Shown: positions 1 to 64,000 of the stretch, piece after piece
Numbering within the stretch: the first letter of the stretch is position 1
Layout: each line of letters opens with the position of its first letter
Assembly: GCA_012026655.1 (NCBI GenBank)
Contig: JAAILG010001228.1
Span: 1 to 64,000, forward strand
Source of the DNA: Hydrolagus affinis
Lineage: Eukaryota
Direction: 5' to 3'
DNA: 64,000 nucleotides
Translations under genes and position numbers: made by a program
Notes under the pieces: generated by a model
Seen by the model: the letters and a program-made list of their open reading frames with translations, nothing else
Told to the model about the DNA's origin: nothing
Databases searched by the model: none

Positions 1-54
1 TGCAGCATTTTCTATGTGTTGGGATCTGCTCAGTTGACTGCAATGTGTTTTCAG

Positions 55-154
55 CATCTGTCCATCTGCAATGGCAACATACAAGTGGATGCCTCCTTCA
101 TGCAGACATTATGGAACGTACACCTCATATGTTCAGGCAGCAAGAGAGCAGAAG
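55..154 (+). CDS. RYR3: RyR exon w1 (N-terminal domain)
   Basis: cag|..|gtaaga; [33 protein letters not shown]. Confidence 0.93.
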
Positions 155-3100
155 GTAAGATGTTCTCCTTTCTTAAGGCACATTCATTACAACCCGAGTT
201 TGAAACCAAAGGTGTTTTCAATCTTTTGGGAGTAGCATCTTGGCAACATTTGAAGTCATTATCTGACCTAGAAGCAGGGGAGGTGGAGGTTTGTGACTGA
301 TATCTGGATCATACGGTACTTGCAAATCCACAATCTGCAACTCTAATGTAATACAATTTTCACTGAAGTATTTCCTCAATGGTTACATTTCCATTGACTG
401 GAACAAAAGTTGTTTGTACAGTATATATGTCCACTGTGAAATGTTTTAGCATTTGTAAAGTTTGTGAAATAACCTTTCTTACAAACAGAGGAATTTGGAC
501 TTTTTGTCGGTAATGGGATTCATTGTGATGTTGAAGAATCTATGGGCTTTAATTAATCACTACCATCTGAGTTAGACTCATCTAAGATAGACTAATTGTA
601 TCAATTATTTAACTTTCATTAATCTCCTACACTGGTCTCTGCAGGGTTTCTGATTGGTGGACATGTTCTGCGGCTTTTTCATGGCCATGATGAGTGCTTG
701 ACTTTCCCTCTTCCAGCTCAGAGAAAGGAGGGGCAGAGGTAAGCTTACCTATTTGACCTTACATTACAGTTTGCAGTAATCATTTTATTCTTGTGACACA
801 ATTCAACCTGAAGCAGATTGAAGCAGTAGAGATGAAACATATTTTTGACAATTTGTCTAATTAATTGCAAATCCAAAATGATAGATAGGTTTGAAGGATT
901 TAACCAAGCACTTGTGATCTATCTGCAGAACGGTTCACTTTGAAAGTGGAGAAGCAGGTGCCTGTGCCAGATCGCTATGGCGTCTGGAACCTTTACGGAT
1001 AAGGTAAAGTTTATGTAGAAACCTCAAACACATTTACCTTTTGAATCTTTTGTTCTTTACTCAGAAGGTAAATTAATGACTAAATAGGTGGCTAGGAAGA
1101 GTGAATGAGGGCAGAACCCTGGACTCATTTAAAAAGCAGCTTGAAATTTGGAACACTCTTCGTCCATCATTCCACCCCTTGCCCCTTACGTCCCCATCTT
1201 TAGGTCGCGCCTGAAGACCTTCTTCTTCGACCGTGCCTACAGTCTCCTCCCTATCCCCCCAGCTCGGGGTCATTATCCGCCTCTGTGAAGCGCATTAGGG
1301 CACTACCCTGCATAAGGTGCGCTGTATAAATGCGGGTTGTTTTGTACTTGTTGATGTTAGACTTGTTGAGATACCTTTTTAAAAAATATATATATATTTT
1401 ACTGCATATCTATCTGTGGCAATGTTGGAAATTACCAAAATGTGATGGGTATCATAGTATTTGTGCTTTGACTATTATTTAGCTGGAGTGGAAGTCATAT
1501 AAGATGGGGCCAGGCTTTCCGTTTGCGGCACATCACAACAGGTCTATATCTGGGCTTGGCTGAAGATCAAGGTCTTGTGCTGCTGGATCGAGAAAAGGCA
1601 GACACCAAAGCATCATCATTCTGCTTCCGAACATCAAAGGTACTATAATGGGCAAGATATTATAATAGTTATTAGAGAAGTGTATTATGAAGGGGTGATT
1701 AAAGGTATTGAGGGGTGCAAGTGTGATTCAATCTTCATACATCTGCAGAGCTTGGCTGCAACTAATTTACATTTGTACATTTATGCAATGAATTTCTCAG
1801 TGTATTTCACCCACAGAATATAGTCATTTCACTTTACAGTAGATTCTATGAAGACCTTTGAGACATCATGTCTTGAAGACATGATAAGGCTCAATATCAA
1901 ATGCAAGGATTGTTATTACTATATGATGATCAGAAATTTGCAATGTTCTAAATATTCTGCTAAACTATTGTTGTTTTTATTTTTTGCTCTTGTTTAAATC
2001 CCAAAGGATAAACTGGATTTGGGTATGCGGAAAGAGATAGATGGCATGGGAAACCCTGAGATAAAGTATGGCGATTCAATTTGCATAATACAGCACCTTG
2101 CAAGTGGCCTATGGCTGACATACTGTGCTCCAGATGCCAAATCATCACGTCTGGGAACTCTGAAACGCAAAGTATGTACTAATTATTAGCACCAGATTTG
2201 TGTTTGGGAATTTTCATGTCATTTAATCAACATGTGGAAGTATTATTCTGGATTACATTGTCTGAGAACTTAATCTTTTGAAGTTTTGTGTACTGAATTG
2301 CTGTACAAATGGACTTTACATAGCTCAGTTGGACGGTACACTACATTGCTTGCGCACACCAGCCCACCGAAGTTATGCTAATTCCCCTACCCCTCAATTT
2401 GTGAGTGCGTTAATTTCATTCAGAGTGATGAGAGAGGTTATATAAATAGATTCACTATCTCTGGGCAAGGGGAAGGGTTAAATCACTATCTTATGACCTC
2501 TGCGGAAAAGTGCACCAGTGAATAACGGGTAAGGATAGGAGAGTTCCTGGCTGTGATTTTACCCAATATGTTAAATAATCTCCTATTCATGAAATAAAGA
2601 GGAGGGTGGTAATTAAACAAGAAATGCTCACTCATTCCGAATTGATTGTTCAAATTACAAAAGGATGTTCATTAACTAGGGAATTGATTGTTTTCTCATT
2701 TCGTCACTTTGCCAATAATTTTGAACGAAAACCTAATTTGCTCTTTACTAAAAGATAAGTAGTTCTTACCACCAGGTGAGGCAGAAATTAGTGCTTTGGA
2801 ATTACACTGCCAGATGTTTGGAATAATTAATATTTGCTAAATACTGATCCCAAGTTGCAACTTCTTTGGAACTTATGTTTTTTATATGCAATACATAAAA
2901 TCATGTGGTTTTCAAAAGAACAGACGTATATGGCTTTTAAAAGTCGAGTTCTAATGCATGATTTCAATTGGTAATCCTTAAACACAAAAACAACCATGTG
3001 CTGAGAATAAATTCTCATTTTCATTACAGGTAATATTGCATCAAGAAGGTCACATGGATGATGGTGTAATCCTGCAACGATGTCAAAATGAAGAATCTCA

Positions 3101-6100
3101 GGCAGCTCGTATTATACGGAACACAACAAGTCTCTTCAATCAGTTTATCAGGTACTTGATAAGGAAATAAATACCGTTTCCAAATATTCTTTCAGATATT
3201 TACCTATCATTCTACATCCTAAATTATAAGACCGTAAGGTCATCTTATCTCCCCTTCGCCTTGCCATTGCCGAGGCAGCACTTTCAAACATCATCCTGAT
3301 GTGAAAGGTGCTCAATAAATGTAAATTGTATTGTGTAATTAACATTCGTCTTGGAATGGAAAAAAATCATGGAAACCCTGGAGCATGCAAAGAGCCGGAA
3401 ATTTTATATTTGTTGTTAAAGTGTACTCAGTACTAACATTGACAAACCATTCAAATTATGTTAAGAGGCTAGGCTACAGTTTTAACTTATGCTGCCAGAG
3501 CCCTGTTTATACTGCACCTTAATGCAGGGCTTTTGATAACAAATGTTTATTCTAAACACAATCCTAAAATTATTTGCTTTGAAATTTTAGTGCAACAACT
3601 GTTTTGAGGTTTACATGATTCCTAAATGATAGAATACAAGGTTTAACAGGCAATCTGACTGGAATGAATGTATTGAATTATAGCTTTCAGATGAAACATG
3701 TTAAATGCAATCATTTAGCAGGTTTATAGCTTTGTTTTTGTCTTATATTGTTACCATATAGTTTACCTTTGAGTTTTTGTTTTAAAACTCGCTGTATACT
3801 GTATGCCACATGTTTTAATTCACTCTTGAAAAAACAAGCTACAGTACTTCACATCAGATGTGTTTCAAAATTGTTAGCTGTTTGTTTCAATTGCTTAGAA
3901 AATACTTATAGACACATTTCTACAGGGGCCTCGATTATATGAGTGCAAATGGTAAAACTGCACCAGTCACATTGCCCATGAAAGAAATTGGGGAAGTTTT
4001 GAATGACCTGATCACTTATTTCCATCTACCGGAGGAAGAATTGGAACATGAAGATAAACAGAACAAACTGCGCTCCCTCAGAAACAGACAGAATCTATTT
4101 AAAGAGGAGGTGAGGAAATAATGTCCAGATTGTGTTGAGTGTTTTCATGTTCAGCATTCAGTTCTTGTTTACGGTTTTGTGACCTTTTCAAGGTATGCAA
4201 CGTGCGTTGTTTTATTGCAAAGACCTGCCTTTCGTCTCGGGACACAATCCGTGGTGATGTGATAAACTGTGGACAAATCACAAAGAGCACTTCATTACAT
4301 CAGCTTAAATTAAATATACCCCATCAACATAGCCCATCACTGTGCACCTGCTTCCAAAGAATATGTGGTATAGGAGAATGATTCTAGGCATATTATTTCT
4401 GCTGCTCAGATGCTTATAGTAGCATCCTTGCTACCATCCCAAATTAGGTTAAATAACTCAACACACAGGAGATGAAAACTATATGGTTCAGCTACTTACC
4501 AATTAAGCATGCTGATCCATTAGAGAAGCTCACCTGCTCATGTTTTTCATAAAGATCAGCCAGCTCAGCTTATTCATTATATGAACACCACCCACCAGGA
4601 CCAAAGTTGTGAAATGAGATGTGTTAAAACAGAAACAGACATTATTTGAATATTCAACTCAACGCTACAGGTTTTGGACGTGAATCTGAGATCAAACTCA
4701 TGGTAGCGCACCAAAGTTACAAGGAGCTCCATCTGAATGTTGCATATCAGCCTCACCAATCCTCACAGTTCCTCCCAGCTTCTAATGGACAAGAAGGAGC
4801 CAGTCGGAGCTCATCCATTCTGTTGAAGGACAACAGTGAGATAATATCTGATAATTTGGGGTGATATTGTGGCATATTTGTCTTGTACATAAAAATTGAT
4901 TTGCTGCCTCTACAAGGCTCTGCATACGGTAAAAGGTACAGACGAAAATAAATTGTTTGGGGGAGGGATTCTAGACACGCTGGTATATATCAATTAACTA
5001 AGGGTTAATGCATTAGTAGTACTTCAACCTTTGCCTTGTACTGTATCTATATTTTCCATGATTTAACAAAATAGCATGAGCAATGTGAAACTTAAGCATT
5101 TATCCGTCAAATGAGTCCAACTGATTTAAATTCCCTTCCCTTCAATAAATGTATTCTGCTGCAGAAAAAATACAAATAGTCAGCAAATGCAATATACTTC
5201 AGGCTCATTGAAATTCATTTCACTGACCCAACACTTGTGAAATATTTGAATATTTTGTGGCTAACCCTTTCTAACTTACTTTAAGTAGTTTTCAGCACTG
5301 CATTTACACTTTCAACAAAATCACATGTTTCTATTAAGTCAACACTGTTGCATTTTGATAAATGTGACAGATCACTAAACTCTTGCAGGAGTTTGACATC
5401 ATAACTTATTGCAAGCGATATTTTAGATGGGAACATTTAGAAAATTATAGTCACACAGAGAGAAAGATTATTTTCAATGTGAAACATAATTATTTGTGTG
5501 CCTGAGTGTGTGTGTAGATATATATAGATACAGTATATACAGTAATTGCAGTTTTGTCACTTAACCTTTAAATAATCTATTGCCTTCTTCAACGATGGCA
5601 GTGCTGCTGGGTAAACCACCAAAGTGTAGTCAGTTATTTTAGTGATGCTTGACACTCATGTGACCGTGTTGGAATATCAGGAAAATTCTTATTAAATATT
5701 AAATAAATCATTCCATTGATGACTCTACCATTAATTATGTTACCTAAAGTAGACAATCACAAAGAGCTGTGAGATCGTGACAGCAAAATGCGCAAATAAG
5801 TAAAAGGTGCATGTAAGTTTGCATGTAACTTATTTAGAACAAATTTATAATGTGCACCATGTTGGCTGCCTTATTTAATTCGTATTCTCTTCTACATTCA
5901 CATAAAATGTCTCCTTTCAATCTAAGCAGATGTTTTAAATGTGTTGTCATACTAAAAAGTCTAACAATGCCCCCAAGTGATTGACAAATATAAATATAGA
6001 TTCAACATCTATATTTTACGTTTGTTGATATGAGGCATGTCAGACGAGCAAAACATCCAGCAGGATTAAACTGCATTCCTGCACGTGCTCTTATGATATC

Positions 6101-9100
6101 ACAACGCAAGCATTTTGCTCGTTCCAATAAAGCTCTGTCACGATGACGTGTAGCCGACGTTAATACTTAATGATCTTTGACATGTGAGCCATTGCAGGGA
6201 GCATGATCCTCTAGTATAATTGTGCGTTACCTTGTGAATGTACATTTGATAACTCTTCGGAAGTGCTTCAATTAAATCCCATTCATGGTATAAGTATGCA
6301 GCAATAGCCGAACTGATAAGCAGAACATCCAAGGCAACTCTCCTACTCATTCTTATATTTCATGGATAAATCATTTTAAGACATTAGAATTCAAAAGAAC
6401 ATGTCACTGAAATATCATCTCTTTTCCAACTCTAGGCAATGCTGAGATTGGTACTCAATTGCATTGACCGGCTAAATATCTACCACAGTGCTGCACATTT
6501 TGGAGAATTTGCCGGTGAAGAATCTGGGGCAGCGTGGAAAGATGTGTTAAATTTGCTATATGTGCTGCTAGGTAATTCTATATTTCCAGTGCATATCAGG
6601 ATTATTATAACATTTTGTGGTGAGAAGCAGCCTAGAGTTAACTGGCTATGTAGGGGACAGATACATTTTTAGTTGGAATACCTTTGCTGGTCAATGAGCA
6701 TATACTCAGACCTTTCTCCAGGATAACTAGATGTGTGGATGGAGTGCACAATAAGGCAAGCTTTGAATCATCTGTGAAAGGAGTGGACTTTGTTCAATTT
6801 TATTATAAATTGATTTATTATATACCTAATAGGAAAAAGCATTCCATACTGCGGCATGCAAAATCTGATTGAATCTAATATGAACAGTGGAACTGAAAAT
6901 TTATTAACATTTCTGTTACTTTGAACACACTGTAACGCACTGTTTCTATCATTCTTGAATTAGCAAGCTACAAAGACTTGTAGAACTGACCAAGTTAATG
7001 GCTTGAAACCCAGCTAAACTTGAAACAAGTTTCAATTTTTTTTAACAATTGCTCATGGGATTCAATTTATTGTTAATAATTGACATGTGTTTTCATGCAG
7101 TTCTTAGATCGTTCTTACAATTTAGCCTTAGAATTTGTATGATCAGTACAGATACATCATATATCTTTATATACAGTACCTATAATTTATTTCTTTGTTC
7201 CAGTGTTTTGATTTGTTCAGTTTGTCATGTCCTCCAGTTCATATTGCTGTGGTTCCATTGCTTTTTGTAGCTGCCCTCATACGTGGTAATCGGAGTAACT
7301 GTGCTCAGTTTTCCAAAAACTTAGACTGGCTCGTCAGCAAGTTAGACCGACTGGAATCATCTTCAGGTAAGTTTTCATTTAAGAGTTAAAAATGGATCAC
7401 TTATGATGATCGTCAATGGTGAACAGCAATTTCTTTTTTTTTTAAAAAGTACACTATGAGAAAATAATTAAGGTGATAATCTTCCTTAGGTTTAAGATTG
7501 TGGATTATTTTAGAGTTTATTTTCATTATTTTTGTAATTATTTACCGCAGAATAGCTATGAAATAGATGTGCCGTAGCTAAGAGTGGGTGACACGAGATT
7601 GACGCCCAAACAAATAGTTGGATTTTGGTCAACCACAGAAATATAATCAATGAGAAAATATTCAAGCAGATACTATAAACACTTCACTGTCTATTGTGTT
7701 GCTCTGTTATTTGCAGGTATTTTAGAAGTGTTGCATTGCATCTTGATTGAAAGCCCAGAGGCTCTCAATATAATTGAAGAAGGACATATTAGATCTATCA
7801 TCTCATTACTGGAGAAACACGGACGGAATCACAAGGTGTGTACAGGAGAGGAGAAGTATACGAAAGATGATCAAGAATTGATAATAGATGCAGGAAAAAT
7901 CATAATTTGCAATTTCTGAATCTATAGGTGAATGTTGAGAGAGAAAAACATAAAATACAAACCTCTAAATAATGAGCTCTAGTGTGGCACTCCATCAGTG
8001 GGCCAGTAATGAGGTGGGATGAATTACTAACGGTTTTAATAATAAAGTTTTATTATGCATTTGATATAGTGCTTTTCACGTCTTCACAGAATATACTGTA
8101 AAGTGCTTCACAGAATATACTGTAAAGTGAATTGACTGTATATTTTGGGCGACATCTGTGGCACTTTATATTGGAAGGAAGGAGAGAAAACCAATTAGAG
8201 ATTCTCCACCATAAGAGGTAGCAAACTGATGAGATGTTTGGCTTTTTATTTATACTGAATAGTTCACTTATAAATATACTCATTGTAACTGCTCGTATGC
8301 GACAATAATACTGTTTAACTCAGTTTGGACCATGATCTCTGTGTTATTGTGTTTTAGATCCTGGATGTGTTGTGTTCGCTTTGTGTATGCAATGGTGTTG
8401 CTGTTCGAACCAATCAAAATCTGATTTGCGACAATTTGCTGCCTCGCCATGATTTGCTCCTGCAAACCCGCTTAGTCAATGATGTGGCCAGGTAAAGTCA
8501 ATTACTCCTGTTTATTTCAAAGCAAAGTATTTAATGTTAGTTCTTTACAGAAATTCTCCCCCATTTCAATGAATTAAAGAAAATTGTCTAGTGTCCTAAT
8601 TTATTACCATATAGTGGAATAAAACTACTTTATAAAGGACCAAACATAGACTCTTGCAATTAAGAAATGGGCCATCAAGTTTCTTTGCATCAAGTCTGTA
8701 CTCCACATAAATCATCTTGTCTGATCCCATTTATAGTGATTGGGTTCATCAACTAGAAAGTAAATGAGGGAACTCCCTGTAGGGATTTTTTTTAATCTTC
8801 TGGAAGTTTACATTTAATTTCACATCTAATCTGCAAGTCCATAAGGGTTTAGACTTCCTTGGAACATGTTCATAAATAAAACCAAACTGGTTGCCAATTA
8901 CTACTGATGCTTATTTTCCTTTTTTTTTTAACAGTTTAAGACCGAACATCTTTTTGGGAATCAGTGAAGGATCAGCCCAGTACCAGAAGTGGTATTATGA
9001 ACTGGCCATTGATCAAGTGAATCACTTTTTGACTGCAGATCCTATCCACTTGCGTGTTGGGTGGGCTTCCACAAAAGGCTATGCTCCCTATCCAGGAGGT

Positions 9101-12100
9101 GGAGAAGGGTGGGGTGGCAATGGAGTAGGTGACGATCTGTATTCCTATGGATTTGATGGACTTCACTTGTGGTCAGGTTGGTAACTGGCAGCATTTCAAC
9201 TATTTTGAAATAAATGCTGATTTTATTATTTCAATAATACCTTTTATTATCATTTAGAATAGACTGCTTAATGATCCTAATTGAATTGCTGTAAACTGGA
9301 CTTGTTCTCAAACAGAAAGATTATTGATATTAAACACCGCTGTGTAAGAATGTAAATTATTGTCATCACTTTTATAACAGGTCGAGTGGCTCGAGCAGTG
9401 GCTTCAGTTAATCAACATATACTGAGTTCTGATGATGTAGTTAGCTGTTGCCTGGATTTGGGCATCCCTAGTATGTCTTTCCGCATTAATGGTCAACCAG
9501 TTCAAGGCATGTTTGAGAACTTCAACACTGATGGCCTTTTCTTCCCTGTGGTTAGCTTCTCAGCGGGTGCCAAGTAAGTTGAACTTACCCAGCAAGTCTC
9601 TATTTTGCTTTAGAAAATGCAAACACATGCCATCTAATGCATGTAGGTGTCTACAGTCTATCAGCTAATTTCATTTTCTGTTCATTGTGAAGAGCGAGAC
9701 ATTCCACTTGCTGCCAAGTATAGTGATGTCCTATGAGAAGTATACGCTGTCACAGTCACTAAACTTAGTGGCAAGTGGAGTGTAGCTCATAAATATCATG
9801 TTAGTAAATAACTTTTCTCAATTCACAATTTTTTTTTTAATCATGCTCAAAAGATTGTTTCCTAACCAGACCTGGAGTTCACTAGAGGTTATAATATCAC
9901 AGGAAACCCCTGATTTAGACCTAGACAATTCAATACTGTTGATAGAATTTCTGCATTGCTTTCACTAGTAGCCAATGCAATGAGTGAAATTATCTGACAG
10001 GAGGCGCTCAGCTTCACATGGCAGCAAACCCTATACTGGGTATTAATTTTATCAAGTCATTTTGCATGCATGACCAACTGCCAAGGTAGTCACAGAGGCA
10101 TGTTAGATCATTATCTTTATCAAAAGGCTAAAGCTTAATTGGCAGTTTTTGTACTGCAAAGAACTTGCAGGGCATGAATAGCTCTTTGATAAACAAGCCC
10201 TTGGGAAATATCTGACCCCCGATTGTTATCCTGAAGATACAGATGATTTATTATGAATCCTGAGACTGCACTGACTGTATATTCATACAGGCTAAAATAA
10301 TTTATTTAATATACAGCCTGCACTGTATGTGCATATTTGCATGCTCAACTTTTCTATAATCAAATTAGTTAGCTCACAGATCACAGAAACATTCTAACCA
10401 GAGACTGATTCATTGCCTGTCATCTATATATTTAAGTGGTTGGTTGCATTTCAGTTACCTGTGGGCTTTGATTATATTATACACAGTAACATCTTTGAAT
10501 TAGCATACACATTTGTAACCTTTTAATATTTATGGTCCCTCAAAACCCTTTTAAAACAAGCTCCAGTTTAATCCTCAAATCTCCAAGGACTGTTTGGCAT
10601 TCACCCAGCTCAGAAGATGGGCAAGTCACCAGGTCTTGTTTTTTTTTTAGCTAATCAAGGTATACCGTGTGAGGTAATCTGTGTTTGTTCCTTTGTTTTT
10701 AAGAATGCGCTTTTTGATGGGTGGTCACCATGGCGATTTTAAGTTTTTACCTCCTCCCGGTTATGCGCCCTGCTACGAAGCACTTCTACCAAAGGAGAAA
10801 CTGAGATTGGAGCCAATTAAAGAGTACAAACGAGATAATAACAGCATTCGAGATCTACTTGGCACAACTTCCTTTTTTTCTCAAGCCTCCTTCATCCCCA
10901 AACCTGTAGATACCAGCCAGGTAATTAAACTTGAAATCTACCACAGTGTTCAGATTCATTAAAGTCTTGTGCTGTTCCAAAACCTAAATAATTCCAGCGT
11001 ATGTGTATGATGATGACTTTCTCAGGTTGGTTGTAGTGCTTGCATTCCTTCATAGACAGAATGTTGTCCAGTCAACCATCATTCACTCACCTGGAGAAAA
11101 CTAAACTGATTCAGTCCAAGTGCTATATGTAGACCCACAGGAGGATAGACTAATGTATCTTACAACCCCCTTATGTATAACTGCATGCCTATAGAAAAAA
11201 TCCCAGACATTTTGATATAATTCATGGATGCGGACAATAGGGATTTTAAGATATTTGCCAAAGCCTGAATTGTGCACTTACTTCAAAGATAATAACACAT
11301 GAGATTATGGTGATTGATAGTGAAGATGTTTCTAGGTGTAATCATTTTTTTTAAAAAAAAACAATGATCCTGTATAAAAAATTCCAGGAATTCCAGCATG
11401 TATGTTCAATATAGAATAGATGAAAAAAAAAGGGATATTGTTAGGTTACATAGTAAAAATCTGGAGTAGATTGTCACCATCCTTTGGTTTTAGTTTCAGG
11501 AACGAGTGACAATTGACCCTTGTTTTAAAATAGTGTTGGTTGTGTGTAACCCTGACCCGAAAATCCACAGATGCCCAACATATTTCTCTTTCGACCTATA
11601 GACCTGCATTCTTTTTTCCCTACAACACACAAATACATAATACACTGCTTATGCAATGCATATGCACAGCAAAGCATTGGCATCGTGCAACTGGGCTTTG
11701 GAGGCATTTTTTTTCCACATTAGTTTTCAACGTTTTCTAAACTGCAGCCTGAATGCAGGGTGCTTTAGAATTTTTTTTTAAAACAACTTGCTTATCAGAA
11801 ATGAAAGGGCACAACTTTCAATATACTGTCCAGTACAGATCATTGATCATTTAGGACCATTTTCCATTTAACCCCCAAGTCCTACTACTTTTAGTTTAGT
11901 GATCCTTTGCACTAGTTTTACAATTTATTGGTTGCCTTGCAAGGAATCTGCAAATAAAGAAAGAAATGATACTGGCAGTCCCACTTTGTGTAACACTCTC
12001 ATTGCATGTGGAAGTGAAATAGATGAAACGCTGAAATGTTTCCTGTTATTGTGCAGATTGTTTTACTTCCTCACCTGGAAAAAGTACGCGATAAACTTGC

Positions 12101-15100
12101 AGAAAATATCCATGAACTTTGGGCAATGAATAAGATTGAACTTGGCTGGGTATATGGGAAGGTAAGATTATAATTGGCATAGATATCATGTTAATGAGTT
12201 TGTCTTGCAAAATGAGTTATTAGTTTATTATCATTTTTTATTTTAGTTAGGTAGTCCAATGTTGAAATAAAATATATGTTCATCCCAAGCAATAGTGTGA
12301 TGAAAGATTTGTTGTTCGTTTATAAATTTGAGAAGGCAGTTGTGAGGTTAGAGGATTTTTCAATGCTCTTCATACTAAATCTAATAGGAGAGAGGGTCAA
12401 ACATCATAACCTCTTATTTCTTTAAAATCTGGGCTAAATATACAGTACAGTAACTTATTGGTTTTATTTTCCAATATAAAATTCTGTTATTTTAAGACAT
12501 GGAAAAAGAGTGATTTACTAAGGCTTTTCAATCATCTGCCAAAGTGCACTATTCTGTGATAATTTATTGCGTGTAGATTATTCATTACTTACGGAATGGG
12601 CTTCACTGCAATGTGAATAACAAATGGTTACTAAAATGGAAACCTAGGCATCTTTTAGCAAAATTTCTAGATAATTGTCTCGGTGGTAATGGCCAGTTTG
12701 CTCACTTTGTCTCGTCACAATGCCAGTTCCATCATGCAATACGTTACAAATTTATATTTATACATAGCACCCTTCACTTTGGGAAGGTATTGCAAGGTGC
12801 TTGACATTCCTGGCTTGGCACCTTAGCTGGGTGTGGAAGCCAAGGGGAAGGCGAAAGATGACCAAAGACAAAGTCAAAGAGGAAGATTTTGAGACTGACC
12901 TTGAAAGAGCTCATACTTTAGCTGAGGGATCTTCACGATTGGCAACAAAGTCAGCAATCCTTCTCATAGTTGCCTGTGATTCCTTTTTAGTTGCGAGATG
13001 ACAACAAGAGGCAGCATCCTTGCCTGGTGAATTTTCAAAAACTGCCAGAGCAAGAGAGGAACTACAATTTGCAAATGTCTTTTGAAACATTGAAGTAAGT
13101 TTGTTCTTATTAAATCTCCCTCAGTTACAACTACAATGCAAAAAAAAATTGAGTCTCAGAAGTTACTTAAGGGATTGAAATGTCTTTTCAGGACATTGTT
13201 GGCTCTTGGATGTCACGTTGTTATCACTAAACCTAAAGCTGAAGAAAATCTACAAAGAATGAAACTTCCCAAAAAGTAAGTGTATCCTGATACATATCCT
13301 AATACAGTTAGAAAATAAGTGAACAGGAGAATTTCTATGAGTTGTCCAGTTGATCAGTACGTTTCTTACTTTTTCCATTTACATTGTTAACTTAAGTACC
13401 TTACAGAATATGTGTTCAAACAGATATTCATTGTGTTCAATTCAATCAAACGGATAAAAGTTTAGAATACACTAATACAGATACTGATTTGAATCCCTGA
13501 CTGTCTAAGGCCTTGGTATGTCCTCCTAATGTGAAAGGCACTCTACAAATGTAATTTATTGTTGGTTATTTGACCCATCAAGTCTGCTGGTGTGTTTCTC
13601 TGTACATAAGGAAACTAATCCCATTCAACTGCTCACGCTACTTGTCTTTTCATATTTGTCTATTCCTCGTAAATTGCACAAGTTTTCAGAATTTCAGAAG
13701 TGTTTTTGTTGGGTGATAATTATGTTTTATTGTTCTGTCCGTTAACCTCAAATAATTTGAGAACTAAAGATTAAAAACACTTAATTTGAAAACACAGATT
13801 TTCAGTGTTTTGAGTAATACTTAAGAGTGCAAGAATAAAGAAAGAAGGAAACTTTAATTAGTTCTCTCCCTCAATCAAGATTAGTTTCAGACTAGATCTG
13901 ACAATTTTAATTAAATGGTCGAATTCCTAAAATGAAAGTGTGAAATAATTTTAATACATTTGAAATAATTTTAATACAAAAAAAATCTGCCATTGATTCT
14001 GAAGAACTTCAAGCCCAAGTAGCTTATGTCATTTAGTCAACCTTCCCAGATTGAACCCACAAATGTGAACATAGTATTTATTCATTCTATTCATGTTCTA
14101 TTCAAACATGAATAGAAAATGTTAATCTTGAGAGGAAAATAAATGACATTTAGATTTGGAGGTTTACTTAAAAGTTGCAAGGTTAATCATTTTTCACTGA
14201 CATTTTAAAACATGAAACTTTTTGTTCAATTTTAGCTATATGATGCCAAATGGTTATAAGCCTGCTCCGCTGGACCTTTCGGATGTCAAGCTTCTCTCTA
14301 CCCAAGATGTTCTCGTTGATAAACTGGCTGAAAATGCACATAACGTGTGGGCTAAAGATAGGATCAGACAAGGTTGGACTTATGGCATCCAGCAGGTAAA
14401 AATAACTGATTACGCAGGAGATGTAAACTGACCGACGTCACAACACAAACTAATCAATCTTAATGTTTGTCGTGTGCAGCACAACTTGCCGCTACTATAT
14501 TAGAATTCCATATTAAGTAACTTTGGTTAGAAAATAATTTAGCCTTGTCAAGAAATCAATTCAGCAGTAATATATATGTAACATTCCACTATGGTGTCAC
14601 ACAGCTGGGATAGATGTTAAGTTTAATTTTGGTCCCCCAAAATTATTATAATTAAAATAATGAAGCACCCAACCTTGATATTTGTACAGTATATTCAAAT
14701 TTGATTATCACGTAACCATCTTTCAGTATCAGCTCAGCCTAGTATCAAATGCCACTGAATAGTGCAACCTAATTATTCTGAGCAGTTTTACAGACCTCTC
14801 ATTCTCGCAAATGTTTCCATTGGCGTAAAACAGATAGTAGCTTGTTTGGATGTTTGCAAACCTTTAGCAAATATAGCCTTGTAAGAACTGCGGATGTAAT
14901 AGCCAGGAGCCAGGCTTTGCATGCATACTTGATTAAGACATTGAATGAGTGTAACAGATTATCATAATTTTCAGTTGTAATTAAATGCTGATAAACCTGG
15001 AAACTTACAATGGGTGCAAATAAATAAGAACATTGGTATAGGATCTATTTATTGATATTACCTATTACTGTAATTAGGATGTTAAAAACAGAAGGAATCC

Positions 15101-18100
15101 AAGACTAGTGCCATATAGCCTTCTCGATGAGCGAACTAAAAAGTCAAACGGAGACAGTCTACGTGAAGCGATTCGCACTTTAATTGGCTACGGCTACAAC
15201 ATTGAACCATCAGACCAGGAGACAAGTGAGTGTTAATTGTAAACTGAATTGCATCTTTTCTCTCCATGCTAACCTGGGTAAAATTAAGCAAAGATACCTA
15301 ATGAAATAAAATGGAATGTGAGTGCTGGTCACTGGCTTCCAGAAGCATACTCAGTGGGAGTGGAATAGTGAATAAGGGGAGCAACTCAATATAATTTTGC
15401 CATTATTCAGAAATCACCAACAAATTGATTAATTAGTTCTTCAATCTTATTGGTATTTTGGGATGAAAGGAAGCCACCAGTAAAAAAAAACACAGCAGTG
15501 TTCACAGTGGTAACTATCTATACTTTTGACATAATGCCTTTCATGTTGAGAGAATATCACAAAGCGCTTCACAGGATTTACTGTAAATAGTAATGAGTGT
15601 ATATTCTGTAAGTTAATTATGTACATACAGTATATTTGATATATTAAAGTTATGATACATCAACCACACCAATGACCTAGTACTGTGGCAATTTGGATTT
15701 TATCAACTGCTTTACATTTTTCCTTTATACATTTCCAGCTGCTGATAAGGTGGAAAAATTCAGCCTTGATAAGATCCGCTTCTTCCGAGTGGAAACATTC
15801 CACGCAGTCAAGACCGGGAAGTGGTACTTTGAATTTGAGGCAGTGACGGCAGGAGAAATGCGTGTCGGCTGGGCAAGACCAGGGTGCAGTCCCAATGTAG
15901 AATTAGGCGCTGACAGACACGCCTTTGTCTTTGATGGCTCCAAGGTATGTGACTGGTGTGCCTAGCATCATTGATTGCACAGGGCAGGCTGTCGAAAGAG
16001 ACTGATGTTTGATTCAATTTATAAATACAAAATATATAACAACAACAGCAAAATTACATTTGTATAGCACTTTTCACGTTGGGAGGACAGCCCAAGGCAC
16101 TGAAAAGTCAATATTTCAGACCTGAGTTGGGGTTGGGATCGGGGAAGGTGAGGGACCATCAAAGTGGAGGGTCTTGAGGTGGGACTTGAAGGAGGCCAGG
16201 AAGGGGGCGACGCCATAGGATTATGAAGGGATTTCATAGCTATGAAAAAAGGCTTGTGGGGAAAACATTCTGTGAGAATTATGCACAGTGCCTCTAGCAT
16301 TATAGATTATGATGGGGGAATTTTAAAGGCAACGAATATAACACTCAACAATTTTCCCCATAGGTAGATTATTTTGCATATCAGTTCTGCTGACAGATAA
16401 GAAATTCCGAAGCTTGCTTAATAATAAAGTGCTCTATATTAATATTAGAGCAGTCCATTCTGACCTTTGGAGATCTAACAAGTGACTTCTTATTTACAGA
16501 GCTGTCCTTTTTAAACAATGTCAGTAAAATATGGCACTATTCGAAAAGACATCGGAGTTTCCTGGTGTCCTGTTACGATGGCCCCTATTTGTTTGCAGGG
16601 ATCTGCCATGACCATGCCACTGAAGCTAAATAGCCCCCGAGTTTCCTTTGCTCCATTCTACACCATTACCACTGCTAAACTTGTATATCAGGTCCTCCTA
16701 CCACCTCGCCACCCCTCCTCCTACAATGAGTGTTCATCATCGCATCATTGTCCAGAATTAATGTATTGTCCTCATGCATATGTCAAAGCCACAATGGCAA
16801 TTTGTCGCCTGTACCTCTGGTACAGGTATAAGGCACAACCTCTCCCCAATATGAATGTATCAAAAGACATAATGCCATTTCCAACAAGGCTGTTGGCCTC
16901 AGACACTTTGTGTCTGAATGCAAAAGCAGCATTTGTACCAAGCTCATCTCAGGTGTCCAATAACGTAGAGTCATCGACACTGGCAGCTGCTGGTTTTCAG
17001 TGATGAAATGTTGGCGTTTGCTTATGTTGCATGAAACATGGGAAGTCTGACAGTTGGCGTTCACATGTCTGGGTTCCCCAGGACTCATGATATCCATCCA
17101 TCCGCACCTTCAATGATATGCAGTTGTTCCTCTCTTACTGAAATTCCAGTCGCAGATGTTAATGCCTCCTGTCTATCCTCTACACCAGTTATATGGATTT
17201 TCTCAGCTAAACACCCCTGCCTCCAATTCTTGTATTGAACTCTTGGCCAACTTTAGTCCTCACTCAATTTGATCACAGATAGATATCATTACTTGTGCAA
17301 AGGTCGAATTGTGTTTTATGTGTCCTTTAATGATCAGTGTTCCAATTAATTAGGTAACCTTTTCACCTCTAACACATCAAAACTGTTAAAAGAACCTGCA
17401 TAGGGTAATGCTACACTGTCATAAACGCTCTAACAAACGCATCTATTTAAAATATGCACGGATTTAACCCTTAAGACCCCTTTGCTAGGTATTAGAAAAA
17501 TTGTATAAGTGTTCAAATGTCTCTGCACATGAGCAAAGGACAGTTTTATGCACAATTATAACCCAGTGAGATTTCAGTTCTAAAATCTCTGGTGTAGTTC
17601 TGAATTATTGTACAAATTTTCAGAGAAAATAGCTAAAATAGCTAAATACAAAAAATATATTGATTGGATGGGTTTCTGGATTTTAGATTTATTCCAGACA
17701 GGAATGTCAAAGATTCTAGTACAATATTATTATCATTACAAATTGTAAGCCTCTTTTGAATGCATTGAATATGTTTTGGTGTTACAGGGATTACACCTGT
17801 AATGAATATTAGGTACCCCACTTCCTGGCAATATTACAGATTAGCAACAGACTGCGGAGTTCTTCTAAGAACTAGAGAAAACCAAGTACAGTATAAAGCT
17901 ATGGCTAAATTTAACAATTCTGCATGCTCTAAAATGCTGCAAGGAATGAAATCTAAACCTGGGTGGAATTTCTCCCCTGTAATTCTTCATAGATACTTGG
18001 GTGCGTCCAGTACATGAATGGCGCAAAAATAAAGATCAATGAAAATAATTGTGTTTCAATCTTCTCCTCCAGGGCCAATGTTGGCATCAGGGTGGCATTT

Positions 18101-21100
18101 ACTTTGGTCGTACCTGGCAATCTGGTGATGTGGTTGGCTGCATGATTGATATGGATGATAAATCAATGGTTTTTACTCTGAATGGAGAACTACTCATCAC
18201 AAACAGTGGCTCAGAACTCGCTTTTACTGATTTTGAAAGAGAAGATGGTAGGTTTAGTTTGGAATGTCATAATAACATCACCGAATTAAATTGATACAGG
18301 TGTCTGAATAGTGAATGACTGCTTGATGTAAAAGCAATTTCTACCCTTGATGTTTTATGGCTGTTTTGTCCACATAAATACAGTCAATTCACTTTACAGT
18401 ATATTCTATGAAGCGCTTGAGACATCTCAAAGATGTGATAAGGCACTATATCAAATGCTAGGATTATTATAAAGTCACACAATGTAATCATCCTAAAGTG
18501 AATCTGGAGACAAAAATACTGGGATGTTGTTCCAATCTGTATTATTTCATTAATGGGAACCAAAACAGAGTAAGTAACCTATATTTTCAAGTTATTCTTC
18601 ACACACATTAAGCAAGAGAGTTAATAAATGTTTTCAGATTTTTTTCACTAGATTGTACACACTTTTTCCCTTTCCAGGGCAATGCTCTGGAGTTGAAATA
18701 TTATGTGCGATTCGAAAGCTTTTATTTTAAAACCTGTTACATTAATGCATCTGGCTGAACAATTAGCACATCGACATTGCTTTAAAAATCAGGTAGCACA
18801 TTAAACTATAGGTTTTGTATAATAAATTGCCAATATTACTACGACATCAGATCCCAAATTGGCATGTGATTAAACCATCAGACCAATTTATCAATCCTTT
18901 TTCTTTATTTCCTCTCTCGCTCTCTCACAACCACAAGGTTTCATTCCAATTTGCTGTCTGGGCCTATCTCAGATAGGTCGGATGAACTTTGGAAGGGATG
19001 CAAATACTTTCAAGTACTACACAATGTGTGGTTTGCAAGAGGGTTTCGAGCCATATGCGGTGAATATGAACCGTGATGTAGCTATGTGGTTCAGCAAGCG
19101 CCTGCCACAATTTCATTCTGTGCCAAATGATCATAAACACATTGAGGTAAGCTAGTGATTTTATATGATTAAATGAATATTAACAATCACTCCAAATTAT
19201 TGCCATCATAAAATTAAATGATATTCTGCACCAACAATCTTTAGTGTTCTCTTCTGAATGAATGCTTTTTATCATATCCATCATTCTTGTTAGAAATTCA
19301 TTTGCATGAACATAACTAATACATGGAAATGGGAAGAATAATTCTCCATGCCAAAACTCAGGAAAATTAAACCAAAGCAGAATGACTGAAGTATTATAGA
19401 AAATGTCTGTTAAAATGTTGCATAACATTATTAAGATGTGAGTAAATGTAACTTAAGTTAGAATCTAATTTATAGATAACCAGGATTGATGGTACCATCG
19501 ATAGCCCACCCTGTCTAAAGGTCACCCACAAAACCATTGGCACCCAGAACTGCATTATTGAATTGGCATACTTCCGCTTGAGCATGCCAGTTGACTTTTA
19601 TTCAGTGTTTAAACGTGATACCATTCCACATGTGGCTCATGAGGAGGGCATTCTTGATAAGGATTCAATATCAGCAAAAACTAAACTAAGGTGAGTTCAA
19701 CTCAGTTGTATTGTTTTGCATGTTATATGAACATTTAGATTTCTTGGTAATAAGAACCTTAGTCTTTTAATTTATTCAACAAACCGGGGTGGGAAATGGG
19801 GAAATATTGCTTGCAATGTCTTTAATTGAAACAGGTTATCTGGATGTTTTGATTTATACTCGTTAAAGACAGCAGATTTTTAGACTTCAAATGTCCTGAG
19901 CTATCAAATGCAAAGACGAATCCATCAGTCTAACGTCAAAGTTTGATATGGATTTTCATGATGTGAAAGGTGCATGCTCAGAGTTACAGCCTGTGGAAAA
20001 ACTTTGAATTCTTATGCTCCTTAGGGGTGCCAGCCTGGATTGTGGCTTACCTGGAGATGACCTCAAAACAACAATGGTAATGTAAAAGCAATGGAAAGAT
20101 AACAATTAATATATCTCTGTATGTGGCACCCTATTCTCTAGACAAATGAAGTGAAGATCCTCATTCTTCCACTATTGGCATGCAAACGTTCAGCCATTTG
20201 TCCTGCTCTCTAGACCACTCTTCCAAAAAAAAACTGTCACATGCATTCCCTTTTTCGAGTTTCAAAAAGATTCCATCAGCCTGACTCTGACTCTGTTCCC
20301 GAATCCCTCTTGTGAATCTTTGTTGATGTGCTAGATGGGAGTAGCTCTAGAGAGCAGAAAGTGGTGTTGATCTTTGTAGGTCAGATCTTCCAATGCCTTT
20401 CACCAATATTCATTCTTTCTTTCTGTGCAGTATTATTACTCAGTGAAGATATTTGCTGGTCAAGATCCAACTCATGCATGGGTCGGTTGGGTAACTCCAG
20501 ACTACCATTACTACAGTAAGATGTTTGACTTAACTAAACATCGGACAGTCACCATTACACTGGGTGATGAGAAAGGACGAGTTCATGAGAGGTATGGAAA
20601 ATAATTTGAGAGATTATTGTAATGTGTTTCTTGTCAGCGTGGCAAAACACCTCCTATCACCATCATAACTTGTCCTAAAGTGCCTTGAATTCAAGGTAGG
20701 TTATGGGTATGGTTTCATAGGTGCCAACCACCCACCAGTTCCATACATAAAAGGCCATTCCTCATATTACAGCCGAGATACTGAGAGTAGGTAGGTTTAC
20801 TATTCTCTTGTCTGTGCTAAAATTAGTTAATTTCAACTGGTGTAAATACTACAGTTGACTTCAGTGTGTGTGATTAGGAAGGGAAGGAGGCAAGATGACC
20901 AGTGGAACCATACCCAACAGAAGTCGCTTATATCAGAAGGAAATGGGGAGGAGGAAATGAAAGGAATTAATTTTGAGTGCTATGAGGTTGAACTAAAGAA
21001 TTAAATTAGTATTTGGAGAACAATGGTCTTTTCCGGTCCTGTATATTTCGTATGTTCAACGTACAAGTTAAAAACAAAAAAAATTGGCAAATATTGGAAC

Positions 21101-24100
21101 AAAATTCATGAAAAGATATTTATTTTCCACAAGAGGGCGTTAATGATTTGTGACCAGGACAAGTCTAGTGCTACAATAGATGATATTTGGTGTATGAATT
21201 GAGCATAAGATTCATTCATCACGAATGGGCCTCAAAGCTGCAGCTGATCTTTGTGATTTGCCTCATTTTTAATTACGATGATAACACTGTGGAGCTGCAT
21301 AGTTCATGGTGTCTTATTAATTCACTCCAACTGTTCAGAGGAGGTTATTAACACCTATAGCCACATTGAATACAATGAAAATGTTGCTAATAAGCATCTC
21401 AGATGTTATCTTTAGATGGAGCGTTATGGAATGCTAAGATCTGTTTCTCCCATCTATTGTCATTCATAGCGTCAAGCGCAGTAATTGTTACATGATTTGG
21501 GCAGGGGATTTGGTCAGCGGCTCTCAACGATCAGCCCATAGTAATGTTGACCTCGAAATTGGTTGTCTCATTGATGTCGCGACCGGCTTGATAACATTCA
21601 CAGTCAATGGACGCAATGTTAATACTTCCTATCAGGTAAATAATAATACTGATCGCATTTGGTACAGCATTCAAAGCGCTCAAATCAGAATGTATTGTAA
21701 AGTGGATTGACTGTGTATTTTATGATAACCATGACGAAACACGATAACCAATTGTGCACAGCAGTGTCTCACAAGCAGTCGCGAGTGACCAGCTTTTTTT
21801 TAAGGGATCCGCCAATCGACTAAAAACTAGGTTCCTAACTGTCTGCTATGCAGACAGAGGTGTGTGGAGTAAAATATTTTGCCTAAGGTTTCGCCTTGCC
21901 TGGCCTGGGAATCAAATCCAGATCCTCTCGTTTGCAAGGCGAGCATGTTAACCACTATCCTTCGGGACTCCAAAGTAGTTGTTTTGTTCAAAGTTTTGTT
22001 CTAGAAACATATTGTCAAATTCTTGACAGAGCCACCCTTCTTAAGAGAATTTATCCAAATACTTGTTAAATAAAACAATGTACATAATAAAATGTTGAAA
22101 TGTGCTGGATTTTGTAACCGCCTTAATTGATAGGAAACACTTTCTATTTAAAACTGTTACAATTTGAAAAAAGTGAACAAAGTATACAGTATAAAGTATA
22201 AGTGAACAAAATATAGGGCAATTGCATGTGAATTGCCCTATTATTTAGATCCATGTTCAGGATTGCATGGACCATTTTCATCTCCCTCACAAATTGACAT
22301 TAATCAATTCCATTTGCTCCCTGTTGAATCAGGAATCTGGCCTTTTCCTTTACCCTTCCACCATTGACACACATTACTTTGGGGAGCAGTATTTCCAAGG
22401 GTTGATGACTATTGCCAGTAAAATATTATAAGTTGTATTGTATTACCTTAATGTTTCCTTAGCATTTAATCGAGTAAACTAACTTTCTTCAGGGTTCAGC
22501 CTGAGGATTTCTACTCTATTTATTCCTCCCACTTTTTTTTATCTAAACACTTTTTTTGTGTGCCACGTCTTCCCCCAATTGAGTGGACAGCCCCAACTCC
22601 TTTGACCAGCCCACTGCTAATGTTCTTTAACTGATGTCTAGGAAGTGCATGACAGCAACCAATTATCACACCTGCTGTATCGGAAATTACTGGCACTTGG
22701 TATCTCTGCATTCGGCCTGCTTTAGAATTTGTGAGTACAGTAATTACAAGGGCTTGCTGGTCCCCTGCCAGTTCATGACGTGACTTGTTACAGCTCCAGT
22801 GCAATGTGCCCACTTAATCCCCTTCATAATTTTAATAATAACTTGAATGATGTGTTCAGAGTTAGTCTGTGTTCATTTCCATTGATGTCAGATTTATTTT
22901 TCTTTTCTAATTCACATTGTTCTTTGATTTATGTCCATTGCAGTTACTGTCTTGCTATAAACCTTTCGTTTCTACACCTTTTCATAAGTACTTTGATCAT
23001 AGATGACACAGTATTTCAAGTGTCTGACCAAAGCTGTAAGATGCAGATGTGTGTTTCTGGCATCTGAATTATTTCCTTAATAATAATATTATTATTTCCT
23101 ATATTTCCATACTATGGATCCATTGGATACCGATAAATATTAATGCAGTACTTGGGTTTACGTAAATGGCAACACCTTGTACGGTATACACAATTTCTAT
23201 ATAAAGCAGCTCTGTAATACAAACAAATATTTAGAAGAACTCTTCTCTGCTGCAATAATACATCCTAATCTAGCCTCGAAAGGGCATTTCCTAGTGCCCC
23301 GGTACTGAGATTTCCATTTCCCACCCAGTCACCCCGACGACGATTGCTTCATTAGTGCCGAATTGTGAGAGCTTATCACTATGGAGTCATGCTCGGCTCG
23401 GCTGTGATAATCAGAAGACTTTTCACTTAGGATCGTTTACAGTTGTCAACTTCCGCTTGAGCCAAAACAAGGGCTTGGAGGTGAAAGGAAAAACTTAATT
23501 GTACCTCTCAGCTCTTCTCTCTTCCCACTACCCTCCCCCTTCTAAATAAAATTTAATTATTTTAAAAGTTAAACAAGTGTGTTTAAGGTTTATACAGAAA
23601 CCAATTTTGTTTTTTTACCAGGGACTTATTTGTTTCAGGTTGAGCCAAACACAAAGCTATTTCCAGCGGTTTTTATGCAAGCTACGAGTTCAAATATGTT
23701 CCAGTTTGAACTTGGAAAATTGAAGGTATGTGTGTTTAAAGCAATGTGCTTGGAGGTATAAAACTGTCACCATTTCTGCAAGTGGAAGATTCTACCAATG
23801 AGGAGATCCTTTCTGAGCAAGACAATGTGTACCCATGCCTCTGCCAGCTGAACTTTTGAGCCAACGAGCATGAAATGTGAGAGAACAGCTGTAGTGAATT
23901 GTTGTCAGACTATCTCTCTTCCTCACTTTAGAGAATGACTTTCACAGTAATTTGCCATGTAAAGAGTTGAGGCATTTGCCTTCCCCAAGTTAGTAGCATC
24001 ATTCGTTGACTTGAGCAATTTTGCGTAAGTATTCAGTTGAGTCCGAAGTGTTGCCAACAGAGCCAACCTACACGATGCCCCCGTCTCCCAAGTCGGAAAG

Positions 24101-27100
24101 GTCGAAAAACTTCTTGGGTCTGCAACAAGGGGAGCATGGAAATGCATTATCAAAACTAACCACCTTCATTCTTCAAAATGCTAATCTTCTTGAAATTCTA
24201 TCGATGAAGCCATTATACTTTATTTTGAAAGTAGTGTCTTCTAACTTGCTTCTCTCATGCAAGAGAGAGAAACAATCTGACAGTGATTCAACCCAGCTGC
24301 TCTTGCACATTTCCTGCTCGTTGGCGCAAAAGCACGGCCAGCAAGAGACTTGCATGCTGAAATTTGCAGTCTGATTTAGGGAGAAATTGCACCTGGGTCT
24401 CAATTTATTATATTTACGCAACATTCAAGAGCATCCAGAATTTGAAATTTCTTAAATATAGCCTAATTCTGCAGCTTTTTTTCTGTGAATTCTTTGAAGT
24501 CTGGCCCCAGATTTTAAAACCTGTGCTTGTAAAATCAATTATATCCAGCTCTTAATGAAGACTCCATCTGTAGCTCCATTTAAGTTTTGTTTGTCCCCGG
24601 GCATTTTTTTCTATTTCTCTTGTCCTCTTTGTGTTGCAGTAAAACATATAAATATGTTGTATAAATAGACAAAGGAAATGACAAACATTGTTAGTAAGAG
24701 TTTTAATGGTAACATTCACTTTGGTCTTGTTGTGTATTGAACAGTTTCATATGTTCTGCTTCCTTCTACAGAACACTATGCCTCTATCTGCAGCGATGTT
24801 TAAAAGTGAAGAAAGGAATCCGATCCCTCAGTGCCCTCCTCGGCTTATTGTGCAAATGATCACACCAGTTCTCTGGAGTAGAATGCCCAATAAATTTCTC
24901 AATGTGGAGACAGCACGGATTAGTGATCGTCACGGCTGGGTGGTGCAAAGCCTGGATCCTTTGCAGATGATGGTGGTGCATATCCCTGAGGAGAATAGGT
25001 CAGCACACCTTAAATTGCTACTTGTGTATATTTTGTTTGCGTGTGTGTATACTTTTACCATGGTTAATATTGATTTCTTAACTTGTTTAAATCTTTAACA
25101 TAGATTAAGTAAAATGCTTCTGGGTTGGAGCGTGAATAACAATTTTTAAAAAATCACAAATATAGTGGGGGATAAATGACCAGTGCTGTTAAGATACATG
25201 TAGCCATTTTTGTCAAAAAATATGAAACGTGAAGATCTATTCTTGCAGGTGTTTTGGTTCAGGTTCCGTCCACTTACATGAATAATTAAAATGTGCTAAT
25301 GAGTTCTGATACTTTCAAATAAGTCCTTTTTGAGTCGTGTGAATGCAAATGTAAATGAAATGTGAGGCACTTAGAAAACTTTTCAGTTTTCTTCTAAAAC
25401 AGGGTATGTTTGTAAATTGGAATGCCTATAAAATATTTCAATGTAGGGTTACCATCATATTACTCGGTCCTGATCTTTAAATCCAGTATCAGAAGAGCAA
25501 CTTTTGTTGTGCATTTCCAAACCAGTTTAACTATATTGACTAATGATATGTGGTTTGTGCTTATGTCAAGTTTTTTTTAAAGCAACATTGATGCATATCG
25601 ATGCAGATTAAATAGCTAGAGCCCCAGTATCCATCAGGGCAGAGTATTGTTGTGTATTATCTCTAGATGGTGTCTAGATGTGACACTTCTCACATTTCCA
25701 TGTATCTACTCGCTCCATCACTTGTGTTGCTTTTACATTTTCAGGTGCTTGGATATCTTGGAGCTATCTGAATCTAAAGAGCTTCTCAAGTTCCACTACC
25801 ATACATTGAAGCTCTACGGTGCTCTCTGTGCTTTGGGTAATAATCGCGTAGCGCATGCACTGTGCAGCCATGTTAATCAAGCACAACTGCTTTACACAAT
25901 GGAAAATGAGTATCTACCAGGGCTTTTACGCAGTGGATTCTATGATCTACTGATCAGTATTCATTTACAATCAGCAAAACAAGCCAGATTGATTATGAAC
26001 AACGAATTCATCATTCCAGTAACTGCCGAAACCAGGAGCATAAAGTTATATCCGGAAAAGAATCGGGCCTATGGTCTTCCAGGAGTTGGCACCAGCACTT
26101 GTTTAAGACCTCAAATGAGCTTCTCAACACCTTATTTCATTAGCAACAGTGAAGACACCCGTTTGCACAGCCCAGAGATCCCACTCAATGTTCTGAAGGT
26201 CAAAACCATTGAGATGCTGACTGACGCAGTGACCGGCGGTGGCCATTACATCCGAGACCCTGTTGGGGGAAGCATAGAATTTCATTTAGTTCCTATCCTC
26301 AAACTGGTTAAGACTCTGCTCATCATTGGTGTGCTTGACAACAATGATGTCCAACAGATCTTGCTTTTGATTGATTCCGATGTGTTTGGTGAGCCCAAAG
26401 AGGAGGTGATAGAGGAAGAGAAAACATCAAAGGAACTGGTCACCAAGAACGAAGAAAAGGCTGTGGAGGCTGGTGAGGAAGCAATGCAAGCAGCTCAGAC
26501 TCCCTTAAAAGGATTATTGGAAAAGACATTACCAGAGTCAGTCAAATATCAGGTAGAGAATATAGGAAGATTCAGTTGTTTGTAATTTCCTCTACCTTGT
26601 GTCAATTTAGCCAGTAATTATAATAATAATAATCCTTACATTTGATAAAACACCTTTTACCTCAGGAGGATGTCTCAAAGCTCTTCATAGGATATACTGT
26701 AAAACGCAATAACTGTATTTTGTATGCAAACGTGATTCTGTCACCCTTGGTGTTATATTCATTATGTTCAGAATTTACAACTGTAAATTGATAACTATTT
26801 GAATGTATCCTCAGAAACAATTTTCAGGTTTTTCAAAAACACAGCACACAATCAATTTTATTTGTATAGTTTGATGGACCTTTTCTATTCTGCCACTATT
26901 CCTTCTGTACAAAATCTCATCTTTCCAGGACTCCAAACCATTTATCAGTGCTTTCAGTCTCTAAAGTTTCTATAATGATCCAGAAACCAACTTCTTGAGG
27001 AAGTGCAGTAAGAATGAGCGGCTCCTATTACTTAAAAACTGTAGTTATGGCAAAATTATCTGATCAGCTACAAACCATTTTGGAATCTGATTTCTCTATT

Positions 27101-30100
27101 GCTATTCATTTGTTGGAAAGAAAGAATTGTACAGTAACTAGGTTTCTGTTCTGGTTTCAAGATGTGTGAACTCCTGCACTACTTTTGTGACTGTGAACTA
27201 CGACATCGGGTGGAGGCCATTGTTTCTTTTGCAGACACGTTTGTTGCAAAGTTGCAGAAAAACCAGAAATTCCGTTACGATGAACTTATGCTGGCGTTCA
27301 ACATGTCAGCAGCCCTCACTGCCAAGAAGACCAGAGAGTTCCGCTCACCTCCTCAAGAACAGGTGATGTCTCTTTTCCTGTAGGTGGACCAGAAATGGCG
27401 GGTACTCTGTAGATTATTTGTAGCCTCAAGTTTAAGCTTGAAGAACCGTGTTGATTAGGAAATGAGTTTTGATCGGCGAATTCAAGTCCATTGTTTCGTT
27501 ATTGAGCTGTATAATATGTTGGAACTATGGGGGATGGAGTTCATATTTATGCTTATAGTCTATAGTTACAAAAAGTGAGGAGTTTATAAGTTATAAATGT
27601 GTGGGTTGTTTCCTGAGGTCATCTCATATCATAGCACAATGTGATTAACTTGGCAGTATTGTAAAGTGGGCTTTATTTTTCTGCATATGAATTTTTTTTC
27701 TTTTATTAATCTACACGAGAAGGGCTTAACTCTGTTTGTCATCTTTTCTTGCAGATTAATATGTTGCTGAACTTTAGGAACGATGATGATTCCACCTGCC
27801 CCGATGAGATGCGTGAAGAGTTGTATGACCTCCACGATGACCTTCTAACGCACTGTGGTGAGCAGTTAAACTCTTGCAGATGAACCATTTCAGGGTGTAA
27901 AATTTCATCTCCAAGTTAAGCCAAAATATGACAGTTATTTATAGAGTGAGGTTAACATTACCCTGTAGCCTTGTCATAGTAAAAACTCAAGGAATTGCCT
28001 TGGAAGAGAGAAAATGGTCTTTGTCTCCTCACAAACTTTGACAGGGCTGCCCAATAAACCAGGATCCTCTTCACTTGAATAATCAGTGCAAACTCCAATT
28101 GTGTGAGATGCAGCCATGTACTTGCATTGATTTTGTCAAGTGGAGTGACCTTGAGTTGACCAAGCGAACGACACTAGAGCCCTGGCACTTGCAAAGAGCA
28201 TAGGTCAAGAGGCATCCCGATTTGCAACCTGTGTGTGTGCTCATAATAGCTGGTGTTATTCAAGCAGACGAGGCACACCATTTCCTAAGTGACAACAGAG
28301 TCGAGTTCTCTCCTCTTGCATCCTGTAAGACCAAGAATACATTTGGAGATTTTCAATGCCAAATCCTCTTCTACAGGAATACCTCTGAGTCAACCTAATA
28401 ATACATTTTATTGGTAAAAAGGGAATCTGTGCAGTTGTATAACAAAATATTCCCACTCCTCTGGTACCCATAACCGGAAGTCACTACTAGAAATTTTTTG
28501 AAAGGAAGTACAGGACAAACTTTTCCATGTGAAAAGAAATCCTGTCATAATCTAATAATGATCCTTGCATTTGATCCAGTGTGTTATACATCGGGGGTAT
28601 GTCTCGGAGTGCTTCACATGATATACTGTAAAGTGTAGTGGCTGTGTATTTTTTAGGAGAATGTGACACTGATTTGCAAAAGGCAGTGTCATTTGCATCG
28701 CCATGATGACATTGCATAGCTAATCCATGCAACAGCACACAAGATAGAAGGTGGCCATTAAATTACACCCATTGATGTACAGCTCATATTTATCACAGCA
28801 ATCAGTCTCATTTACAGATATGAAAGGAAATAAAAGACAATATTTCAGAGTTGAACCAACTTTGCCTGTGAAAGAAAAATATGGATTTTGTTAATTAAAG
28901 GAGCAGATTGTAATGGTTTAATGATTGTAAAGGGCAATATCAGGACAGAAAATAGGAAGTATCTTTTTATCCAAACATTAATTAACAACTGGCACCAGCT
29001 GCTAGGAAGTATCATTAAGACCAGGATGCCAGACTAGTTTAAGAATGACTTGCTATAGTTAAATCAAAATGGACATCTTTTTAACTTGGATCTCAGCTTC
29101 AGAAATTCTTGTAAATGTAAATTCTGGCACTTGGGCTAGGAACCTGTCAATCTTCCCTGAGTTCTACACTTTCTGCTATTCAGGAATTGATAGTTTATTT
29201 TAGGAAGGATATAGAGGGTATCCAGTGATGATTTGCTAGATTAATACTTGGGCTGAAAGGCTTAGCATGATCAGAGGCTGAGGTGACAGTGGTTAAATTC
29301 CTTCAAGCAGAGGAGGTTAGGGGATGTCTTGATTAAAGTATTGAAAGCAATTGATAGGCCAGATATTCAACAAGTCTTCCCTTAGTTAGACAAACCCATT
29401 ACATGGGGCCATGGTCTTAAATTCAAAACCAAGGGAGTTACAAATGAGTTCAGGAAACATTTCTTCACCTGAGTGTACATGGAAATGTGGAATGCTCTCT
29501 AATCAATCCTGCATGGAGGGTGGGTGGAGGAAGATAAGAGGGGTCTCCTTGGAGCTGAACTGACTGCAAGGTGAAATGACTGGCAATGGAATGTCGAAAT
29601 CGAGCCAACCCTCATTGCCATCTCAGTAGTCCAGTTGCTGAGCCAGGCAGATCCACAGCACTGTAGAGCACTGCTGATGACAACGCAACCAGCCTGGCTC
29701 AACCACAGGACCTGGAAGGGCACATTGGCACAATATCATTCCTGTTCCAGTCTTATAGTTCTGAATGTCAACTAGATATGCTGTGTTCCGCAAGCGCTCT
29801 GAGATGATACCCTGCATGGTGGGTGCTGTATAAGTGCAAGTTGGTGACGTTGTATACATCTGTTCCCCTTGTCTGTAGGAATTCCAAGTGAAGAAGAGGA
29901 GGAAGAAGAAAAAGATGAATCGTTGATGGGAAAACTCCTTTATCTAGTGCATAAAATCAAAGGGAAGCCAAAGAAAGTGGATGAGCAACCAACTGAAGAG
30001 GAACAAAAAGCCCCCAGTAAGTCCCCGCAATTATTATTTGAGGGTGGTGGGGGGAGGAAAGTGAAATTATTGATACCTGAAACCAATATCAACCACCTGT

Positions 30101-33100
30101 ACTTACATGGCATCTTTCACATATAATACCATTGTAAAGTGCTTCACAGAGACATGAAGTGTCAGGTGCGGGATCGGATGAAGTTGATTGAAGGGGCAGT
30201 CAAAGCAGTAGATGTTTAGAAGGGTTTTCAAAGCAGAAAGGGAGTAAGTGGGGATTTATTCAGCAGGTCTGAATTGGTGCAGCATTGGGAGCAGGCAGGC
30301 AAATGGGACTACAGGAAATCCAAAGTAGTTGAGGTAAGAGTGTAGAGGTATTTGAAAGGTAGAATGAGGATCTTGAATTTGTTTCTTTGGGAAATAGGGA
30401 GCCAGGTGAAGATGGGGAATGGTGGGGTCTCAAGGGTCTTCTGCAGGAAAGGAGAATGGCTGCAGGGTTCTGGATAACTGGAGTTCTGGATCTGCAGTTT
30501 GTTTCCAAATCATAACCAGGTTAATTGAGTCAAAAAAAATGCCGCACTCACAGTTCACACTCAAAGTCCAGTGATTGACACCGCTATTGAAGTTGTCATC
30601 TTCTATTTAACACTGTGGATGAAAATAATTTAAAATGTAATGATTTTATTGAAGAACTTGAGAAATCCAGATCTCAAACACTTTACTCAATGTGTTATAA
30701 AACACTCAACAGCTTAACCATGAAGGATCATAAATAACATGGATTGGCTTGCACCATATGAAGAGCCAAAAAATTGCTTGTAGTGATGTTGGGTCCGATG
30801 ATGCTTCCTTAACTTTGTTAAGAATAAATATGTTTAGCATAAAACCTAAAGTTGAATTCTGAGTCAAAGCTTTTTGAAACAGAATTAAATCAAGATGATT
30901 TATCTTATCTTACTGTAGTAGATCGGTCAATGTTTAAACGCACAGCTGGGGTTCCATTCCAGTTATAAAGGTTTGTCAAGGGTCAAATTACAATAACCAA
31001 GACATTTGGAAGTAAAAAATAGTTACATGTTTATGACTGAGGCATTGGTACCATCTGTTAATGTCTCCACATTACTGCCAAACATAGCTCAAATATTTGT
31101 GCTTCAATTAGTAAGATGCCACCTCAATGCAGAATGTGGGAATCCATAGAAAAATCATGTGCAATCGTGTGTTGATTTATTTGCTGCAGAAATATTTTGA
31201 AAGAGACCTCAGAATGAACAGTAACACAGCAAATGTTAAAGCTGTGGAACGTAAATTCTAACCCTATTTATGTTGGATCATACAGTATCCCTTTAACTGG
31301 CATTGTAGAGCAATGCACAGATTAACACACTAATGTTGAAAGCCATTAAAATATAATGCAGTGCTCTATGCTTGTATCCTAATTGTTTCCTTTTACGATT
31401 TGCTATTTCTAAGACTCATACCTTAAACATTGTTTGCTGATTTCTATTTTACTCGTTGACTTTAAGAATGCTTCTGGATTTTGAATACATTAACTGAATC
31501 TTTAACTCAGAAATAACAAAGGAATATTGGAACTTTATAGATATGAAACTACAGTACTGTATTGAAATGTTAGAGAAATCTCTAGTACAATAAGCAAATG
31601 TTTTATTTTATTCTTTCCATTTTAATTATAAGATATCTATATAGGTTCTGCATCTATTGATTCATATATTTTATTTATTATTAAGTTATTATTAAGTGGG
31701 GGACAATTTTCCCAACGGATTATAAGAATCTGGAATGAATTGTCAGGGATCGTTTTTGGAGCATAGTGAATTTGGGGGCATATAAAAGGAACTACATATT
31801 ATTGCTATGAATTGAAAAGAGTTCATTGTGGTTGTATGCAGCAAAATTCACTTAAATTTTCAATGAATAGCAAATACATTGGAGAATTGTCATCAAACTG
31901 GAATGTCCTGTACTGACAACAAATAAAATCAGCCATCAACGCATATTGTTGAATTGACATTATCCTTAAATTTCTACAAAATTTGCCACACACAAGTAAA
32001 CAACTCCCTACACTTCTCTCAACATTTGTACTGAATTTTCTTTCTGTTTGAAAATACCTGCAAAGCAGCCGTTTTTGATAAGTTGCATTACATCTGTTTT
32101 GTCTTTTAACTTAATGCTGTTGAAATAGTGATGGTTATTAATGCCCCTTCTTTAACAGCTTAAGGGATGTGGGGATAGGGCGGGTAAATGGAGTTAGGAT
32201 AGAAGATCAGCCATGATCTTATTAAATGGCGGGGCAGGCTTGAGGGGCCGAATAGCCAAGTCTTGCTCCTACTTCTTATGTTCTCCCTTTATCACTCTTG
32301 TTCTCTCTTTCCTCCACACTTGCCAGAGAAATGATTTAAAATTCAGGATCTCATTCTAATTTCTCACAAGATGGTGAAAGGCTTTCGAGGAGGAAAAAAA
32401 AGTAATCAATCAAAATAAAACCTGTGAAAGACAGGAAAATTATTGCTTTTAATGTATTGAAATATTTTTAGAAATGGATCTTGTATCCCCTGACCTCGAA
32501 CTATAATGAGTGCAAATTGTAAGCTATTTCCTATTTTGTTGCTTTTGAATTACAGTTAGTTCTGTATCACAGCCATATTCTACGTGCTTAATTTATGGAA
32601 TGCTTTTCTAAATTCTATTGCAGCCAACCTGATGGAACTTATTTCACAGACAATGGTGCACTGGGCACAAGAATCAGTGCTACAGGATCCTGAATTGATT
32701 AAGACAATGTTCAGTTTATTGCGACGGCAATATGATGCCATGGGTGAGCTGCTGAGCGCTATGCGAAAAACGTATACCATTAGTGCTGCCTCTGTGAAGG
32801 ATACCATCAACCTGCTAGTTTCCCTTGGACAGATTCGATCTCTTCTTAGTGTGAGGATGGGGAAGGCAGAAGAAGTGCTCATGATTCGTGGATTAGGGTA
32901 AGAAATTACCCAGTTTTAATAGAAGTCTCGTTTCAGATAGAATACATTTTGAAATATTGTTTTACTTATGCACAATGAAATGGACAGACATGAACAAAAT
33001 GTAGGCTATTCAACCTCTTTAAGATGCCCTGCTATTTTGTTTGTGGTGAATAAACTTTTTCATCTGATTTATCTGCCGTCAATTTATCCCTTAATTTGCT

Positions 33101-36100
33101 GAAAATTCCTGAAACGGGATCAAGGTGAGAAATTTTACTTCATTCTTCAGACAGGTTAATTTAAGTCTACTTTTCTCTCAGGGATATTATGAACAACAAA
33201 GTATTCTATCAACATCCGAATTTGATGAGAGTGCTGGGCATGCATGAGACTGTCATGGATGTCATGGTGAATGTACTTGGAGCAAATAAATCACAGGTAA
33301 TTCTCGTTGAGTGGATTTAAGTCCATCTTTGCAAGAGTGGCCAAGCCAGACTGAGAGTTCCACACATGTATACCACCTACGCACGGAAATATCCACGTGA
33401 AAGGACATGTGTTCATTCTTCATGAGCACAATATAGAAATACCAAGGAAACTCAAAGTTATGAAGGCTTACTTACAGTACCAAATTCAAGAGGCCTATTC
33501 GCTATTGTCACGTACAGTATTGTTAAGTTTTTTTCAATTTGCATTTTAGACCATGAACCAACTATACAGTATAAATTGTGTTGCATGCACAAGTGAGATA
33601 GATAATGATCATAATAATACTTGCATTTTATATTGTGCCTTATCATGTGGTACAGTCATTATGATTTTTACTATTTCTAGTTATATATTCCTCTAAACAA
33701 GCTTTTTCTTCTGTTTGCTGTCTGCATTTAGGAGATTGCTTTCACTGAAATGGTGGCGAGCTGCTGTCGATTCCTTTGCTACTTCTGCCGCATCAGCCGA
33801 CAAAACCAGAAGGCCATGTTTGATCATCTCAGTTACTTGCTGGAAAATAGCAGTGTTGGACTGGGTACCTAGTTTAATTTTAACTGATGAGGTCGTTCCA
33901 TGTGAATAGATAGGTATCACAAGACTGACCTTATACAAATAGGTCAGGAGTAAAGGGGAGCTCTGGTTTCTGCTGTCTTTTGATTTCTTGTAAATTGTAG
34001 CTCTGTCGTGTACAAGATCTTGGACTTGTTTTCATCTGTACAAACAGTTAGAATGGCTAAAGCTATCTAGAATCCTAAAATTGCAGGGTATTTTGCTTCT
34101 GCCATGGTTGATATTGTTTGAAATGTCAATCTAGCTACTAAAGGTGCGACAATTTCTAAATCTTTAACATTCATTATGTTGACTTGCCATGCAGTGAGAA
34201 TTCAGCTTCTGGTGCAGTCTATAGTGTCTGTCAATGTAAGGTTAAGTAAGTATCTCACAGAAAACATGTCAGATAAACACAGCGATCACAAAACCATGGG
34301 TCCTTAAAAAGGAAGCATTTGCTGCAGCATTTAAATTATAGATGCAATATCTGCCTCATTGATTTAAACTGAAAAATCCTTTTTATTCTCACTTATCATC
34401 TGTTGCCCAGCCATCTCTATTACCAAGGAGAGGCTGCCCTCTGTTGCATGAATGATTAAAATACTATTGTGTGTGCTTCATTGAAATGGAAGAAAGTGTC
34501 AGGTTAATTTCTGCAGGCTGGCTTGGTTCATTTTGTCTGGGGTTAGTGGTGCAGTTCACATTCCAAGAAACCCTCTTATTTTTTTACTTGTAGCATCACC
34601 CAGCATGCGAGGTTCTACCCCTCTTGATGTAGCAGCCGCTTCTCTAATGGACAACAATGAGCTTGCTCTGGATTTGCGGGAACCTGATTTGGAAAAGGTA
34701 ATTCTTCGAAGAGCAGTATGCCCAGTCTCTATTAATAAAAGTATTCCTTCTGTCATCAACAGATTAATTGACTAAACCGTTTCACATTTATCCTCTGGAA
34801 TTTATAAATACAGTATAGACTTTTGTGGATAAACATTATTTATCCAGATATTAAAAATGCCAACCAGAATATTTGATTCCATTAGATCATCATTAATGTA
34901 TTCATATTTTGATTCATGTAAATAGCTACAGACCTGCACTTCATGATTGGAACATGTCTTTGCTCCCTACCTAATAATTTTCTACCCATCATTTATATAC
35001 AGTCAATTCACTTTACAGTATATTCTGTGAAGCGCTTTGAGATGTCTAGAAGATGTGAAAAGCGCTGTATCAAGTGCAAAGATTATTATTATTATCTCAG
35101 TTATGGTCACTAAAACAGAATATATAAGGATCTTACGAAATGCAACTCCCCACTCTAATTCTGACAACAGATAGTTGAATTGTTAGAATCTTTCAATCAT
35201 TCTGTAAAGTAGAAACTGTGTAACTTTGATATTTATTGTTTTGAAATTAAAGCATCAATGTTATTTTAATTTAGAGTGAACTGATAATTTGCTGCTCCAA
35301 GGGGAAGTGACAAGCTAGCATATGCATACATACATAAATAAGTGCAGCCAGGATATTGACAGCATGATGTCTTAAGTGCTCGTGTCTCGGGGTCCAGTTA
35401 TGAGGAGTTTAATGCATTTAAAAATAGCTTTCAAAAATGAATGGAACAATAAAATGTTTATGTTTGCATTTGAAAGGTGGTAACCTATTTGGCTGGCTGT
35501 GGACTGCAGAATTGCCCCATTCTAGTGTCGAAGGGTTACCCTGATATTGGTTGGAATCCCATTGAAGGGGAACGTTATCTACTTTTCTTGCGATTCGCAG
35601 TCTTTGTTAATGGTAGGTTTGTCATCCTGATTTATTATCTCTGGATCGAATTGTAAATTAAGGTCGTTATCAATTTCTCTGCTCTTAAGATACTATCCAT
35701 CTCCTTTATTTGACGTGCTTCCTGCAGTCTTTGACTCACTCTGGAATACAATTCCAATAAACTGGCTTCCCTCCAGTATTTTCCACAAGTCAACATTCAT
35801 CAGTTATTAGTGTCGGCACCGAGTCTTAACAGGGATTATTATTATCATTATTATTAATAACATGACTTATTTGATAACTGTTATTTAATGCATCGTCTCA
35901 TTTTGTTTTGCGAAAAGTCGTAACATTTTGTTAAATATTTCATTTTGAAATGAAATTGATCTTTTTTGTCCCAGGTGAAAGTGTGGAAGAAAACGCAAAT
36001 GTTGTTGTGAAGTTGTTAATTCGACATCCAGAGTGCTTTGGCCCTGCTCTGAGGGGTGAGGGGGGAAATGGCTTGCTGGCAGCAATGAACGAAGCTATTC

Positions 36101-39100
36101 AAATCTCACAAAACCCCCTACTTGACCTTCCTCCCGCGGAAGCTCAGAAAGATAGGTAACCCTGGAATTTCACTTTTGTGACTTTGTTAAAGGATCTACT
36201 GATGTGATATATTATCTGTTTGATGGTTCACTTCTATGATTTTTGATGTATAAATGGACACCAAATTTTTGCTGTATTTAGAATAACCAGGTAGTAAATA
36301 GAGATAATAGTTGAATTTAGGATGTAAATCGTTGTGGTCCGTTGGCAGAAGTATTTTGAAGAATTAACTCTTATTTTCCTTCCTCACCCCCCCCCCCACC
36401 CCCACCCACATCTGCGTTCCTGTCATATTTATTAACAGTGATGAAGAAGACATTATACACATGGGTAATGCTATCATGTCCTTCTACTCTGCTCTGATAG
36501 ACCTTCTGGGTCGCTGTGCTCCTGAGATGCACGTAAGCAACACCATTCTAAGCATTTGCTCCGTGAATTCATTCCGAGGTTTATCATGCAAATGTTGACT
36601 TTGCAAATAATTGTTACCTTCAGATTAGTGAAAGTGGTGAATTACAGTATCACAGTATAAAGCTGTAGGTACCTGTGACACCTAGAGAAACATCTCTTAT
36701 AGTTTTAAATTATGTGAATAAGCAATATTTTGACTACATCATAAATATTTACCTGTTTATCAGCTAATTCAAACTGGAAAAGGCGAGGCTATACGCATCC
36801 GAGCAATACTTCGTTCACTGGTGCCAACTCAGGATCTGGTGGGCATTATCAGCATACCACTAAAATTGCCGACTATTAATAAAGGTAAGTCATATTAAAC
36901 TTATCTTAATGTAGCTGTGTGCTANNNNNNNNNNNNNNNNNNNNNNNNNNNNNNNNNNNNNNNNNNNNNNNNNNNNNNNNNNNNNNNNNNNNNNNNNNNN
37001 NNNNNNNNNNNNNNNNNNNNNNNNCCCCCCCCCCCCCCCCGCCCACCCTCCCCCACCCCATACTATTTTCTTGCCGGTTGAACCTGTATGTAGAGAACGG
37101 CCTGAATTGGAATCTTTTTTTTTACCTATCCATAAAGATCAAAAGATATTCCAACCTCTGAATAAGTGGCAGTATGTATACATTCCCAGAGGTTCGGTGA
37201 GGACAGCTGCAATTTGTGATTTTATAAAGTTCATGCTGAGGAAAGAGTGCAGAATTTCATAAGGATTTAAATGATAGAATTGAAATCAATTATCCAGCTA
37301 TGTTTTTTAAACAATGTAATATGAATCAGTCTTTTGAATCTCAATTGTGATGGTTTGGCAGATGGATCCATCAATGAACCTGATATGTCTGCAAGTTTCT
37401 GTCCTGATCACAAGGCACCTATGGTACTATTTCTGGACCGTGTGTATGGTATCGAGGACCAAATTTTCCTGCTTCATTTACTGGAAGTTGGATTTTTACC
37501 TGATTTAAAAGCCTCTGCCTCTCTAGATACAGTAAGTTACAACATCAACAATTTGTATTTATATTTAATGCATCCTACACATAGTGTGGGTGTCTCAGAG
37601 CACCAAAAGTCACAGTGAATAGATTTTGTTCCAAAAAAGACTTGGTCCACTTTGAGTCTTCTCTTAAGTGCCGAGCAATATGCTTTCTCTAGACAATTAT
37701 TGATATAATGAAACCTATTTTCAGTTGACACTAGAAGCAACCCCTTTATTTAGTGAATTAATAAATTATATGATTCGTGTAAATTGGTGCCTTTAAATAA
37801 GTAATTGACTTTGTCGAAATTAATAAACAGCGTAACACATCCATATGGCATTTGAATTGGAAAACCCAATTTGCAAATATCAACCAAATCTGTTTTTGCT
37901 CCATATGGAAAATTAGAATAATTCAGTTTTGTTCCTTTTCACATAATTAACAAATCATCCAAATGTAAATTATTAATTAAAATTCAACAAGTTGCAAACT
38001 AATAGGCATTACTGTATATCTAATTGAAATCAAAATAATATTTTTAATTTGTTTGTGCTTTGTTTTGTATCAAACGTGATGCATCTTGTTTTTTAACAGG
38101 TTCCTTTGAGTACTACAGAGACAGCTCTTGCCCTTAACAGATACATCTGTTCTGCAGTACTGCCCCTTCTCACAAGATGTGCACCCCTTTTTGCTGGGAC
38201 TGAGCACTATGCTGCTCAGGTAGATGCTGTACTCCACACAATCTACCGAATGTCCAAAGGACCTAGTCTTACCAAAGCTCAACGAGAATCAATTGAAGAA
38301 TGTTTGCTGTCTATATGCCGGTACAGATTTACTTACCTTTAGAAACAAAACTAGTCAAAGCCTAAACTTATGTATTTTTGCATGGAACCACCTTCAAGAA
38401 AAGAAAGCATTTGATAAACCTTGTTTTGTTTCCTTATAAACAGTGAAATGCAATGAGTTAAATTACTAGGTTCATTATTTTGCATACAGTGTTTTAGGAC
38501 ATTAAGGCTGGTCAGTATGAGTTTCAAATCCCGGGACTCTGGAAAGGAGGATTAAAACATTCCATGCCGGGATGGGTGGGGAAAAGAGAGCATATGTTAT
38601 ATTTCAGTATTCCTCAGAGATTTCTGTTTGGAAGTTATTCAACTTTTTTTTTTATTTCTATGTCTCCCTAAATGATGCACCATTCTCGGCCAAGGAGGCT
38701 GGCAAGTCTTTGCTGCTCTGTTATCAGCTTTCATGAAAGCTGCGAGAGTGGCCTACAATGACTTTCTCCTGCCCCAGTCTGTGTGTTAGGCTTACACTTG
38801 GCACCTGGTCCACAGTGGAATAACTGTAGCGAATCACGGCCATTAATCTAATTTCTATTAATCCACAATGCTGTGTCAAACCACATCTGTGTCGTTTGCA
38901 GCTTTTAAAATCATTGAACTTTTCCATGATCTCCAGTTTACAATGCATTTCTGTATGATCTTATTTGCATTTTCCATTCTTCTGCAGTTACCTCCATCCA
39001 TCTATGTTGCAACCCCTTCTGCGACGCTTAGTTTTTGATGTCCCCCTCCTCAATGAATATTGTAAAACGTCCCTAAAGGTATGTTGCTCAGCACAATACC

Positions 39101-42100
39101 CCAACAAATATTAAACCGTGTAATGCAATTCAAAAACAGAAAAAAACAGACGACTATCAAGAATTGACATTCCATTTAACTAACCAATCAAGCATAGGCA
39201 TTCCAATTAAATAAGAAGAAAGGGCTTTACAAATGTAATTTTGTTGTTTGTTGTTGTAAATTGCCCAATTGGCCACTAAATAAAATAAGGGTTGCTAAAA
39301 TTATATTTTGCCACTAGGTGTCACCATCGTATTTAGTAAAATTACCTAATTTGTTGTTCGGCCTTCTGATTGATTTTTTTTGCATTTTGCAATAAGAACA
39401 AAATGTACGTTTGTTAATGAAGCGATTGTGGATTCTGTCAGACTTTGTTAAATTTTCCTGTGCCGTATAATGGCTGGCTGCCTGTTCGGGTGGACGTTAA
39501 AGAACCCTTTGGCTCTCTTCAAAAAGAGAAGAGTTTCTCCCGGTGATCTGACTAACAATCCCCCAAATAAAATTGTCATTCAATGATCCACTGAATATTG
39601 AAGTTGTGAAAATTAGAAACTGGAGCCTACTTGGATCTGTGTTTCTGAGTCCTCACGCTAACGTTTGAGTTGATTATGAGATCCAGAACTATGTCATTAT
39701 AGTGCCCATTATAATCCTATAAAACCTTATAATCTCCCTTTGTCTTCATCAATATTTTTCATCTACTGCAATGATAGTACAGTAGTAGGATGTTTCATTA
39801 CTTTTTCTTGTAACTTGCAGCTTTTAACCAATCACTATGAGCTGTCCTGGAGATACTATTGCTTAGCATCAGGATGGAGAAATTATGGAAGTGCCTCCGA
39901 TGAAGAATTACATCTGACCAAAAAGTTGTTCTGGGGAATTTTTGATTCACTTGCTCACAAGGTAATTATTTTGTCAGCACATAAACCCGGTTGCGTGGTG
40001 TGTGTGAAGCTTGTAAGCAGCATTTTTTTTTCCCCCAAAAAAAGCTTTATTTCACAACAGGCTTTTTTTTAATGGCTTTTATGTTTTTTAAAAAAACACT
40101 TTAAACTTTAAAACGAAGGAAAAAACCCTCAATGTTTTGAAAAAAAACCCTTTGCAATATGGTTCAGTAAAACGATAGAGGTCAATTATGACCCCTGCCC
40201 CCAACATGCACATAAACATAATCAAAATATAATTTAAATTGCGTAACCTAATTCTTTTACCCACTTAATCCTGCTTCCATTTGCTCTCCCCACCCAAATT
40301 TCAGAACATTTACCTGCTCATCTCATCATTGTCTACAGGCTGGGCCAAATTGGTTGCCATGTTCGCGTATATCACAACATTGACTTTCTTTTCTGATCAA
40401 TTCTATCTTGCAGAGTGCTTTTAAGATGTGTATTTTTATTTGAAAATAATAATTATAATAATCCTTGCATTTGATACAGTGCTTTTCACGTCTTCTAGAC
40501 GTCTCAATGCGCTTCACAGAATATACTATAAAGTGAATTGATTGTATCTACGTGGGCAAAGTGCAGCAGCTAATTGCGCACAGCAGTGTCCCACAAACAA
40601 TCATGGATTGAGATGACCAAATTTTTTGAGGGTTTATTATTAGGCTTGTGGAGTAAGGAAACTCGCCCAAGGTTTCGTCCTGACCTACCTGGATTCGAAC
40701 ACAGGTCTCACGCTTGTAAGGCGAATGCTCTAACCACTGAGCTACAGGACTCCACGAATAATTCTTGACTTAGCCCCTTAACATGCCTTCAAGTTACTTT
40801 ATAATATAAGATTACTTGTGATCACTCAATCAGTTTTCTCTTTCCTCCAGAAATACAACTCTGAACTCTTTAAAATGGCTCTACCATGCCTGAGTGCTAT
40901 AGCAGGGGCTCTGTCACCTGACTATGTGGATTCCAGTTTATCAGATGATTTGGAGAAAAAGCCTTCAGTGGATGAAGAGGGCAATTTTGACCCAAAACCC
41001 ATCAGCACTTCTAAGTATGACACTGGCCTAAATAGCAGTATTCAACTAGATGATTAGAACTTGCAGTCAGAAACACTGGCTGTTCAATTAATTATGGAGC
41101 TTTGGAAGAGTAGACTAAATTACACTTGGATACATGCTACAAACCATGACATAAAAATGCTCATTAGTCTCTTGACTCATTCAACAAAGAATACCATTTA
41201 TTTGTTTTAAGCAAATTCTCTTTGCAATCGTGTGCCTCCGAGTGTTTTGAGCTCTACTGACTGCTAGGCTAAACTTGTCCGAATCACAGAATATGAATAT
41301 ATCGAAGAAAATGTACCCATTTTATATTTTACTGAAAATCTCTGAACATTGTCCTAAAGAGGTGGAGTCTCGCTTTTTAATATTTCATTTTGTTGTGAAA
41401 AAGTTATTCAGAATTTAGTTTATGTTCTCTTGTTTTTGTAGTTTTGAATATTTAATTTTTTTAAATTCAGGGTAGTATTTATATAGTATATTATAGTATT
41501 AATATCCATTCTTGTTGGATGCATTGCCAGTATATGCATGCATTGTCACCAGACTGCTTAATGGCATTACTTTTAAGAATGGCATAAATCTATTTTTGAT
41601 TAATTAAAAATTTTCTCTGATAATTGCACCACTATATTACACCATTTTCAAATGTGCAGCCATGGGAACAGGAATGTCTGGGCAGATCCAGTGCATTCTA
41701 AGTAAATTGGGACAGATTGTCAAGAATTTGCCACACAACTCATATTTTAGCACTGTAACAGCAGTGCAAATAGCATCACTAATGTCATGTTAACATAATT
41801 CCAGCCACCATTGTATGCAGCTTAAAGCCAAAAGATGTTTTATGGTTGAATTGCAAATTTTGTTTAAATATTTACCCTATTCTGTTTCAGTATTTCAATT
41901 CCAGAAAAGTTGGAGAGTATTATCAACAAATATGCTGAATATTTACATGAAAAATGGGCCCTTGACAAGGTAAAGACTGTTTTTCTTTTATGAATCTTGC
42001 TTTTCTATCACTTACTGTAACTAAAGGTTCAAGCTTTGGTGTTCCAAAGAAGATGTGTTATTAAAAAGGAACTCTCCTTTAGTTTAGAAGACTATAGCAT

Positions 42101-45100
42101 GGAACAACAAAACTACAACTGATGAAAGGAGTCTGAAAGCAATGAATTCTTGTCTGAGGAATTGCAATGCATGGGAGAGGAAAGCAAGATACTAACAAAA
42201 TATTATAAATGGCAAGGATAGAAACCGTCCAATTGTGCTGTACATATTTATCAAATGGAAATGAATTGTCTCCTTAGTATACTATAACAGTAATAGTGTT
42301 TTTATGCTTGTTTTATAGCTTCAAAATGGATGGACATATAGTGATGTTGTAAATGAAAACACAAAGACTCATCCATTATTGAGACCATACAAAACATTGT
42401 CAGAAAGGGTAAGTGATCTTGATTGTTGCTTTGATAAACTTGTTGAAATAGAACTGTTATTTAATGTAGTTTAGAAGTCATATTCATACTGTTGTATTCT
42501 GCTCTTCAAAACAACATTAACTGATCATTACATTAATGATCCTTAATGTATTTTGATGTTGAGTTCCTTTGAGGTGACATCCCAGTGAAGCAAAGTTTAC
42601 AAGTCTTATGTCACTCTGCTGCGTGCTGAAATTTTATTATTTTCTTAAATTTAGTTTGCAGGTGTTTGTACCTAGAACCACACAAATTTCCAGCATGCAA
42701 GAAGGCCATTTTACCCAATGGGTCTGTGCTGATTTGTTGAAAGAGTAATGTATTTAGCCCATTTAAGAGCACTGGGACACTACCCCGTGTCTCAACTGTT
42801 TGTAGCCTGTTCCTAGGTCTATAATGTGATTCTTATGCCATGACACCATTTGATAAAATACATGATTAACCCCTTGAACATTTTGATTCCTATTCAATTA
42901 TTAGAAAATATATTGCTGTTATGAAAAGTCACAAATGTGCAGTTTTATAGATCATCAAATATGATGGCCTTCATTGCAAAACATTTTTGCATCCTTGAAA
43001 ATATCATAGCCCAGTCTGTGCCTTTGAATATTTTCTGATAATGGAACTTGAAATTCAGGAATCGTTTGGGCATATTTGCTGACATGGTCTCAGATATGTG
43101 GTTGTTCTATAAATAACAGGAAAAAGAGCTGTACCGCTGGCCTGCCAAAGAGTCCATTCGAACCATACTGGCTCTTTCTTGGAACATTGAAAGGACAAAG
43201 GAAAGTGAAGCTATGATCCAACACCGGGAAAGTGAAAAACAGCGCAAAGCATCTCAGGTAAGGCAAGTCTGCCTAATGTTTGGTGGTTATAGAAGTATAA
43301 TTTTGTTGTTGTTGTTGAACCTGTTTGTGGGAGTCCACTACAACAGAACTTAGGAAGTGTTCAAGGAATTGAGCATTGATTTCAACTTGGCAGACAACTT
43401 CATAATATAACATCATTCACAGCTCAAAACATTGGAAGCCATTTTTCCAGATAACTCCTTTTGGAATCTGTCAGTTAAACAAAGCAAGTCAAACTTTGTT
43501 GCACGCCCAATTCTGGTGTGTATAATTTGATTTGCACTAGTTCCAATGCAGAATGAACATTGTTTAATGCATGCACAACTTTCAAATAATTATTGTTCCC
43601 TTATCCAAACAAAGCATTTTACAATATATTCACATAAACATTGAAATTTTCCACTTCAAGCATATCTTGACTAGTACTACATAGGAGACAAATTACTTTG
43701 ACAGGTTTAATCAGTCCTTAGTAATAAATGTAGCAAATAATCAATTAGATAACCTTTGTCTTGGCATAAATGATTGAAAGGTAAATGAGTACTTAAGAAG
43801 CTCTACGCAGTTAGATGCATATGACATTTTATTTGTGTTGGTAATTTTTTGGATCTTTACTTCCAGAGTTCAGGAGGATATACCCCTATTCTTGATGACC
43901 TGTCCCATGTTTTGCTCTCGAAAGAGCTGCAGGTTAGTCAAGTTCTTTTGAGTGAATTCGAGATTTATTTAAACATGTACCTCCACCCCACCACCCACCA
44001 AAATATGATTCTTCCTATTCCCCCATTTTACTGACAATCCACATGCTTCAGAATAAATATTATTTGCTTTTTAAATATCTTCACCAATTTTCCTTTAAAT
44101 ATGAATGGAATGTATATTTAAGAGCTTTCCCTAGTATGGAAATACCATTGATGCTTATTATCATCCGTTATCCCATTAAAGAAAAATGTATAGCTACTAG
44201 CCAGGAATATATGACAAGCAGCTCACAAAAAATGCAAAATACCCAGTCTATCCCCAAAATAGACCAATAACTCTGGTAGTCATCATTGTTTCTTTTTTAA
44301 TCTATTTATTTTAGCCATTGAACACTTTCTTGCTAGGATGGTTACAAATGATTTAAATACAATTTAGATGGTGAAGTTTGCCATTTTCTTTGGCCATTTA
44401 TGCTTCCAACTAAATCTTCGGAAAATCTTTCTTGTTTTGTTCCATTGATTTGACCTAGGGAATGGCAGAAGTCATAGCAGAGAACTATTACAACATTTGG
44501 GCTAAAAAACGAAAGGCTGAATTAGAAAGCAGAGGTAAGTAAGAGCAGAGGTAAATATCACAAGGGAAGTAGAGATGAGAGTAATAATAATTACAATCAT
44601 TGATTTGTTAAACTGATTTGAAAAACGGCAACAAAATTGAAATCATATTATTTACTATTTTTATTAAAGGAGTAGTCATGAAACTCCTGTACAACTCCAA
44701 TAATCTGAGTTGCAAATCCTGCAAAATATGTTGAAAATAAAAGTTTGAGACGTTCCCATTTTTAATCAAAATAATGGCGCATTTTTTTCTAACCTATAAA
44801 ATCCCTTTAGGTAGTGGTAGCCAAACAATGCTTATTCCATATGATACATTGACTGCCAAAGAGAAGGCCCGAGATCGTGAAAAGGCTCATGATCTCTTCA
44901 AGTTTCTCCAAATGAATGGCTATGCAATATCCAGGTAAGGGAAGTGCTCTTTCCTGTCAATCGGATAAAAATGGACTATATGATTATTTCAATTCTGTAC
45001 TCTTAGAAGTCTTGAATCAAACAAAAATTGTTATTACTTATAAAAGTGAATCGACAATGAAATGTTATTGCAACTGAAGATTAAGTAAGATTAGTTTCCT

Positions 45101-48100
45101 GGTGGTGGGTGGGGGGTTAAGGATTATAGTGCATAACGGTTTTTCATTCATTCATTGATGCACTTACAGAGGCCTTAAGGACATGGAGTTAGATGCTTCG
45201 TCTTTTGAAAAGCGATTTGCTTATAAATTCCTACAAAAGGTACTAAATTGTGTTGAATCAGGACATGAATTCATCATACATTTAGGTAAGTTGCAACATC
45301 CCATATACTATATACTTATTCAAATTTCCATCATTTATACAGAATTTCTTAATCACTGGAGTTTCTTAATATTTGGTTGCAAGCAGTCAGGGTTACTAAC
45401 TTCTTAATAGGATCTACCAGCACATGCTGATGGATACCATTTCTTTTAAAGCAACTATAGATTAATATTCTCGCTGATGCCATGTTAGCACTTGAGGTGT
45501 GGTTGCTGTTTGATTGTTGAAAGTCTTGGTACGTCCTCCCGACGTGAAAGGCACTATACAAATGTAATTTCGTTGTTGTTGCTTCTGATTGCCTTTTAAT
45601 ATTCAACATTACTCTTTCCATGGGTTATGACAGTTCACTTGTGCTTTTGTTGGTAGAGGCCATTGTCAGCAGCGGCAAAGCAGAGAAATCTCCACATGAG
45701 CAGGAGATAAAATTTTTTGCGAAGGTATGTGAATCGTTTCTGAAGTATTTGCCCACAAGTTACACACAGTCACACCATTTTACAGTATATCCTGTACACA
45801 GCTTTGAGACATTTCAGCAATGTATTATTATTGAAGACTGTTTCACTTTGAGGTTGAAACCAAATCTCTTTAGAAGAATATTAGGTTTCCAGGATCGTTA
45901 AAATGTAATATCTTGTTCCCATCTAAAGACAGAATCCGATTATTCCCAACGAATAATCCCATGCACAATAAAATAAAATCTGTAGGATTTTATTGCTGGA
46001 TTTTTTGGGGCAGATTTTGAAAAACTGTATATTGACTTATTCCTTCCAGATTATTTTAAGAAATTAAAAAAGGACACATTTAAATCAGATTGCTAACTAA
46101 AAAAAGCTCTAAAACTTATTGTATAGTTGTGATATTATTTGAATAATCATGAAAGTGATAATGTTTGAATTATTTTGTTTTTAATTTCTGTTTTAGGTTC
46201 TGCTTCCTCTGATTGATGACTACTTCAAGAACCACTGCCTATACTTCTTATCCTCTCCAACCAAGACTGTCAGCAGCAGTGGATACGCATCCAACAAGGA
46301 AAAAGAAATCATAGCAAGGTGGGAAGGCGTTCTATTCAACACTAAATTCAGCATGCTCTGACCAAATAGAGAGAAGGGTCTTGAAAGTATCAATATTGGA
46401 CATGCTGACAAATAAAACAACTAAACATTTTTAAAGCTGTTAATAACTAGAAAAGGAAGTCTTGGGAATAGAAGGTTTTACTGATAATTGGAGAACTTGA
46501 ACGTCCACCAACTTCATGTATATACTATATTAAGATTTTTCTTTCAACCTTGCATTTTCCCTTTATATTAATAACTTCATTACAACCAAAAGCATAAAAC
46601 ATTTACTGATTAAAAACTCACCAGACTCATGTTCTGTAGTTGATTATTTTGACAGGAGTAACTCGCTTTTTTAACTCTTGTTTACTATCTCTCATTTATT
46701 TTTCTGCTTTTCCATGCTTTTCTGTGTTAGTATTTTCTACAAACTTGCAGCCCTTGTCAGACATAGGATCTCACTCTTTGGTAAGCGTTGCTCTCTTCGT
46801 ACTCTTTACTTTCCGCTGTTGTTAGTTGGATTGCAGTCAATGTTTTTGCAAGTACATCAGACTAGTTGGGAAAGTGTTACCACTGCTAATTCAACCGTCT
46901 GAAAATCATAAAACAAATAATGCATGCTCTGACTCAAAGGCAAATCACACATCTTTCCTATCTTAGTAACGCTGTCACTTGTTCTGGCTTTCTGCCCTCT
47001 TTTCCTGAAGACACTCAATTAGGCTGAGATAGATAGAGTTCTATGAGCATTGAGAGCCCTCTTTGTGCAGTATCACTTGATCCAGATGTGTAGCTTTTAC
47101 ACAATTGATTGGGTTCTAAGGTGTAAAAAGTCAGAAATATTCTGAAGTGTTTTATGTTTCGTAGAAAGATGCATTTTCCAAACTGTCATGAAATTAACGA
47201 CATTCTGATGTTCCAAAAAAGATGTCTCGAATATTAAACTCAATTACAGTGTACCACATACAGGACAATGTATAGGAATTCTAATCTCTCCATTCTCACT
47301 TCTAAAGGAACTGATTCTGGTACAATAGTGAACTGTTTACACATCTTGGCACGGACGCTGGACACCAGGTGACTGTCACTTATTGTAATGTTTGTGAATT
47401 TAATTTCAGTCTTTCTGTTTATCTTTCGGCTCTATTAAATATTGTGCAGAATTGAATATTGTTCCAATCGCAAGATGAGAATATTCACACATTCCAAATT
47501 GTGTTTTTACAGAAATGTCATGAAATTTGGTTCAGAACTAGTGAAGGCTGGATTGCGTTTGTTCTTTGAAAATGCAGCAGAAGACCTTGAAAAAACATTA
47601 GAAAGTTTGAAACTTGGAAAAGTCTCACAGTCACGAACTCAATTAAAGGGAGTTACTCAGAATATCAATTATACAACTGTGGCTTTGCTACCCATACTGA
47701 CTTCACTATTTGAACACATTGGTCAACTTCAGCATGGGGTTCATGTTCTCTGTAAGTTTTTGGTTTGCTAATAATAGAGGGGACTGTAGCTAAGAAAGGG
47801 AGGGAAACAGAGTTGAACATTTTATAATTTATCCATATATGATAAAATTAATGCAATGATTCATCGCTGTCTTATATGATAGTGGAATTGACATAAAAAC
47901 CTTGCCACAACTATTTATAGCACTACTGAGCTCTTTCTCTCTGGTACTTAATTGGGATGTGATTGTCTGAATTTCCTAAAGGACGTTGATATGATAAGGT
48001 GCTGTAAAATTGCAAGTTTTTTGTAACAATTGAACAATTTACAGTGCAATTGGATGATAGAGGGAAAAAAAGTGTTGTGCTTTTTCTTGTATTATTTTGA

Positions 48101-51100
48101 TTCGAATTCAGTGAAGTAAATTTAAAATTCATACAATTTAGGATTTTCAAAAAAAAACATAATTTTGGTAAGTGTTTGCGACCATGTTATGTATACATTC
48201 ACTTATTGGCCATGATCTGTTTTGCAGTGGATGATGTTCAGGTTTCATGCTATAGGATCATGAGCTGTTTGTACACGTTAGGAATTGGAAAGAATGTCTA
48301 TGTTGAAAGGTAAGAAACACAGATTGCAATCATCATTGAGACTTTGAAATCATTTGTGTTTAAAGAACAAAGTAATACTACAGATCCATTAGAATGTACA
48401 GCAGAATTGGTTTGTTTTCTGCATCCAAAAAAGGAATAAAGAAACACAAAGCAAAGTAGATTTGTGCTCTCATATATTTTAATAACCTGTATCCAAATAA
48501 AAAGGGCTGCTTACTATGCCACTATAATTGAACGTTGAAATGTTACTCCAAAAATGATTGGCACTCCGCTAATTGCCAATTCAGCAAAGGGAATCTGCTT
48601 TATTGTCGTTCATTTATTTTGACATCTAACCATCTAAATGTGGCTTTGTTACACCAGTATAATATCTGTTGCCACACATTTGTAATTTGCTTCATAATCT
48701 TTTGCAATAATAATTCCTAAAGAAAATAATATATTGGTTATTTAAATCTACGACTGTTTGTGGGACACTACTGTGCGCAATTGAACACTGTGTTTCATCC
48801 ACATGTACAAATCAGATCACTTTACAGTATATTCTGTGAAGCACTCTGAGATGTTTAGAAAATGTGAAAAGCCCTATATCAAATGCAAGGATTATTATTG
48901 TTATTATTATTGGAGACTTAGTATGTTTTTTTTGTGTAGTTTGTTAAAGTGGTTGTGCTTTGAACATTCTGAATGAACAAATGTATATGTTTTATTCCAA
49001 CTTGAATTTGCTGATAGGCACTTCGGGTATGGATCGCCTCGTTTACATACCCCCCCAAAAAAAATCCTTGCATTTGATATAGCACTTTTCAAGTCTTCTA
49101 GACATCTTAAAGTGCTTCACAGAATATACTGTAAAGTAAATTGACTGTATATTTGTGGGTGAAACGCGACAGCCAATTGCGCACAGCAATGTCCCACAAA
49201 TGGAATCCAAGATGTGTTCAGAAAAGCAACCAATCACTTCACAAAATGCTGGCCAACGTTTCACACACAAATAAAACAGCCCGTGTCCAGTTCATCAGTC
49301 ACCGCATTGTATTCAAGTGTGTTGTAATACAGTTCTAAAGTTTTTCTAATCAGTTAATTTATTTGGACTTACCGTGGCTAGTTGCTCTCTTTGTGTTTGA
49401 ACCCAGGATGTCACTTTACCTTTCATCTTTACTCTTGTGTCCTAGGCAACGACCAGTCCTGGGGGAGTGTTTGGCAACGCTGGCAGCAGCCATGCCAGTA
49501 GCTTTCCTTGAAACGTCTCTCAACCAGCACAATCCAAAGTCAGTTTTCAACACAAAAACTCCTCGAGAACAAGCCAGTACGTACCACGGTCTTTAATGTG
49601 GATTTTCATTTTATAGGTTTAATTTATTTGTTAAATTGAAGCATTATATTGTTTGGTTTTTACAATCCATTAAATCATGTCGAAAGAGTCGCAGGGAGAA
49701 ATACCAGAAATATTGAGCAATTCAACATTTGTAATCCTCTTCCATTAAAGATCATCAATACACATCCTCTGGTGCTAGAACTTAATGAGTTTAATGCACT
49801 GTTGTATCAATCATATATGGCAGCACTCAATAGTTCCCAAAAACAAAATTCCCCAAAACAAAATCACTATGGGTTCTCAGCCCAGCTACTCAAGAAAAAA
49901 AAACACAAAGCTCGTAACATCACAGTCTCACGTCCCTCTGCTGTGGAGTCCTGTAGCTCAGTGGTTAGAGCACTCACCTGGCAAGTGAGAGACCTGCATT
50001 CAATTCCAAGCAGGGCGAAACCTTGGGCAAGTTTCCTTACTCCACACACTTGATAATAATCCCTCAAAAAAAACAATAATACATTGGTCATTTTCAGCTG
50101 TTTGTGGGACACTGCTGTGTGCAATTGGCTGCAGTGTTTTGCCCACAAATATACAGTTAATTCTCTTTACAATATATTCTGTGATTTTGGCAAAGCCAAA
50201 TCTAGGCTTTGACATGTCTAGAAGAAGTGAAAAGCGGCATATCAAATGCAAGGACTATTATTATCTGAACCCTGATGCAGGAAAGCAAGCTAGTTTGTGT
50301 ATGGTATTATGACTTTCTACTGTGCATACAGCATTTCCCACCTAGTTCAGGGCATCTGGTGGTCATTTTTTGGGGGCCAAATATCGTGATGAATTATAAA
50401 CACCGTGCACTTAGCAACACAGTTTTTCTATGGAAGTCTGTTTTGCATTTGACTGTTTCTCATTTACTAGATCAAATAACAAAGGAATTGTGTGGATGAA
50501 AACTGTCGGCATTGTGTTTACTTTGCAATTTTGCAATTGATGCAGAAAGGTCAACGTGTATTGTGACGTTACGTCCTAATGTGCCTATTGAATTTTCAAC
50601 ATCTTCTACATGGTGACCTTTATTTCAGACAGATTATTTGTTTATTGATGGTGAATACAGTGATGTGATATAAACCCTTGCGTGCCTAGTTCTAGGTTTG
50701 CCAAACACTGTTGAGGAGGTGTGTCCAGAGATTCCCCATTTGGAGAGGTTGATGAAGGATATCAAAGAACTGTCCGAGTCTGGAGCTCGATACACTGAGA
50801 TGCCCCACGTCATTGAAGTAATTTTACCCATGCTGTGTAATTACCTCTCCTATTGGTGGGAGCGAGGCCCCGAGAGCACATGTGAAGGACCTCACTGCAG
50901 CACAGTCATTTCTGAGCACCTTAGTTTACTGCTGGGCTATATCCTGAAAATCCTCAACAATAATCTGGGCATTGATGAAGCATCCTGGATGAAGAGACTT
51001 GCTGGTAAATGCACAGCAGATAGCTGTAACTCTTCTGTTATTGATGCATTTAATATTAGAGCATGTTTTTCTTAAAAAAAGTGTATGATGTTTACAAACC

Positions 51101-54100
51101 TCAACCCCACCCCCACCCCCCGCCCCATTTTAATTTAAAGAGTACAGTTGTGAAGTTGTTTTTCTTTATCCCTCTGCTCAGCGGACTCTGACCTGCTCCA
51201 TGTCCCCCATCCTGTAGGCTCCATAAACAGAGGTTGGGCCTTCATCCTTTCTGCCCCCACCTGTTGGAACTCCATTCCACAGTCCTTCGTCTCACCCCCT
51301 CCCATGCTCTTTTCAAGGCCAGTCCCAAGACCTTCCTCTTTTAATGCGCTTTCGGTCACCCTCCTACCCCGACTCTTCCTGCCCTCCAACCCTCCAGATT
51401 CCAACCCCCAGCTCGGGTGCACATCCCTGACTGTCCAGCTCGTTGGGACATCCTTCCGATATGAAAGGCATCTTACAAATGTAATTTATTGGGGTTGTTA
51501 TTATTGGTCTCCAGTACTTAAATATCACAATAACTGGCTGTCATTTTTGGGGGCTATTTAGTTTTTGCTCAGCCAATCATCAGCAAAGCGAAGCCTGAAC
51601 TACTCAAGCCACAGTTTCTGCCAACCCTGGAGAAACTCAAGAAGAAAGTGTTAAAGGTTGTTCAGGAGGAGGAGCAGCTGAGGGCAGATAGCAAAGCTGA
51701 TACCCAGGAAGCTGAGCTGCTCATTCTGGACGAGTTTGCTCTCCTTTGCCGAGACCTCTATGCTTTCTATCCAATTCTGATCCGCTACGTGGATTACAAC
51801 AGGCAAGCCAACCAGATTGTTTCTTAAATAACATGATTATGTGGACATGTTTATTATTTTTTATTAATTTAATACTGTTTGATAATTTTACCATCACTTG
51901 ACTGTATCATTCCCCTAAAGTTATTGAAATATTGACTGTTCACTGCTCACAGCCACCCCACTACTTGTCACCCGCGCTCAGATGGCAAGGTCGGCTGCAT
52001 AAACAAAACATAAAATACTACAGATGCTGGGAATCTGAAACAAAAACAAAAGTTGCTGGGGAAACTCAGCAGGTCAAGCAGCATCCATGGAGAAAGGAAT
52101 CTCGGGTCTACAGCCCTTCGTCAGACGAAGGGTTGTAGACCCAAGACGTTGACTCTTTTCCTTTCTCCACGGATGCTGCTTGACCTGCTGAGTTTCCCCA
52201 GCAACTTTTGTTTTTGTTTCAGGGTCTGCTGCATGTCTGTTGTCCCCTCCACCCACTCCACAATTGGCTGGGCTTTCAGCCACTAAGCCCGAAATCTATG
52301 GAACTCCTAATCTCATTCCATCCATCTTGCCCTCGTCTTTGCCCATCTTCAAATCACACCTGCAGATTCAACCTCAACCTTCAGTCACCTCCCTTTCTAG
52401 CTCAAGTACAAACTACATCACTGTTAAGTGCTCCAAGATGCTAAATGCATGGAGGGTGCTACATAAATGCAAGCAGTGGTTGTAAAGTGAAAAGATGCAG
52501 AATGATATGAAATTCCTCTTGTTTGTACAGTATTTGATGACAGATCTGAATCTTGAAAGTAAATTCTTGCACAAATCAAATTGGTATTAATTACTGATCT
52601 CCTCTGATAACATCATTTAAGATATCCAAGTTTGTTTGGCTGTTAAGGGTGCACAATTACAATAGACATAATTTGTAATAGTCATAATTTCAGCCTCTCT
52701 GCACCCACACTGTGGAACTCTATCCTGCAATCCCTTCACCTCACTTCCTCTCTTTCCTCCTTCAAGGCCGGTCTCAAGACCTTCCTCTTTGACCATTCCT
52801 TCTGCTCCCCTCCTAACTCTTCCACCTCTCCTACTCTCCTTCCCCCTATCCCGATCCTTCCCCACCCCCCACTCGGGTCCCGACCTGATTGTTCGGCGCT
52901 TTGGGACGTCCTCCCAACGTGAAAGGCGCTCTATAAATGTAATTTTGTTATTTTTTAATAAATGTCTAATTTCACGATTCTTCAATAACAATTTGCATGT
53001 CTTGTTTTCCTTCTCAGGGCAAGGTGGTTAAAGCTGCCAGGTGCAGATTCAGATGAATTATTCCGTATGGTGGCTGAGGTTTTCATCATGTGGTGCAAAT
53101 CACATGTAAGGAATTGATTTGCTCAAGCATTATTAAGGTTTGCGTGCAATATGCACAGTCAGTCCACTTTACAGTAAAAACCCTGTGAAGCACTTTGAGA
53201 CATCCCCACAAAACCATACATCAGATGCAAGAATTATTACTTCTATTATCCAGGGGTGAGATGATTTTTCACTTTGTGTTTTTAAATAAAAGAAAAAACT
53301 AATTACAAACAAATTTCTGGGACAAAGATTTCAATCACTGGCTTTTTCAAGCTTGGTAAAAGCAAAAATGTATTCTGCATCGCAGTTAGAAAGCTCACTC
53401 CTTAACTTGGAATAGGTAAAACAGCTCAATTGTTGGCTAATAAAGAGGAGAAGGAAACTCAAAAGCAGATATTGTGATATCTGGCAGGATTACTTTTTAC
53501 GTAATGCATAAAAAAACATTTAACTCTGATGATTTAACTCTTCCATTTAACTCACTTTCTCACAACAAGCTTCTGTTTCACAGAATTTTAGACGAGAAGA
53601 ACAGAATTTTGTGGTCCAGAATGAAATCAACAACATGGCTTTTCTGACTGCAGATAATAAGAGCAAGATGTCTAAAGTAAGTTTCCTGTTGCGTAACTTT
53701 CCAGCATATATCTGATCACAGTAGATATGCAGACACATATTTTGATTCATGTTTATCGTCAAAGTGAGTGAAATTACCGCTGTATCACTGTTGGTGAATG
53801 ACTGAAGTACAAAATTACAATAACAAAATTACATTTGTATCGGAAACGAATTAATCCATAAAAATTATAACACCCAACAAGTTGCCATAATTGGTCTCTC
53901 TTAATAGAAAAGTTAAATACAGTAAAAGCCCATTTATACGGCACCGGCGGGACCTGGCCATTGCTGGTTAAAGCGCCTGCAGCATATTCGGGCAGCCCAC
54001 GGCCGAAAACCCACCACAAGAAAATTAAAGTTCTTTTAACACACACTATACACACCAGACTAAATAATAACGGATAATAACACAATATTGTATTGTTACT

Positions 54101-57100
54101 TATTGTTAAAACTACTCTCTTGTGCTTCTCACCTTTACTGGTTGAGATTTACAGTTCAGTGATTTTTTTTAAATGGAGAATGCCGTGCGGGTGAAAAAAA
54201 CGGCAGCGCGACTTTAAAGCCTTAATAGTGGCAAGCCGATAACCCTAGACTCTACTAGCGACAAACCGATAAACCTAGACTCTAATAGCGACAAGCCGAA
54301 ATACTACAACTGCACGACAATGTGGGTTATCGGCTAGCGTTATCGGCTTGCCGCTAGTAAAGCTTTAAAGTCACGCTCCATTTTTTTCACCTGCTTGGCA
54401 TCCTCCATTTTAAAAAGAATTATTGGACTATAAACCTCAACCGCAGCATCATGACTTCAAGCGCAGCATCTACCAGTAAAGGTGAGAAGCGCAAGAGAGT
54501 AGTTTTAACAATAAGTACCAATACAATATTCTGTTATTATCTGTTATTATTTATGCATGTACAAATGCTCCACCACTATTGTTCCGGATAAGCTCCGGTT
54601 TATCGAATGGGGACTTTTTTTTTTGGCGTGACGGTTATACAGAAGTGCCGGTTCATCGAGTCACGGATAAACAGACTTCTACTGTACTGAGTTTTAAGTG
54701 CATGAATTATGTTTTGATTGTACTAATTGTTTTAATGATTTAATACATAATTTATCACTAATGGTCTTATTTAACTTTTCTTTTATGTTTCTTCTTTTTT
54801 AACGCAGTTTAAACGAGTTGGCCTAAAGGTCAGACTGCATGACTCTTGCAATAGTTCCACACTTGGCTTGGCAATTTAAATTGGTCAAAGCGCTCCCATT
54901 TGCAGTATACGTAGATCATAGCGTGTGCTATGCTTTTTGTCTCTCATCTGAAATCTCAACAGAAGGCTAAATGTGCTTGCATCATTACATCATACAGAGC
55001 AATTGGCTGCCACATTTCACCTACATTTCACCTACAAATATTCGCTTTACAGTATATTTTGTGATGCGTTTTGAGATGTCTAGAAGTCGTGAAAAGCTGT
55101 ATCAAATTCAAGGATTATTATTATTAGAAGAGTGAGCTGCAGTATAAACATTTGTAATGTATTTGTATCAAACTATGTCTTCCAAAGGCAAATCATATAG
55201 AGGAGAATACATGACAGGTTGCAAATACTGTTTATGAATATTAGCATATTATAAAGATAGCATAAAATCTGGTTATTAGTGGGCCATTGCTGAACACATT
55301 TGTTGCTTCATACAAAATAAACATTCACTTAACTTTACAGAAAAACTGTTGAAGCACCTTGAGACGTGGCAGGCTCTCATTATCAAATGCAAGAATGTTT
55401 ATTATTTTAATGCTTTACTGCCACAATTGAAGCTGAATCATCACACAAAAAAGAAATGGTTACAACAAACCTAGCAGAGTGAAAATGTTGTGCCACTTCA
55501 AATGTAGATTAACCAAGTGCAAAATGAAATTACCACTAGAAAGCTTTTATAAGAAATAAGTCAAATGGAAAATAAAATAAGTTTAAAAATCTTTGTTTTA
55601 AAGAATTTTGCAGGATTTAGTGTAACTGCCAGATGATACTTTAAAAAAGATATTCGGATGAGCTCCTTCCAAGAAATATGCAAGGATTGTTAGTATTATA
55701 AGATGTAGCATTAGAATTCATCTTTGTTGAAGTTGCCTTCTAGACATGGTGACATTATGTTTTTTCGGGGGTTGTTTTGTGATGAAGTGAGCCTGGGAAA
55801 GGAAAATGTTGCGGATGCTCAGAGCATCACTGACCTAAAGCAATGGTGGAAAAACTTTGTCTTGCTAATTGCTGATACAGATGTTAAAACACTTGAACTA
55901 CACACAGATTTAATTATTTTCATGCGAAAGCCACATTGCAGCTAGCTTGTCATAAGCACAGCTTATCAATACATTCCATTTGTCTTGTTAACATTATCAT
56001 TTTGTGTTGTTTGGATTTTTTTTCTAAGGTTGTTCCATAGATCACACAGAATATTATAAATTATGCAGTGGTACAGTGTTCTTACTTGTGTGAGAGCAAT
56101 ATTAGTTAAATAAAATCTAAATGCAAAGATTTTCATTATTTTTGCTTAAATCAGAACAATGCTAAATAGCTCAAGAAACAACCAATATTTTATTTCAGAA
56201 TGACATTTTTTATATATACTAAATGGGTGTTGGCAATTCAAAATTGATTTCTAGCCTTTCATAAATATGTGCAAAAATTCTCTTGTCCCTATCCCTCTCA
56301 GTCTGAGTCTACACAGCTTTGTTTGATTCTATTAAATGTTTAAATGGATTGCATCACCAACACTTTCTGACTTGTGGGGATTTGCAGATTATTCAACCAT
56401 TGTGGTTTAAATGACACTGAAGCCAATGAAGTGTGAGAGTATATAAATGGGAAGAGTGAATTTAGTGTATTTTATATAGTGTAGCTCAGTGGTTAGAGAA
56501 CTCGCCTCACAAGCAAAAGGATCGGGTTTGATTCCTGTGCAGGGTGAAACGTTAGGCAAGTTTCCTTACCGTACGTCTCTGTTTACCTAGTAGTAAATAT
56601 GAATCCAGTTTATTAGTCGATTGTCTGGAGGTAATAATTCCTTAAAAATAATTTGCTCACTCAATCCAGTTGTTCGTGAGACACTGCTGTACGTGATTAA
56701 CTGCCCTATTTCATTCACAAAATATACAGTCAATTCAGTTTACAGTATATTCTGTGAAGTGCTTTAAAACATCTCAAAGACGTGATAAGGTGCTATATCA
56801 AATGCAAAGAGTATTTTAATAATGGTGTTTCCTAATAGCTTCAGATAAGCAATCTTTGTGTCAAAGCATTTTACATGACGATTGTCCTTTTTGAAACTTT
56901 CATTAAACATCTTATTTTCTGCCAGCTTCATCTGGTTAAGTTCAGAACACAAGGTGACTTTATTGGAGACTTTATGTTACCTGCACAGCGGTGAAGGCTG
57001 TTGATACATATTACTGGATGGATAACACATCCTCTTTAAACCTCTATCCTACAATATAGTCACAGAGACAAATTGTACTAATAACATATTGGGACAACAA

Positions 57101-60100
57101 ATTAATGAAAAATATCTAATTTTTTTCACAAAAATGTAATTTCCTTTAGGCTGGAGGGCAAAGCCAGGAAAGGAAGAAAATAATACGCAGAGGTGATTAT
57201 TACTCCATACAGACCTCATTGATCGTTTCTGCCCTTAAAAAGATGCTTCCTATCGGCTTAAATATGTGCACGGCTGGAGACCAAGAACTCATCTCATTGG
57301 GAAAACTGAGATACAGCATGGCAAGTTCTCTTTTTAGCTCAGTATATTTAGCTCATCTTCACGGTTTCCAGACATAAAAATAGTCTCTTATTGCTTTTGA
57401 GTATTTTGATACATTAACAAAATTCATAATTATGGAAAGGAGTTTAGTCTTTTCTTTCCTAATGTTCCTCCTATTCTTTTGGTGTTTTAAATATGGATTG
57501 CTCCATTTTTTAATGTGATAATATGTTTAAATATTTATGTATTCATTTTAAGCAGCTTTTGAACTGTATTCAGAATATTTTAATATTGCACTGGCATTCC
57601 GCAGAGATTTCAGTAACTGTGCTTCCATCCTTGGGAAGTGCCTCTGTCTTGAACCCTCACTTTCTCTTTAAATCTCACCTAAAAACCTACTTATTCATCC
57701 ACACCAATGGGTACCGGTATTTCCCTCCTACACCACCCCACTCCATTGCTTTACACCCAACACTTCCAGTGTCTTGGGATGTCCTCCAGACATGAAATGG
57801 TTCATGTAAATGCAATTTGTTGATGATGTGAAACATTTGGTGAAGGTCAGATTTTGTTTTCTGTTGTGTTAATTACAATTGTGTTATTCCTATCCACAGA
57901 AAGATACAGATGAGGAGGTTAAACAGTTCCTTGCAAATAATCTGCACCTACAGGAAAAGGTATACAAATCTGTTACCATTTTGATGCATGTTAAATCCTG
58001 CATTTCCAGATGTATTATGTTCTAGGGTTGGAAGTGATATTACACATTATGTTTAATTTTTCCTTTAATTGCTTGATGATATGCTATTCTTGTGTAACTG
58101 ATTTTTCCATCTCCCATTCAGTCTGAAGACCCAGCTGTTCGATGGCAGCTAAACCTGTACAAGAATATTACCAAACCCGAAGAATTTGTTAATCCTGAAA
58201 AGATTGTAGAGCGAGTGCAAAAGATTTCAGCCGCCGTCTACCACTTGGAACAGGTAAAATAATGTCTTGAGACATTGCTAATTGTAAAGGTACTAAAATC
58301 TGTTTAATGAGGTGTCTATTGAATAAACCAACAACCCAGTGTTTTACTGTCTCTATTCCACAGTTAATGATGTGTTTTCTTTAAGGTCGAGCAACCTTTG
58401 AGATCAAAGAAGATTGGATGGCAAAAACTCTTGTCGAAGCAACGCAAAAGAGCTGTGGTTGCCTGCTTCCGAATGGCACCATTATATAACTTGCCAAGGT
58501 AGGAGTGGTGCAATATTTTTCTTGGATTCACAAAGAAATCCAACATTGTACATGTTTTGCCCACAAAATGTATAGTCAATTCACTGTACGGTATATCCTG
58601 TGAAACGCTTTGAGACGTTGTGAAGGCATGTACCAGCAATTAGCAATTAGCGATGTACCAGCAATTATCACCTTGGTTCGTTTTAAAAACTCCAGCTAGC
58701 TTGTTTTTTAAAAAAAATTATTACAATTGCAGCTTATATATGAAAGTTTATAGTGGATGTCAGCAAACAGTAAAATTACATTTTTGGAGCACCTTTCACA
58801 TTGGGAGAACGTCCCATGGCGCTGGATATGTCTCTATTTATAGTTTATTAATTTACCGACTTGATCTTTATTGATTTAGTTTTCTTCCTTACCCACCCCC
58901 ATCTTCAAAAGCATGAAATTAACTATTCCCTATTAAAGAGGGTGAATAATCAACCCGATTCCAAGCCTTTGCCACTTGGTTAGTGCTCACTGAGAAGTAC
59001 TCAACAGGCTTGTTTAGTCATTGTGCTCCACTCCTCCTTAGAGGGTTGTGCATTAGTTTTGTTTGGCAATAAATGTGTTCCTGCTCTTCACAGCCAGGTC
59101 AATGTTAGGAACTCGTACAGAAAATTGCTTTGGAAATCCACAGCCTCTTTGTTCAATTATATTAATAGATTTGCTAACAGAGTTTATGTTAGTCTCTACA
59201 TTTTAATAAATATAATCGTGAAAATTTATTTTGCAGGTACTGCATTACACTGTACCCACATCTGTGTACTTTCAAAAACAATTCCAACAAATAATTGCTT
59301 AAACATTTAATCCAAGAATTCAATTAATTGACAAATTCTTATGTCATTAATAATGACGTAAAAAAAACTATTAAAGGAACTGTGCTATTAATTGACAATA
59401 CATTGAGGTTCCAAATCTACACCAACAAAGCTATGCTTTTGAGTTCAATGCAAAAAAAAACATTATTCGTTTTCCCTTAGACACAAAATTAACAATTACT
59501 TCCTGATCTCCTATCAACATCTTTGGCTGGAAAGTGTATATAAGAAAACTGACTTTGAGAAGCGTATTTTCTATTTGACGGTAACGTAACTATTGAAACT
59601 ACCTCCTCTCCTTTACAAACCTTGTCCTCAATAATTCCTCCACTGTGCTCCTTACACCAGTTTGTGTAATGTATCAATTGTACAGAATCTGATTGGTCAG
59701 TCTCCCCCCCCATGAGCAAAATTCTAGTTGTAACAAATGCAGAAATATTATATAAGGAAAAAGGAATGAATCTCTGTCCTGTTTAGAAGATTTTCCAGTA
59801 ACCATGTTTGTTCAGATATGATAAAGGAATTCCAAGTAGGAATAGCCATTTTTTTTTGATGATCCCATATGTGTGTGTGAAAGCTCACAAAACACATAGT
59901 CACTGCACTTCACGGTATATCTTGTGAAGCACTTTGAGACATGTTCCCAATGCAAAAAGTGCTAGATGAACATTTCTGGAGGCTGGTGTACATCACAACT
60001 AAAAACTTTCTACAACTGGAAAAGAGTCTTGTTAAGTCATTGTTCATTTTAGGATAGCATTCTTGCTTTTTGGTGTCTAAAACAACTTTCCGATTCATAT

Positions 60101-63100
60101 TGCCTTTTATTCATCATGAAAAAGTATTCTTTACCTAGATGAATGTGATCATGACAAACCTTTGACCAATCGGAGGACTGGAATTGTACAAAACGCTACT
60201 AATGGTCCTTGTCCGTTGACATAACAATGTTGTTATTAATCTACTAAAGTGTGTATCTCCTCCTTCCTTCTGATCTTCCTGTCCCCTCCAACTCCCTAGG
60301 CATCGGGGTGTTAACCTCTTTCTTCAGAGTTATCAGAAATCATGGATAGAGACAGAGGAGTACACATTTGAGGAGAAACTAATTGAGGATTTAGCTGTAA
60401 GTACTGGCCTCTGTGCACGGCTTCCGCCTCCAGCACACATGGCCATACTGCATTCTGCATTCTGTTGCCAAGCTGTCTACATCGCTTACCACTTCTATGT
60501 CTGTCAATTAGAGTAGGTTGATTGGGAGTTGGTGGGGAAGGGGAGCCCCGTTTGTCTATTCTGCTGCTGCTTTGCACTGGCCATTAAAATGAAACTAATT
60601 ATTGGCCACTGGCCCTTTTGAATGGAAAGAATTTTTCACCTGATCATTCTAGCTGATATTAGCTTCCCTTTAGCACAGTACAATATTTGAAAGATATTGC
60701 CTCTTAAGTACTTCAATGAAAAGAGCAGAAATGTTATAACCTTAGCAGTTTCCTGACAGTGGATAGCACATATGAAGATCCAGCAGTAAATACAATAGTA
60801 TGAAGTAAATCATTTACAGTTGATATTCCTAGTTTGGCTATGAAGCCGCATTGTATATCATAGATATTCAGGCATTTACATCACAGTGCAGCATATTACT
60901 AAGAATTAATTGTGATGAATGCTAACAAATGATATAGGAACGCCATCTCACATAATGGATCAGCAGGGTATGTTATAGGGTCTAAGAGAAGGGGTGGGGG
61001 ATAATGTGATGTGCTGAGCTTTCAGAGTCAAACGCAAGCAGTTCATACCAAGGTCATCCAAATACTGTACACATCATTTGAGCCTTGTAACAAGCTCTTG
61101 AGGCATCTGTTAGCTTATTCTGCAATGCAATAGAACCTCACTTTGTTGTCCCTTCAATTATTAGGAGAAATTATGACAGTACAGTATGCAGGCTGCTTTT
61201 TAGTGGGTGTAAAACTGTGGGTGATCAAAATCCCACCCTCACTATTATGGGCAAATCAAGTTAGTCTACTGACTGCCGTTGATAGTGAACTTCAATTTTA
61301 ATTTGTTTTTGAGCTGCAAATTTCACTGAAGCTGTTTATGAGTCTAGGCTGTGCTTGTATGCTTCACTATGGTTGCCGAATGTGGTGGAAATAAGTGCAC
61401 AGATTATTAGGCAATTTACAAACATCATTACTGAAAATTTGATTTGGAAGGATTATTGCATGGAATCTTAAAACAGATTTTTGAACATATCTGATAATTT
61501 ATCAGATTATGGAGGTAAATTTTATTTCATATCGCCTGGTGTTATTGGGTTATGGCAATAGAGACATTCTATCCTGGAATTTACAATGTTCAAAAGTATT
61601 ACTGTGTAATCAAAGATAATAAGGTGAGGCAAATGCTACATGGTTTAAGGATAGCATCGGTCACTACGAGTGGAGTGTAATAAATGATTCATGATGTCTG
61701 GTTTCTATGATTCCATGTTATACTTAGTGCCCCTCCTCAGATCAGATAAGTTGTAATATTGTCAACATCCACAGGCTACATTGTTCTGTCTTTCAAATAG
61801 AATGCTAAAGTTTGAAGGTGGAAATAAAAGTATGAAAATAAAAACAATACTATTTATTGACATCATTCAATTGAAAAGTTTAATTAATTAACTTGTCTTG
61901 ATCAAATGAGCCGATTGAAAAGGCCAGGTGAGTTCCTACAGTTCAGAGCATAATGCCAAAAGTAAACGAACAGTAAATTTGTTAATACAGTATATAATAA
62001 TGAAATACTTTTGTATTGGATTTGCTGAATCACACACACATTTTTCTTCTGTTAGAAAGCTTGGCAACTACATTGTGAGGCTTCATTTTGTACAGAAGTC
62101 ATTTTTGATCATTCTTCAAGGAGATAAGGTTATCAGCTTTTGAAGGTGAAAAGGAATAACATTCTGTTGTCTTTTTCACTACTTATCTGGACTCTTGTTC
62201 TTTACTCAGTACTGCTCTGTTTCATCAATTCTGCCAATTTATTATTAAACTGTGTTACATCTAACATGAGCATGCAATTCACAGATAACCTTTTCAAAAT
62301 GCATTCATTTATTCATAAGTTTAGTTAGAAATTCAATACTGAATGGTAATGCATTTACTTAAATTCACAAAGAAAACTGTTAACAATGGCAAATTCTTCA
62401 ATCTGTAAATTTGTGATGACAATTTTTTTTACCTTTTTAAACATAATGCAGGGATGTTTATTGTACTGTACTAATTATCTAAAATAAGACTAACATTAGT
62501 TTATAAGTGATACTAATGGTTTCTTAAACCTGACTTCTACTAAATGGTTATACATACTTGCATAACATTGTATTATATTGTAAAATATAATTTTAAACAT
62601 CTGAATGTATGTAGAAATCTGTTACAAAGTCAGAAGAAGAGGAAGAGAATGACAAGAAACCTGACCCGCTTCATCAGCTCATACTACACTTCAGTTGTAT
62701 TGCCCTCACTGAAAGGAGGTACTTTTATACACCATTTCATAATCTTATCCTCAACAACAACAGAATTACATTATAGAGCCCTTTCACGTCGGGAGGACGT
62801 TCCAAGGTGCCCAACAGTCAGGGGTTGGGAACTGAGCATGGGGGAGGGGCATGGTAGGGGTGAGGGGAGGTAGAGAAGTGGGAGGGCAGCTGAAGGCTGG
62901 GTCGAAAAGGAGGTTCTTGAGATCGGCCTTGAAGGAGGCAAGGGAGGAAGTGAGGCTGAGGGACTGTGGGACAGAGTTCCAGAGTGCGGGGGCAGAGAAG
63001 CTGAAAGCCTGGCCACTGATGGTCAGGCAGAGACAAGGAGCAGACTGGAGCCCGCTGAATGGAAGGAACGGTCAGGTTGGCAGGGAGTCAGCAGGTCAGA

Positions 63101-63986
63101 GAGATAGGTGGGGGCAAGGCCATGGTTGGCCTTGAAAGTGAGAACCTTGAATTCTATCCTCTGGCCTTTGTGTTTAATGTCAATACATTAGCCACATTTG
63201 GGGATGTTCAGCAAATCATTCAGCAATAGAAAGAGAAAGATTAGGTAATATTTTAGCTGGTAATATTCCAGAACTGGAACAATTGGGCAAGGTGAATCCC
63301 ATTGCCAAGAGCAAAAACAACAGAATTACATGTGTAGAGCGCCTTTCATGTCAGGAGGACTCCCAAGGCACTGAAAGCAATTAGGAAGAAGTCAAAAATT
63401 CCAACCCTCTATTTACATTGTATCTTATCTGTTTAGAGTTGGTCACAAAGCTGAACTGGAATTTACACATTTATTAAATCAATTACAGTATTTAACTTTC
63501 AAATTAATCAATCACATCATATTTCTCATAACTGCTCAAATAACACAAAGTTGCAGGTCAAATAAATTTTGTGGGGTGAAAATAGAAGATACAAAGGGAG
63601 GGAGAGAGGGAATGAGAAAAATTCCAGACTCTGGAAGTTTTTCTCAGTCCCTTCCTCCCTTTGTATCTTATATTTTCACCAATTATTTTTTTGATGTGAC
63701 CTGCAACTTTGTGTTATTTAATTAGTTTTAGAAAAAATTCTTAAGTTTCTTTCAGGATTGAAGTTGAGAATAGCAAGTTAATATATAATGTTACTCCAGA
63801 TTCCAAACAATGTCTTCTTTCTCAAATGGTTATGGTTTCTACAAGGTAATTAGACAGCAGTTTACTTTAAACCCAAATAAAGTATTTTTTTTTAATTGTC
63901 GATATTTGAATGCTACTCTCTAAACCTTTTGCAGTGCAATTGAAGAAGATGGATTATACATGGCATATGTTGAGATGATGTCAAAG
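55..63986 (+). CDS. RYR3: Ryanodine receptor (RyR3-like), multi-exon partial CDS; 72 coding segments, gene continues beyond both window ends
   Basis: Spliced translation gives continuous RyR sequence with consistent phases. RyR3-type signatures: [28 protein letters not shown] (RyR1/2 have HGHMDECLT), [30 protein letters not shown]. Confidence 0.9.
645..738 (+). CDS. RYR3: RyR exon w2 (MIR)
   Basis: [22 protein letters not shown]; AG/GT. Confidence 0.93.
929..1003 (+). CDS. RYR3: RyR exon w3 (MIR)
   Basis: [24 protein letters not shown]; AG/GT. Confidence 0.93.
1483..1639 (+). CDS. RYR3: RyR exon w4 (MIR)
   Basis: [23 protein letters not shown]; AG/GT. Confidence 0.94.
1803..1920 (+). mobile_element. 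SINE 3' fragment
   Basis: CACTTTACAGTAGATTCTATGAAG..ATCAAATGCAAGGATT. Confidence 0.7.
2007..2171 (+). CDS. RYR3: RyR exon w5 (MIR)
   Basis: [30 protein letters not shown]; AG/GT. Confidence 0.92.
2318..2590 (+). mobile_element. Ancient LF-SINE-like relic
   Basis: TAGCTCAGTTGG head and CTGGGCAAGGGGAAGGG..CTATCTTATGACCTCTGCGGAAAAGTGC..GGGTAAGGATAGG..GGCTGTGAT similar to LF-SINE body (recalled). Confidence 0.4.
3030..3151 (+). CDS. RYR3: RyR exon w6
   Basis: [25 protein letters not shown]; AG/GT. Confidence 0.94.
3926..4109 (+). CDS. RYR3: RyR exon w7 (RIH/N-terminal solenoid)
   Basis: [23 protein letters not shown]; AG/GT. Confidence 0.93.
6436..6571 (+). CDS. RYR3: RyR exon w8
   Basis: [22 protein letters not shown]; AG/GT. 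Confidence 0.94.
7271..7366 (+). CDS. RYR3: RyR exon w9
   Basis: [31 protein letters not shown]; AG/GT. Confidence 0.95.
7717..7835 (+). CDS. RYR3: RyR exon w10
   Basis: [25 protein letters not shown]; AG/GT. Confidence 0.95.
8052..8155 (-). mobile_element. SINE 3' fragment with internal 24-bp tandem duplication
   Basis: CTTCACAGAATATACTGTAAAGTG x2 (8082-8105, 8106-8129). Confidence 0.75.
8358..8491 (+). CDS. RYR3: RyR exon w11
   Basis: [29 protein letters not shown]; AG/GT. Confidence 0.95.
8935..9176 (+). CDS. RYR3: RyR exon w12 (SPRY1)
   Basis: [36 protein letters not shown]; 242 nt; AG/GT. Confidence 0.96.
9381..9573 (+). CDS. RYR3: RyR exon w13 (SPRY1)
   Basis: [40 protein letters not shown]; AG/GT. 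Confidence 0.96.
9696..9788. repeat. Short imperfect inverted repeat (about 30-bp arms)
   Basis: ACATTCCACTTGCTGCCAAGTATAGTGA / TCACTAAACTTAGTGGCAAGTGGAGTGT. Confidence 0.65.
10704..10920 (+). CDS. RYR3: RyR exon w14
   Basis: [29 protein letters not shown]; AG/GT. Confidence 0.95.
12057..12161 (+). CDS. RYR3: RyR exon w15 (Repeat12)
   Basis: [35 protein letters not shown]; AG/GT. Confidence 0.95.
12991..13094 (+). CDS. RYR3: RyR exon w16 (Repeat12)
   Basis: [30 protein letters not shown]; AG/GT. Confidence 0.95.
13192..13275 (+). CDS. RYR3: RyR exon w17
   Basis: [27 protein letters not shown]; preceded by 97-nt intron. Confidence 0.93.
14236..14395 (+). CDS. RYR3: RyR exon w18 (Repeat12)
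   Basis: [36 protein letters not shown]; AG/GT. Confidence 0.96.
15078..15225 (+). CDS. RYR3: RyR exon w19
   Basis: [24 protein letters not shown]; AG/GT. Confidence 0.95.
15739..15944 (+). CDS. RYR3: RyR exon w20 (SPRY2)
   Basis: [29 protein letters not shown]; AG/GT. Confidence 0.94.
18073..18247 (+). CDS. RYR3: RyR exon w21 (SPRY2)
   Basis: [29 protein letters not shown]; AG/GT. Confidence 0.95.
18365..18470 (+). mobile_element. SINE 3' fragment
   Basis: TACAGTCAATTCACTTTACAGTATATTCT..ATCAAATGCTAGGATTATTAT. Confidence 0.75.
18938..19146 (+). CDS. RYR3: RyR exon w22
   Basis: [36 protein letters not shown]; AG/GT. Confidence 0.95.
19476..19690 (+). CDS. RYR3: RyR exon w23 (SPRY3 start / D2 divergent region)
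   Basis: [26 protein letters not shown]; donor ag|gtgagt, ends phase 2. Confidence 0.9.
20025..20076 (+). CDS. RYR3: RyR exon w24 (52-nt D2-region exon)
   Basis: ctccttag|..|gtaatg; (R)[17 protein letters not shown]; restores phase 2 to 0 and yields TTM-YYYSV like RyR TTTYYYSV. Confidence 0.78.
20431..20591 (+). CDS. RYR3: RyR exon w25 (SPRY3)
   Basis: [34 protein letters not shown]; AG/GT. Confidence 0.95.
21125..21143 (+). promoter_or_regulatory. Candidate CTCF motif
   Basis: CCACAAGAGGGCGT matches the CCACNAGRGGGCG core; motif only. Confidence 0.3.
21470..21635 (+). CDS. RYR3: RyR exon w26 (SPRY3)
   Basis: [22 protein letters not shown]; AG/GT. Confidence 0.94.
21640..21970 (-). mobile_element. 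tRNA-derived SINE, full length, diverged
   Basis: Same head, body and tail in reverse orientation; tail abuts the exon w26 donor. Confidence 0.8.
23639..23725 (+). CDS. RYR3: RyR exon w27
   Basis: [29 protein letters not shown]; AG/GT. Confidence 0.95.
24772..24998 (+). CDS. RYR3: RyR exon w28
   Basis: [32 protein letters not shown]; AG/GT. Confidence 0.95.
25745..26552 (+). CDS. RYR3: RyR exon w29 (808 nt; handle/junctional solenoid incl. acidic D3 region)
   Basis: [42 protein letters not shown]; AG/GT. Confidence 0.96.
27162..27362 (+). CDS. RYR3: RyR exon w30
   Basis: [36 protein letters not shown]; AG/GT. Confidence 0.96.
27755..27857 (+). CDS. RYR3: RyR exon w31
   Basis: [34 protein letters not shown]; AG/GT. 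Confidence 0.94.
29200..29500 (+). mobile_element. Degenerate CR1 ORF2 3' fragment
   Basis: AGAGGAGGTTAGGGGATGTCTTGATT..GGGGCCAT..AGGAAACATTTCTTCAC..TGGAATGCTCT resembles the CR1 RT C-terminal region; disrupted. Confidence 0.55.
29879..30016 (+). CDS. RYR3: RyR exon w32
   Basis: [29 protein letters not shown]; AG/GT. Confidence 0.92.
32160..32284 (+). mobile_element. CR1 LINE 3' terminus
   Basis: GATCAGCCATGATCTTATTAAATGGCGGGGCAGGCTTGAGGGGCCGAATAGCC..CTCCTACTTCTTATGTTCT, typical of chondrichthyan CR1 3' ends (recalled). Confidence 0.75.
32624..32897 (+). CDS. RYR3: RyR exon w33
   Basis: [29 protein letters not shown]; AG/GT. Confidence 0.95.
33182..33296 (+). CDS. RYR3: RyR exon w34 (bridging solenoid)
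   Basis: [33 protein letters not shown]; AG/GT. Confidence 0.96.
33732..33864 (+). CDS. RYR3: RyR exon w35
   Basis: [40 protein letters not shown]; NAGNAG acceptor (could start 33735). Confidence 0.93.
34594..34697 (+). CDS. RYR3: RyR exon w36
   Basis: [25 protein letters not shown]; AG/GT. Confidence 0.95.
34995..35094 (+). mobile_element. SINE 3' fragment
   Basis: Family body plus (ATT)n tail; further fragments at about 26620-26720(-), 28600-28650(-), 53150-53240, 55000-55105, 55320-55405, 58555-58620, 59890-59945. Confidence 0.75.
35477..35612 (+). CDS. RYR3: RyR exon w37
   Basis: [35 protein letters not shown]; AG/GT. Confidence 0.95.
35975..36155 (+). CDS. RYR3: RyR exon w38
   Basis: [37 protein letters not shown]; AG/GT. 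Confidence 0.94.
36439..36532 (+). CDS. RYR3: RyR exon w39
   Basis: [31 protein letters not shown]; AG/GT. Confidence 0.94.
36764..36884 (+). CDS. RYR3: RyR exon w40
   Basis: [36 protein letters not shown]; AG/GT. Confidence 0.95.
36925..37024. other. Assembly gap (100 N) within an intron
   Basis: Run of 100 N followed by a poly-C tract; flanking exons join in phase, so no coding exon seems lost. Confidence 0.98.
37362..37531 (+). CDS. RYR3: RyR exon w41
   Basis: [31 protein letters not shown]; AG/GT. Confidence 0.95.
38100..38320 (+). CDS. RYR3: RyR exon w42
   Basis: [36 protein letters not shown]; AG/GT. Confidence 0.95.
38988..39078 (+). CDS. RYR3: RyR exon w43
   Basis: [30 protein letters not shown]; AG/GT. 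Confidence 0.94.
39309..39326 (+). promoter_or_regulatory. Candidate CTCF motif
   Basis: GCCACTAGGTGTCACC resembles the CTCF core; motif only. Confidence 0.25.
39474..39565 (+). mobile_element. Ancient DeuSINE (Deu-domain) core relic
   Basis: CTGCCTGTTCGGGTGGACGTTAAAGAACCCTTTGGC..GAAGAGTTTCTCCCGGTG resembles the Deu/AmnSINE core (recalled); similar relic at about 16505-16580. Confidence 0.5.
39821..39961 (+). CDS. RYR3: RyR exon w44
   Basis: [36 protein letters not shown]-type motif; AG/GT. Confidence 0.95.
40447..40753 (-). mobile_element. tRNA-derived SINE, near full length
   Basis: Reverse complement of the same family; ends ..CTAACCACTGAGCTACAGGACTCC on +; B-box-like GGATTCGAAC. Confidence 0.85.
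40851..41014 (+). CDS. RYR3: RyR exon w45
   Basis: [32 protein letters not shown]; AG/GT. Confidence 0.94.
41891..41969 (+). CDS. RYR3: RyR exon w46 (Repeat34)
   Basis: [26 protein letters not shown]; AG/GT. Confidence 0.94.
42319..42408 (+). CDS. RYR3: RyR exon w47 (Repeat34)
   Basis: [30 protein letters not shown]; AG/GT. Confidence 0.94.
43120..43257 (+). CDS. RYR3: RyR exon w48 (Repeat34 phosphorylation loop)
   Basis: [35 protein letters not shown]; AG/GT. Confidence 0.94.
43867..43932 (+). CDS. RYR3: RyR exon w49
   Basis: [22 protein letters not shown]; AG/GT. Confidence 0.9.
44459..44534 (+). CDS. RYR3: RyR exon w50
   Basis: [25 protein letters not shown]; AG/GT. Confidence 0.94.
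44811..44934 (+). CDS. RYR3: RyR exon w51
   Basis: [40 protein letters not shown]; AG/GT. Confidence 0.94.
45170..45285 (+). CDS. RYR3: RyR exon w52
   Basis: [21 protein letters not shown]; AG/GT. Confidence 0.94.
45657..45724 (+). CDS. RYR3: RyR exon w53
   Basis: [23 protein letters not shown]; AG/GT. Confidence 0.94.
46197..46318 (+). CDS. RYR3: RyR exon w54
   Basis: [31 protein letters not shown]; AG/GT. Confidence 0.94.
46731..46780 (+). CDS. RYR3: RyR exon w55
   Basis: [16 protein letters not shown]; AG/GT. Confidence 0.93.
47308..47368 (+). CDS. RYR3: RyR exon w56
   Basis: [21 protein letters not shown]; AG/GT. Confidence 0.93.
47513..47751 (+). CDS. RYR3: RyR exon w57
   Basis: [40 protein letters not shown]; AG/GT. 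Confidence 0.95.
48228..48309 (+). CDS. RYR3: RyR exon w58
   Basis: [27 protein letters not shown]; AG/GT. Confidence 0.94.
48752..48910 (+). mobile_element. SINE 3' half
   Basis: TTTGTGGGACACT..CTTTACAGTATATTCTGTGAAGCA..ATCAAATGCAAGGATTATTATT. Confidence 0.8.
49062..49200 (-). mobile_element. SINE 3' half (inverted relative to 48752-48910)
   Basis: ATCCTTGCATTTGATATAGCAC..GTCCCACAAA is the reverse complement of the family body. Confidence 0.8.
49446..49576 (+). CDS. RYR3: RyR exon w59
   Basis: [32 protein letters not shown]; AG/GT. Confidence 0.94.
49945..50263 (+). mobile_element. tRNA-derived SINE, near full length, L2-type 3' tail
   Basis: tRNA-like head GGAGTCCTGTAGCTCAGTGGTTAGAGCA (A box), degenerate B box, body shared with many copies, tail ATCAAATGCAAGGA(TTA)n. 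Confidence 0.85.
50690..51004 (+). CDS. RYR3: RyR exon w60
   Basis: [60 protein letters not shown]; AG/GT. Confidence 0.95.
51170..51500 (+). mobile_element. L2-clade LINE 3' end
   Basis: C-rich body ending GGGACATCCTTCCGATATGAAAGGCATCTTACAAATGTAATTT; shared with several copies. Confidence 0.65.
51562..51802 (+). CDS. RYR3: RyR exon w61 (GC donor)
   Basis: [38 protein letters not shown]; donor ag|gcaagc. Confidence 0.92.
52035..52222. repeat. Near-perfect 188-bp palindrome (fold-back, MER6/V-SINE-tail or Penelope-like)
   Basis: Arms 52035-52122 and 52124-52222 are reverse complements around a single A, apart from an 11-nt insertion and a few mismatches. Confidence 0.9.
52690..52951 (+). 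mobile_element. L2-clade LINE 3' end
   Basis: TTCAAGGCCGGTCTCAAGACC..GGGACGTCCTCCCAACGTGAAAGGCGCTCTATAAATGTAATTTTGTT. Confidence 0.7.
53018..53105 (+). CDS. RYR3: RyR exon w62
   Basis: [29 protein letters not shown]; AG/GT. Confidence 0.94.
53584..53676 (+). CDS. RYR3: RyR exon w63
   Basis: [31 protein letters not shown]; AG/GT. Confidence 0.95.
53920..54684 (+). mobile_element. Non-autonomous pogo/Tigger (Tc1/mariner superfamily) element with large internal inverted repeat
   Basis: TA|CAGTAAAAGCCCATTTATACGG .. ACGGATAAACAGACTTCTACTG|TA imperfect TIRs with TA target duplication; transposase N-terminal relic [22 protein letters not shown] from 54451. Confidence 0.8.
54808..54828 (+). CDS. 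RYR3: Putative 21-nt alternative microexon (ASI-equivalent position), FKRVGLK
   Basis: Long U-rich tract + aacgcag| ttt aaa cga gtt ggc cta aag |gtcaga; phase 0/0; sits between SKMSK and AGGQ where RyR1/RyR3 carry a short alternative exon. Confidence 0.7.
56479..56820 (+). mobile_element. tRNA-derived SINE, full length, diverged
   Basis: GTGTAGCTCAGTGGTTAGAGAACTCGCC head through ATCAAATGCAAAG tail. Confidence 0.82.
57150..57320 (+). CDS. RYR3: RyR exon w65 (GC donor)
   Basis: [40 protein letters not shown]; donor atg|gcaagt; 171 nt. Confidence 0.92.
57900..57959 (+). CDS. RYR3: RyR exon w66
   Basis: [20 protein letters not shown]; AG/GT. Confidence 0.94.
58122..58253 (+). CDS. RYR3: RyR exon w67
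   Basis: [35 protein letters not shown]; AG/GT. Confidence 0.94.
58386..58498 (+). CDS. RYR3: RyR exon w68 (calmodulin-binding domain)
   Basis: [38 protein letters not shown]; AG/GT. Confidence 0.96.
59481..59580 (+). CDS. RYR3: RyR mutually exclusive exon A (100 nt)
   Basis: tttcccttag|..|gtaacg; (R)[33 protein letters not shown]; phase 2 to 0; paralogous to exon B. Confidence 0.85.
60300..60396 (+). CDS. RYR3: RyR mutually exclusive exon B (97 nt, canonical type)
   Basis: ctccctag|..|gtaagt; (R)[32 protein letters not shown]; phase 2 to 0. Confidence 0.93.
62615..62718 (+). CDS. RYR3: RyR exon w70
   Basis: [34 protein letters not shown]; AG/GT. Confidence 0.92.
62750..63150 (-). mobile_element. 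L2-clade LINE 3' end
   Basis: Reverse complement of the 52690-52951 family; other copies at about 1160-1345(+), 16030-16240(-), 30095-30500(-), 45520-45580(+), 52225-52485(+), 57595-57825(+), 63315-63375(-). Confidence 0.7.
63538..63719. repeat. Imperfect 182-bp palindrome (MITE-like)
   Basis: AAATAACACAAAGTTGCAGGTCA..TGACCTGCAACTTTGTGTTATTT; inner AAGATACAAAGGGAGG/CCTCCCTTTGTATCTT; centre TTCCAGA-C-TCTGGAA. Confidence 0.85.
63935..63986 (+). CDS. RYR3: RyR exon w71
   Basis: [18 protein letters not shown]; AG/GT. Confidence 0.92.
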
Positions 63987-64000
63987 GTAAGCTTTATGCT

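What the first reader, a model, noticed from the sequence alone, without database searches (positions are those of the whole stretch)
59481..60396. Duplicated, mutually exclusive exon pair right after the calmodulin-binding helix
Seen: two paralogous exons with the same phase (2 to 0) and canonical splice sites, encoding [33 protein letters not shown] and [32 protein letters not shown] (shared H..N.FL.SYQ..W.E....FE pattern). Including both (197 nt) or neither shifts the frame, so only one-of-two gives protein. Recalled, not verified: mammalian RyR3 has an A/B exclusive exon pair here with an HKINN-type variant. Inference: the switch predates the split of bony and cartilaginous fish. It swaps an acidic segment for a basic/hydrophobic one next to the CaM site. 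Neither exon appears in the + strand ORF track.
Basis: partly seen in the sequence, partly recalled or inferred. Interest (0 to 1): 0.8.

Follow-up and report, generated by a model that had tools for sequence, protein, structure and literature searches.

The report
Ancient either-or exon pair in RyR3
Two look-alike exons of the calcium-release channel gene RyR3, only one of which can be used in any one message, are real here and shared with mammals, but the pair is already present in mammalian data, so it is an expected feature, not a new one.

Summary
Exon A (59481-59580, 100 nt) and exon B (60300-60396, 97 nt) have AG/GT sites and the same phase. They lie between the calmodulin-site exon (58386-58498) and the next exon (62615-62718). 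The gene is a RyR3 orthologue.

Exon A matches 1 of 177,635 distinct PDB sequences: mink RyR3 (9c1e/9c1f), residues 3495-3523, directly after the calmodulin-site exon (3457-3493). That chain has no B-type segment. So the A type replaces B in an expressed mammalian cDNA.

Six unnamed genomic fragments also carry 33-codon A-type exons with the same boundaries.

Spliced contigs of a related species show only the B form. A single-cell RNA run of this species has a depth peak on exon A, but no A junction was listed. Use of A in this animal is therefore inferred, not shown.

A 2022 paper lists RYR3 among human genes annotated with a tandem-duplicated exon substitution. The site of that event is in closed supplements.

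Verdict: a real, anciently conserved, mutually exclusive pair, already known in kind. Its function appears unstudied. The only RyR3 structure is of the A form.

The parts
58386..58498 (+). Constitutive upstream exon that encodes the calmodulin-binding segment ([37 protein letters not shown] plus 2 bases of an Arg codon)
   Evidence: It aligns to mink RyR3 3457-3493 (57.7 bits), to RyR2 3577-3613, and to the 30-residue RyR1/RyR2 peptides 2bcx_B and 6y4o_B. A spliced contig of run X1 covers 58384-58496 and joins to 60300.
59481..59580 (+). Exon A: the 100-nt alternative exon of HKINN type (net charge +2, 8 aromatic residues by my count of the peptide)
   Evidence: Its only PDB match is mink RyR3 3495-3523, E 6e-4. 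Six unnamed genomic fragments hold 33-codon orthologues, with 15-16 of 33 residues identical and 13 of 33 columns invariant. X3 depth is 9.91 in bin 59492-59640 against 2.85 and 0.82 in the flanking bins, at single-copy DNA depth in X2. No junction into it was listed.
60300..60396 (+). Exon B: the 97-nt exon of HRxVN type (net charge -4), the form shared with RyR1 and RyR2
   Evidence: It aligns to RyR2 3614-3645 (43 bits) and RyR1 3647-3677 (27.5 bits). Run X1 has joints 58498>60300 (depth 1775) and 60396>62615 (depth 2020). Run X3 has 2 reads, from 1 start, on 60396>62615.
62615..62718 (+). Constitutive downstream exon ([34 protein letters not shown]..), entered in phase 0
   Evidence: It aligns to mink RyR3 3533-3562 and RyR1 3684-3713. 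An X1 contig piece covers 62615-62718.
60275..60296 (+). Left arm of an inverted repeat that covers the polypyrimidine tract of exon B. This is a candidate looping-out stem; its function is not shown.
   Evidence: pair I1: 22 nt, 82% complementary to 60524-60545. A fold of 60276-60545 pairs the two arms, z -2.18, with 5 of 200 shuffles folding as well.
60524..60545 (+). Right arm of the same inverted repeat, 128 nt downstream of the donor of exon B

Best explanation
This is the orthologue, in a (probably cartilaginous) fish RyR3 gene, of an old tandem exon duplication that is spliced in a mutually exclusive way. Each mRNA carries either exon B or exon A. Exon B is the ancestral, acidic form shared with RyR1 and RyR2. 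Exon A is a RyR3-specific form, basic and rich in aromatic residues.

Exclusivity is enforced at least by the reading frame. A+B gives a stop five codons into B, and neither exon gives a frameshift (shown). Such messages would be removed by nonsense-mediated decay (inferred).

The swapped 32-33 residues lie directly after the calmodulin-binding segment, at the start of the block that the mink RyR3 cryo-EM study refined together with the central solenoid. The switch most likely retunes how the calmodulin site and the bridging solenoid couple to the channel core. It would do so in a cell-type-specific way (inferred, not tested).
For: - Exon anatomy and frame.
- The gene is RyR3: the 103-aa exon 50701-51009 scores 166 bits to RyR3, 139.6 to the best RyR1 and 135.3 to the best RyR2.
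- In mink RyR3 the order is calmodulin-site exon 3457-3493, A-type segment 3495-3523, next exon 3533-3562, with no B-type segment. A therefore substitutes for B in an expressed mammalian clone.
- A-type exons of exactly 33 codons, preceded by R (the ag| boundary) and followed by V (gt), occur in 6 further unnamed genomic fragments.
- The B form is spliced in run X1.
- Run X3, stranded, has its highest non-repeat internal bin on exon A: 9.91, against 4.83 on exon B and 0 to 4.66 in intronic bins. X2 shows single-copy DNA depth there.
- The A segment falls in residues 3487-4015, the block refined with the Csol (PMC11452665, passage seen).
Against: - No junction into or out of exon A was listed for this species. 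Only 15 of 29 joints were printed, ranked by support, so read-level A joints may be hidden or may be absent.
- X1 has zero depth on exon A, though contigs drop rare variants.
- The X3 peak could come from a few duplicated molecules or from internal priming.
- A/B similarity alone is not significant window-wide: 19 of 60 shuffles reach the observed score.
- The donor of exon A (gtaacg) is weaker than that of B (gtaagt).
- The search of 1.84 billion representatives gave only 1 hit at E<=0.001. A 33-residue query has little power there, so this says little either way.
Confidence: 0.85

Rival explanations
1. Exon A is a relic in this lineage. The duplication is old and A is used in mammals, but in this fish B is constitutive and A is no longer spliced in.
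For: Only B-form joints were seen: X1, and 2 reads in X3. The donor of A departs from consensus at position +5.
Against: Exon A keeps an open frame, both splice sites and its 33-codon length. It shares 15 of 29 residues with mink and 15-16 of 33 with six other fragments, which neutral decay over this distance would not leave. The X3 depth peak sits on exon A.
Confidence: 0.09
2. Exon A acts mainly as a poison exon. It is included together with B, giving a stop five codons into B, and so lowers RyR3 output without producing an alternative protein.
For: Reading B after A gives ASGC*. A 719-nt intron between A and B puts no steric bar on using both.
Against: A poison exon needs no conserved peptide. 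Yet the A peptide is conserved, and it is translated in place of B in the mink RyR3 protein used for cryo-EM.
Confidence: 0.04
3. Chance: an intronic open frame that happens to resemble exon B and has AG/GT at its ends.
For: Window-wide shuffles reach the A/B score in 19 of 60 trials. An unrelated stretch at 56891 scores 30 to exon A.
Against: Exon A has a specific match to mink RyR3 at the homologous position, the only hit among 177,635 PDB sequences. Orthologous 33-codon exons have identical boundaries in 6 fragments. None of 200 intron-local shuffles reached the score.
Confidence: 0.02

Closest known systems
Mink RyR3 cDNA as expressed for cryo-EM (PDB 9c1e/9c1f; PMC11452665)
   Same: It carries an HKINN-type segment at 3495-3523, directly after the calmodulin-site exon and in place of the HRxVN-type segment. 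15 of the 29 aligned residues are identical to exon A.
   Different: It is a single mammalian cDNA isoform, so it does not show the alternative. The words splice, splicing and exon occur 0 times in that paper's main text. The C-terminal half of the segment diverges from the fish exon.
Human RYR3 tandem exon duplication substitution event (GENCODE v40 set analysed in PMC9741552)
   Same: Same gene and same class of event: homologous neighbouring exons that substitute for each other. The paper states that more than 90% of such human events have orthologous events in teleosts and that about two-thirds were already present in the vertebrate ancestor (passages seen).
   Different: The main text gives neither the site nor the age of the RYR3 event. 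The terms shark, lamprey, cartilaginous, gnathostom-, jawed and Chondrichthyes occur 0 times in its main text.
RyR1 ASI and ASII alternatively spliced segments
   Same: They are developmentally regulated splice variants of a RyR that alter channel activity (passage in PMC5840707).
   Different: They are cassette exons that are skipped or included (exons 70 and 83), not homologous substituting exons, and they lie at other positions.
Mutually exclusive exons of the invertebrate RyR genes (Drosophila Ryr, C. elegans unc-68)
   Same: Tandem exon duplication substitution in the same gene family. PMC9741552 lists RYR3/Ryr/unc-68 together.
   Different: That paper treats them as convergent events. 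I did not compare their positions with this one.

Membership tests
Tandem-duplicated mutually exclusive exon pair | Two neighbouring exons that are homologous to each other | tested here: met
   BLASTP gives 9/18 identities, E 1e-5. hhalign of the A-type profile against B gives probability 80.8% over 18 columns. None of 200 intron-local shuffles reached the score. The signal is weak window-wide: 19 of 60 shuffles reach it.
Tandem-duplicated mutually exclusive exon pair | Same phase and near-equal length, with canonical splice sites on both | tested here: met
   100 nt and 97 nt, both entered in phase 2 and left in phase 0, with AG...GT on both.
Tandem-duplicated mutually exclusive exon pair | Including both exons or neither destroys the reading frame | tested here: met
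   B read after A gives ASGC*. The next exon is read out of frame if both are skipped.
Tandem-duplicated mutually exclusive exon pair | Mature transcripts carry exactly one of the two exons, and each form is observed | tested here: inconclusive
   The B-only form was seen in X1 contigs. The A-only form was seen in the mink RyR3 protein. For this species there is only a depth peak on A in X3, and no A joint was listed.
RyR3 (vertebrate ryanodine receptor type 3) gene | Closer to RyR3 than to RyR1 or RyR2 | tested here: met
   Exon 50701-51009 scores 166 bits to RyR3, 139.6 to RyR1 and 135.3 to RyR2. The calmodulin-site exon scores 57.7 to RyR3, 52.9 to RyR2 and 47.8 to RyR1. No tree was built.
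Orthologue of the mammalian RYR3 A/B exon pair | The A-type exon is at the same position in a mammalian RyR3 | tested here: met
   Mink 9c1e_B 3495-3523 lies between the calmodulin-site exon (3457-3493) and the next exon (3533-3562).
Orthologue of the mammalian RYR3 A/B exon pair | A B-type exon is also present in the mammalian RYR3 gene | not testable with these tools
   No mammalian RYR3 locus or B-type RyR3 protein could be reached. My recollection that the canonical human protein is B type is not a test.

The most novel reading that the evidence does not exclude
The A/B choice is a functional switch, specific to cell type and more than 400 million years old. It changes how calmodulin (or S100A1) and the bridging solenoid act on the RyR3 core. 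If so, the RyR3-specific properties measured on the mink clone, including the only RyR3 structure, would be properties of the A isoform and not of the gene as a whole. In this fish, a tissue with very high RyR3 expression would use B, and other cell types mainly A.
Probability: 0.3. Interest if true: 0.55.

Novelty: already known. Interest (0 to 1): 0.3.

Why it matters
The exon pair shows that the segment right after the calmodulin site of RyR3 has been kept in two alternative versions since before this lineage and mammals split. That argues that the choice matters for channel regulation.

There is also a practical point for RyR researchers. The only RyR3 cryo-EM structure uses a clone with the A-type segment, and its paper does not discuss splicing. 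The same is probably true of the functional work done with that clone. Comparisons of RyR3 with RyR1 and RyR2 around the calmodulin site may therefore mix gene differences with isoform differences.

As a genomic finding it is ordinary. It is an orthologue of an event already present in mammalian cDNA and annotation.

Tried and rejected
- **Representative search with exon A.** It returned 1 hit only, P0001. A 33-residue query against 1.84 billion proteins has little power, and full-length RyR3 representatives may carry B. I drew no conclusion about breadth.
- **The search for homologous proteins with P0001.** It returned 5 of 5 candidates. All are unnamed genomic ORF fragments, and none is derived from a transcript.
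- **Genomic ORF around exon A.** No candidate was found.
- **Genomic ORF around the calmodulin-site exon.** This was meant as a census of what follows ...LYNLPR in transcript fragments. It returned 13 of 13 candidates: 12 are genomic read-throughs and 1 is a PDB peptide. None of the 12 continues into an A- or B-type exon, so the test gave nothing.
- **The listing of cluster members.** It gave no names or accessions, so the taxa of P0001-P0006 remain unknown.
- **A third paralogous exon.** The best other window hit to exon A, at 56891 with score 30, is within chance: 7 of 60 shuffles reach 30. Rejected.
- **Splicing-factor motifs.** There is one TGCATG in 58300-62750, at 61457 and far from both exons, and no YCAY cluster. 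No regulator can be named.
- **Rfam on 58300-62750.** 0 matches.
- **Fold around exon A.** z +0.40, so there is no structure signal.
- **Literature.** Six searches and passages from nine papers found no description of the function of this RyR3 exon pair. Marziali 1996 and Jiang 2003 are not held. I recall only that they describe RyR3 splice variants. I saw nothing of them beyond their reference-list entries.
- **dN/dS of exon A.** It could not be estimated, because no nucleotide sequence of an orthologue was obtainable.
Full report
**What is in the sequence.** The + strand of 58300-62750 holds four exons of a ryanodine receptor gene.
- The upstream exon, 58386-58498, encodes [37 protein letters not shown] and ends with two bases of a codon.
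- Exon A, 59481-59580, is 100 nt. It has acceptor ...ttttcccttag and donor gtaacg, and it encodes [33 protein letters not shown].
- Exon B, 60300-60396, is 97 nt. It has a long pyrimidine tract, acceptor ...ctccctag and donor gtaagt, and it encodes [32 protein letters not shown].
- The next exon starts at 62615 in phase 0. It ends at 62718, because the gt is at 62719-62720.

Both A and B supply the third base of the split Arg codon and end on a codon boundary. If A were followed by B, B would be read from its first base as ASGC*, a stop at the fifth codon. If both were skipped, the next exon would be read one base out of frame. So is the charge swap: A has K+R 5 and D+E 3, and B has K+R 3 and D+E 7.

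**Is the A/B likeness more than chance?** BLASTP aligns the first 18 residues with 9 identities, E 1e-5 for the single comparison. The ungapped BLOSUM62 score is 25, with 9 identities over 32 positions.
- In 200 shuffles of the 1.8-kb intron upstream of B the best score was 23, so 0 of 200 reached 25.
- Over the whole 64-kb window the score is unremarkable. It is reached in 19 of 60 block shuffles with query A and in 13 of 60 with query B.
- An unrelated stretch at 56891 scores 30 to exon A, and 7 of 60 shuffles reach 30.

The paralogy argument therefore needs the shared register, phase and splice sites, and the comparative evidence below. A profile of seven A-type exons against B gives hhalign probability 80.8% over the same 18 columns.

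**Which gene.** The 103-residue exon at 50701-51009 scores 166 bits to RyR3 (mink, 9c1e_B 3092-3194), 139.6 to the best RyR1 and 135.3 to the best RyR2. The calmodulin-site exon also scores best to RyR3: 57.7 bits, against 52.9 for RyR2 and 47.8 for RyR1. I take the gene for the RyR3 orthologue. I built no tree.

**The decisive comparison.** Exon A searched alone against all PDB chain sequences matches 1 of 177,635 distinct sequences at E<=10. That sequence is RyR3 of entries 9c1e/9c1f, residues 3495-3523, HKINNFFLSTFQRVWLEKVNEKTQYDRLI, E 6e-4, with 15 of 29 residues identical.
- The same chain aligns to the upstream exon at 3457-3493 and to the downstream exon at 3533-3562. The three are collinear and adjacent.
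- Exon B matches 39 sequences at E<=10. Thirteen are RyR2-type (42.5-43.2 bits, for example RyR2 3614-3645), 25 are RyR1 (27.2-28.7 bits, for example 3647-3677) and one is a chance hit. The RyR3 chain is not among them.
- So in that RyR3 protein an A-type segment stands where RyR1 and RyR2 have the B type.

The paper behind these entries (PMC11452665; passages seen) says the protein is mink RyR3, stably expressed in HEK293 cells. The words splice, splicing and exon occur 0 times in its main text. [quoted passage not shown] The third covers Bsol and Repeat3&4, residues 2170-3462. The A-type segment therefore sits at the start of the 3487-4015 stretch of the second mask. The exact domain boundaries are in its Supplementary Table 2, which I could not see.

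**Other species.** The search of 1.84 billion representatives with exon A gave one hit at E<=0.001, P0001 (60 aa, 34.5 bits). A word-indexed search with P0001 gave 5 of 5 candidates, and a cluster look-up added P0006.
- All six are unnamed Logan ORF fragments that read from intron into exon. A pyrimidine-tract translation is followed by R, then a 33-residue A-type exon (for example [33 protein letters not shown]), then V from the gt donor.
- Exon length and both boundaries are the same as here. 15-16 of 33 residues equal exon A, and 13 of 33 columns are invariant across the seven sequences. B shares only 6-9 of 32 residues with the seven A-type sequences (9 with the window's own exon A, 6-7 with the six fragments).
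- Their flanks fall into two groups, so more than one lineage is represented.
- The N-terminal half (H..NN.FL..Y.H.WL) is the conserved part, and the C-terminal half drifts.

**Transcript evidence (the single read-laying run, 4 runs, likeness at least 90%).**
- Run X1 holds contigs guessed to be RNA, from a related organism. Its exon pieces differ from the window at 6 of 113, 1 of 99 and 4 of 104 letters. It covers only the upstream exon, exon B and the downstream exon, at depth 1775-2020. It carries joints 58498>60300 (printed as 58496>60298, cut +2, GT..AG) and 60396>62615. Its depth over exon A is 0. This shows the B form is made. Contigs cannot show that a minor A form is absent.
- Run X3 holds raw single-cell polyA reads, of which 100 are at least 99% alike to the window. 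All genic reads lie in one direction, and there are many intronic reads.
  - Depth is 17-18 in the upstream exon and 30-33 in the downstream exon.
  - The bin holding exon A (59492-59640) has 9.91, against 2.85 and 0.82 in the flanking bins.
  - The bin holding exon B has 4.83.
  - The other non-repeat intronic bins range from 0 to 4.66.
- X2 is DNA-like and has ordinary single-copy depth (49) on exon A, so the peak is not a repeat artefact.
- Taken at face value, A is used at least as much as B in that sample, and A plus B roughly adds up to the flanking exons.
- However, no joint into or out of exon A was printed. Only 15 of 29 joints were shown, ranked by support, and X2 repeat contigs fill the list. 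The only X3 exon joint printed is 60396>62615, with 2 reads from 1 start. The peak could also reflect a few duplicated molecules.
- Use of exon A in this animal is therefore suggested, not shown.

**How it probably works.**
- Shown: the frame makes A-only and B-only the only productive choices.
- Inferred: A+B and skip-both messages are removed by nonsense-mediated decay. The 719-nt A-B intron rules out a steric mechanism.
- A possible RNA element. A 22-nt inverted repeat, 82% complementary, pairs the pyrimidine tract of exon B (60275-60296) with 60524-60545 and would loop out the whole of exon B. The fold of 60276-60545 forms it, with z -2.18, and 5 of 200 shuffles fold as well. Another note of this scan proposed this (s1-907315). 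It is CU-rich against GA-rich, I could not test its conservation, and I treat it as a lead. No comparable signal surrounds exon A (z +0.40).
- No RBFOX-type or NOVA-type motif cluster flanks either exon.
- At the protein level, the swapped segment follows the calmodulin-binding segment within two residues. The 30-residue RyR1 peptide 2bcx_B aligns to residues 6-35 of the upstream exon. That this entry is the calmodulin complex is my recollection.
- The most likely role is therefore to retune calmodulin-dependent regulation, or the coupling of the bridging solenoid to the core. This is inference and nothing here tests it.

- It states that more than 90% of the 236 human events have orthologous events in teleosts and that close to two-thirds were present in the vertebrate ancestor.
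- The site and age of the RYR3 event are not in the main text. The supplements are closed, so I could not verify that it is this pair. The mink protein makes that likely.
- I recall, but did not verify, that the canonical human RyR3 protein has the B type.
- Six literature searches and passages from nine papers turned up no study of what this pair does. The classical RyR3 splice-variant papers (Marziali 1996, Jiang 2003) are not held.
- RyR1 ASI and ASII are cassette exons at other sites (PMC5840707).

**Taxon.** I did not establish the organism. Earlier AI follow-ups on other pieces of this genome call it a chimaera-like cartilaginous fish. They are unverified. What my calls show directly is that it predates the split between this genome's lineage and mammals.

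**Verdict.** This is a genuine, anciently conserved, mutually exclusive exon pair of RyR3, already represented in a mammalian cDNA, in the PDB and (by listing) in human annotation. It is therefore already known in kind, with modest interest. The open points are the use of exon A in this species and the function of the switch. One side observation is useful: the only RyR3 structure is of the A isoform.

Noticed in passing
window 60275-60296 and 60524-60545: A 22-nt inverted repeat, 82% complementary, brackets exon B. It pairs the exon's pyrimidine tract with a GA-rich stretch 128 nt past its donor. The fold gives z -2.18, with 5 of 200 shuffles folding as well. Low-complexity complementarity has not been excluded, and conservation was not tested.
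   Followed up: partly
window about 58553-58826 and 59886-59942: Copies of a very abundant interspersed repeat lie in both introns. Summed contig depth reaches about 300,000 in X2, hundreds of partly fitting reads appear in X3 and X4, and many false joints link the two copies. Rfam has no match in 58300-62750.
   Followed up: no
window 62632 (downstream exon, acidic run): One X2 contig leaves out 3 letters inside the Glu-rich run (depth 44.3 of 99.3). This is an in-frame length difference between individuals or close relatives (table 4).
   Followed up: no
window 62689-62747: A low-depth X1 contig (depth 54, against 1942 for the spliced one) runs 29 letters past the donor at 62718 and then diverges. 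It may be unspliced RNA, an alternative donor, or DNA in the run (tables 7 and 8).
   Followed up: no
window 61267-61445: The X2 contig lacks 177 intronic letters and has 7 other letters in their place. This is an intronic indel relative to the window (tables 5 and 5c).
   Followed up: no
window 56891-56986 (+): An open 32-codon stretch scores 30 against exon A, higher than exon B does. It lies upstream of the calmodulin-site exon, and I saw no splice-site context. Its score is reached in 7 of 60 shuffled windows, so it is taken as chance.
   Followed up: yes
PDB 9c1e/9c1f and PMC11452665: The only full-length RyR3 structure carries the A-type segment. The paper's main text never mentions splicing or exons. 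Comparisons with RyR1 and RyR2 near the calmodulin site may therefore be isoform-specific.
   Followed up: partly

Follow-up and report, generated by a model that had tools for sequence, protein, structure and literature searches.

Complementary intronic elements at the mutually exclusive exon pair of a vertebrate RyR3 gene

The RyR3 exon pair and the loci compared

The stretch of DNA analysed here (the window, 64 kb in full) carries a ryanodine receptor gene on its plus strand. Constitutive exon U (58386..58498, 113 nt), which has AG/GT ends and joins in frame to either A or B, is followed by the mutually exclusive exons A (59481..59580, 100 nt) and B (60300..60396, 97 nt), and the constitutive exon C (62615..62718, 104 nt) lies downstream of this pair, all on the plus strand. 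A and B are homologous tandem exons of one phase. The U-A-C and U-B-C frames are open; U-A-B-C stops at codon 75, and U-C is frameshifted. In a search of the PDB, the sole match of exon A was the RyR3 chain 9c1e (E 6e-4), and exon B is RyR2/RyR1-like, matching RyR2 and RyR1 chains. A tree of 14 rows based on the joined exon stretch groups the window with RyR3 (support 98/97) and places it apart from both the teleost pair and the amniote group. Residues that are common to teleost and amniote RyR3 are absent from exon B of the window, which makes a cartilaginous fish the likely source. The gene is RyR3 with an either-or exon pair, an assignment already made in the preliminary description of this DNA and confirmed by the exon A match, the tree, and the reading frames; the pair is an ancient one.

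Elsewhere in the source genome, exon B matched a RyR2-like exon only, and no second copy of exon A was found there. In human RYR3, the same 100-nt and 97-nt exons are mutually exclusive cluster 1006 with tissue-differential use, according to the available parts of PMC5740500; the exon pair is therefore already known. Exon B is spliced to exon C at high depth in contig 5 of run X17 from a relative, organism D, a run that may be RNA. The 14 reads obtained from run X21 contained no exon junction. A stretch of 89 nt (63757-63845) that is open, has AG/GT ends, and lies between exon C and the exon after it is possibly a cryptic or poison exon; no RyR protein match was noted for it.

Five loci of real DNA were compared with the window: L004, of amniote type; L005 and L006, both of one teleost type; L007, of a second teleost type; and L008, a RyR2-like control. 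Exon A was detected in L004, L006, and L007. Closer relatives were organism B (~99% alike and the nearest of them), organisms D and E, and P0001, a read-through ORF of another relative. Only three pieces of a 4,471-nt contig of organism E align, namely exon A with its flanks, exon B with its flanks, and 59681-59702. In a contig of organism B, the segment 60777-60961 is joined on the opposite strand, a possible inversion of 185 nt.

A predicted helix over the exon B acceptor

The pyrimidine tract of exon B (60275..60296, plus strand) is complementary to a G-rich element (the G arm, 60524..60545, plus strand) 128 nt after exon B. The best duplex of these two arms, hereafter the masking stem, comprises 20 bp at -36.7 kcal/mol; around a perfect 9-bp core it has two G-U pairs and two 1x1 mismatches. 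The pyrimidine tract is covered to within 3 nt of the exon B start (60300). A 19-bp bulged register, the form in which this stem was first described, is near-equivalent (-32.9 kcal/mol on its exact coordinates). On the sense strand of the window the arms are mutual best partners (-36.7, next -29.2; -35.0, next -32.3). When the 43 acceptors of the gene were compared, that of exon B reached 77% of a perfect duplex within 500 nt, and the other 42 reached 29-57% (-8.4 to -19.7 kcal/mol). None of 150 shuffles of the downstream 300 nt matched the energy of the masking duplex. The complementarity of the two arms, as originally claimed, therefore stands. Against this, the 301-nt region taken as a whole is no more stable than its shuffles (z -0.81, 21/100), a measure judged uninformative.

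The helix has a probability of 1.0 in folds of at most 700 nt, or when the pair span is limited to 500 or 300 nt; in five ~1-kb folds without a span limit it drops to 0.00. Forcing it in a ~1-kb fold costs only 6 of 255 kcal/mol. In these models, the pyrimidine tract is thus covered by a helix whose stability exceeds chance and whose appearance depends on the fold window. In long folds, a local hairpin arm at 60487-60497 captures the G arm (0.66), and organism D has deletions within this hairpin arm at 60492 and 60495.

One explanation of the locus is that exon B is repressed in this lineage mainly by a functional masking stem, with a second stem inside the A-B intron (S1-D, described below) being secondary. 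The position of exon B as an extreme outlier among the 43 acceptors suits this explanation. A shuffle test, in which the acceptor tract was paired with the 300 nt that follow exon B, was run on L004, L006, L007, and L008 (L005 was not run separately). By this test the stem is absent in L004 (67/150 shuffles as good) and L006 (107/150), and L007 retains a borderline trace (12/150) that may be counted in its favour; the RyR2-like control L008 gave 98/150. Among the closer relatives, the pyrimidine tract is free of gaps in organisms D and E, and the change C60294T, found in organisms B and E, retains a U-G pair. On the other side, organism B carries G60535A, which breaks one pair and weakens the duplex from -36.7 to -26.9 kcal/mol, still stronger than at the other 42 acceptors. 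Organisms D and E both have A60290C in the masking arm, and the G arm of organism E has no alignment in its contig. The piece of organism D that spans the G arm (60519-60635) differs at 7 positions, 4 of which lie near contig ends. The abundant splicing of exon B in run X17 also speaks against this explanation.

P0001 provides evidence in both directions. Its homologous register is the best pairing of 202 (31 of 13,904 null registers are as good), and the pairing includes one codon-fixed C-G to A-U change. Covariation was suggested by a first cross test (-32.0 vs -25.7 and -19.9) in which one side was fixed; this candidate signal failed once both sides were free. In the fair test, the cognate pairing (-32.0) is no better than the cross with the window G peptide (-34.6), the other cross giving -23.3, and the cognate pair is not favoured. 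Codon compatibility over 11 nt, checked on 40 read-through ORFs, was a test without power, and teleost-type ORFs lent it no support; a reverse-strand ORF search for the G arm of relatives found nothing. Taken with both sides of this evidence, a masking stem that dominates exon choice in this lineage is an unlikely explanation.

The masking stem is not deeply conserved, being absent in L004 and L006, borderline in L007, and short of one pair in organism B, and the fair cross test did not bear out compensatory change. As a stem that would hide the acceptor, it is non-random in this lineage but missing from those two loci and from the unrestricted ~1-kb folds. The aligned sequences are compatible with conservation of the masking stem in this lineage and with its confinement to part of the vertebrate tree. 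In L007 (1418-1440), TTGGGAG and GGTGGGGA motifs some 105 nt past exon B resemble the G arm of the window; the fold pairs them to the acceptor tract (0.96-0.97), and they may be a remnant of the masking stem.

The predicted S1-D stem inside the A-B intron

A second pair of complementary elements, absent from the preliminary description, lies entirely within the A-B intron. Its 5' arm, S1 (59688..59700, plus strand), starts exactly at +108 from exon A in the window, L004, and L007, and is identical at 13/13 positions in all three. S1 was chosen by conservation first and its partner was sought afterwards. The surrounding block, 59681-59702, is the only part of this intron beyond the splice-site regions that aligns in organism E (22/22). 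In 128 kb (both strands of the window), the best partner of S1 is 60162-60174 in the same intron (-22.6 kcal/mol, next -19.9). This 3' arm, D (60162..60174, plus strand), precedes the branch-point region of exon B and is 137, 118, and 205 nt upstream of exon B in the window, L004, and L007, respectively; it is kept in L004 and L007 and diverged in L006.

In each of these three loci, 0/100 shuffles pair as well as S1 with D. Pairing is preserved in 38 of 39 cells (13 pairs in 3 loci), with a single break at an end pair. One-sided U-G/U-A changes at two inner pairs preserve the pairing; A-to-G changes are generally common. Since S1 is invariant in the three loci, S1-D has no two-sided compensatory change. 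Organism D is unchanged over 60142-60180, compared with 17 changed positions in 60131-60251. Furthermore, D is encodable in the upstream read-through of 11/16 RyR3-type ORFs (with at least 38 upstream residues) and of 0/21 RyR1/RyR2-type ORFs. Allowing 2 mismatches, the S1 13-mer has 3 matches in the window, which is the chance level (43/100 shuffles), so the evidence for S1 lies in its position and conservation and not in that count. No Rfam match was found in 58400-62800.

S1-D has a probability of 0.95-1.0 in 5/6 unrestricted folds of the window region; when L004 and L007 are folded without restriction, their probable long-range helices do not include it. The extended duplex reaches -39.3 kcal/mol in L004, with a long outer helix, and -31.5 in the window, where a possible outer-helix 3' arm (60182..60191, plus strand, pairing with 59675-59684) is weak, at a probability of 0.57 for 5 bp. 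With a pair span of 500 nt, S1-D and the masking stem form together as adjoining, non-competing helices. In a 300-nt-span fold S1, which is partly self-complementary, takes up a local hairpin (0.78). This small hairpin (59689-59700 in the window; 2057-2068 in L004) has a UUGG loop, and D of L004 (2893-2904) forms a matching hairpin with a CCAA loop. Contact between the loops of the S1 and D hairpins could nucleate the long-range helix. A high-copy short repeat (59872-59965, depth 10^4-10^5) lies inside the S1-D loop, and text resembling it occurs near 58560-58630 and 62770-62810.

The first teleost type is less clear. L006 has a recognisable D and no exact S1; its D finds its best partners elsewhere (-19.6 and -19.3 kcal/mol), the S1-like place ranking third (-16.4), and possible two-sided S1-D changes in this locus rest on uncertain homology. 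L005 matches L006 from the S1-like region onward, and at least 1.8 kb upstream (L005 1-1820) is unrelated sequence in place of exon A, the replacement being an insertion or an assembly difference. From the comparison across loci as a whole, S1-D is put forward as a predicted structure at this exon pair that is deeply conserved, from fishes to land vertebrates.

S1 and D might instead be kept as motifs, either opposite CCAAT boxes or protein sites in RNA, with their complementarity a by-product. CCAAT, which we take to be an NF-Y type box acting on DNA, is present on opposite strands in the two arms in the window and L004, and in L007 another intact copy occurs 30 nt past D. The invariance and partial self-complementarity of S1 would also fit such a role. 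However, D reads CCAGT in L007, L005, and L006; the pentamer is broken and the pair is kept in L007 as U-G, which argues against a CCAAT box. The continuation of the L004 duplex into its long outer helix is a further point against it, and the fixed 108-nt distance from the exon A donor points to splicing. We regard conservation of S1 and D as motifs as improbable.

Another possibility is that both stems are incidental and that exclusivity arises from splice-site strength, splicing factors, and frameshift decay alone. Double inclusion and double skipping of A and B each break the frame, and 60% of human mutually exclusive clusters have lengths not divisible by three, a figure from the available portion of Hatje et al. 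that can be counted for this possibility. It nevertheless leaves unexplained why two complementary blocks are kept in the otherwise unalignable introns of three lineages, and there is very little reason to think it correct.

The preliminary description had proposed a competing selector, in which the G arm acts as a docking site that pairs with either the exon B tract or a C-run after exon A (59702..59713, plus strand), and the competition picks the exon. Both G-arm duplexes can form, and the C-run pairing exists as it was written, but it is weak (-16.4 kcal/mol), and many pyrimidine tracts of the window pair far better with the G arm. A pyrimidine-rich tract after exon A (59610..59655, plus strand, -31.5 kcal/mol) can also take the G arm in some long folds, with a probability of 0.01-0.58 depending on the fold limits. 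The C-run pairing prevails (0.99) in 1/5 long folds, the one omitting 59581-59659. Conservation does not extend to the C-run, which is missing in L004 and L007, lies beyond the conserved block of organism E, whose alignment ends at 59702, and in organism D is truncated at 59709; L004 and L006 also have no G-arm partner. In addition, the C-run is located inside the loop of the conserved S1-D stem, with which its pairing is incompatible. Both G-arm pairings enclose exon B, so that exchanging them would presumably not select between A and B.

Insect Dscam and 14-3-3 resemble RyR3 in having long-range intronic pairing at tandem duplicated exons, and differ in their competition, with one site and one partner per exon (PMC6071210, in the parts available). 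At the RyR3 pair, no single docking site with a conserved partner for each exon was found, and 18 tests on 3 loci revealed no shared second partner for S1 or D. Isolated second-partner matches occur at different places. L004 has an extra S1 partner about 1,750 nt before exon A (101-130, -16.9 kcal/mol, 0/60 shuffles) that was not seen in the window. Teleost-type RyR3 conserves an intronic block some 170-210 nt beyond exon B (L007 1505-1535, L006 1665-1700) that holds (T)GCATG, an Rbfox-type motif; in L007 this block pairs with S1 (-18.8 kcal/mol, 2/150 shuffles) and would loop out B. No (T)GCATG was found after exon B in the window or L004. The competing docking switch thus fails on the absence of a conserved C-run and on the looping out of B by both pairings, and we consider it very improbable.

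Branch points and a model for exon choice

An ACUAAU element (60198..60203, plus strand) follows just after D. It is a branch-point-like motif of the SF1/QKI type and is unchanged in organism D. A second ACUAA (60243..60247, plus strand), with the last upstream AG at -52, is the likely branch point of exon B and also occurs in the loose end of organism E. An ACTAAY is found downstream of D in the window, L004, L005, and L006 and is lacking there in L007 and L008. At ACUAA branch sites SF1 competes with QKI, and repression is favoured where such sites are dual (PMC13004596, as far as the available text goes); the window carries two. The A-B intron measures 719 nt, and closure of S1-D would leave ~110-155 nt from the donor to the candidate branch points. 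Steric exclusion of A/B joining was considered and rejected, since its criterion is a distance between donor and branch point of under ~50 nt and the remaining stretch is too long.

FGFR2 offers the closest layout. Both arms of its IAS2-ISAR (IAS3) stem, as with S1-D, lie in the intron between mutually exclusive exons, and minigenes showed that the stem activates IIIb and represses IIIc (PMC2471395, PMC9198270, in the portions available). There, the adjacent element consists of GCAUG sites, whereas that of RyR3 is of ACUAA type, and the RyR3 bridge is a predicted one. In human ATE1, R3 between the exons pairs with R4 before the second exon, as S1 does with D; ATE1 also has R1 before its first exon (PMC7797038, in the part available). 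A counterpart of R1 before exon A of RyR3 was not found, 103, 100, and 142 of 150 shuffles being as good in the window, L004, and L007, respectively. The masking stem resembles known exon loop-out and acceptor-blocking stems, with chicken beta-tropomyosin exon 6B as an example, in enclosing the alternative exon and covering the pyrimidine tract, and in human genes pyrimidine tracts overlapped by complementary regions are reported to be common (PMC9198270, PMC8052449, in the sections available). The RyR3 masking stem is predicted and limited to part of the vertebrate tree, in which its setting differs from these precedents.

On the basis of the FGFR2-like layout and the ACUAA that follows D, S1-D is taken as a bridge favouring A and restraining B. 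We lean towards a model in which the choice between A and B is tuned by this bridge, with the masking stem adding a brake on B in this lineage. S1-D would form in the pre-mRNA, loop out ~460 nt, and bring the ACUAA after D to within ~110 nt of the exon A donor. By analogy with IAS2-ISAR, from which the direction of the effect is taken, it would favour A and restrain the branch point of B. A candidate tissue switch is SF1/QKI competition for the ACUAA elements. Closure of the masking stem would have to wait until ~230 further nt have been transcribed, and the stem could act as a kinetically gated brake, so that B would be included when its acceptor is recognised before this delayed closure. Decay of frameshifted transcripts would enforce the remaining exclusivity.

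The broader form of this model, in which an RNA bridge in RYR3 across jawed vertebrates, probably including human, sets tissue A/B choice via ACUAA, with the masking stem added in this lineage, is a serious but tentative possibility, to which we give somewhat less than even weight. The human S1-D pair may already be contained, unstudied, in the human catalogue of 916,360 PCCR pairs of PMC8052449. The searched parts of PMC5740500 and its supplement describe no RNA structure for RYR3, and a literature search limited to accessible papers found neither an RNA structure at this exon pair nor a control mechanism for its exon choice.

The choice between the two RYR3 exons exchanges 32-33 residues of a calcium-release channel and, according to the available text of PMC5740500, differs between human tissues. 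In the literature as far as it was accessible, few vertebrate either-or exons have a worked-out structural mechanism, FGFR2, ATE1, and beta-tropomyosin among them. Mechanisms of this kind are already known, and the gain would be a new testable case and no new principle. Two 13-nt arms at fixed positions represent a small, direct target for mutants and antisense oligonucleotides and mark where deep-intronic variants could be sought. If the model is true, the locus would offer a natural case in which an ancient splicing switch has gained or lost a surrounding structural layer.
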